DNA of 41,676 nt from Marine Group I thaumarchaeote (GTDB lineage: Archaea; Thermoproteota; Nitrososphaeria; Nitrososphaerales; Nitrosopumilaceae), in contig CP054849.1 in the NCBI GenBank assembly GCA_044358425.1, positions 1,012,622-1,054,297 of the forward strand, in the 5' to 3' direction. Below, piece by piece: positions 1 to 41,676 of the stretch. Below the pieces are notes generated by a model that saw only the letters and a program-made list of their open reading frames with translations, was not told where the DNA came from and made no database searches. The translations under genes were made by a program, and so were the position numbers. Position 1 is the first letter of the stretch. Every line of letters starts with the position of its first letter.

Positions 1-1194
1 GAAAATTTTATCCAACCCCATCTCTTCAGCTTGTTTTTTTACCATTTGAGAGCCTGGGACTACCATTGCACTAACATTTGATGCAACTTTTTGTCCTTGA
101 ATCACTTTTGATGCTTCAATAAGGTCCTCTAGTCTTGCATTCGTACAAGAACCAATAAACACTCTATCAATTTCAATATCCTCAATTAAAGTTCCAGATT
201 CAAGTGACATATACTCAAGAGCTTTTTCAGCACCTTTCTTTTGATTAGCATCACCATTAGAAAATTCATCAGGAGATGGAATAGATTCACTAACATCACA
301 AGTCATTCCAGGATTTGTGCCCCAACTTACTTGTGGTGCAATATCATTAATGTCTAAAACAAATGTTTTATCAAAAGTGGCATCAGAATCAGTTTGAAGA
401 TTTACTTTCCAATCATCTACAAGAGAGTCATAATTTTGTGGAGTATATTCTCTGTTTCGTAAATAATCAAAAGTTTTTTGATCAGGTGCAATCAATCCTG
501 CTCGAGCTCCTCCTTCAATAGACATATTACAAATAGTCATTCGTTGCTCCATAGAAAGATCAGTAATTCCTTCACCACGATACTCAATCACAGTTCCAGT
601 TCCACCAGCAGTTCCAATATTTTTGATGATTGATAAAATTATATCTTTTGCAGTTACTGCATGAGGATTTTTTCTTTTTCCCTCAACTCTAACTTCAAAC
701 GTTTTTGGTTTTTCTAACCACAAAGTTTGAGATGCCAAAACGTGCTCCACTTCACTTGTACCAATTCCCAAGGCTAATGCACCAAAAGCACCATGTGTAG
801 AAGTATGACTATCGCCACAAACAATAGTAGAACCAGGTAAAGTTATCCCTAATTGAGGTCCAATTACATGTACAATTCCTTGATTTGGGCTGTTAATATC
901 AAATAATTTTATTCCAAAATCCTTACAATTATTCTCAAGTGTTTTAATTTGAACTGCAGAAGTTTGGTCCAATATTGGTAAAGAACGATCATTTGTAGGA
1001 ACATTATGATCCATTGTTGCAATTGTCAAATCAGGTCTTCTAACTTTTCTGTTATTCATTCGTAATCCATCAAATGCTTGAGGAGAAGTTACTTCGTGAA
1101 CAAGATGTCTATCAATGTAAATTAGAGCAGGTTCATTTTGCTTTTCTACAACAATATGAGATTCCCAAATTTTTTCAAAAAGTGTTTTTCCCAT
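1..1194 (-). CDS. leuC: 3-isopropylmalate dehydratase large subunit, bacterial-type (3' end runs off the window)
   Basis: Read by hand: ATG at 1194-1192 gives MGKTLFEKIWESHIV...LIYIDRHLVHEVTSPQAFDGLR, later CGDSHTSTHGAFG and IGSCTN; classic LeuC motifs. Confidence 0.95.
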   Translation of the reverse strand, partial: MGKTLFEKIWESHIVVEKQNEPALIYIDRHLVHEVTSPQAFDGLRMNNRKVRRPDLTIATMDHNVPTNDRSLPILDQTSAVQIKTLENNCKDFGIKLFDINSPNQGIVHVIGPQLGITLPGSTIVCGDSHTSTHGAFGALALGIGTSEVEHVLASQTLWLEKPKTFEVRVEGKRKNPHAVTAKDIILSIIKNIGTAGGTGTVIEYRGEGITDLSMEQRMTICNMSIEGGARAGLIAPDQKTFDYLRNREYTPQNYDSLVDDWKVNLQTDSDATFDKTFVLDINDIAPQVSWGTNPGMTCDVSESIPSPDEFSNGDANQKKGAEKALEYMSLESGTLIEDIEIDRVFIGSCTNARLEDLIEASKVIQGQKVASNVSAMVVPGSQMVKKQAEEMGLDKIF

Positions 1195-1195
1195 T

Positions 1196-1687
1196 TTAAT
1201 CCAATTCGGGTTTATACTTGAATAATCCACCTGCTTCAATTATTTTTCCAATAATTTTAGAAAAAGGTTTCATTTTGTATGATTCATTTTTTGTTAGATT
1301 TTTTATTTCATTGGTTGAAATATCAATATCAAGTTCATCACCATCAGAAATCCCATCATATGCATCTTGACCAATTTCAATAGGTAACAAAAATGCACCA
1401 TCTACAGAATTTCTATAAAAAATTCTTGCAAAAGACAAAGCAAGTATTGCTTTAACTCCAGAATGAGATAATGCAATTGGAGCATGTTCTCGAGAAGAAC
1501 CAGAACCAAAATTCTTTCCAGATAAAATAAAATCACCTTCTTTTACTTTTGAATGAAAATCAGGATCCAATCCCTCCATAGCATGAGTTGCAAGTTCAGC
1601 ATAATCATGGACTTTTAGATATTGACCTGGAATAATTACATCAGTATCGATGTTATCACGATCGTATTTTATGACGTTTCCTTTCAT
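1196..1687 (-). CDS. Isopropylmalate/homoaconitate dehydratase small subunit (LeuD/HacB family)
   Basis: DNIDTDVIIP and NFGSGSSREHA motifs; overlaps the upstream large subunit gene by 4 nt. Confidence 0.92.
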   Translation of the reverse strand: MKGNVIKYDRDNIDTDVIIPGQYLKVHDYAELATHAMEGLDPDFHSKVKEGDFILSGKNFGSGSSREHAPIALSHSGVKAILALSFARIFYRNSVDGAFLLPIEIGQDAYDGISDGDELDIDISTNEIKNLTKNESYKMKPFSKIIGKIIEAGGLFKYKPELD

Positions 1688-2955
1688 ATCAAATCCCTTG
1701 GATCAGTTATTTTTCCAGTAACTGCAGAAGCTGCTGCCACCATCGGAGATGAAAGATATGTTTGTGATTCAACGTGTCCCATTCTACCAGGGAAATTACG
1801 GTTAGTTGTACTAATACAAATTTCATCTTTAGCTAATACTCCCATATGAGCACCACAACAGGCACCACAGGTTGGAGGTCCAACAGTAACACCAGCGTCT
1901 AAGAAAATTTTCAATAATCCATTTTCCATTGCACGTTGATAAATTGAGATTGCTGCGGGTAAAATTTCAGTTCTTATCTTTACTTTTCTTCCTTTGAGAA
2001 CTTTTGCTGCAGCTTCCAAATCCTCATACTTTGCACCAGTACAAGAACCGATGTAAGATTTATCCAATTCCACAGAAGGAGCTTCACTAACAACACATGT
2101 ATTATCAGGTGAGAAAGGTTTAGCAATTATTGGTTCCATTTCAGAACTTTCAAACTCAAAAACTTTAGCATATTCTGCATCAGCATCACCATTAACTATA
2201 TTGAAATTTGTTGCACCTTTTGAAGAAAGGTAATCTACAACTTTTTGATCAGGTTCTACAATTCCATTTTTAGCTCCTGCTTCAGTAGTCATATTACATA
2301 AAGTCAATCTACTTTCAACAGACATATCATCAATTCCACTTCCACCAAATTGCATTGTTCTATATGCACCACCATCATTGCCAATTTCACCAATAATTTT
2401 TAGAATCAAATCTTTGGCCATTACATGATCAGGCAATTTTCCATTTAGTTTGAAGTAATAAGTTTCGGGAACTTTAAACCAAATATTTCCATGTAGTAAG
2501 ACATATGCGATGTCAGTATGTCCTAAACCAACTGCAAATGCTCCTAAAGCTCCAGTAGTATTTGTGTGAGAATCACCACCAACATAAACATCACCTGGCA
2601 TTACCATTGCTTGTTCGTGTGATAGTGTATGACAAATTCCATATTGGCCCATTCCATATTTGAAATGTTTTTCAATACCATAATTTTTAGTGAAATTTGA
2701 TAATTTTACAATATTTTCTGCAGACAATTTATCAGCTGATGGCACAAAATGATCTTCAGCCACCCAAACTTTTGTTGGATCCCACAATTTATCGACTGCA
2801 ATTCCTTGTTTCTTTAATTTATCAAATACCTTGAGCACACCAGGTCCAGAAACATCATGCATCATTACTTTATCAACATCAGCAAATACTACATCATCAG
2901 GTGCTACTGATGACTTGCCTGAAGCACGTGCAAGGATCTTCTCAACTATATTCAT
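1684..2955 (-). CDS. Isopropylmalate/homoaconitate dehydratase large subunit, archaeal-type (LeuC/HacA family)
   Basis: GGDSHT, IGSCTG, CGACCG [4Fe-4S] ligands, STTNRNFPGRMG. Confidence 0.92.
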   Translation of the reverse strand: MNIVEKILARASGKSSVAPDDVVFADVDKVMMHDVSGPGVLKVFDKLKKQGIAVDKLWDPTKVWVAEDHFVPSADKLSAENIVKLSNFTKNYGIEKHFKYGMGQYGICHTLSHEQAMVMPGDVYVGGDSHTNTTGALGAFAVGLGHTDIAYVLLHGNIWFKVPETYYFKLNGKLPDHVMAKDLILKIIGEIGNDGGAYRTMQFGGSGIDDMSVESRLTLCNMTTEAGAKNGIVEPDQKVVDYLSSKGATNFNIVNGDADAEYAKVFEFESSEMEPIIAKPFSPDNTCVVSEAPSVELDKSYIGSCTGAKYEDLEAAAKVLKGRKVKIRTEILPAAISIYQRAMENGLLKIFLDAGVTVGPPTCGACCGAHMGVLAKDEICISTTNRNFPGRMGHVESQTYLSSPMVAAASAVTGKITDPRDLI

Positions 2956-3028
2956 GATTGAAAAAGCTCAGTCTTGGGATTAAAAGCTTTTCAGAACAAT
3001 AAAAAAGAAATAGAATCTAACAGAATAT

Positions 3029-3805
3029 GTGCAATTAACTGTTTTACCCCTATTAGCTGAAAGAATGGTAACAGAATTTGACGTTTTTGAAGAATTAGAA
3101 AATACTTTAGAAAAAAATAAAACAAAATTAGAGGAGGGGGATGTCATAGTAATTTCTACTAAATATATCTCAAATTCACAAGGAAGAATTGTAGATTTAG
3201 AGAAAATTAAAGCATCAGAATATGGAGAAAAAATTGCAAATGAATTTAATCTAAAACCAGGAATTGCAGAAGTCATCATTAGAGAATCAGATAAAATTTT
3301 TGGGGGAATTGGAGGATTTGTCATTACATCTGCAGATAATATAATGGCACCAAATGCAGGAATCGATAAATCAAATGCAAAAAAAGGTAAAGCAATACTG
3401 TATCCAAAGGATCCTTATTTGATTGCTGAGCAAATTAGAAGAAAAATTTTCTTAAAATTATTAATTCATGTGGGAATAATTTTAGTAGACAGTAGATTGA
3501 TGCCAGCAAGAATTGGAACATCAGGAGTTGCAGTATCTTGTGCCGGAATTGAACCAGTATTAGACATGAGATCAAAAAAAGATTTGGATGGAAATCCATT
3601 AAAAGTAACATTTCAAGCAGTGGTGGACAATCTTGCAACTATTGCAAATCATAAGATGGGGGAAGGAGGAGAATCAAAACCATTTGCAATTGTTAGAAAC
3701 TCAGGTGCAAAACTTACAGATAGAAAAATCAATTCCTCAGAAATGGCAATTGCTCCAGAACAATGTGTGTATGTAAGAGGCCTTTCAAAACCACCTAAAA
3801 ACTAA
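3029..3805 (+). CDS. cofE: Coenzyme F420-0:L-glutamate ligase
   Basis: GDVIVISTK, PNAGIDKSN, DLDGNPL, MGEGGE motifs; GTG start. Confidence 0.88.
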   Translation: MQLTVLPLLAERMVTEFDVFEELENTLEKNKTKLEEGDVIVISTKYISNSQGRIVDLEKIKASEYGEKIANEFNLKPGIAEVIIRESDKIFGGIGGFVITSADNIMAPNAGIDKSNAKKGKAILYPKDPYLIAEQIRRKIFLKLLIHVGIILVDSRLMPARIGTSGVAVSCAGIEPVLDMRSKKDLDGNPLKVTFQAVVDNLATIANHKMGEGGESKPFAIVRNSGAKLTDRKINSSEMAIAPEQCVYVRGLSKPPKN

Positions 3806-3852
3806 GGGTATAAGAGATGTTTTTTTAAATATAGGAATTAGAGAGAGAAAAT

Positions 3853-4407
3853 ATGGAATATTTGACAACATATCCAAAAACAGTCTCATTTATCGATGGC
3901 ATAAAGCACAAAATTCATGTAGACAAGACAGAAGGAGTGGAACAACTCCACATTGTTGTCAAAAAAAGTTTTGAAGAATTGACTAAAATTTTCAGAGAAG
4001 AAGGATTCACAAAAGTAAAACTAGAACATAAACAACCAGACCAAATCGGCAGTGGTCTAAATTTGAAATTAAAAAAACCATGGGAAATGCATGTTAGAAT
4101 GGTAGATTTGGAAGATGGAAAAATTGGAATTCATGCAGAAGTTGAAGTATCAAGAGATTATCTACAACATTTGTTTTCACAAAGAACCCCAGTAGTTTAT
4201 GAAGTTGAAGAAATTTTGAAAAAATATCAAATTGATTACAATATTTGGCATGATAAAATTAAGAAAAATATTACAACAGTAGTTGATAACTATAAAGTAA
4301 AACTTGCAACTCCAGGAATTCCAGTATTTGCATGGAAACCAATGCTATTTGTAATTGCAACAGTTGCAGCATTTTACGGCTGGAAATTTTTCAATACTAT
4401 TTGGTAA
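3853..4407 (+). CDS. Hypothetical protein with a single C-terminal hydrophobic segment
   Basis: 184-aa ORF, TTTAAATA about 20 nt upstream, C-terminal MLFVIATVAAFYGW. Confidence 0.75.
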   Translation: MEYLTTYPKTVSFIDGIKHKIHVDKTEGVEQLHIVVKKSFEELTKIFREEGFTKVKLEHKQPDQIGSGLNLKLKKPWEMHVRMVDLEDGKIGIHAEVEVSRDYLQHLFSQRTPVVYEVEEILKKYQIDYNIWHDKIKKNITTVVDNYKVKLATPGIPVFAWKPMLFVIATVAAFYGWKFFNTIW

Positions 4408-4421
4408 AAATTAAAAATTAT

Positions 4422-4748
4422 CTAAACACCGAGTGTTTCTTCTTTAGTTAATTCAAGAAATACTTTATCCCCAACTGAAAGACCCATCTCTTTGTATTCA
4501 TGCATTTCAAGTTTTAATTGGGTAATACCAGATTGCATCCCCATACCACCAGCACCAGACATCATTTTGTTTAAGTCCTTCATCATATCATTCATGTTTG
4601 AGAATCCCATAACCTTTGGAGAACCAAATGGCGATGGAGGGTTTTGATTGCCTTCTTTAAGATCTTTGAGTGAAGATAATGATAGTACTACATATGGTGC
4701 GCCATCAGGAGCAGAATCAATACTTTTTACGACAAATTCTTTCTTCAT
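4422..4748 (-). CDS. Hypothetical protein, possibly Arcadin-1-like
   Basis: ORF with beta-strand-like ends and a low-complexity Met/Gly/Pro middle; start set at ATG 4748 from TATA (TTATATA 4770-4776) spacing. Confidence 0.7.
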   Translation of the reverse strand: MKKEFVVKSIDSAPDGAPYVVLSLSSLKDLKEGNQNPPSPFGSPKVMGFSNMNDMMKDLNKMMSGAGGMGMQSGITQLKLEMHEYKEMGLSVGDKVFLELTKEETLGV

Positions 4749-4843
4749 GGTTATCATAGCAAGTTTATCTATATAATTTTAATATTTTGAGCCAATTTAA
4801 CAAAAATTGAAGCTTTAATTACAAATTTGAACAGAATGAATTA

Positions 4844-5392
4844 TTGTCTGAACCGCTAAAAACAAAATTAACTTACTATGGAATTTCACCTTGGGAAATA
4901 GAAGTACTATATGGATTTCTAAATTCCAGATTTACGATAGTACAAGAAGAAATAGAAAATAATGATGAAAATTTTGTAAGTTATCTAAATATCGATATTC
5001 CCTTAGAATTTAATGAAGCATTCTTCAAATGGTTTGATTTTAAGCGATGGGAAAAAGTAAAAGATGTTTTAAAAGAATACAAACGTAGACGCGGAAGTCG
5101 TAATGCATTAAAAATTAAAATAAATTTTGAAGGAAATACAAAAATTGTATTTATTGTTGATGTAGTAGAAAGACAGTGGTTTAACAACGCAATAGAGAAA
5201 ATGGATTTTGTGATTGAACTTTTACCCCATCATCTTGATCCTGAAAAAATTCCAAAAGGGATTAGAGAAGTCAATTACAAATTTGATATAGAATCAGTTC
5301 GATGGAGATTAGATAAAGCAATCGCAAAAGAAAAAGAATATTCTTTCAGAGGAGATATTTGGAAAGAAATTAAAAAAGAAATTGATCAGTAA
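4844..5392 (+). CDS. Hypothetical protein
   Basis: 182-aa ORF filling the gap, TTG start, normal codon composition. Confidence 0.75.
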   Translation: MSEPLKTKLTYYGISPWEIEVLYGFLNSRFTIVQEEIENNDENFVSYLNIDIPLEFNEAFFKWFDFKRWEKVKDVLKEYKRRRGSRNALKIKINFEGNTKIVFIVDVVERQWFNNAIEKMDFVIELLPHHLDPEKIPKGIREVNYKFDIESVRWRLDKAIAKEKEYSFRGDIWKEIKKEIDQ

Positions 5393-5398
5393 GTATTT

Positions 5399-8258
<2,860 letters not shown>

Positions 8259-8310
8259 AATTTTTCAAGTCCTTTTTCAAATAAATACAAAATGGTAAAC
8301 AATTTTTCAA

Positions 8311-8454
8311 TTATCCACCTGTTGCTGCATCAAATAATGCACATTCACATTTGTCACGTTCACCACAGTATGGGCAAACACAGACACATTTTTCAATGAA
8401 ATTCCCACAATCTACACAAATAGCAAATTCTTCTTCTTCAATTTTAGTAGACAT
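8311..8454 (-). CDS. 47-aa cysteine-rich microprotein (putative metal-binding)
   Basis: Read by hand: MSTKIEEEEFAICVDCGNFIEKCVCVCPYCGERDKCECALFDAATGG; 8 Cys; TTTATA about 21 nt upstream. Confidence 0.75.
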   Translation of the reverse strand: MSTKIEEEEFAICVDCGNFIEKCVCVCPYCGERDKCECALFDAATGG

Positions 8455-8506
8455 AATGTAGGTACAAAGAAATCGTATAAATGGTTTGAGATAAATCGTA
8501 ACATAA

Positions 8507-9475
8507 ATGAAACAAAAAATATTTCTTACAAGAACATTACATGATTTTGCATTAAAAGAATTAAAGAAGAAATTTGAAGTAGAGATCCATACAGGAAAAA
8601 TTCCAATTGCTCAAAATATACTGAAATCTAAAATAAAAAATTCGGATGGGCTAATCTGCTTTCCATATGATGAAATCAACAAAGAAGTATTACAATCTGC
8701 AGAAAAACTCAAAGTAATAAGTACATTCAGTGTTGGATATGATCATATTGATTTAGATTTTGCTAAAGAAAATAAAATTAGAGTAGGGTATACTCCAGAA
8801 GTTTTAACAGATGCAACTGCAGATATGGCATTTGGATTATTACTGGATTCTTTAAGAAGAATTTCAGAAGGAGACAGAATAATTAGAAATGGTAAATGGA
8901 AACAAATCTACGGGGCATATGATTATGTAGGATTTGATTTGCAGGGTAAAACTTTAGGTATTATGGGGTTAGGAAGAATAGGTAAAACTCTTGCAAAAAG
9001 AGCAAAAGCATTTGACATGAAAATAATTTACCATAATAGAAATAAAATTTCAAAAGAGGAAGAAAGAAAGTTAGGAGTAAAATATGTTGCACTGGATAAA
9101 TTAATTACTCAAAGTGACGTAATCTCCATTCATGTTCCACATACAAAAGAAACAAATCAAATTTTTGATATGAAAATTTTAAAAAAAATGAAAAAAACTG
9201 CATTTCTCATCAATACATCTAGAGGTAAGGTTGTAAATGAAAAAGATCTCGTTACAGCATTAAAACAAAAAATAATTGCAGGTGCAGGAATAGATGTATT
9301 TGAAACAGAGCCAATTAACAAAAATCACCCATTCATAAAATTAGAAAATTTAGTTATGGCACCTCATATAGGAAGTTCAACAAAAGAAACTAGAATTCAA
9401 ATGGCAGAATTAACTGTAAAAAATCTAATTAATGGAATGAATGGTAAAAAACCAATTTATTCAGTAGGATACTGA
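8507..9475 (+). CDS. D-isomer-specific 2-hydroxyacid dehydrogenase (glyoxylate reductase / D-glycerate dehydrogenase family)
   Basis: SVGYDHID, GLGRIG Rossmann motif, INTSRG, DVFETEP, PHIGS. Confidence 0.9.
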   Translation: MKQKIFLTRTLHDFALKELKKKFEVEIHTGKIPIAQNILKSKIKNSDGLICFPYDEINKEVLQSAEKLKVISTFSVGYDHIDLDFAKENKIRVGYTPEVLTDATADMAFGLLLDSLRRISEGDRIIRNGKWKQIYGAYDYVGFDLQGKTLGIMGLGRIGKTLAKRAKAFDMKIIYHNRNKISKEEERKLGVKYVALDKLITQSDVISIHVPHTKETNQIFDMKILKKMKKTAFLINTSRGKVVNEKDLVTALKQKIIAGAGIDVFETEPINKNHPFIKLENLVMAPHIGSSTKETRIQMAELTVKNLINGMNGKKPIYSVGY

Positions 9476-9544
9476 GAATTACGCGTAAGTTTACAGCAAA
9501 AAATATGTTGAGTTTTTATATTGAAATTGTGAAACATAGTCAAG

Positions 9545-9634
9545 TTGAAAAAATTCAAACATACTAACGAAGAATTAGAATTAGCTAAAATACAAACTGA
9601 AAAAGAAAAGAAGAAAAAAGAATCACAAGATTGA
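9545..9634 (+). CDS. Putative 29-aa charged helical peptide
   Basis: TTG start, MKKFKHTNEELELAKIQTEKEKKKKESQD; TTTTTATA 24 nt upstream and a hairpin plus T-run downstream. Confidence 0.5.
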   Translation: MKKFKHTNEELELAKIQTEKEKKKKESQD

Positions 9635-9643
9635 TACTTTTTT

Positions 9644-9672
9644 ACTTGTCTTTTTCAGACAAGTTTTTTTTT
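9644..9672 (+). terminator. Hairpin followed by oligo-T
   Basis: ACTTGTCT-ttttc-AGACAAGT 8-bp stem followed by a T run to 9672. Confidence 0.65.
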
Positions 9673-10045
9673 AAAATTTAATTTTTGAAGAATATTTTTG
9701 ATTTAAGGAATTATACAATTTTTCTCTTTCAATAACTAAATTTTTAGATTCATCATACATCTTTGTAAAAAATGCAGCTACAAGGCGGTCATTATTTATA
9801 TCAAAAAATCTAATACTAAAACTAATTCTATCAGGTCTTTGTTCTTTAACAAATTCAGCGGATTTTATCATTTCAGAATTAATATGCATATGAGCAGGAC
9901 CATCATTGTCTCCAATTGTAATCCATTTCTCTTTTTGTCGAATTGTTAAAGAATTACTACGAATTTCGCACGTAGCGCCAATATTTTTTGTAATTAATAA
10001 AACATCATCAACTTTGACAATATCTGATAGAAGTTCAAAAAGCAA
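9671..10045 (-). CDS. ChuX/HutX-like putative heme/tetrapyrrole-binding protein
   Basis: Pattern LLITKNIGATCEI...HMHIN...SFSIRFFD...VAAFF resembles the ChuX/HutX fold (recognised from memory, not searched). Confidence 0.6.
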   Translation of the reverse strand: MLFELLSDIVKVDDVLLITKNIGATCEIRSNSLTIRQKEKWITIGDNDGPAHMHINSEMIKSAEFVKEQRPDRISFSIRFFDINNDRLVAAFFTKMYDESKNLVIEREKLYNSLNQKYSSKIKF

Positions 10046-10085
10046 TAAACAAACACCTCAAACAAATTATTATAAGATTTTCATC

Positions 10086-10364
10086 TCAGTTAGATTTTTT
10101 CAAATCAATTTGAACAAGATCATCTGCATCACCATGTATACAATCAGTTCCTACTGATTTAACAGGAGTGAAACTAATTTTACCACTGTGTATTTTTCCT
10201 TCATTTTGTAAAATTGTAAGCTTACCTGTTACAATGTGTCTATGTTTTTGGCAAGTTAAACCAAACATGTATTCATCTTTTCCATCAACAATAGATACAA
10301 TAAATTGAGGGGGGTTAACACATTGTTTTCCTTCTTCCGAAACAGAGCATTTATCAGGCATCAT
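10086..10364 (-). CDS. Hypothetical protein with a possible zinc site
   Basis: C-x8-C...C-x2-H pattern plus a C-terminal DCIH. Confidence 0.65.
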   Translation of the reverse strand: MMPDKCSVSEEGKQCVNPPQFIVSIVDGKDEYMFGLTCQKHRHIVTGKLTILQNEGKIHSGKISFTPVKSVGTDCIHGDADDLVQIDLKKSN

Positions 10365-10440
10365 AATAAAATTCAAAAGAATATTAGATATTAATCTTCA
10401 TAGATGTAAATTAATATCAATTATTAGTGAATAAAACAAG

Positions 10441-11745
10441 TTGAAAGATTATTTTGATTTAGTAATTATCGGTGGCGGTATTTTAGGAACTTCAATTTCA
10501 TATTTCTTATCATTTCTAAATAAATCAAAAAAAATTGGAGTGATAGAGCAAGAAAACAATGTAGCACATCATACAAGTGGTAGAAATACTGGAAAAGTTC
10601 ATGCTCCCTATCTATACAATCCTGAAAAAAAGAAACTATTTGCAAATGCAGCATTTCATGGATATGAAATGTGGAAAGAATATTCAAAACAACAAAATTT
10701 ACCATTTAAAGAAGATGGAGTTATCGAAGTTGCACTAGATGAAAAAGGAATCAAAGTTCTTGAAAAATATCTCAAGTGGGGAAAACAAAATGGATTACAA
10801 GAAAAAGATATTGAATTAATTGAAAAAGCAGAATTGAAAAAAATTGAACCTGAAATTAAATGTGAAGCAGCTCTATACGCGCGTAGGGATGGTTCAACAG
10901 ATTATTCCACACTGACAAATGCAATTATGGGAGATAGTAAAAAAAACGGAATTAATTTTTTGTTTAACAACAAAACAAATGAAATTAAAAAAAATAAAGA
11001 CAAATGGGAAATAACAATAAATGGTAATCAAAAAATTTATGCTGATTTTTTGATTAATGCAGCTGGAGGTCAAGCAATTGATATTGCACATAAGATAGGA
11101 ATTGCAAAAAACCTTACAGACGTACATTTTAGAGGCGAATATTGGAAAACACCAAAAAAATATCATAATTTAACAAAAACAAGTGTTTATTCAGTTCCAG
11201 AATTTCCCGATTATCCATTTTTAGATCCACACTGGATAGTTAGAGTAGATGGAAGTTGTGAGATTGGTCCAAATGCAGTTCCTGTTTTCAGTCCTTACGG
11301 ATATGGCACTACAGAAAACATCAAAGAATTCATACCAAAAGTATTGGAAATGATTAATTCAGGTGCAAGAAAAGTAATCTTTGATAAAGATTTTCAAGAA
11401 TTAGCTTTTAGTGAAATACAATCCTCAATGTCAAAATCAGTAATGGTTGAAAGGGTTAAAAAATTCCTCCCAAAGATCAACTCAAAAGAAATTACGGAAA
11501 AAGGGACTGCAGGAATTAGATCATCTGTAATTGATGAAAACGGTAAATTTGTTCCAGATGTAATTTTACTAGAAGAAGACACATCATTTCATATTTTGAA
11601 CTATAATTCTCCAGGTGCTACTGGAGCACTACCATTTTCAGTACACGTGATAAATCAATTACATCAAAAAGGATTATTTGAAAATGATGATATCAACTTA
11701 CAATGCGGTCCTTGGAAATTTAATGAAATTGTTGAGAAATTATAA
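10441..11745 (+). CDS. FAD-dependent oxidoreductase, L-2-hydroxyglutarate oxidase (LhgO)-like
   Basis: GGGILG, HTSGRNTG, FRGEY, YPFLDPH, IGPNA, AGIR, SPGATGA. Confidence 0.82.
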   Translation: MKDYFDLVIIGGGILGTSISYFLSFLNKSKKIGVIEQENNVAHHTSGRNTGKVHAPYLYNPEKKKLFANAAFHGYEMWKEYSKQQNLPFKEDGVIEVALDEKGIKVLEKYLKWGKQNGLQEKDIELIEKAELKKIEPEIKCEAALYARRDGSTDYSTLTNAIMGDSKKNGINFLFNNKTNEIKKNKDKWEITINGNQKIYADFLINAAGGQAIDIAHKIGIAKNLTDVHFRGEYWKTPKKYHNLTKTSVYSVPEFPDYPFLDPHWIVRVDGSCEIGPNAVPVFSPYGYGTTENIKEFIPKVLEMINSGARKVIFDKDFQELAFSEIQSSMSKSVMVERVKKFLPKINSKEITEKGTAGIRSSVIDENGKFVPDVILLEEDTSFHILNYNSPGATGALPFSVHVINQLHQKGLFENDDINLQCGPWKFNEIVEKL

Positions 11746-11753
11746 AAATAAAA

Positions 11754-11855
11754 TGGCGCCGAGAGAGAGATTTGAACTCTCGTTCCCTTGCGAGAACGCG
11801 CTTTATGGTTAAACAATTTCCAGGCGCGCGCCCTACCAGGCTAGGCGACCTCGGC
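11754..11855 (-). tRNA. tRNA-Ser(GGA) with a 15-nt intron at 37/38 (11803-11817) and encoded CCA
   Basis: GCCGAGG/TCTCGGC acceptor stem, CGCGC-CT-GGA-A-[intron]-A-GCGCG, long variable arm, GAGAG-TTCAAAT-CTCTC T arm, GCCA end. Confidence 0.95.
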
Positions 11856-11922
11856 AGAAGTCTTGCGACAATTCTATTTCATAAAATGTGATTATAAATT
11901 ATGTTATTAGTAATGGAAAAAA

Positions 11923-12369
11923 TTACTTCCAAATTGTAATGGTGGTTGATTTTTCTACAATATTTCCATCTATATCCAATCCTTTAGCAGATATTTTGTA
12001 GACTCCCTCTAATGCGGTGTCACCATCATTTTTTATTTGATCCCATGAAAAAGTAACTTCACCTCTAGGTTCAAGAGTTGAAATTACTTGAGCAGACATT
12101 GGAGAATACATCAATATTCCAGCTAATCCAGTAATTTTTAACCCGTATGACGAATCAGAGAAAGTCAATTCATTAGTTCCAGAATTAACTATTCGAATTT
12201 GAATTAATTCATCTTGCTTAAAATCAAATTTTTCTGTAACAATAGAAAGAGATGAACCTTCAACGTATTCTAATTGAGAGGTATTTTTAAAATCAATTAG
12301 ATAAGTTCCAAAAATAAATGCAGAGATCACGCCAACACCAATGAAAACAACAAGACTTTTAGCTAGCAA
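11923..12369 (-). CDS. Membrane-anchored protein with an Ig-like beta-rich domain
   Basis: N-terminal TM helix, then IRIVNSG...FSWDQ...GVYKISA; TTG start at 12369 avoids overlap with cbf5. Confidence 0.7.
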   Translation of the reverse strand: MLAKSLVVFIGVGVISAFIFGTYLIDFKNTSQLEYVEGSSLSIVTEKFDFKQDELIQIRIVNSGTNELTFSDSSYGLKITGLAGILMYSPMSAQVISTLEPRGEVTFSWDQIKNDGDTALEGVYKISAKGLDIDGNIVEKSTTITIWK

Positions 12370-12395
12370 TTCTTTGAAAATAAATTCAGTATTTT

Positions 12396-13397
12396 TTAAT
12401 CTTTTGGAGCAGTAGGTTTGGTTCTCCATTTTTTAGGATAAGTGTTAGGAGCCATGATAATTCTTTTAGTAACAAATGCATAGCCTTTTGTTGCATCACG
12501 AATTTGTTCTTCATCCATTGTTGATTCAGCTAATGCAACTGCTTCACCTTTTTGCGTATAGATTCCAACAATATCACCTTCTCTCAAATGTGGAGAAATT
12601 TTCAAAATTCCAGGTATTGCAAGCTGAGCACCATGACACATTGCATCAACAGCTGAATCACGAATTACTACAGATTTTAATTCACTTAATGCAAGTTCAA
12701 CAGGTTTTATTATTTCCATTAATTTAGAATCATCTTTTTTTTCTTCCCAGATAGCAAATGCATCAGCAAGCTCATGCAAAGTAACTAATCCATCTTTTTC
12801 ATGAAATTGGTCTACACGACTACGTCTTAATTCAATCATAGTTGCTCCAGGACCTAAAACTTCGCCAATATCATAGTATAATTTTCGAATATATGTTCCT
12901 GCTTCACATAGAATTCTAGTTAAAAGTAATCTTTCTTTTTGTTCGATTAATTCTAATTCATAAATTGTTCTAGTTCTTGTTTGTCTAACAACGGCAGAAC
13001 GTTGAGGTGGTTTTTGAAAAATTTCACCTGTAAACATTTCAATAATTTCAGATAATTTTTCTTTAGAAGGCAATGAATGAACTCTACCCAATGCATGATA
13101 CTCTTTAGGTCCATAAAGTAAAACTCCTAATGCCTTTGTTGCTTCACCTAATCCTAGCGGCAATACTCCAGAAACTTGTGGGTCTAGTGTTCCACTATGT
13201 CCTATTTTGTCAATTTTCAAAATGCGTTTTGTCCATGCAACTGTTTCATGACTTGTCGGACCTGGAGGTTTGTCTAAAAGAATAATTCCATTATCCAATA
13301 ATTGCTCAATTGTTCGTTTATCATAATAAGTTCCATAGGATTCATCAGTGATATCCTGATCAATTTCAATTAAATTTTCTAGTTGTTTTAGAGTCAT
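12396..13397 (-). CDS. cbf5: H/ACA RNA-guided / tRNA pseudouridine synthase Cbf5
   Basis: LDKPPGPTSH, GHSGTLDP catalytic Asp, CEAGTYIR, C-terminal PUA domain. Confidence 0.95.
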   Translation of the reverse strand: MTLKQLENLIEIDQDITDESYGTYYDKRTIEQLLDNGIILLDKPPGPTSHETVAWTKRILKIDKIGHSGTLDPQVSGVLPLGLGEATKALGVLLYGPKEYHALGRVHSLPSKEKLSEIIEMFTGEIFQKPPQRSAVVRQTRTRTIYELELIEQKERLLLTRILCEAGTYIRKLYYDIGEVLGPGATMIELRRSRVDQFHEKDGLVTLHELADAFAIWEEKKDDSKLMEIIKPVELALSELKSVVIRDSAVDAMCHGAQLAIPGILKISPHLREGDIVGIYTQKGEAVALAESTMDEEQIRDATKGYAFVTKRIIMAPNTYPKKWRTKPTAPKD

Positions 13398-13954
13398 AGC
13401 AATTTTCTCACGGTTTCAGTAGTCACATCAATTACTTGATTTGCAGATAAATTATCAGTATTAATGATTACATCAAACACAGCTTTATCATCGCCAAAGC
13501 TGAATCCATATAGTTTTTTGTACAGTGCTTTATTTTTATCAAAACGAGATTTTGTAATTTCATATGCATTTTCTGAGCTCATATTGTCTCTTGTTTGCAT
13601 TCTTTTAGTGCTGCTTGCGTGAGAACCCTCTAACCAAATTTTTATTCCATCTTCAATTAGCCATGGTAACGTATAACTTGTAATTACCATTCCACCTTGT
13701 TTAAATAAATCAGTCAATTTTTTATCTAAATTTTTATCAAATTCAGAATTCTGCTCACGTTGATTTAGAAATTTGAGTCCTTCTTTAGTATCCCACCAAT
13801 CATCGCCATCAGAATCAAATCCTTGTTCTTTAGCCATTTCTTTTAGAACATCTCCACCACTAAGATATTGTAAATTAAATTCTTTAGCTAATCCTTTAGC
13901 AACAGTTGTTTTTCCGACTGCAGGAGGGCCAGATATTACGATAGATTTTGTCAA
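13394..13954 (-). CDS. cmk: Cytidylate kinase, archaeal type
   Basis: ISGPPAVGKTT P-loop; usual position next to cbf5. Confidence 0.88.
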   Translation of the reverse strand: MTKSIVISGPPAVGKTTVAKGLAKEFNLQYLSGGDVLKEMAKEQGFDSDGDDWWDTKEGLKFLNQREQNSEFDKNLDKKLTDLFKQGGMVITSYTLPWLIEDGIKIWLEGSHASSTKRMQTRDNMSSENAYEITKSRFDKNKALYKKLYGFSFGDDKAVFDVIINTDNLSANQVIDVTTETVRKLL

Positions 13955-14580
13955 CCTAGATCCATTGATGTTTTAGTGATTCTCATAATGATTCCACTAA
14001 ATGCAATAGAAGAAAGGAAGTACCAAGCCCATAGCATTAGATGGTTTTCTTTACCAAAACAAATGTGTGTTGCATCCAAAGCTTGTTCTGCAGTACAAGT
14101 TAATTGGAACATATCTCCAGGTATCACATTAAGTGGTATTGGAGAAATTGCTACTGTGTATGTAAATAGTTGTGGCAATACAAGATAGAAAATTAGAATT
14201 AATGGAACAAAAGTAATCATCATTGGTCGCATATTCATTTGCATCATCTCCATGGACATTTTGTTCATGTAGGAAGATTTTTTGTTTAGTTCAGCGGATC
14301 TTGCAGTATCTTTAGATCTCATTGCAGCCATTCTTTCTTTTTGCCATGCTCTAGTTTCTTTCATAATTCTCTTTAGTTTGGTTTGATCAACCATTTTTCT
14401 TCTAACTGCAGAATTGAAAATATTTAGCAAAATACCAAATCCAGATACAGCAAACATGGATATGATTAGACCTTTGATTATTGGATCATCACTGCCAAGA
14501 GCCATTCTTTCACCACCTAGGAAATCAGGTAGTTGTAAAAATGCTGAGTCGATAAAGAGTAGAATAAAGTTGAAATCCAT
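13951..14580 (-). CDS. EMC3/TMCO1 (DUF106, Oxa1 superfamily) membrane protein
   Basis: TM1, coiled coil, RPMMITFVP TM2, WAWYFLSS TM3; downstream of adk. Confidence 0.88.
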   Translation of the reverse strand: MDFNFILLFIDSAFLQLPDFLGGERMALGSDDPIIKGLIISMFAVSGFGILLNIFNSAVRRKMVDQTKLKRIMKETRAWQKERMAAMRSKDTARSAELNKKSSYMNKMSMEMMQMNMRPMMITFVPLILIFYLVLPQLFTYTVAISPIPLNVIPGDMFQLTCTAEQALDATHICFGKENHLMLWAWYFLSSIAFSGIIMRITKTSMDLG

Positions 14581-14584
14581 GTTT

Positions 14585-15163
14585 TTACAGTCCTATTGCC
14601 TTAATTATTTTATCAGCTGCTTCTTCAATCTTTCCCTCACCATTAAGAACATGTCTGACTGGGGAGCCTGTAATTACAGCACATGCAGAAATCATACCAG
14701 TTTGATAATCAAGCTCCTTCTTAATGTTAGCTAGTGTGATTTTATCTCGATTTCTAGTGTCATCTTTCATCCTTCTATTGTAGATTTCTTCAGGTTTTGC
14801 TGCAACTGAAACAAAGTTACTGGGTTGAATAATTTTCAAAACATGTTCAGGTAATCCAGGATAATATCCTTCAGGGGAACTAATGAATGCGTGTGTATCA
14901 ATAATTACGACTTCTTCATCATGTGTGGCAATTTTTTCTGCAGCAATTTTTTGAAGACGTTGTTGTTCTATTACAGATAATTTTCTTAAATCATCTCTAT
15001 TTTCTAATCCATTTTCTTTAGCGACGTCAAACATCAAAGTACCATAATTAATTACAATGACATTTTTCTTGTGATCCTTTAAAATATCAACCATTGTTGT
15101 TAACAAAGTACTTTTCCCAACACCTGGGATTCCAACCATGAGAATTTTTTTATTTTCTACCAA
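14585..15163 (-). CDS. adkA: Adenylate kinase, archaeal type
   Basis: GIPGVGKST, RDDLRKL, IDTH, GYYPGLP; TTG start overlapping the secY end. Confidence 0.93.
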   Translation of the reverse strand: MVENKKILMVGIPGVGKSTLLTTMVDILKDHKKNVIVINYGTLMFDVAKENGLENRDDLRKLSVIEQQRLQKIAAEKIATHDEEVVIIDTHAFISSPEGYYPGLPEHVLKIIQPSNFVSVAAKPEEIYNRRMKDDTRNRDKITLANIKKELDYQTGMISACAVITGSPVRHVLNGEGKIEEAADKIIKAIGL

Positions 15164-16583
15164 GTATAGCACCCAACCGTGGCATAACAACTTCTACTTG
15201 TTCTCTAACTAATTGTGTGTAATAATTAATGAGAATATCTACCATAAGTAAGATTCCAATTCCAGATCCAAATACACCAAGGACATCTGATACTCCTGCC
15301 AAAAGTCCTAAAATCATAGAACCAATAATTGTAACAGATGGAATGTATTTGTTCAATAATGCCTCAACAGGCTTGTTTGATCTTCTAAATCCAGGAATTT
15401 GTACATCTGCATCAAGTAAGTTTTGAGCTGCACTCTTTGGAGATAATCCACCAAGTTCAACCCATAATCTACCAAATACAACTACAATTCCAATCATAAA
15501 CAAAACATATCCTACAGCTCTCATAGGATCAAGGGCTGCAACATCTAAACCACGAGGTGGTGTCATGTAGTAAATGAATCCTCCAACAGGAGTAGAAGGA
15601 CTTGTAGGATCGAATTGAGCTATAAAGTTTACAAAGAAATTATTGTTACGTGGATTAAATTGAGACCAAATCATTTGGAATACAAATACAGCGTTTGCAG
15701 TTAGTGCAGATGCTAAAATTACTGGAATGTTAGAAACATACATCAATTTGATAGGATAAACAGCCTGAAATCCTCTATATTTGGTAGAAACGATTGGAAT
15801 TTCAATTTTCATACCTTGTGTAAATACAAGTATCAGCAAAATTCCTGCTGTCAGGAACAATCCAAAGATACTAGGCAGTTGATTTGAACGGAATAAGACA
15901 TTTCCAATATCACCACTTCCAGTTAAAGATTCTACAAGATATGGAATAATACCAATCATGCCACCATCACCCGCAGGTAATGGACTGAACATACTCCAAA
16001 GAATTTGTTGAGCAACACCTGCCATAATGAATAAACTAATTCCACTACCAAGTCCCCAACCCTTTTGAATTAATTCGTCTAAGAACATGATAATTATCGA
16101 CGCGGCCATCAGCTGCCCTATAATCACATACAGGACATACGGCTCAGATGCTGCACCACCATATACAGCGGCAGCATAAACAATAGATTCAACTACAATT
16201 ACAATGTAAGTTACAATTTTTGTTGCAGTCTGAAAAATTCCTCTTTCTTCAGGTTTTTTGAAATCAAATTTTAGGATATCAGAACCTCTCAACAATTGCA
16301 TCAAGAGTCCAGAAGTTACAATCGGTCCAATTCCCAATTCAACTAAAGTACCTTGTTGGGATGCAAAAATAACTCTAGCAAAAGCTAGAAAATCAAATTC
16401 AGGAGTTGTTGCTCCAAATAATGGAGTTTGTCCCATTACCATGTAGATAAGTAATGCAACCCCACACCAAAGTAATCTGGTTGGTAATGGAATTTTCTTT
16501 TTAGGTTTTGGAACTTGAGGTAAATATGGCTCTGCTTTGAAAACTACTTTTCTAATAATTGAAGTTAGAGTACCTTCAGCCAT
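15150..16583 (-). CDS. secY: Protein translocase subunit SecY
   Basis: ELGIGPIVT, GWGLGSGISLFI, YVSNIPVIL, IPGFR; multiple TMs. Confidence 0.97.
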   Translation of the reverse strand: MAEGTLTSIIRKVVFKAEPYLPQVPKPKKKIPLPTRLLWCGVALLIYMVMGQTPLFGATTPEFDFLAFARVIFASQQGTLVELGIGPIVTSGLLMQLLRGSDILKFDFKKPEERGIFQTATKIVTYIVIVVESIVYAAAVYGGAASEPYVLYVIIGQLMAASIIIMFLDELIQKGWGLGSGISLFIMAGVAQQILWSMFSPLPAGDGGMIGIIPYLVESLTGSGDIGNVLFRSNQLPSIFGLFLTAGILLILVFTQGMKIEIPIVSTKYRGFQAVYPIKLMYVSNIPVILASALTANAVFVFQMIWSQFNPRNNNFFVNFIAQFDPTSPSTPVGGFIYYMTPPRGLDVAALDPMRAVGYVLFMIGIVVVFGRLWVELGGLSPKSAAQNLLDADVQIPGFRRSNKPVEALLNKYIPSVTIIGSMILGLLAGVSDVLGVFGSGIGILLMVDILINYYTQLVREQVEVVMPRLGAILGRK

Positions 16584-16596
16584 TCTCAGTTAACAC

Positions 16597-17043
16597 CTAA
16601 GCCTCTTCAGGTTTTTTATCTGTTGAAGATTGAACAATTTCTCCACCAACGGCTTTTAGTTTTTCTTCAGCTGATGCAGTGAAATTTTCTATTTTTACAG
16701 AATATCCATTGGAAATGTTTCCACCACCAAGAAGTTTATCATATCCTGCACTTTCAAGGTCTACGATTTTCTTTCCACCTTCTTCTTTACCAAATTTGGT
16801 GAATAAATCATCTAAATCTCTAACACTTGCCCATTTTTTTGTGATGTTTGGGTGAGGAGGACTAGTTGATTCATGTCCATAATGATCTGGTTCATCTTTT
16901 AGTAAACTGCTGTAATGATGTTTTTGGAAACCGGTAACTCCAAGACCGCCTTTATGACCACTTGCACGGTGTTGACCTACTTGGCCCCATCCCATGTGTC
17001 TGCCACCTCTTAGTCTTCGAGTTTTTCGCAATCTAGTTGCCAT
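16597..17043 (-). CDS. rpl15: 50S ribosomal protein uL15
   Basis: RKTRRLRGGRHMGWG, KLLGGG, FTASAEEKLKAVGG. Confidence 0.95.
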   Translation of the reverse strand: MATRLRKTRRLRGGRHMGWGQVGQHRASGHKGGLGVTGFQKHHYSSLLKDEPDHYGHESTSPPHPNITKKWASVRDLDDLFTKFGKEEGGKKIVDLESAGYDKLLGGGNISNGYSVKIENFTASAEEKLKAVGGEIVQSSTDKKPEEA

Positions 17044-17044
17044 C

Positions 17045-17512
17045 TTAAATCATTCTCCTAACTATAGTATCAAGTTCTTTGTTAGAACCAAGAATACCTT
17101 TTTGTCCATATAATTTCTTAGTACTTTTCTTGAATCCATGAACTGGTGGTGCTAAAGCAAACCAAGGTTTTAGTGGTTTTAATTTTGATAATGATGTTTT
17201 TCCATCAGCTAAAGCGGCTCCAAGTTCTGCAGCATTTGCAAATCCTAGTTCCTTAAGATCTTCATCAGTAATTTTTTGATAACCACCTTTTCTGGCTTTC
17301 TTTTCAACTAATTCTTGAGCTAAAGTAGCATCAAGTTCAATCCATGAGACATAATGTTGTACCTTTCTTAACATTCCCAATGTATTGTCTTTTGCAGGTA
17401 AAATTGTAGCACGATATTTTTTATCTAATTTTAATAGAGTCATTGTATGAGTGGCCCAATAAGGACAGTCTGCTTGACCCTTGATTCTTACAACGAGATA
17501 TGCATTTGCCAT
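17045..17512 (-). CDS. rpl30: 50S ribosomal protein uL30
   Basis: LVVRIKG, GMLRKVQHYVSW, FALAPP; position in the spc block. Confidence 0.95.
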   Translation of the reverse strand: MANAYLVVRIKGQADCPYWATHTMTLLKLDKKYRATILPAKDNTLGMLRKVQHYVSWIELDATLAQELVEKKARKGGYQKITDEDLKELGFANAAELGAALADGKTSLSKLKPLKPWFALAPPVHGFKKSTKKLYGQKGILGSNKELDTIVRRMI

Positions 17513-17516
17513 TTTA

Positions 17517-18230
17517 TTATCCTTGACTGAATGTCTGTCTTAGACAATCCAGTACTGCTTTTGATGTTGAATTCATTGTAGGAGTTGAACCTTTTGCGGT
17601 GGTCCATGCATCCTTTAATCCTGCTAATTCTAATAATCTCTTAATTTTTCCACCTGCAACTAAACCTAATCCACGAGGTGCAGGAATGATTTCAATAGTT
17701 ACACTTCCACCTTTTCCCTTTACTTTGAATGGAACAGAATGTTTTTGATCACATTTACATTCCCAACTGCCACATCCCATTTTAATTGGATTAATGTTTA
17801 GGAAAGCTTGACTAGTTGCTTTTTCAATTGCGATTCTCATTTGTTTTGATTTACCTTGACCAATTCCCAAGTATCCATTTTCATTGCCTGCTGCAACAAT
17901 TGCTTTGAATCTTGTTGATTGACCATTAGATGTCATTTTTTGAATAATTCCAACATCGACAACTTCACTTTTCAAATCAGGTAATAGTTTTTTAATAATT
18001 CCAGATTCTTGAATTCTTAATCCAGCTTCTAAAATTTCTTCAACAGAAGTAATTTCTCCAGCTGCAACTTTTTGTCCTAAGATAGTTTTTGGTACCCAAA
18101 CTTCTTCTTCTGGTTCTCTTCTTGGTCTTCTAGGTTTGGATGCTTCTGTTCCAGGTGGGCCTCTTCCATATACTGGTGGGCCTCTTCCCCTTCCACCTTG
18201 TCCAGGTTTAGATTGTGTTGCTTGACTCAT
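17517..18230 (-). CDS. rps5: 30S ribosomal protein uS5
   Basis: WVPKTILG, GCGSWEC, HSVPFKV, PAPRGLGLVAG. Confidence 0.96.
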   Translation of the reverse strand: MSQATQSKPGQGGRGRGPPVYGRGPPGTEASKPRRPRREPEEEVWVPKTILGQKVAAGEITSVEEILEAGLRIQESGIIKKLLPDLKSEVVDVGIIQKMTSNGQSTRFKAIVAAGNENGYLGIGQGKSKQMRIAIEKATSQAFLNINPIKMGCGSWECKCDQKHSVPFKVKGKGGSVTIEIIPAPRGLGLVAGGKIKRLLELAGLKDAWTTAKGSTPTMNSTSKAVLDCLRQTFSQG

Positions 18231-18232
18231 AT

Positions 18233-18715
18233 CTATTTGACCTCACTATCTATGGTAGATTTAATTTTAGAAATTTCATTTTTTACAGTTAAGTGTTCAC
18301 CATTAATTCTTTCATCTGCAGGAAAAGTTTCTGAATCAGCTGGAACTTCAAGACCAGCATCAATAACTCCTTTCAAAGCTGCTGCCATTCTTTGTGTATA
18401 ACGTTTAGTACCAGTATACAAAATTGCATCCTTTGCTCCTTTACCTAATGCTTTCTTACCTGCCAAATAGCCAGTAAGATATGCTGCAGAGATACTTTTT
18501 CTAGATCCTTTCCAGCCTTTTTCAAGTAAATATCTAGAATGTGCTGATGCAACAACGGTATCTCCAGTCATTCCAGGTTTAAGGACTTGAACTTGTGTAT
18601 TCTCATTTGAAATATGTACAGTAATGAAATCACGTTTACCCATCAACATGGTTCCACGTTTACGATAATTGGTCTTTTCCTCTCTAAGTCTTCTCAATAT
18701 TTTTGAATAGGCCAT
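18233..18715 (-). CDS. rpl18: 50S ribosomal protein uL18
   Basis: RRLREEKTNYRKR, AAYLTGYLAG, RINGEHL. Confidence 0.94.
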   Translation of the reverse strand: MAYSKILRRLREEKTNYRKRGTMLMGKRDFITVHISNENTQVQVLKPGMTGDTVVASAHSRYLLEKGWKGSRKSISAAYLTGYLAGKKALGKGAKDAILYTGTKRYTQRMAAALKGVIDAGLEVPADSETFPADERINGEHLTVKNEISKIKSTIDSEVK

Positions 18716-18751
18716 CTACAGGATCTGACTTTGAAACTGCTATTATATACG

Positions 18752-19666
18752 TTAAGCGTGAAGCAGTGCTGAAAGCAGTGCTTTTTGAGAATGAAGTCTA
18801 TTTTCTGCCTCATCCCAGACTACTGATTGAGGTCCATCAATTACAGATGCAGTTACTTCTTGTTCACGTTTTGCAGGAAGGCAATGTAAGAAGATCGCAT
18901 TTTTCTTTGCTAGAGCCATGATTTTGTCATTAATTTGATATTTTGGAAGGAATTTTTTGATTCTTTTTGGATCGTCATTGTGAATTGAAGAATATGTGTC
19001 AGTGACCACAACATCAGCATTTTCAGCAGCCTTTTTTGGATCGGTTGTTAACTCAATATCAGTTAAATTTTGAGAGACTTGGACAGTTGATTTTTTTGGT
19101 TGGAATCCTTTAGGTGTTGCAATAGTCATTTTAACTCCAGATAAAGCAGCACCATAAATCATAGAATTACAAACATTATTTCCATCTCCAATCCAAGCAA
19201 TTTTCAAACCTTTGAAAGATTTTTTCTTTTCTTTAATTGTCATAAAATCTGCCAAAATTTGACAAGGATGAAATGAATCAGATAACCCATTAATTACAGG
19301 AACATTTGCATGTTCAGATAATTTATCAAGTAAAGAGTGATCATAAACACGTGCCATTATACAATCAGTATAACGAGAAAGAGTTTTTGCAGTATCTTCA
19401 ACAGACTCACCACGAGATAACTGTGTGTCATTTGATGATAAATTAATTGCATGACCTCCTAATTGATACATTCCAGTTTCAAAACTTACACGTGTTCGAG
19501 TTGACGGTTTTTGAAAAATCATAGTTAGTGTTTTATTTTTTAGTACGGGTTTGTTTCCACCTTTTTTCAATTCTTTTTTTAATTTAATAGAATGATCAAT
19601 TAATCCCAAAAATTCTTTTGGAGTTAGTTCTGCTAAAGTGAGTAAATTTTTTGTTTTAATTTTCAT
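18752..19666 (-). CDS. argF: Ornithine carbamoyltransferase
   Basis: KPSTRTR, HPCQ, GDGNNV, HCLP, AENRLH. Confidence 0.95.
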   Translation of the reverse strand: MKIKTKNLLTLAELTPKEFLGLIDHSIKLKKELKKGGNKPVLKNKTLTMIFQKPSTRTRVSFETGMYQLGGHAINLSSNDTQLSRGESVEDTAKTLSRYTDCIMARVYDHSLLDKLSEHANVPVINGLSDSFHPCQILADFMTIKEKKKSFKGLKIAWIGDGNNVCNSMIYGAALSGVKMTIATPKGFQPKKSTVQVSQNLTDIELTTDPKKAAENADVVVTDTYSSIHNDDPKRIKKFLPKYQINDKIMALAKKNAIFLHCLPAKREQEVTASVIDGPQSVVWDEAENRLHSQKALLSALLHA

Positions 19667-20952
19667 TTTTTAAACCGTCCAAATAATCCTCGTTTCTTTT
19701 TAGGTTCTTCTTCTTTATCTTGTTTATGTATATCTTCATTGTCAGATGAAATTACCTTTGATTCTCCAGGTTTAGGTTTGCCATCCTTAATCCATTTACG
19801 AATTGTATTTCCTAATTTGATAGCTTCAGTATCAGATTCTGGTGGTGGGATGTCAAATAGATCAGAATATTTTGCAATCTCATCATCTGTGATTCCATAA
19901 AATGGATCATCAGAAACGGGTTCTGGTTCAGGGGTTGGTTCAGGTGTTGGTTCTGGTGTTGGTTCTGGTGGTGGTTCTGGTGTTGGTTCTGGTTCAGAAG
20001 ATTCTTTTAATTTTGATACATCTGTTTGTTCTATTTTTACATCATTTAATGAACCAAAAACAGTTTCCAAAAAGATGTTTTTATCAAAGGATTTTAAATC
20101 AGAGTATTCTTGTCCTGTCCCAAGATAAAGAACAGGTGTAGAAGTAACTTTTGCAATAGATAATGCAGCACCACCTTTTGCATCAGCATCACTTTTTGTC
20201 AAAATAGAGCCATCAAATTTCACATGGTTATGAAATTCACGTGCTTGATTTACAGTATCATTTCCAGCTAAAGAATCACCAACAAAAATGGTCATATCCG
20301 GATTTACAACTTTAGTGATTTTTGCAATTTGTTCCATCAAATTTTTACTAGTTTGCATTCTACCTGCAGTGTCAATTAAAACACAATCAGTTTTATGAGA
20401 TTTTGCGTATAAAACAGCATCTCGTGCTACTGCTGCAGGATCAGATTCATAATTTTGTGCAACTAGTTTTAGATTTAGACGATTTGTATGTTCACGTAAT
20501 TGCTCTATTGCACCAGCTCTAAAGGTGTCAGCAGCAGCAATTACAACTGAATATTTTTTCTCTTGAAGTAATGATGCAAATTTTGCTAAAGAAGTAGTTT
20601 TTCCAGTTCCATTAATTCCTACAAACACAATCAAAAAAGGCTGTTCCTTTTTCTTTTTCTCATCAATTTTTTCAAAAATATCTATATCTCCAACACTATC
20701 AAATAAACTTGAAATTATAGAAATTAAATTATCTTTAACAAATTTTTCAATTTCATTTTTATCAACTTTGGAACCAATTAATTTTTCTTTTAAATCAGAT
20801 TTTATCGAGTCAATTACTTCACCAGCTACATCAGATTCTAAAAGAGAAATTTCAAGTTCAAAAAGAATATCTTCAATATCTTTTTCATTAAGTTCTTTTT
20901 CTCCAAGACTTTTAGCAGCATTGGAAAACGCCTTACGAAGACTATCAAACAT
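19663..20952 (-). CDS. ftsY: SRP receptor FtsY with a C-terminal Pro/Glu/Thr linker and extension
   Basis: GINGTGKTT, DTFRAGA, DTAGR, TKSD, GTGQ. Confidence 0.95.
   Translation of the reverse strand: MFDSLRKAFSNAAKSLGEKELNEKDIEDILFELEISLLESDVAGEVIDSIKSDLKEKLIGSKVDKNEIEKFVKDNLISIISSLFDSVGDIDIFEKIDEKKKKEQPFLIVFVGINGTGKTTSLAKFASLLQEKKYSVVIAAADTFRAGAIEQLREHTNRLNLKLVAQNYESDPAAVARDAVLYAKSHKTDCVLIDTAGRMQTSKNLMEQIAKITKVVNPDMTIFVGDSLAGNDTVNQAREFHNHVKFDGSILTKSDADAKGGAALSIAKVTSTPVLYLGTGQEYSDLKSFDKNIFLETVFGSLNDVKIEQTDVSKLKESSEPEPTPEPPPEPTPEPTPEPTPEPEPVSDDPFYGITDDEIAKYSDLFDIPPPESDTEAIKLGNTIRKWIKDGKPKPGESKVISSDNEDIHKQDKEEEPKKKRGLFGRFKK
19918..19995 (-). repeat. Coding tandem repeat, 12-bp unit encoding EPTP
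   Basis: Imperfect ggtgttggttct iterations encoding EPEPTPEPPPEPTPEPTPEPTPEPEP. Confidence 0.9.
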
Positions 20953-20955
20953 ATT

Positions 20956-21381
20956 CTATCCCATTTTTGGTGGTTGTTGAGATTGCATTAATTGATTAAT
21001 TTGTGCTCGACCTTGTTCCAATCTATTTGCAGCATCTTGTTTTTTGGCTGCAGTATCCTGTAAAGCAATTTCAATTTCTTTGATTCTAGCTTCAAAATAA
21101 TTTATTGCAGCAGGAAAATCTTTTTCAACTGCAACACCTGCACCAATGTTTACAACAATTTTGTTATTAGATGAGATTTTTGTTGGAACATATGCTCCCA
21201 TTCCAAGAGGAACTAAAGTATCAGAATCAGGTTGAGTACCAAGAGATTTAATGGATTCAATAGCAGCAGTAGCTTCTCGTAAAATACTTACAAAAGTTCC
21301 TTCTCTTTGAGATAGATCAGAGAAATACGTTTCTAGCATTTGCATCTGTTGCATTAATTGTTCAGCCTGTTGTTCACTCAT
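20956..21381 (-). CDS. pfdA: Prefoldin alpha subunit
   Basis: Coiled coil - LVPLGMGAYV / VVNIGAGVAVEK hairpins - coiled coil; upstream of ftsY. Confidence 0.93.
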   Translation of the reverse strand: MSEQQAEQLMQQMQMLETYFSDLSQREGTFVSILREATAAIESIKSLGTQPDSDTLVPLGMGAYVPTKISSNNKIVVNIGAGVAVEKDFPAAINYFEARIKEIEIALQDTAAKKQDAANRLEQGRAQINQLMQSQQPPKMG

Positions 21382-21470
21382 GTATAACAAATCATGCTCA
21401 GATGGTTATAAATTCATTCATGAAGTAAATTTAGAAATTAAAAAATAAATAAAAAAATAAAGAACTATCT

Positions 21471-22094
21471 TTATTGTAGTGCTTTAGAGAATCTATCTTC
21501 TACTTCATCCCAGTTTACTACATTCCACCATGCTTCAATGTATACTGGTCTTTTGTTTTGATAGTTTAGATAGTATGCGTGTTCCCAAACATCACAACCC
21601 AATAACGGAACTAATCCCTCTGTTCTTGGACTAGTTTGATTTGGCATTGATTTGTATTCAACTTTAGATGTTGAAGGATTGTATACTAACCATCCCCAAC
21701 CACTGCCTTGAATTACTGCAGTAGTAGATGAGAATTTCTCTTTAAAGTCAGCAAAACTTCCAAAGGAATCATTGATTGCATCAGCAACTGCTCCTCCAGG
21801 TTCACCGCCTCCATTTTGTTTCATGCTATTCCAAAATAACCTGTGGTTATCATAACCACCGCCGTTGAAATTAATTGCACCTCGTTTGTCTTCAGGAACT
21901 GAATTAATATCAGATAAGATATCTAAGATATCTTTTTCTTGAATTTCAGTTGGACATGTTTCAAGTGCTGCATTTAATTTGTCGGTATATGTTTGATGAT
22001 GTTTTGTGTGATGAATCTCCATTGTTTTTGCATCAATGTGAGGTTCTAATGCATCATAAGCATATGGCATTTCAGGAAGTGTGTATTTTCCCAT
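21471..22094 (-). CDS. sod: Fe/Mn superoxide dismutase
   Basis: LEPHID, HHTKHH, GSGWGW, DVWEHAYY. Confidence 0.96.
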   Translation of the reverse strand: MGKYTLPEMPYAYDALEPHIDAKTMEIHHTKHHQTYTDKLNAALETCPTEIQEKDILDILSDINSVPEDKRGAINFNGGGYDNHRLFWNSMKQNGGGEPGGAVADAINDSFGSFADFKEKFSSTTAVIQGSGWGWLVYNPSTSKVEYKSMPNQTSPRTEGLVPLLGCDVWEHAYYLNYQNKRPVYIEAWWNVVNWDEVEDRFSKALQ

Positions 22095-22171
22095 GAGTTA
22101 ATTTAATTTTCTATTCCATTTATTGCTTTAGTAAACAATTCATTTTTACTTGTTAAAAAACTAAAAAATTC

Positions 22172-24199
22172 ATGAGATCATTACTAGTTTTTTCCATTAC
22201 ATTTGTAATTATTACAAGTATTTTCACAGTACAATTTTTTCAATCTGAAAATGAAATTAGAACATATATTGAAAATAGTGTTCCATATGTGGGAACAGAA
22301 ATTCCAAGAACAGAAGGATTAGACGGATCTGGTATCAAAGTTGCAGTTATTGATACAGGAGTTGATTTCGATCATCCGGATTTATTGGGATGGGGGTCTG
22401 ATGGAAAAGTAATTGGAGGCTACAATTTCATTCAACCAAATCAATTACCTATGGACAATAACGGGCATGGAACAAAAGTTGCAGGAATCATTGCTGCAGA
22501 TGGCAGTATATTTGGAGTTGCTCCAAAAGCAAAAATTTTAGCTTACAAAGTTTCTGAAGATGGGGAAGGAGTGTCATCAGAATTGATTTCAGGTGCAATT
22601 GAAAAAGCAATTGAAGATGAAGCAGACATCATTAACATTAGTTTAGGGGTAAATAGAACAAATTCCAAAATAGATAGTGCAGTAAATTATGCATTAGAAA
22701 AAGGAATTTTTGTTGTTACAGCTGCTGGAAATGATGGTCCAGGATTAAAAACAATTGGCAGTCCTGGAAGGAATGTTGAATCATTAACAGTAGGTGCAAC
22801 ATACAATAACATGACTTCTAGCTTAATTGCAACATTAGAAATAGGTGAAAAACAATATACTGCAATTCCAATGGTTGGGGCTCCAAAAACAGACGAACCA
22901 GTTACTGGAAAAATAATTTTTGGAGGTTATGGGAAAAATAGTGAACTAAAAAATTTAGATGTTAAAGATTCAATTCTGATTGTAGAAAGAGGTAGCGATG
23001 TTGAAGGGGAATTATTATTTTTTTCAATTAAAGAAAAAAATGCTGCAGATGCTGGAGCTAGAGCATTAATTGTATTCAATAATGAACCAGGAATCTTTTT
23101 GGGAGAATTAATTCATGAATTTTCAGGTTCAGACTATAGTCCACAAATTCCAGTAGTTTCTATTGATAGAGAAGAAGGATTAGAAATTATTGAAAAATTA
23201 GAAAATGAAACTAAAGGAATTATGCATTTATTTTACAACCCTGACTTTATTGCACACTTTAGTTCAAGGGGTCCAGTTTCACCATTTTACATGAAACCAG
23301 ACATGGTAGCACCTGGAGCATATATCAATACCACACAAATTGGTGCAAGTTACAACTTTACAAGTGGAACTAGTTTTGCAGCACCTCATGTGAGTGGTGC
23401 AGCAGCATTATTACTACAAAATAATCCTGAATTAGAAAATCATGAATTAAAGTCATTGTTAGTAACTACAACCAAACCAGTTTCTAATGCCTATGGAAAA
23501 GAATTTTCAATCCATGAATCAGGTTCAGGAAGACTAGACATAGCAAGTGCATACAATGCAAAATTGATTATTAATCCAACAAATTTTGTAGTTAATTTTT
23601 CATCTGATGAAAAAATAATACAAAAAGAATTAGAAATAAAATGGATGCAAAATGAAATAGATGAAATTAGTGTTGAATTTGAGGGGCCAGAATTTATTAA
23701 ATTTGAACATAAAATGAAGGACAAAAATTTACAAGTTGAATTTAGATTAGAAGGAAATGAATACGGAGAATATGAGGGAAAGATCTTCATCAATCATGAA
23801 AAAACAAGATATACAATTCCAATAATTATTCATCATACAGAAGGTTCAGTTTCAGCTTATCAAGAAAATGAAAAATTATTTTTTGAAATTAATCATCCAG
23901 ATAAATGGAGTTTTGCAAAAATTGTAATTACAAACAATAAAAATGAAAATACTGAAACAATTACAACAACTCCAGAAAAAAAACCATCAGCAAAAATTTA
24001 TGAAAATGGAGAGTATTGGATTGAAGCAGATATTTTGACAAATGGAAATACAACAAATGCGTTTGATATTATTAATATTAATTCAATTTCTGAAAAAACT
24101 GAAATTATTGAATTAAGAAATATTCCAGAAAAACAAATCATACTAATTATTTCAATTATAGTAGTAGTAGGAATTGTAGGATTACTAATTAGAAAATAA
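22172..24199 (+). CDS. Subtilisin-family (S8) serine protease with PA domain, N-terminal signal and C-terminal membrane anchor
   Basis: IDTG, HGT, GTSFAAPHV catalytic triad; AAGN oxyanion Asn; ERG...AGA PA insert. Confidence 0.93.
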   Translation: MRSLLVFSITFVIITSIFTVQFFQSENEIRTYIENSVPYVGTEIPRTEGLDGSGIKVAVIDTGVDFDHPDLLGWGSDGKVIGGYNFIQPNQLPMDNNGHGTKVAGIIAADGSIFGVAPKAKILAYKVSEDGEGVSSELISGAIEKAIEDEADIINISLGVNRTNSKIDSAVNYALEKGIFVVTAAGNDGPGLKTIGSPGRNVESLTVGATYNNMTSSLIATLEIGEKQYTAIPMVGAPKTDEPVTGKIIFGGYGKNSELKNLDVKDSILIVERGSDVEGELLFFSIKEKNAADAGARALIVFNNEPGIFLGELIHEFSGSDYSPQIPVVSIDREEGLEIIEKLENETKGIMHLFYNPDFIAHFSSRGPVSPFYMKPDMVAPGAYINTTQIGASYNFTSGTSFAAPHVSGAAALLLQNNPELENHELKSLLVTTTKPVSNAYGKEFSIHESGSGRLDIASAYNAKLIINPTNFVVNFSSDEKIIQKELEIKWMQNEIDEISVEFEGPEFIKFEHKMKDKNLQVEFRLEGNEYGEYEGKIFINHEKTRYTIPIIIHHTEGSVSAYQENEKLFFEINHPDKWSFAKIVITNNKNENTETITTTPEKKPSAKIYENGEYWIEADILTNGNTTNAFDIININSISEKTEIIELRNIPEKQIILIISIIVVVGIVGLLIRK

Positions 24200-24200
24200 A

Positions 24201-25805
24201 TTAAGCAGAGTATTTTGGTCCTGCTGCAATTATATCATCAGAGACATTTTCAAATTTCTTAAAGTTTTCAACAAACATTTGAGCCAATTTTTTTGCAGAA
24301 AGATCATAGGAATCTTTGTCAACCCAAGTATGTTTAGGATCCAATATTTCTGATGGAACACCTTCAACTTCTGTTGGAATATCAAGATTGAGTAAATCAT
24401 CATGACGGTATTTTACAATATCAAGTGCACCAGAAATTGCTGCAGTGACCATTGCACGACTATATTTGATCTTAATTCTTTTTCCAACACCATATGGTCC
24501 ACCAGACCATCCAGTATTAACAAGATAGACGACGGTGTTATGTTGATTAATTTTTTCTCCAAGAAGTTTTGCATATACTGATGCAGGTCTAGGCATGAAT
24601 GGGGCTCCAAAACACTGTGAAAATACAGATTTGGGCTCTTTAATTCCTCTTTCAGTTCCTGCCAATTTACTAGTATAACCAGACATGAAATGATACATTG
24701 CACCCTCTTTTGTTAATCGAGATACAGGAGGTAAGACACCCAAAGCATCTGCTGTCAAGAATACTATGACACGTGGGTTACCACCGACACTTGGAATTAC
24801 TGCACCAGGAATGAAATCTAATGGATAACCGACACGAGTATTTTCAGTTAAAGAATTATCATCATAATCAGGTACGTTATCATTTAAGACAACATTCTCT
24901 AAAAGAGCACCAGGTTTAATTGCATTCCAAATTTCAGGTTCTGCTTCTTGACTAAGGTTGATACATTTTGCATAACAACCTCCTTCAAAATTAAAGGTAC
25001 CATTATCAGACCAACCATGTTCATCATCACCAATTAATTTTCGATTTGGGTCAGCAGAAAGAGTTGTTTTTCCAGTTCCAGATAATCCAAAGAATAATGC
25101 AGTATCTCCATTATCACCAATATTTGCAGAACAATGCATTGGGAAAATATTTCGGTCTGGCAATAAGAAATTCATTACACCAAACATAGATTTTTTCATT
25201 TCACCAGCATATTCAGTTCCTCCAATCAAAACAATTTTTCGTGTTAAATCAATTAAAATAAAAACATCAGTTCTAGTTCCATCAATTTCAGGATCAGCTA
25301 AGAAATCATTAATACATAAAATTGTAAATTCAGGTTCATGTTTTTCTAATTCTTCATCTGTTGGTCTAATAAACAAATTACTTGAAAACATACTTTGCCA
25401 AACATGATCATTGATTACTCGAATTGGTAAACGAGTTTCAGGATCAGCACCAACAAAACCATCAAAAACAAAAAGTTCTTTGTTATCAACAAAGTCCTTC
25501 ATTTTTTCAAAAAGTTTTTCAAATTTACCACTTGGAAATTGATGATTAATTTTTCCCCAATCAATCGTTTCATGAGTCTTGTCATCATACACAATAAATC
25601 GGTCATCAGGGGACCTGCCAGTATATTTTCCAGTATTTACTGAAAGAGAACCAGTAGAATTAACAACACCTTCCTTTCTATCTACAGAAATAGCCACCAT
25701 TTCATCAGTAGGTAAATTTCTATGAACTTTAGATGGATTTATGCCAAAATTCGTTAATTGAGACAAAAATTTCTCTGAAGCGGATCTACCAAGTAATTCT
25801 GTCAA
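24201..25805 (-). CDS. pckA: Phosphoenolpyruvate carboxykinase (ATP)
   Basis: TGRSP, GLSGTGKTT, IGDDEHGW, NFEGGCYAK; start uncertain (TTG at 25820, 25805 or 25766; 25805 has GGAGA upstream). Confidence 0.95.
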   Translation of the reverse strand: MTELLGRSASEKFLSQLTNFGINPSKVHRNLPTDEMVAISVDRKEGVVNSTGSLSVNTGKYTGRSPDDRFIVYDDKTHETIDWGKINHQFPSGKFEKLFEKMKDFVDNKELFVFDGFVGADPETRLPIRVINDHVWQSMFSSNLFIRPTDEELEKHEPEFTILCINDFLADPEIDGTRTDVFILIDLTRKIVLIGGTEYAGEMKKSMFGVMNFLLPDRNIFPMHCSANIGDNGDTALFFGLSGTGKTTLSADPNRKLIGDDEHGWSDNGTFNFEGGCYAKCINLSQEAEPEIWNAIKPGALLENVVLNDNVPDYDDNSLTENTRVGYPLDFIPGAVIPSVGGNPRVIVFLTADALGVLPPVSRLTKEGAMYHFMSGYTSKLAGTERGIKEPKSVFSQCFGAPFMPRPASVYAKLLGEKINQHNTVVYLVNTGWSGGPYGVGKRIKIKYSRAMVTAAISGALDIVKYRHDDLLNLDIPTEVEGVPSEILDPKHTWVDKDSYDLSAKKLAQMFVENFKKFENVSDDIIAAGPKYSA

Positions 25806-25953
25806 TAGTTTAATCTCCAAATGTTGTGAGTTTGAGCATATACGAGGGTCATAAGATATTTAGATCCGCCTAGATTTTCCTTATTATCTCTTTTCCATGA
25901 GTATTTTTTGAGGTCGAGGAACGTATTTATTCCAAAATTCAAGACTTAGTTCC

Positions 25954-26358
25954 ATGCCAATCAACAAGGAATTGATCGAGAAAAGACAGGAAGTAAAACA
26001 AAACAAACCTGATTTTGTCAGACCAGAAAGTTGGCGATATGTTAGACTTCAAACTAATTGGAGAAAACCAAAAGGAATAGATCATCATCAAAGAAAACAA
26101 AAAAGTAGAGGACGTCCAGGTTTAGTTAAAGTTGGATATGGTGGACCTAAAGATGCAAGAGGATTACATCCTTCAGGATTTACAGATAATTTAGTTTACA
26201 ATATTTCAGATTTAGAAAAATTAGACCCAAAAAAGGATGGAGTCAGATTAGGACATGGTGTTGGTACTAAAAAGAGAAAAGAAATTGTCGTTAAAGCAGT
26301 AGAAAACAAATTTAAAATATTTAATGCAAGAGTGAGTGTAATTGCCAATAAATCTTAA
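25954..26358 (+). CDS. rpl32e: 50S ribosomal protein eL32
   Basis: WRKPKGID, VGYG, RGLHPSG. Confidence 0.96.
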   Translation: MPINKELIEKRQEVKQNKPDFVRPESWRYVRLQTNWRKPKGIDHHQRKQKSRGRPGLVKVGYGGPKDARGLHPSGFTDNLVYNISDLEKLDPKKDGVRLGHGVGTKKRKEIVVKAVENKFKIFNARVSVIANKS

Positions 26359-26797
26359 AGATAAAAAACGACTTGCATCCAGAGTTACTGGAGTAGGAAT
26401 TCATAGAATCAAATTTGATACTGATCATTTAGATGATATTGCAGATGCAATTACTAGAGAAAACATTAGAAGTTTAATCACCGCAAATACAATTCAAATC
26501 AAACCATTTACAGGAACATCTAGAGGAAGAGCACAAACCAAATTGGATCAGAAACACAAAAGAGGTACAACACAAGGTTCCAAACAAGGTAGAAAAGGTG
26601 CAAGAGTTGGTAAAAAAGAAGTTTATGTTGCAAAAGTTCGTTCACTTAGAAGATTATTAAAAATTGCAAAAGACAGAAAAGATTTGACAAATCCAGAATT
26701 TTGGACACTATACAAAAAAGTTGGTGGAAATACTGTCAGAAACAAGGCTCACTTGAGAACTCTGATGGACGAAATTAAAACTAAAAGAAAAGATTAG
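26342..26797 (+). CDS. rpl19e: 50S ribosomal protein eL19
   Basis: KKRLASRV, AITRENIRSLI, GTSRGR, GRKGAR. Confidence 0.95.
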   Translation: MPINLKDKKRLASRVTGVGIHRIKFDTDHLDDIADAITRENIRSLITANTIQIKPFTGTSRGRAQTKLDQKHKRGTTQGSKQGRKGARVGKKEVYVAKVRSLRRLLKIAKDRKDLTNPEFWTLYKKVGGNTVRNKAHLRTLMDEIKTKRKD

Positions 26798-27093
26798 AAT
26801 CTAAATAATTTTTTATCAAAACTTGAGATTTTACCATTTTTGATTTCTACTCCCTCATCACTAAGCATTTTAGTTTTGATATGTTCACCATATGCATAAC
26901 CACCAATTTTACCTGTAGACATTACTACACGATGACATGGAACTATTGCAGGATATGGATTATTATTCATAATTTTCCCAATTACTCTTTGACCATTTTT
27001 TAATCCAACAGCTTTTGCCAATTCCCCATAAGTTGTAATTTGACCTTTAGGAACATCTAGTAATTTTTTGTAAACTCTTTGTTCAAGATTCAT
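26794..27093 (-). CDS. Single-domain O6-alkylguanine-DNA alkyltransferase (MGMT family)
   Basis: VPKGQITTYGELA, NP..IVPCHRVV active site, LSDEG. Confidence 0.9.
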   Translation of the reverse strand: MNLEQRVYKKLLDVPKGQITTYGELAKAVGLKNGQRVIGKIMNNNPYPAIVPCHRVVMSTGKIGGYAYGEHIKTKMLSDEGVEIKNGKISSFDKKLFRF

Positions 27094-27866
27094 AATTTAA
27101 TTATCTCAAGTGAAGTTGATTTAAGAAGTTCAATAATTTTTTGTTTATTTGTTCCCAATCCACGCCAATCTAAAAGAGCATATTTTGCCATTTTATTTTG
27201 TTTAATTATATGTGAAAATAATTCCTCATCAAGTTCATCTAAAGCATGTTTTGGAATTACTGTTCCAAGAGCAAATTTTCCTTCAAGTAATTCATGAGTA
27301 AATTTTGTGGAGTAGTGAGTTCCACCAAAACAAATTGCTACAGGGTTTTCAGGTAACTTGTTGAGAAAAATTTGGTGAACTAAATTTGCCACAGATTCAC
27401 ATAAGGATACATCAGTCCATTGTTTTTGAGTAGTACCAATTTCTATGAAGATTGTAGGTTTAGTTAATGCAGTTGGACCATGATGAGTTGCTTCAATAGT
27501 GATTTGAAATTCTGAGAAATCCGATTGATGTTTTTGTAATGTTTGAAGATAATATTTTTGTAGATCAGGATGAGGAATAGCAACTTCTCTATCATTTCCA
27601 CCAAATTTTGCTTCAGAAAAGTTTCCAGTACTATGACAAGTCAATGCCAAAACTCCAGATTCTGCAGCATGTTTTGATAAAAATACAAAACCATCATAAT
27701 CATATTTTTCTTCTAGCCAATCAGCAGAAATTGTAGGAGTTGAAATAATGATTAAATCATAAAATTTACCTCGAAAAATATCTCCATCTAGGGTCATTTT
27801 TTGTGAAAGAAAATTTGCCATATTGTAACCAGCAGGGTCATCTCGATACGCAATTAGGAGTTCCAT
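27090..27866 (-). CDS. dtdA: D-aminoacyl-tRNA deacylase, archaeal DTD2/GEK1 type
   Basis: FLSKH, LTCHSTGN, EATHHGPT, FIEIGT, GGTHY; real start MELLIAY at 27866. Confidence 0.92.
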   Translation of the reverse strand: MELLIAYRDDPAGYNMANFLSQKMTLDGDIFRGKFYDLIIISTPTISADWLEEKYDYDGFVFLSKHAAESGVLALTCHSTGNFSEAKFGGNDREVAIPHPDLQKYYLQTLQKHQSDFSEFQITIEATHHGPTALTKPTIFIEIGTTQKQWTDVSLCESVANLVHQIFLNKLPENPVAICFGGTHYSTKFTHELLEGKFALGTVIPKHALDELDEELFSHIIKQNKMAKYALLDWRGLGTNKQKIIELLKSTSLEIIKL

Positions 27867-27905
27867 GAGATAAGGATTATAAGGACACCATATTAATTTC
27901 CACCA

Positions 27906-28079
27906 ATGAACCCGAAACAGACTTTGAAAAATATGTCTAATACTATGAAAATGGCAAAAAAGCCAGATAAGGATGAATATCAACAACATCTCAGATTAGT
28001 ATTAACAGGAATTCTCGGAGTAGGTACAATTGGATTTATAATTCAATTTGTGTTTTCGGTAGTAACATTTGGTCGATAA
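27906..28079 (+). CDS. secE: Protein translocase subunit SecE (Sec61 gamma)
   Basis: Read by hand: MNPKQTLKNMSNTMKMAKKPDKDEYQQHLRLVLTGILGVGTIGFIIQFVFSVVTFGR; KPxxxEY plus TM; directly upstream of spt5. Confidence 0.93.
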   Translation: MNPKQTLKNMSNTMKMAKKPDKDEYQQHLRLVLTGILGVGTIGFIIQFVFSVVTFGR

Positions 28080-28081
28080 AA

Positions 28082-28540
28082 TTGTCTGAGGAAATTAAAT
28101 CACATTTATTTGCAATTAGAACCACAGGAGGTCAAGAAAAAGTGGTAATGAGATTATTAGAAGCTAAAGCAAATGCCAATCAAATTAACATTCAATCAGT
28201 TTTACTAGTTGACAATCTTAAAGGATATGTTGTAATCGAAGCAATCAATCCAAGTGATGCATATATGGCAGTAGAAGGAGTCAGACACATTCGTGGTCAA
28301 TTAAGAGGAGAATTAGAATTCAAAGATATCGAAGGTTATCTTGTCAAGAAATCAACAGTTTCAACATTAGAAGTAGATAATATTATTGAAATTACCGGCG
28401 GACCATTCAAAGGAATGAAAGCAACAATTACTAGAATAGATGCAGATAAAGAAGAAGCAACAGTTGTGTTACTTGATGCATCTTATCAATTACCAGTAAC
28501 TGTAGATGCAAATTATCTTAAACTCTCGAGTGGAGCTTAG
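28082..28540 (+). CDS. spt5: Transcription elongation factor Spt5 (NusG)
   Basis: RTTGGQE, KGYVVIEA, KOW motif GGPFKG. Confidence 0.95.
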   Translation: MSEEIKSHLFAIRTTGGQEKVVMRLLEAKANANQINIQSVLLVDNLKGYVVIEAINPSDAYMAVEGVRHIRGQLRGELEFKDIEGYLVKKSTVSTLEVDNIIEITGGPFKGMKATITRIDADKEEATVVLLDASYQLPVTVDANYLKLSSGA

Positions 28541-28575
28541 GAAGGATTAAATTTTCGGGATTAAACTGATTTAAC

Positions 28576-29055
28576 ATGGGAGAACAAAAAGTATCATCAC
28601 TTGTAACTGGAGGAGGAGCATCCGCAGGTCCACCATTAGGTCCAGCACTAGGTCCTCTAGGAGTTAACATCATGGAAGTTATCTCAGCAATTAATGAAAA
28701 AACTAAAGATTTCGAGGGAATGAAAGTTCCTGTAACTGTCATAGTAGATACAGATACAAAAAAATATGAAATTGAAATCGGCATTCCTTCTGCTGCAGCA
28801 TTAATCATGAAAGAAGCAGGAATTCAAAAAGGCTCTAGTACTTCAGGTACAGAATGGGCAGGAGATGTCACAATGGACGGAATTGTTAAAGTAGCAAATA
28901 CAAAACTCGAAAAATCTTATGCAACATCATTAAAATCAGTTGCAAAATCCATCATTGGAACATGTGTGGCATTAGGAGTTAAAGTAGAAGGAAAAACTCC
29001 AAAAGAAATTACTGCCGAAATCAATGAAGGCAAATGGGATGAAAAATTCCAATAA
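28576..29055 (+). CDS. rpl11: 50S ribosomal protein uL11
   Basis: GPPLGPALGPLG, GMKVPV, IIGTCVALG. Confidence 0.96.
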   Translation: MGEQKVSSLVTGGGASAGPPLGPALGPLGVNIMEVISAINEKTKDFEGMKVPVTVIVDTDTKKYEIEIGIPSAAALIMKEAGIQKGSSTSGTEWAGDVTMDGIVKVANTKLEKSYATSLKSVAKSIIGTCVALGVKVEGKTPKEITAEINEGKWDEKFQ

Positions 29056-29511
29056 TTATTCAATAAGATAAACAGGATCTTTATCGGTTTTTTGTAATTC
29101 TACAAAGGTTTCAGTATTTTGAACACCTTCTATTTTTCCAATTTTTTCAATAACTACAGAGTGTAAGGCTTCAAGATTTTTTGCATATACTTCAATCATG
29201 ATATCAAATCTACCAGTCACTTCAGAAATAGAAACAATTTCAACTGTCTCCATGAATTTCTCATGAATTTTTTCTTTTAATTTTGGGTCACGATTAACTC
29301 CAACTGAGGCCTTTACTCCAAATCCCAACAAAGATTGATCAATATCAACAGTGAATTTTTTGATTAATTTCTTTTTCATCAATCGTTTAATTCTACTATA
29401 CAAAACAGAGGCGTTAATTCCAAGTTTTTTAGATAAGACAGGAACTGAAATAGATCCATCTTTAGTTAACTCATAGAGCAATTTCATATCAAGATCATCA
29501 AATCGATGCAA
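29056..29511 (-). CDS. Lrp/AsnC family transcriptional regulator
   Basis: DDLDMKLL...SRIKRL HTH, VTGRFDI, IEGVQNTET; TTG start at 29511 fits TATA spacing (track gives 29535). Confidence 0.9.
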   Translation of the reverse strand: MHRFDDLDMKLLYELTKDGSISVPVLSKKLGINASVLYSRIKRLMKKKLIKKFTVDIDQSLLGFGVKASVGVNRDPKLKEKIHEKFMETVEIVSISEVTGRFDIMIEVYAKNLEALHSVVIEKIGKIEGVQNTETFVELQKTDKDPVYLIE

Positions 29512-29679
29512 TATGATGAAAAGATTGCTTCTCATTTAATATATCTATAAGTTTTTGGCAAAAATTGCTTTGAAATTACAATTTTTTCATATAAAAAAAG
29601 AAAATTTTTTAAAATAATTGAGAGCTAGGAAGCTCGATCTCTAAACGATTTTAAGTAGGTTTTCTGGAATTTGTTCGTA

Positions 29680-30342
29680 ATGATTACAGAAGCACAATTG
29701 GCAGAAGTAGTAACAAAAGCCAAAGAAGAGACTAAAAAAACGAAATTTAAACAATCCTTAGAGCTAATAATTAATTTCAAAGATATTGATGTAAAGAAAG
29801 GATTTGCAATTAATGAAGTAGTTCAACTTCCAAAAACAAATTCTCCTGCAACAGTATGTGTAATTGCTACTGGTGAAATGAGCCAAAAAGCAAAAGCAGC
29901 AAATGCAGATTCTGTAATTGGAAATGAAGAATTAGCAAAATTTGAAGCTAATAAAAGAGAATCTAGAAAATTCATTAACAAATATGATTTCTTTTTGGCA
30001 GATACAAAAATTATGCCAACAGTTGGTAAAGCACTTGGTCAACTTTTAGGTCCAAGAGGAAAAATGCCAACACCAGTTCCATTTGATGCACCTATTGATG
30101 CATTTCTAGCAAGATTTAGAACATCAATTAAAGTTAGAACAAGAGCATCATTATCAATTTCATGTAAAATTGGAGATGAATCTATGGAAGATTCAGATTT
30201 AGCAACTAATGCATTTACAGTTCTAAATACAATTGAGAAAAAATTACCAAACGGTGAAAAAAATATCAAAAAAGTTATGATAAAAACTACAATGGGTAAA
30301 CCAGTCAAACAAGTACAGGAGATAAAGAAAAAGTATGCATGA
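29680..30342 (+). CDS. rpl1: 50S ribosomal protein uL1
   Basis: KFKQSLEL, LGPRGKMP, KTTMG. Confidence 0.96.
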   Translation: MITEAQLAEVVTKAKEETKKTKFKQSLELIINFKDIDVKKGFAINEVVQLPKTNSPATVCVIATGEMSQKAKAANADSVIGNEELAKFEANKRESRKFINKYDFFLADTKIMPTVGKALGQLLGPRGKMPTPVPFDAPIDAFLARFRTSIKVRTRASLSISCKIGDESMEDSDLATNAFTVLNTIEKKLPNGEKNIKKVMIKTTMGKPVKQVQEIKKKYA

Positions 30343-31201
30343 AAATAGAACTACATATCCAAAAAGAAAAACGGAAATGTATCAACAATTACTAGAGTTA
30401 CCAAAAAAATACAAAACAATCTCAATTATTCAAATGAATAAAGTTCGTTCAACACAAATTTTACCATTAAGAAAAACTTTGAAAGGTGAAGTAGAATTTG
30501 TTTGTGTCAAAGATAGAGTTGCAAAAAAAGCACTTGAAGTATCAGACATTCCAGGTATGAAAGAATTTTCTACAGAACTAAAAGGACAAGTCATGTTCAT
30601 ATTTACAAACATGTCACCATTCAAACTCAATGTATTACTAGGCAAAAACAAAGTCATGATGGGTGCACGTTCTGGAGATATTGCAAGTATGGATATTGTA
30701 GTAGCTGAGAAAAACACAGGAATTGCACCAGGACCAATGCTTACAGAATTCAAAGAGGCAGGAATTCCAACAAAGATTGATCAAGGAACAATTTGGATTG
30801 CCAAAGAAACAACACCAGCCAAAAAAGGTGATGTAATTAATGAAAAATTAGCAGCAATTTTAGGTAAATTAGATATCAAACCAGTAGAGGCAGGAATTTC
30901 ACTTTATTCAGCAGTTGAAGAAGGTCTCAAATATACTGAGAATGAGATGATTGTCGATGTTGAGAAAACAAGAGACTTGTTTGCACAATTCCACCAAGAA
31001 GCAGTTTCACTATCAATTGAAGCAGGCTACATTACTGCAGATAACGTTACACAAATTCTTACAAAAGCAGCACAATCTGCACGTTCAGTATCTATTGAAT
31101 CAGGTTTCATGACTGATGAAACAAAAGAACAAATTTTACAAAAAGCAGATGCACAGGCTAAAGGATTAGCAGGTCAAGCAAAAGACTATACACCAGCCTA
31201 A
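30335..31201 (+). CDS. rpl10: 50S ribosomal protein uL10 (aP0)
   Basis: FIFTNMSPFKL, TGIAPGP, GIPTKI, LGKLDIKP. Confidence 0.95.
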   Translation: MHENRTTYPKRKTEMYQQLLELPKKYKTISIIQMNKVRSTQILPLRKTLKGEVEFVCVKDRVAKKALEVSDIPGMKEFSTELKGQVMFIFTNMSPFKLNVLLGKNKVMMGARSGDIASMDIVVAEKNTGIAPGPMLTEFKEAGIPTKIDQGTIWIAKETTPAKKGDVINEKLAAILGKLDIKPVEAGISLYSAVEEGLKYTENEMIVDVEKTRDLFAQFHQEAVSLSIEAGYITADNVTQILTKAAQSARSVSIESGFMTDETKEQILQKADAQAKGLAGQAKDYTPA

Positions 31202-31836
31202 GAATCAGTGTTTTTTACTTTAGGTAAATTCCAGTTATACTTTATTGCAATTAACCTCAATGCAGTAGTCAGAATTATTCCAATAATTGTTGCAACATAG
31301 ATTTCTTCTGTAAGATACAAAATTATTGAAAAAATTACAATTCCAATAAAACTAGCAGAAAGATAAAATTCTTTTACAAACACAATAGGGGATTGATTGA
31401 CAAAGACATCTCTTAACACACCACCACCAACAGCAGTCAAAATACCTGCCAGTAAAATGGCTAAAAAATTCAATCCAAAAATATTGTAAGCAAAAGTTGC
31501 TCCAATAATTGTAAAAACACCAAGACCAATTGCATCAAATTTCAAAAATAAATTCCAGTGTTTTTTTAATTTAGAATACAAAAAGAAGATAACAATTCCT
31601 GAAGCAATAGTAGCTATGACATATGCTGGATCTACAATAGAATTGGGAACCCTACCCAAGACAACATCTCTTATCGTACCTCCTGCCACACCAGTAATAG
31701 TTGCAAGTAGTAAAATTCCCACAAAATCAAATTTTTTTTCAATTGCCTTAAAGGCACCAGTTATTGCAAAAGCTATAGTACCAAATAGATCTAAAACATA
31801 AATAAAAAATTCAGTACTAAAAGAAAATTCTGTCAA
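31198..31836 (-). CDS. Trimeric intracellular cation channel (TRIC/UPF0126) family protein
   Basis: Duplicated GGTIRD and GGGVLRD motifs, about 7 TMs; start uncertain (31836 or 31854). Confidence 0.88.
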   Translation of the reverse strand: MTEFSFSTEFFIYVLDLFGTIAFAITGAFKAIEKKFDFVGILLLATITGVAGGTIRDVVLGRVPNSIVDPAYVIATIASGIVIFFLYSKLKKHWNLFLKFDAIGLGVFTIIGATFAYNIFGLNFLAILLAGILTAVGGGVLRDVFVNQSPIVFVKEFYLSASFIGIVIFSIILYLTEEIYVATIIGIILTTALRLIAIKYNWNLPKVKNTDS

Positions 31837-31914
31837 CGAATAGAAAAATGGCAAACAGAGTAATTAAGATTAATTAAAAATAAGTATAAAATTAAGGTGA
31901 AAGAATAAAGTTGC

Positions 31915-32214
31915 TTAGCCGAATAAGGATGAGAGTCCTTCCATGGCTGCTTCTTCGTTTTTAGGTTCTTCTTTCTTTTCTTCTTTTGCTGGTGCATCTG
32001 CTGCTGCGTCGGCTGCCGGTGCGGCTGCTGCAACTGCTACAGGTGCGGCTTTAACTGCCTCATTGATGTCAACATCAGCTAAGGCTGCAACTAGTGATTT
32101 AACTTGGGCTTCATTAACTTCAGCGCCAGATGCTTTAACAACTGAACTGAGGTTTGCCTCGTTAACTTCTTTGTCTAGTTTATGAAGAAGTAAAGCAGCG
32201 TAAACATATTCCAT
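31915..32214 (-). CDS. rpl12: Ribosomal stalk protein P1 (aL12)
   Basis: [11 protein letters not shown], Ala-rich hinge, acidic tail EGLSSLFG. Confidence 0.96.
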
Positions 32215-32272
32215 TGTACCATGAATCTCTTGGGGCATAATATAAAACTATGGCGAAGTGACGCCTGAAAAT

Positions 32273-32782
32273 TTAATTGAGAATTTTCAAACTTCTACAA
32301 ACAGCGTATAAAGTTCTCTTCAAGTTTGGATCGGTCAAAGTATCCATCCTATTTCTCAAAACTCTTTTTGCCTCATCTCTTTCAGTACCTGGAGCCAAAG
32401 ACAAAACAGTGTTAATGAATTCAGGAATTGATTCACGAATCCAACCATCTAAAACTGCATAAATTTTTGGAGGAAGAATATCACATTTATCAACATCAAG
32501 ATCTAAAACATCAGCATAATTTTCAGATTCAACTCGATACACCAATGCCAAAACAACATTGTCAGGAGTTGGATGATTAAGAATTTCTTCAGATCTTTCA
32601 CCAGTTTTACCTTGTGCAATCTTATTTTTGAGACCAATCGGATTTACAATTACACCATTAACTCCTACTTTTTGGCCATCCACACCGCTAACTACAGCAA
32701 AAATAAAGTCATTAAAATCACCATTTTTTTTAATTGAGAAAATATGAGTTCCTTCTTTAAGTTTAGGCTTGCTTCCAAACAT
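32273..32782 (-). CDS. Hypothetical protein
   Basis: 169-aa ORF from MFGSKPK, divergent from alaS. Confidence 0.75.
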   Translation of the reverse strand: MFGSKPKLKEGTHIFSIKKNGDFNDFIFAVVSGVDGQKVGVNGVIVNPIGLKNKIAQGKTGERSEEILNHPTPDNVVLALVYRVESENYADVLDLDVDKCDILPPKIYAVLDGWIRESIPEFINTVLSLAPGTERDEAKRVLRNRMDTLTDPNLKRTLYAVCRSLKILN

Positions 32783-32861
32783 AATTAGGATAAAAGATTG
32801 ATTGTATTTAATGTAATCATTAATCGACAATACTTAATATCGGAAAGAGGCATGCTCATCG

Positions 32862-35531
32862 TTGGATAAAAATCAGATTTTAAAAGAATTCTCTTCAGAT
32901 CCTGACAAATACTACAATGTCAAATTATTCCAAGAACAGGGATTTGTTAGAAAATCATGTTCCAAATGTGGACGATTTTTTTGGACTTTAGATTCAAACA
33001 GAACACTTTGTCCTGATGATGGCACTGATACATATTCATTCATTGGAGAACCACCAACATCAAAAAGATTTGATTATACACAAGCTTGGAAACAAGTTGA
33101 AGAATTTTTTGTAAAAAATAATCACACTTCAGTTAGCAGATATCCTGTAGTATGCAGATGGCGTGATGACTTGTATTTTACAATTGCATCAATTGTTGAC
33201 TTTCAAAGAATTATGGGTTCAAAAGTTGTTTTTGAATTTCCTGCAAATCCACTAGTTGTTCCACAAACATGTTTGAGATTCAAAGACTTGGAGAATGTAG
33301 GAGTAACTGGAAGACATTTTTCAAGCTTTTGTATGATTGGACAACACAGTGTTCCAAACAACCAAGGATATTGGAAAGATGAATGTGTTGATTTAGATTA
33401 CAGATTACTAACTGATCAATTTGGAATTAAAAAAGAAGAAGTAGTTTTTGTAGAAGATGTTTGGGCTGGTGGCGGTTCTTTTGGTCCATCACTAGAATAT
33501 TTTGTTAGAGGATTAGAATTAGGAAATGCAGTATTTACAGAGTTCCAAGGAGAACTAGGACAACATACAACATTAGACCAAAGGGTAATTGATATGGGTG
33601 CAGGGCTAGAGAGATTTGCATGGATTACAATGGGCACACCTACAGCCTACGATTGTTGTTTTGGACCAATTAATGAGAAATTATTTAATAAAATTGGAAT
33701 AGATTCAGATTCAGAAATTCTACGAAAGTACTTTACAGAAATTGCAAAAGAGATTGATAACTATGATGACCTTAATCAAGTAAGACGTCTTGCAATAAAG
33801 AATGCAGGAATTACAGATTCACAATTAACAAAAATGATTACACCAATGGAAGGAATGTATCTGATTGCAGATCATCTGCGTACGTTGATTTTTGCAATTA
33901 CTGATGGTGCACTTCCAAGTAATGTTGGAGGCGGATATAATCTCAGAATGATGTTGCGAAGAATTAATGCAACAGTAAGTAAACTAAATCTCAAACTAGA
34001 CATCGATGACTTGATTGATACACATATTGATTATCTAAAAGATACCTATCCAGAACTAGATGAAAAAAGAGAAGATGTCAAACAAATTCTCAAGATAGAA
34101 TCTGCCAGATATGAAGAATCAAAGGTACACATGAAGAAAAAAGCAGAGAAAATTCGTGAAAAAGGTACTCCAACAGTAGATGAACTCATAACATTTTACG
34201 AATCAGACGGAATTACTCCAGAATATCTAAAAGAAGTTGATGCAATTGCAGAAGTTCCATCATCATTTTACTCGAAATTATCAGATTTACACCAATCAGA
34301 AAAGAAAAAAGCAATTACAGAATTACCATTAGAGAAACTTCCAGAAACTGAGACTCTATTTTACAAAGATGACCCCATGGAATTTGAGGCTAAAGTAATC
34401 AAAGTATTTGATGATCAAGTGGTATTAGACAAAACATCATTTTATGCCAGAGGTGGAGGTCAGGAACCAGACCACGGAAGTATTGCAGGATTTGAAGTAG
34501 TTGATGTGGATAAACATGCAGACATTATTGTTCATAAATTAAAAGGTGGAACTCCAAATGAAGGGGATACAGTTAAGTGTAAAGTGGATGCAACAAGACG
34601 TTCTAACATTACTAAAAACCACACTAGTACCCACATCATCAATACATCAGCTCGAAGTGTATTAGGATCATGGGTTTGGCAACACTCTGCATTCAAAGAT
34701 GATGATCACGCAAGATTAGACATTACACATCATTCATCATTAAATGATGAACAAGTAAAACAAATCGAAGATGCAGCAAATAAAATGATTAAAGATAACT
34801 ATCCTGTAAAAATTGAATATTTTGATAGAGGTACTGCAGAACAACAATACGGATTTAGAATTTATCAAGGTGGAGTAGTTCCAGTAAAATCTGTAAGAAT
34901 TGTATCAATTGAAGATAAAGACATTGAAGCTTGTGGTGGAACCCATGTAAAGAAAACTGGAGATATAGAATTAATCAAAATTACAAAGACCAAGAGAATT
35001 CAAGACGGGGTTGTTCGTTTAGAATTTGTTTCAGGACCAAATGCATTTGAATATGTCAAAGAGCAAGAAGAAGAGTCAAAGAAAAAAGAACAACAAGCAA
35101 TTGAAAAACAACAATTAGAAAAACAAAGAGAAGAAAACAAAGACAAAGCAAGAGAGAAAATTCCAGTATTCATAGAGAAAATTCTAGCAGGAGAATCATT
35201 AGACTCTGAAGAAATCAACAGTAAAGGAAAACTTTGCTTTACATCAAGTAAAAATTATGATGATTATTTCAATCAAAACTTTGGCAAAAAGCTAGTTGCT
35301 AAAGACGACACTGCAGCATTTTGTGGAATTTTTGAAGCTGGGCCAACCATACGAGTAATGATATTTGCAGGTGAAAAATCAGGCGTAAATGCAGGTGAAA
35401 TTGCCAAGGAAATAGCCTCAATTTTAGGAGGTTCTGGAGGCGGCGATGCCAAATTTGCTCAAGGTGGAGGTAAAGACACATCTAAAAAAGACGAGGCAAT
35501 ACAAAAAGCAAAATCAATGATTTTAGGATAA
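32862..35531 (+). CDS. alaS: Alanine--tRNA ligase, archaeal type
   Basis: TIASI, VGVTGRH, DMGAGLER, ADHLRT, editing HTSTH and CGGTH, C-terminal GGSGGG. Confidence 0.97.
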   Translation: MDKNQILKEFSSDPDKYYNVKLFQEQGFVRKSCSKCGRFFWTLDSNRTLCPDDGTDTYSFIGEPPTSKRFDYTQAWKQVEEFFVKNNHTSVSRYPVVCRWRDDLYFTIASIVDFQRIMGSKVVFEFPANPLVVPQTCLRFKDLENVGVTGRHFSSFCMIGQHSVPNNQGYWKDECVDLDYRLLTDQFGIKKEEVVFVEDVWAGGGSFGPSLEYFVRGLELGNAVFTEFQGELGQHTTLDQRVIDMGAGLERFAWITMGTPTAYDCCFGPINEKLFNKIGIDSDSEILRKYFTEIAKEIDNYDDLNQVRRLAIKNAGITDSQLTKMITPMEGMYLIADHLRTLIFAITDGALPSNVGGGYNLRMMLRRINATVSKLNLKLDIDDLIDTHIDYLKDTYPELDEKREDVKQILKIESARYEESKVHMKKKAEKIREKGTPTVDELITFYESDGITPEYLKEVDAIAEVPSSFYSKLSDLHQSEKKKAITELPLEKLPETETLFYKDDPMEFEAKVIKVFDDQVVLDKTSFYARGGGQEPDHGSIAGFEVVDVDKHADIIVHKLKGGTPNEGDTVKCKVDATRRSNITKNHTSTHIINTSARSVLGSWVWQHSAFKDDDHARLDITHHSSLNDEQVKQIEDAANKMIKDNYPVKIEYFDRGTAEQQYGFRIYQGGVVPVKSVRIVSIEDKDIEACGGTHVKKTGDIELIKITKTKRIQDGVVRLEFVSGPNAFEYVKEQEEESKKKEQQAIEKQQLEKQREENKDKAREKIPVFIEKILAGESLDSEEINSKGKLCFTSSKNYDDYFNQNFGKKLVAKDDTAAFCGIFEAGPTIRVMIFAGEKSGVNAGEIAKEIASILGGSGGGDAKFAQGGGKDTSKKDEAIQKAKSMILG

Positions 35532-35538
35532 ATGAAAA

Positions 35539-38409
35539 ATGGAAATTAACTGGAACCAAATCGAAACCAAATGGCGAGCTAAATGGGATGAGTCAAAAGA
35601 CTTTGAAACAAATCCAAATGAGAAACCAAAAAAATTCATAACAGTTGCATATCCATATCCAAACTCACCACAACATATTGGACACGGAAGAACATACACA
35701 CTAGCTGATGTTCATGCAAGATTTTACCGAATGAGAGGATTCAACGTATTATTCCCAATGGGATTTCATTATACTGGCACACCTGTTTTGGGAATGGCAA
35801 AAAGAATCCAATCTCAAGAAAAAGAAATTCTTGATGGATTACGAAACATCTATCATGTTCCAGAAGAAGATATCAAAACGTTTGTTGAACCAATAAAGAT
35901 TGCAGATTATTTCCATGAAGAAATTAAAGCTGGAATGATTGAAATGGGTTATTCCATTGATTGGAGAAGAGAGTTTACTACAATTGTTCCAGGTTATCAA
36001 AAATTTATTGAATGGCAGATTACAACACTAAAAGAAAATGGAAAAATCATTCAAGGTTCACATCCAGTAGGATGGTGTCCACGTGATCAAAACCCTGTAT
36101 CACAACACGATACAATGGGAGATGTTGAACCAAAAATTGATGACAAGAACCATTTAGTCAAATTCAAGTTTGGTGAATACATATTTCCAGTAACAACACT
36201 TCGTCCTGAAACAATTTTTGGAATTACAAATCTCTGGGTTAATCCAAATACTATTTACAAAAAAATTAAAGCTGATGATGAAAAATGGATTGTTTCAGAA
36301 GAGTGTGCAAAGAAGATAGAATTCTTTGGAAAAGAAATTACAATTGAAGGAGATATTGCAGGAACTGAAATTATTGGGAAATATGCTACAGCATTACACA
36401 ACAATCAAGAGATTCCAATTTTAGAAGCAGAATTTGTAGAGCCTGCAATTGGAACAGGTCTAGTCATGTCAGTTCCAGCCCACGCACCAAAGGATTACCA
36501 GGCATTAATGGATCTCAAGGCTAAAAATCATGAATTAGCCTCAAAAATTGAGCCTATTCCAATTATTTCCACTGAAGGATATGGAGAGATTCCTGCAAAA
36601 GAGATTTGTGAGAAAATGGGAGTGTCAGACCAATCTGACCAAAAATTAGAAGAGGCAACAAATGAGTTATACCTCAAAGAATTCACAGATGGAAAATTAA
36701 ATGACAAATGTGGAGATTTCCAAAATGAGAAAGTTCAGTTTGGACGAAACAAAGTCAGAGACTGGTTAATGGAAAATAAACATCTAGAAAAATTCCCAGT
36801 ACTTGAAAATGCTCCAGTCAAATGTCGTTGTGGAACTGAATGTGTTGTTAAAGTTTTGAACAATCAATGGTTTTTGAATTATGGAGATGAAGAATGGAAA
36901 GAAACTGCTAGAAATTGTTTTGATGAGATGAACATTTTACCAAATAAAATTAGAACAGAATTCAAAGAAGTAATTGATTGGTTGCATGAAAGAGCATGTG
37001 CAAGACAACAAGGATTGGGAACTAATCTACCTTGGGATAAAGATTGGATTGTTGAGAGTTTATCGGACAGTGTAATTTACATGGCATACTATACCATGTC
37101 AAGATTTGTAAATGATGGAACACTAAAACCTGAAAATCTTACAAAAGAATTCTTTGATTTCATTTTACTAGATAAAGGAGATATTTCACTAGCTGTTAAT
37201 ACATCAAAATTATCTGAAGATGTAATTAGTATGGTCAAAAAAGAATTCCAATACTTTTATCCAGTTGACTCTAGACATTCAGGACGGGACCTAGTTCAAA
37301 ATCACTTGTCATTTTTTGTCTTAAATCACGTTGCAATATTTGAGAAAAAATTATGGCCACAAGAAATTGTTGTCAATGGTTCAGTAATGATGGATGGTGC
37401 AAAAATGAGTAAAAGTATGGGAAACATCATTCCACTACGAACTGCAATCAAAGACCATGGAGCAGACCCAATTAGATTAGCAATTATCTCATCAGCAGAG
37501 CTACTTCAAGATGCTGATTTCAATATGGACAGTGTAACTGGCATTCAAAGCAAGCTAGAATCACTACTAGAGGAGTGCAACAGTCTCAAAGCATCAGATG
37601 TAGGGGATTTGGAGGCTGAAGATAGATGGATTTTATCGAAAACTCAAGGCATGATTGCCCAAGTTACAGAAGCTGTAGAGAAAATGAGGCTAAGAGAAGG
37701 ACTCCATGACATACTATTTTCATTTGAATCTGATTTGAGCTGGTATTCAAAGAGAGTCGAGGCTAAAGAAAGAGACAATGTTTCAGGAATATTGCACAAA
37801 ATCAATTCAGCAAGAGTTGCAATGCTATCTCCATTTGCGCCACATATAGCTGAAGAGATGTGGGAAAAATTAGGATATACAGAACTTGCATCAAAATCAG
37901 CATGGCCTAAATTTTCAAAAGAAAATGTTGATGCCACATCAATTCAATCCGAAGAATTGTTAAAATCAACAATTGATGATATTGCAAATATCCTAAAAGT
38001 TACAAAAATTACTCCACAAAAAATTGTAATTTATGTAAACTCTGATGAATTCAAATCTAAAGTTTATAGAAAAATTTTAGGAATTATGGTAGGAGGACAA
38101 AACAATATGGGTGTAGTAATGAAAGAGTTGATTGCAGATACTCAAACTACAGATGCTAAAAAAATGCCAGACTTTATTCAAAAAGTAATCAAAGACTTGC
38201 ATTCAGAATCTGAAGAAATTAAATCAACAAAGTTAGAATCTGAAGAATTTGATGAAAAACAATTCTTGTCTGCAGAGCTATCAAGTATTGGTAAAAAAGA
38301 ATTCGGAGTAGACATTGAAGTGTTTGGTGCAACTGATGGCGATATTTATGATCCTAAAGGCAAAGCCAGACACGCAAGACCATTCAAACCAGCAATACTA
38401 ATTGAATAA
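35539..38409 (+). CDS. leuS: Leucine--tRNA ligase, archaeal type
   Basis: YPYPN..HIGH, TTLRPET and GTGLV editing domain, KMSKS, ARPFKPAILIE. Confidence 0.97.
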   Translation: MEINWNQIETKWRAKWDESKDFETNPNEKPKKFITVAYPYPNSPQHIGHGRTYTLADVHARFYRMRGFNVLFPMGFHYTGTPVLGMAKRIQSQEKEILDGLRNIYHVPEEDIKTFVEPIKIADYFHEEIKAGMIEMGYSIDWRREFTTIVPGYQKFIEWQITTLKENGKIIQGSHPVGWCPRDQNPVSQHDTMGDVEPKIDDKNHLVKFKFGEYIFPVTTLRPETIFGITNLWVNPNTIYKKIKADDEKWIVSEECAKKIEFFGKEITIEGDIAGTEIIGKYATALHNNQEIPILEAEFVEPAIGTGLVMSVPAHAPKDYQALMDLKAKNHELASKIEPIPIISTEGYGEIPAKEICEKMGVSDQSDQKLEEATNELYLKEFTDGKLNDKCGDFQNEKVQFGRNKVRDWLMENKHLEKFPVLENAPVKCRCGTECVVKVLNNQWFLNYGDEEWKETARNCFDEMNILPNKIRTEFKEVIDWLHERACARQQGLGTNLPWDKDWIVESLSDSVIYMAYYTMSRFVNDGTLKPENLTKEFFDFILLDKGDISLAVNTSKLSEDVISMVKKEFQYFYPVDSRHSGRDLVQNHLSFFVLNHVAIFEKKLWPQEIVVNGSVMMDGAKMSKSMGNIIPLRTAIKDHGADPIRLAIISSAELLQDADFNMDSVTGIQSKLESLLEECNSLKASDVGDLEAEDRWILSKTQGMIAQVTEAVEKMRLREGLHDILFSFESDLSWYSKRVEAKERDNVSGILHKINSARVAMLSPFAPHIAEEMWEKLGYTELASKSAWPKFSKENVDATSIQSEELLKSTIDDIANILKVTKITPQKIVIYVNSDEFKSKVYRKILGIMVGGQNNMGVVMKELIADTQTTDAKKMPDFIQKVIKDLHSESEEIKSTKLESEEFDEKQFLSAELSSIGKKEFGVDIEVFGATDGDIYDPKGKARHARPFKPAILIE

Positions 38410-38498
38410 TTAGTGTCGATTTTTGCAAGTCGAGCAGACATAAGCAAACTTTACTTCTGAATCATAAGGAATAGTAACTTTAGCTAGCTGTAGTATAG

Positions 38499-38677
38499 TA
38501 AATCCTCTACAAATCTTACAAATCCCTCGCAACAGTACTGATTGTAAAATTTAGAGTTAACCAGATGTGTCAAAATCTGGTTCGATCAAGGTCATGCGTA
38601 ATTTACCCACGAAATTAACTACTTTTTGCAAAATACACCATATGATTAAAGAAATAATTGGATTTGTATGGGATTTA
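38499..38677. repeat. Imperfect 17-bp terminal inverted repeat enclosing an internal 8-bp hairpin
   Basis: TAAATCCTCTACAAATC (38499-38515) versus the reverse complement of 38661-38677, TAAATCCCATACAAATC, 15/17 identical; AACCAGAT/ATCTGGTT at 38559-38582. Confidence 0.5.
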
Positions 38678-38702
38678 ATTTCAGGGCAATAAAAATAGTA
38701 AA

Positions 38703-39131
38703 TTAATTTTCTATATCTAAATCAACATGAACCTGTTGTATACATGAATTGAGTTGTTCTTCATTACCAATCCAGGTTTCACGACAATTCTGAAGTTGTT
38801 GTTCATATGTATTCCAAAACTCATCGCTTTGAAGGAGAGAATTTTTTCCATCCTTTGCCATTTGATAAACTTCAAGACCTGTAAATCCCTCATATCTTTG
38901 AATCATTTTTTCATGAGATGCTTCAAACCTTTTTAGTTCTTCTTTACATGTGTCTTGAGAATATCCCGATAATTCTTCACATTGTTTAATTTTTTGTTGT
39001 AATTCATAGTATGATAGTTCCAGATTTCTCAACTCCCTTTCTTTAACAAAATCACCATAATCAGCAGTTGCAATTATTCCAATGAATATACCAACAGCAA
39101 CTACAGCAATTACGACTCCAATTGTTCGCAT
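38703..39131 (-). CDS. Orphan protein with an N-terminal membrane anchor and two Cys-paired helical hairpins
   Basis: MRTIGVVIAVVAVGIFIGIIA TM; two C-x10-C pairs within helical Q/E/L-rich sequence. Confidence 0.7.
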   Translation of the reverse strand: MRTIGVVIAVVAVGIFIGIIATADYGDFVKERELRNLELSYYELQQKIKQCEELSGYSQDTCKEELKRFEASHEKMIQRYEGFTGLEVYQMAKDGKNSLLQSDEFWNTYEQQLQNCRETWIGNEEQLNSCIQQVHVDLDIEN

Positions 39132-39180
39132 TACTAGGGCATATTACTCATAGATATTATCCCTTTTCAAAAATAAAGTG

Positions 39181-39188
39181 AAAAAAAA
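39181..39188 (-). terminator. Oligo-T (T8) archaeal terminator after the repeat array
   Basis: A8 on the plus strand at 39181-39188, 9 nt past the last hairpin, followed by further T-rich sequence on the minus strand. Confidence 0.55.
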
Positions 39189-39197
39189 GAAGTTTTT

Positions 39198-39321
39198 GGG
39201 CTTAAGATCATTACCGCGAGGTATTCGATGAGAGCCCATGCCACTTAAGATCAGAAAGTATCCCTTTTCTGATGACAGTGTTCGTCTTAAGATCTCAAAC
39301 GATTGTTTGTAGATGACAGAC
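39198..39321 (-). ncRNA. Putative ncRNA of three tandem hairpin units with conserved boxes
   Basis: CTTAAGATC at 39201, 39244, 39286 and GATGA(G/C)AG at 39227, 39271, 39312; self-complementary 17-18 nt inserts; compensating outer stems; strand inferred from TATA and terminator. Confidence 0.6.
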
Positions 39322-39353
39322 TTGTTCTTGTAACATTACAAAGTCAATTTTGG

Positions 39354-39416
39354 TATATAACCAGCACTCATAATTTCTACTAGTGCTAAAATCCGATCAA
39401 ACTAGTGCCAGAAATT
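39354..39416 (-). promoter_or_regulatory. TATA box with upstream repeated ACTAGTGC sites
   Basis: TTATATA on the minus strand at 39354-39360; ACTAGTGC at 39379 and 39401 (22-bp period). Confidence 0.5.
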
Positions 39417-39464
39417 TAGAATTCAGATAGTCTATTTATTAGAGATAAGAAACTGCAAAGTATC

Positions 39465-40478
39465 TTGAAAATCGCAGTAATGGGAATGGGTGTAGCTGGA
39501 TCATACCTAATGGCCAGACTAAAAGACACAGAACACGAAGTTACAGGATATGAATTAAGATCAGAAGAAGCACATGACTCAATTTGTGCATGGGGAACAA
39601 TCAAACCAGTACTACAAGAATTTTGTAAAAAAACTGGCAGAAATTTTGATGACTTTTTAATTCATGACGGAAAAAGTATGCATGTCAAAATGAATGACAA
39701 TGTTAAATTCGATATCGGATTGCATGGAATGTGTACATATGACAAATTAGCTTTAATCAAAGATTTCATGAAAGATTCAAAAATAATTTACGGCAATCCA
39801 CCAAAAAAAGAAGAGTTAGAAAAAGAATATGACATGATAGTTGATTGTACTGGATTCCACAGAGTATACTTACCAAAGATGAAAGAAGATTTCTTTTTAC
39901 CAACTTATGAATACAAAGTAGAATACGAAAACGGAGTTCCATACGATGACTTTTACATTGAACCATTTCCAGGAATGTCTGGATACTTTTGGTATTTCCC
40001 ACTAGGTGAAAAATGGGCACATATTGGAGCAGGAGATTACAACAAAAATCACATTAAAGCAACAGATGCATTTCTAAAAAAACATGGAGGCAAAGTTGTC
40101 AAAACTAAAGGCCGTCCAATTAGACTTGCAACACCTGATAGATGCAAACCATACTACTCTGGAAAAGTTGTAGGAGTTGGCGAATCAATTGGTACAGTTT
40201 ATGCTCTACTTGGTGAAGGAATCATCCCATCCATGCAGTGTGTAGATATCTTTGTAGAAAACATGCATGACTTTGCAGCATATGAAAAAGCAGTTGAAAA
40301 ACATTACAAAGTGTATGCCAAAGTTTTCAATTTTGTCCGAGCAAAAATTCACAAAGACTTTAACTTTTTGAAAGCATTGCCTGACTTTTTAGCAATCTTC
40401 CGTTACATGAAAAAGAACGAAGACAGATTTGGAATGGATATCAGAATTGCAGATTTGCTAAAAGTTGCTAAAGCCTAA
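39465..40478 (+). CDS. Geranylgeranyl reductase-family FAD oxidoreductase
   Basis: GMGVAG FAD motif, GYFWYFP (YxWxFP), VGESIG...LLGEGI. Confidence 0.8.
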   Translation: MKIAVMGMGVAGSYLMARLKDTEHEVTGYELRSEEAHDSICAWGTIKPVLQEFCKKTGRNFDDFLIHDGKSMHVKMNDNVKFDIGLHGMCTYDKLALIKDFMKDSKIIYGNPPKKEELEKEYDMIVDCTGFHRVYLPKMKEDFFLPTYEYKVEYENGVPYDDFYIEPFPGMSGYFWYFPLGEKWAHIGAGDYNKNHIKATDAFLKKHGGKVVKTKGRPIRLATPDRCKPYYSGKVVGVGESIGTVYALLGEGIIPSMQCVDIFVENMHDFAAYEKAVEKHYKVYAKVFNFVRAKIHKDFNFLKALPDFLAIFRYMKKNEDRFGMDIRIADLLKVAKA

Positions 40479-41179
40479 GAGAAACTAACAGAACTAAATC
40501 CTTCTCTGTTTGTTCTATTACTTGCCATGTTGTAATCATAAATTGTTGTAGAATATGCTTGAAGTTCTTCTTTCATTTGATCCAAATTATCTGCAAGATA
40601 AAATCCTGGGCAATCACCTGTAAATTGATAAGTTGCATGAACACGTGCCTTTCCACCTTCATTTTCTAGCCAACTTGCAAATGGGTAAAGATAACAAACT
40701 CCAGGTCTGTCAGGATGCATACTACAACCTCCCTTATCATCTAAAAATCGACATGAAATGTGAGTTCCATCTTCTTCAGGAGTCTCATCTGTTTTTCTTT
40801 TGAGGTTAATTGTAGTCATTGTAGTCATTTGACCAGATGGACCAGGTTCATCATAAGTTACAGTTAGAGTCTCATTTTTGATAAATTCTGCAGTGTTTTT
40901 GTATTTCAGACCTTTGCCAATTGTGATTAGATCATCAGAAGTTAGTGGCAATCTACCTTGTCTATCACAACAATTGTGACAATCAGGCCAAAAGCATTTC
41001 CACAAGATATATTTTTTTTCTGAATTAAGAAATGGAACATGAAAAACTACATCTTTGACTTTTACTGCATAGTCAGAGACATCAGTAATTTGACCTAATA
41101 CGAATTTTCTCAAGATAGGATCAAAATCCCAATCCTTTTCTAACAAATCTAATGATTCTTGAATTTCTTTTTGAGACAA
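40475..41179 (-). CDS. YkgJ-family cysteine-cluster (CxxCC) protein
   Basis: C...CHNCC, CRFLD...CSMHPDRPGVCYLYPF, CPG. Confidence 0.85.
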   Translation of the reverse strand: MSQKEIQESLDLLEKDWDFDPILRKFVLGQITDVSDYAVKVKDVVFHVPFLNSEKKYILWKCFWPDCHNCCDRQGRLPLTSDDLITIGKGLKYKNTAEFIKNETLTVTYDEPGPSGQMTTMTTINLKRKTDETPEEDGTHISCRFLDDKGGCSMHPDRPGVCYLYPFASWLENEGGKARVHATYQFTGDCPGFYLADNLDQMKEELQAYSTTIYDYNMASNRTNREGFSSVSFS

Positions 41180-41214
41180 GTATTCAGTTATATCCGCTTT
41201 TGCAGATCTTATTA

Positions 41215-41535
41215 ATGTTGAGTGAAAAAGGAAAATATGCAGCAGCTACAGAAAACAGAAGATTTGTGTGGGCCGAAATTATTTGGCCACTAGTTTTAGA
41301 AATTAACGATATTACATTTTCATTAAAACAATTTCAAGAAAAACGTGAAAGAGTCTGTAAGGAAAAAAACACAACAATTACAATTGCATCTAGAGGATTA
41401 GTTTCTCTTGTTCTAAAAGGAATTTTACTAAGAGAAAATGATACGTATTCAATTCATTACAAATTAATCCCGTACATGAGATTAAAAGCAAAATGTGATT
41501 ATGCAACAGCCATTCACGAAGTTAGAATAAAATAA
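41215..41535 (+). CDS. Hypothetical protein, possibly winged-helix
   Basis: MLSEKG...ASRGLVSLVLKGILLRENDTYSI resembles a wHTH recognition helix and wing; ATG 41215 avoids the overlap. Confidence 0.65.
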   Translation: MLSEKGKYAAATENRRFVWAEIIWPLVLEINDITFSLKQFQEKRERVCKEKNTTITIASRGLVSLVLKGILLRENDTYSIHYKLIPYMRLKAKCDYATAIHEVRIK

Positions 41536-41542
41536 TTACCAG

Positions 41543-41630
41543 TAGCCCGAGGCAGATTCGAACTGCCGTCTCCGCCTATCCACTCTTGAGATCCAGAGGG
41601 CAGAATCCTTGACCACTAGACTATCGGGCT
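41543..41630 (-). tRNA. tRNA-Gln(CUG) with a 15-nt intron at 37/38 (41578-41592); CCA not encoded
   Basis: AGCCCGA/TCGGGCT acceptor stem with A1-U72, CTGCC-CT-CTG-G-[intron]-A-GGCGG, GGCAG-TTCGAAT-CTGCC. Confidence 0.95.
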
Positions 41631-41676
41631 ACTTGATAGAAATTCAAGTAATTTAGAATATAATGATTTGGTGAAA

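Follow-up and report, generated by a model that had tools for sequence, protein, structure and literature searches.

The window, the whole 41,676-nucleotide stretch of Marine Group I thaumarchaeote DNA analysed here, contains an array of three short hairpin units at 39198-39321. The units share a pair of boxes, and the box pattern CTTAAGATC-N(12-24)-GATGASAG matches the plus strand at 39201-39234, 39244-39278, and 39286-39319. Across the 1.36-Mb genome just these three units match. None of 100 dinucleotide-preserving shuffles contained any match, compared with three in the real sequence, so a chance origin of the three units is excluded. Unit starts are spaced 43 and 42 nt apart. On the minus strand, CUSUCAUC and GAUCUUAAG flank unrelated, self-pairing inserts, the linkers between units are 3 to 4 nt long, and the sequences 3′ of units 1, 2, and 3 read GAA, GCAU, and AAAAC. 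No reading frame is conserved across the array. The features of the locus are given below, with bit scores from R1, a covariance model of the unit.

39365-39386, minus strand: upstream promoter box GCACTAG-TAGAAATTATGAGTG, aligned by eye with the upstream regions of relatives
39353-39360, minus strand: TATA-like box TTATATAC (TATATA at 39354-39359), 22 nt upstream of the predicted 5′ end
39181-39330, minus strand: predicted RNA of ~150 nt, its 5′ end placed by the TATA geometry and its 3′ end by the U8 run
39325-39329, minus strand: 5′ strand of terminal helix P0, AAGAA, weak in this genome, forming a duplex with 39191-39187
39284-39321, minus strand: hairpin 1 (5′-most), GU-CUGUCAUC-insert-GAUCUUAAG-AC, 53.7 bits
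39242-39280, minus strand: hairpin 2, CA-CUGUCAUC-insert-GAUCUUAAG-UG, 47.6 bits
39198-39237, minus strand: hairpin 3, GGG-CUCUCAUC-insert-GAUCUUAAG-CCC, 46.0 bits
39187-39191, minus strand: 3′ strand of P0, UUCUU, pairing with 39325-39329
39181-39188, minus strand: U8 run, a candidate archaeal terminator read from the sequence

An earlier, sequence-only reading of this DNA had described three units with near-identical boxes and a period of 43 and 42 nt, outer stems GU/AC, CA/UG, and GGG/CCC, inserts that each fold back on themselves, and flanking TATA and T8 elements. The sequence reads as described, the outer stems pair as stated, folding of the units agrees with self-folding inserts, and the flanks are TATATA at 39354-39359 and, on the plus strand, A8 at 39181-39188. 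The interpretation built on these observations is, as a whole, partly supported.

The genes around the array vary. Ten of the 12 arrays examined are followed on the same strand by a nitroreductase gene (PF00881). Here and in one relative its place is taken by an unrelated 142-aa ORF, small and membrane-anchored, which here has no Pfam match. In nine of the 12 the array lies 41-63 nt upstream of the same-strand gene, and in all 12 it is divergent from the same FAD-protein gene. A leucyl-tRNA synthetase gene (ORF 35539-38409 in the window) lies 0.8-1.2 kb away here and in four relatives; it is convergent, with other genes in between. The hairpin also stands alone at other loci, once more in this genome, which by the R1 search has four units in total. 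Single loci of class B lie between the same two genes in five of five cases, and 13 of 22 single loci have a convergent gene ending within 60 nt. Among the neighbours seen, no gene recurs as a consistent neighbour across locus classes. Those neighbours are a FAD/GGR-like protein, nitroreductase, a plastocyanin-like protein, phasin-like proteins, AbrB-like and SRPBCC cassettes, and a 127-aa ORF with a weak RVT_3/RNase H-like match (E 0.007, below cutoff).

Each hairpin consists of a lower stem (P1), an internal loop, and an upper stem (P2). Below the loop are fixed C-G and U-A pairs; above it come A-U or G-C, then U-A or U-G, then C-G. The loop itself, 5′-NUC-3′ opposite 5′-CUUA-3′, is fixed, while the remaining helix positions change by compensatory substitution. 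A U-A pair may form across the loop and leave the N bulged. Among 54 aligned units the 5′ side reads GUC in 47, CUC in five, and UUC in two, and the 3′ side reads CUUA in 53 and UUUA in one. Alignment A1 omits locus L008 (genus g22), which does not fold as a hairpin, and three exact duplicates. In the 54 units 81.4% of cells are paired, compared with 63.2% after shuffling (0 of 500 shuffles reach 81.4%) and with 31-40% in a control in which the 3′ partners were slid. Both sides have changed in 14 of 16 pairs, and the covariation score is 0.483 versus 0.176. RNAalifold on 20 whole arrays recovered the three hairpins, with compensatory change in 15 of 32 pairs.

It had been proposed beforehand that homologues keeping the boxes while losing the insert and outer-stem pairing would point to DNA operators. 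The homologues keep both pairings, outer and inner, through compensatory changes, and the locus is therefore a structured RNA element rather than a set of DNA operator sites. The claim of a conserved structured RNA element thus stands.

In many relatives a further helix, P0, closes the three hairpins into a four-way junction. It is 9 bp long and covaries, with two compensatory variants, GAAAAGGUG/CACCUUUUC and GAAAAGACA/UGUCUUUUC. In nine of 20 arrays at most one of 200 shuffles gave a helix as good. In this genome P0 is marginal, at -2.5 kcal/mol, and 42 of 200 shuffles fold equally well.

How far does the hairpin extend? The strict box pattern is present in 19 of 200 other family genomes. 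A search with the covariance model, which the sequence-only reading had suggested, found a unit in 79 of 150 other Nitrosopumilaceae genomes (each at least 90% complete), a count in which related genomes are non-independent observations. By genus, all or nearly all genomes are positive in g1 (16/17), g3 (3/3), g4 (6/6), g15 (5/5), g17 (17/17), g20 (17/17), g22 (8/8), and g27 (2/2), some in g11 (3/17) and g24 (2/9), and none in 14 other genera. Genomes that match carry 1-11 matches each, and three-unit arrays occur in 20 genomes, in g1, g4, and g15. Outside Nitrosopumilaceae one of 127 genomes matches, partially and at 24 bits. R1 was also applied to 80 of the 120 loci from the pattern scan: all 12 loci of Nitrosopumilus, Nitrosarchaeum, or Nitrosopumilaceae score at least 34 bits, and among the remaining 68 there is one match, at 25 bits. 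Most likely, the hairpin RNA family is restricted to part of the Nitrosopumilaceae, which are marine ammonia-oxidising archaea. Outside the boxes, a given unit is 59% identical to the corresponding unit in other genomes, compared with 32% between different units of one genome. Judged by these identities, the units are ancient, each is individually kept, and the inserts do not vary freely.

The minus strand is the sense strand. At this locus alone the choice is unclear, as the sequence-only reading had warned. Both strands fold stably (minus, -38.2 kcal/mol, z -3.18; plus, -41.0 kcal/mol, z -2.87), and one loop on the plus strand is indeed GCGA (39216-39219). Relatives settle the matter in favour of the minus strand, the strand that reading had preferred, by G-U versus A-C counts, fold energies, and promoter-like elements. 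Over 58 units the minimum free energies add up to -774 kcal/mol for the minus strand and -647 for the plus strand. Read on the minus strand, nine core pairs contain 31 G-U and 5 A-C combinations; 23 distinct single-locus hairpins, in an alignment fitted to the model, contain 19 G-U and no A-C. A TATA-like word lies at -48 to -16 in the sense orientation in 17 of 18 arrays and 15 of 20 single loci, compared with 4 of 18 and 3 of 20 antisense; a run of at least four T within 25 nt downstream follows 17 of 18 arrays and 16 of 20 single loci in the sense orientation, both motif definitions having been chosen after the sequences had been seen. Since 15 of 18 arrays also have the T-run antisense, it does not discriminate strand for arrays. 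Two plus-strand readings, a UAA/GAN internal loop and a C-box-like UGAUGA, were dropped because relatives carry C-A mismatches on that strand.

The TATA-like box is kept as GGTTAAATAT(C) in the arrays of relatives, and the tRNA-Met gene of the same genome has a like geometry, with TATATAC and 23 nt to the mature 5′ end. The upstream box is common to relatives' arrays (ACTAGTAGAAATTATCAGTA) and to class A single-hairpin loci (TAGAAATTATCAGTA). In five relatives, matches to its pattern with zero or one mismatch include known hairpin loci. It also precedes small ORFs without a hairpin and is therefore a promoter or regulator element that is not RNA-specific. Neither is it a general promoter element of stable RNAs, because the SRP RNA, RNase P RNA, and tRNA genes of this genome lack it. 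At one mismatch or fewer, the sole other match in this genome is within a coding region.

Assembled RNA contigs from four metatranscriptome runs, belonging to four studies, cover both flanking genes (38713-39110 and 39487-40400), and none lies on 39111-39461. Small structured RNAs often drop out of contigs and of standard libraries, so this gap speaks neither for nor against the RNA. In two studies the contigs stop at 39110, inside the 142-aa ORF, and in two they begin at 39487. These edges are a weak hint that the array belongs to neither neighbouring mRNA.

Does the RNA belong to a known family? Scans with Rfam 15 bore out the earlier statement that it does not. In E-value mode, the segment 38600-39900 gave nothing relevant on 39198-39321, and snR67 alone overlapped the array, scoring 15.1 bits where gathering requires 55. 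In the same mode the best scores were 21.5 bits for a relative's array and 15 bits for a class A locus, far below gathering, and at the gathering threshold a tRNA was all that matched in 19 related loci. ARAGORN found no tRNA gene in 38500-40000, and the Rfam tRNA model had no match there. No TROVE-domain protein (PF05731), the mark of a Y RNA or Ro RNP, was found in this genome.

The module was also compared with individual motifs. A K-turn has tandem sheared G-A pairs beside a 3-nt bulge, and box C/D RNAs carry the C box RUGAUGA 5′ and the D box CUGA 3′. No GA/AG tandem occurs on the sense strand. UGAUGA is found on the other strand, 3′ in the unit, but there the would-be sheared A forms a covarying Watson-Crick pair (AU 40, GC 13); that reading is also rejected by the strand tests. 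A bulge-helix-bulge has two 3-nt bulges on opposite strands with a 4-bp helix between them. Here the unpaired stretches directly face each other, and 5 bp further on it is again the 5′ strand that has the next irregularity, a 1-nt bulge. Four other motifs, compared by hand through their consensus sequences, do not fit the pairing register: the 11-nt GAAA tetraloop receptor (CCUAAG/UAUGG), the site of ribosomal protein S8 in 16S helix 21, the C-loop, and the 7SK GAUC repeat. Full-text literature searches found no paper describing this RNA and, as far as they show, almost nothing on regulatory RNAs of Nitrosopumilaceae is in print. One paper, PMC5069720, concerns transcription start-site mapping of marine Thaumarchaeota contigs; PMC2996960 and PMC12379486 have no bearing on the RNA. 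The RNA is new in the sense that it falls in none of the described families compared here. Its mode of action could yet turn out to be a familiar one.

We give an even chance to the reading in which the locus encodes a stand-alone structured small RNA of ~150 nt on the minus strand (~39330-39181), a three-module member of the family that displays one putative protein site three times. The TATA box at 39360-39353 would drive it as an independent transcript, with a start ~22-25 nt past the TTAAATAT/TTATATAC box and an end in the U run. A protein would recognise the invariant loop. With three copies of that site on one molecule, the triple form, which P0 closes in many relatives, may bind multivalently and so scaffold or sequester the protein, while each single-hairpin paralogue would offer one site. 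More tentatively, the module may represent a new class of archaeal small RNP, with one to 11 copies per genome of a ~45-nt hairpin whose NUC/CUUA loop would dock a putative RNA-binding protein. The four-way-junction triple could hold three copies, or one trimer, and serve as a sink or scaffold under the shared promoter element.

Alternatively, the array could be a precursor that a loop-recognising endonuclease cuts into ~45-nt hairpins equivalent to the single-hairpin RNAs elsewhere in the genome, much as type III antitoxin or CRISPR repeats are processed. Linkers of merely 3-4 nt would suit such processing, and single units of ~50 nt do exist with promoter-like and U-run signals of their own. 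Against it, the covarying P0 joins the three units into one fold in many relatives, which suggests that the intact molecule matters. The units are also individually conserved rather than interchangeable, a linked nuclease gene is lacking, and what lies downstream is not constant. We consider processing unlikely.

A second alternative is recognition of another RNA, with the exposed CUUA, part of the self-complementary CUUAAG, pairing to sense or hold its partner. Candidate partners are the anticodon loop of tRNA-Leu(UAA), which by the numbering rule presumably reads CUUAAG, and the loop of a second hairpin in a kissing dimer. The near-invariance of CUUA, the palindrome, and the leucyl-tRNA synthetase gene nearby would all fit. 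However, the last two letters of CUUAAG are paired in P1 and covary with the 5′ box (CG 50, AU 4; the other pair has one C-G), so conservation does not extend to the palindrome itself. Other genes lie between the array and the convergent synthetase gene, the Leu tRNAs found by ARAGORN are Leu(GAG) and Leu(UAG) only, and a contact of four nucleotides is weak. Pairing of this kind thus appears improbable. A T-box-like specifier (CUU or UUA followed by a purine, with LeuRS near) was rejected. The shortness of the hairpin and a loop that never differs between copies speak against it, as does the position of the synthetase gene, which is convergent rather than adjacent to the array.

We hold it to be just as doubtful that the array is a cis-regulatory leader, with riboswitch-like tandem aptamers controlling the minus-strand downstream gene. 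Its usual place 41-63 nt before a same-strand gene is what a leader would show, and riboswitches with tandem hairpins that share conserved nucleotides exist, guanidine-II and NAD+-I among them. The downstream gene, however, is not conserved, and the single hairpins sit in varied contexts, many of them convergent with the next gene. Where a nitroreductase follows, the spacer after the array holds a TATA-like element, AATTAAATTT, at 22-25 nt from the start codon, and the contig edge at 39110 again gives a weak hint against a leader.

Finally, it is very improbable that the hairpins act as DNA, either as single-stranded substrates of a recombinase or transposase (REP/BIME- or attC-like) or as transcription-factor operators: a hairpin whose boxes are fixed and whose stem varies, present at up to 11 matches per genome, would fit, and DNA hairpins would tolerate G-T wobble too, but the loci are syntenic across genera (the FAD-protein gene and the class B positions), promoter-like signals keep a fixed orientation, operator sites have no need of compensatory pairing, no RAYT-type Y1 (HUH) transposase (PF01797) was found in this genome (91% complete; control genomes positive), and of 45 pattern-selected loci on viral contigs just two reach R1 E<0.001, weakly (24-25 bits).

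Nitrosopumilaceae are among the most abundant archaea of the ocean and perform a key step of the nitrogen cycle. The locus provides them with a covariation-supported RNA family that has natural one-site and three-site versions, and with a recognition element of seven near-invariant loop nucleotides and fixed flanking pairs. With a family so well defined, an element so simple, and versions carrying one or three sites, the putative partner should be easy to pull down. Were that partner a regulator, the RNA would be among the few multivalent protein-binding small RNAs of archaea; if the RNA proves to be something else, such as a sensor of a ligand or of another RNA, it would still form a structured RNA class that is new and clearly bounded in the phylogeny.

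Several known systems resemble the stand-alone multi-site RNA that we favour. Archaeal H/ACA RNAs are likewise small, with one to three hairpins and an internal loop between lower and upper stems. Their pocket is large and variable because the guide sequences sit there, and each carries a K-turn or K-loop in the upper stem and an ANA box 3′ of each hairpin. In contrast, the loop here is 3x4 nt and invariant, and in place of a K-turn or K-loop the A:U pair beside the loop covaries with G:C. No consistent ANA box was found after the units, here or in relatives, and the Rfam H/ACA models did not rise above noise. ToxI-like type III antitoxins also string several short units along one RNA, with one protein presumed to bind each unit. 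ToxI repeats are near-identical and lie directly upstream of the toxin gene whose product processes them, whereas here identity between units is 32% outside the boxes, the gene downstream is not constant, and units also stand alone elsewhere. The earlier suggestion of an antitoxin accordingly fails, there being no conserved downstream toxin and no identity between units. REP/BIME elements are short, intergenic, multi-copy hairpins too; the hairpins here differ in having a low copy number of 1-11 matches per genome, syntenic positions, and array units that all share one orientation.

Two further likenesses concern how repeated hairpins may be used. In the guanidine-II (mini-ykkC) and NAD+-I (nadA motif) riboswitches, tandem hairpins carry the same few conserved nucleotides on covarying stems. 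Those riboswitches are bacterial 5′ leaders with consistent downstream genes and are in Rfam, whereas the array has an inconsistent context and no Rfam match. In the protein-sequestering CsrB/RsmZ RNAs of bacteria, which offer a model of how the RNA might work, hairpins repeat one recognition motif and paralogues differ in the number of sites. Their motif is GGA in apical loops and their partner is CsrA/RsmA, a bacterial family that is not known from archaea. The module here presents an asymmetric internal loop, NUC/CUUA, instead, and shares no sequence or model similarity with them in the Rfam scans. Should the new RNP class act as a regulatory sink or scaffold, it would be the archaeal counterpart, in principle, of CsrB- or 7SK-type RNAs.

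The two-box pattern, in which fixed words (boxes) flank a variable insert, reads CTTAAGATC-N(12-24)-GATGASAG on the plus strand. It matches three times in the array and never in 100 dinucleotide-preserving shuffles. The whole 1.36-Mb genome holds no further match outside the array. The 41.7-kb window contains four copies of the nine-letter box CTTAAGATC (0.4 expected), and three of these lie in the array. The units are spaced 43 and 42 nt, start to start. The array and its surroundings are laid out as follows.

38703-39131, minus strand: 142-aa ORF
39188-39181, minus strand: T8 run
39201-39234, plus-strand reading: two-box match, hairpin 3
39244-39278, plus-strand reading: two-box match, hairpin 2
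39286-39319, plus-strand reading: two-box match, hairpin 1
39354-39359: TATATA
39386-39365: upstream box, GCACTAG-TAGAAATTATGAGTG
39465-40478, plus strand: 337-aa ORF

The sequence-only reading had described three units with shared boxes, a TATA box and a T8 run, and all are present. So are the outer stems (GU/AC, CA/UG and GGG/CCC), the self-folding inserts and a GCGA loop on the plus strand. A 17-nt direct repeat on the plus strand (39152-39168, AGATATTATCCCTTTTC; 39253-39269, AGAAAGTATCCCTTTTC; 88% identical) joins the hairpin 2 insert with the spacer directly upstream of the 142-aa ORF; with two copies only, it may have arisen by chance. Further along, a 40-aa ORF with CxxC...CxxC cysteines (38410-38532, minus strand; weak DUF7351 match, E 0.0008, below cutoff) is convergent with, and directly downstream of, the leucyl-tRNA synthetase gene (35539-38409).

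Either strand of the window array, taken alone, folds into three hairpins (minus, -38.2 kcal/mol, z -3.18; plus, -41.0 kcal/mol, z -2.87), so the earlier caution about the strand was justified. The original choice of the minus strand as sense is confirmed by several observations. Summed over 58 units, the minimum free energy is -774 kcal/mol in the minus sense versus -647 in the plus sense; nearly every unit retains the common architecture in the former, while the latter loses pairs. The nine core pairs contain 31 G-U cells in the minus sense versus 5 A-C, an A-C being a G-U on the opposite strand, and the 23 distinct hairpins from single-hairpin loci contain 19 G-U and no A-C in an alignment fitted to the model. 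Finally, TATA-like words, defined after the sequences had been inspected, favour the sense strand: 17 of 18 arrays and 15 of 20 single loci have one 16-48 nt upstream, compared with 4 of 18 arrays and 3 of 20 single loci when the antisense strand is read.

The element is very probably a conserved structured RNA. Of 200 other genomes in the family, 19 carry the strict two-box pattern, with different inserts and pairing kept. The 58 units came from 23 loci; after three exact duplicates and a non-folding match (L008) were left out, 54 were aligned. Pairs were counted on a structure with a 7-bp helix (P1), a 3x4 internal loop and a 9-bp helix with one bulge (P2). Standard pairs fill 81.4% of cells. 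Shuffling lowers this to 63.2%, with none of 500 shuffles as high, and sliding the 3' partners by 1-3 columns lowers it to 31-40%. Both sides have changed in 14 of 16 pairs, and the covariation score is 0.483 versus 0.176. Even the pairs that border the loop show covariation (AU:40/GC:13 and CG:50/AU:4). The asymmetric loop itself hardly changes: its 5' side is GUC in 47 units, CUC in 5 and UUC in 2, and its 3' side is CUUA in 53 and UUUA in 1. Judged from the alignment, this is the pattern expected of a structured RNA whose internal loop is functional.

RNAalifold on 20 arrays from three genera recovered the three hairpins, with 32 pairs, 15 of them showing compensatory change. Outside the boxes, the same unit is 59% identical across genomes, versus 32% for different units within one genome. 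By this comparison the three units are old and individually conserved, which rules out a recent or homogenised repeat. In 17 of the 20 arrays the minimum free energy fold adds a helix between the 5' leader and 3' trailer (P0), giving a four-way junction. P0 is a 9-bp helix in nine of the 20, equalled by no more than 1 in 200 shuffles, and takes two forms three consecutive compensatory changes apart, GAAAAGGUG/CACCUUUUC and GAAAAGACA/UGUCUUUUC. Its 3' strand continues into a U tract. P0 is not established in the window, where it comprises only AAGAA/UUCUU (39329-39325 paired to 39191-39187) and as good a helix forms in 42 of 200 shuffles. No open reading frame is kept across the arrays, and ARAGORN finds no tRNA at the array.

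A covariance model built from the 54 units finds a fourth, single-copy unit in the same genome, outside the window (G000:C1:451182-451230, plus strand; equivalent to L035 1501-1549; 35.2 bits), with boxes AUCUCACC and GGUCUUAAU. Its neighbours are a plastocyanin-like gene on one side and a 127-aa ORF (weak RVT_3/RNase H-like match, E 0.007, below cutoff) on the other, and it adjoins the 3' end of this ORF on the opposite strand. Relatives carry several separate loci per genome. The model matched 79 of 150 family genomes with a completeness of 90% or more, at E<=1e-4 and with 1-11 matches each; by genus, 8 are essentially always positive, 2 partly, and 14 have no match. The 127 genomes from other families of the order gave one partial 24-bit match. 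A pattern scan over the genomes of 185,579 species returned at least 120 loci, and the model was run on 80 of those listed. Every one of the 12 loci titled Nitrosopumilus, Nitrosarchaeum or Nitrosopumilaceae reaches 34 bits or more; among the 68 listed under other titles, one scores 25 bits. Viral contigs gave nothing convincing with the model.

Genes with three modules and genes with one both occur. All 12 three-unit arrays examined are divergent from an FAD/GGR-like gene. Class A single hairpins have varied gene contexts and share about 60 nt of upstream sequence. Class B hairpins, the fourth unit included, lie between the plastocyanin-like gene and the 127-aa ORF in five of five loci from two genera, and class C hairpins have variant boxes, CUGUCGYC/GRCCUUAAG. 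At loci titled Nitrosarchaeum (L157 809-1000 and 2990-3668; L005, L006), single hairpins are convergent with cassettes of AbrB/SpoVT-like 63-65-aa ORFs, some also containing a 149-aa ORF judged SRPBCC-like by eye; one cassette and its hairpin RNA overlap at their 3' ends by about 30 nt.

The upstream regions carry signals of the small-RNA-gene type. In the window, TTATATAC (39360-39353) is followed by 22 nt and a predicted start near 39330; in a tRNA-Met gene of the same genome, TATATAC precedes the mature 5' end by 23 nt. Arrays have an upstream box consisting of ACTAGTAGAAATTATCAGTA, 4 or 5 nt, then GGTTAAATAT, and class A loci have TAGAAATTATCAGTA, 5 or 6 nt, then CTAAATAC. In five relatives, box matches with 0-1 mismatch include the known hairpin loci. 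The box also occurs upstream of small ORFs without a hairpin, flanked by a TATA-like word and the probable start, suggesting a small regulon to which the hairpin RNAs belong. In this genome, the promoters of the SRP RNA, RNase P RNA and tRNA genes lack the box. We infer that the box is a shared regulatory or promoter element placing the hairpin RNAs in a small co-regulated set. In relatives (L074, L080, L081, L083), TAGAAATTATCAGTA, preceded by TTAAAAC plus 7 nt, lies upstream of such hairpin-less ORFs, which include a membrane-spanning-looking peptide of about 30 aa and a protein with a signal-peptide-like start. Two direct copies of ACTAGTGC (39379-39391 and 39401-39413, plus strand, 22 nt apart) lie in the interval that separates the TATA box of the RNA from the TATA-like ATTTATTA (39432-39440) belonging to the divergent 337-aa gene. 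A regulator common to both promoters may bind them; ACTAGT words are conserved in relatives too.

Expression was assessed in assembled contigs of four RNA runs from four studies. Both flanking genes are covered; no contig lies on 39111-39461, which is no evidence against a small RNA. Contigs end at 39110 in two studies and begin at 39487 in two, a weak hint that the array is in neither neighbouring mRNA. We consider an independent minus-strand transcript likely. The flanking genes appear in marine metatranscriptome contigs of several studies that start or stop near the annotated start codons (39110; 39462-39487), consistent with 5' leaders that are very short or missing.

A near-invariant loop with fixed flanking pairs on freely varying helices is the usual signature of a protein recognition site. 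The seven near-invariant unpaired nucleotides here would form such a site, and we predict that the loop probably binds protein. Because any of G, C or U can stand first in the loop and a U lies opposite an A, the loop may comprise a bulged N, a U-A pair and a C/CUU asymmetric loop; covariation is uninformative on this pair since both bases are invariant. The overall reading, which we hold at about even odds, is a stand-alone structured small RNA displaying one putative protein-binding site three times. Three sites on a junction-closed RNA would bind three partner copies or an oligomer, and single hairpins one copy each; the outcome may be sequestration, scaffolding or delivery.

Other explanations fare worse. 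That the transcript is processed into single hairpins is unlikely, and RNA-RNA pairing through the near-constant CUUA is more doubtful still. Cis-regulation or ligand sensing is just as doubtful: as a riboswitch or leader it has inconsistent downstream genes, convergent gene ends within 60 nt at 13 of 22 single loci, and a separate TATA-like element between the array and the nitroreductase start. A DNA-level element is very improbable. Homologues retain the insert and outer-stem pairing, whose loss the sequence-only reading had named as the sign of DNA operator sites, so the units are not such sites, and REP-like hairpins fail for want of a Y1 transposase and because the loci are syntenic.

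The array was also compared with described RNA families. The proposed antitoxin (type III) did not hold up: the units differ from one another, and what lies downstream is not constant (a nitroreductase, PF00881, for 10 of 12 arrays; the unrelated 142-aa ORF in the window). A K-turn or C/D motif would place its sheared A in a covarying Watson-Crick pair and needs the wrong strand. H/ACA RNAs are excluded by the tiny invariant loop and the lack of a K-turn and ANA box, bulge-helix-bulge motifs by unpaired stretches opposite each other, and Y RNAs by the lack of a TROVE protein. Rfam 15 holds no match for the window, a relative's array, a class A locus or 19 related loci, in line with the earlier impression of an undescribed RNA. 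A full-text search of the Nitrosopumilus and ammonia-oxidising archaea literature on non-coding RNAs, small RNAs, hairpins and structured RNAs returned no description of it, nor do the portions consulted of PMC5069720, PMC2996960 and PMC12379486. We rate the hairpin RNA as a new family. It offers specialists in archaeal or marine-microbe RNA a clean, testable motif whose importance hinges on its partner. The general idea of a small RNA with several protein-binding sites is known from bacteria.
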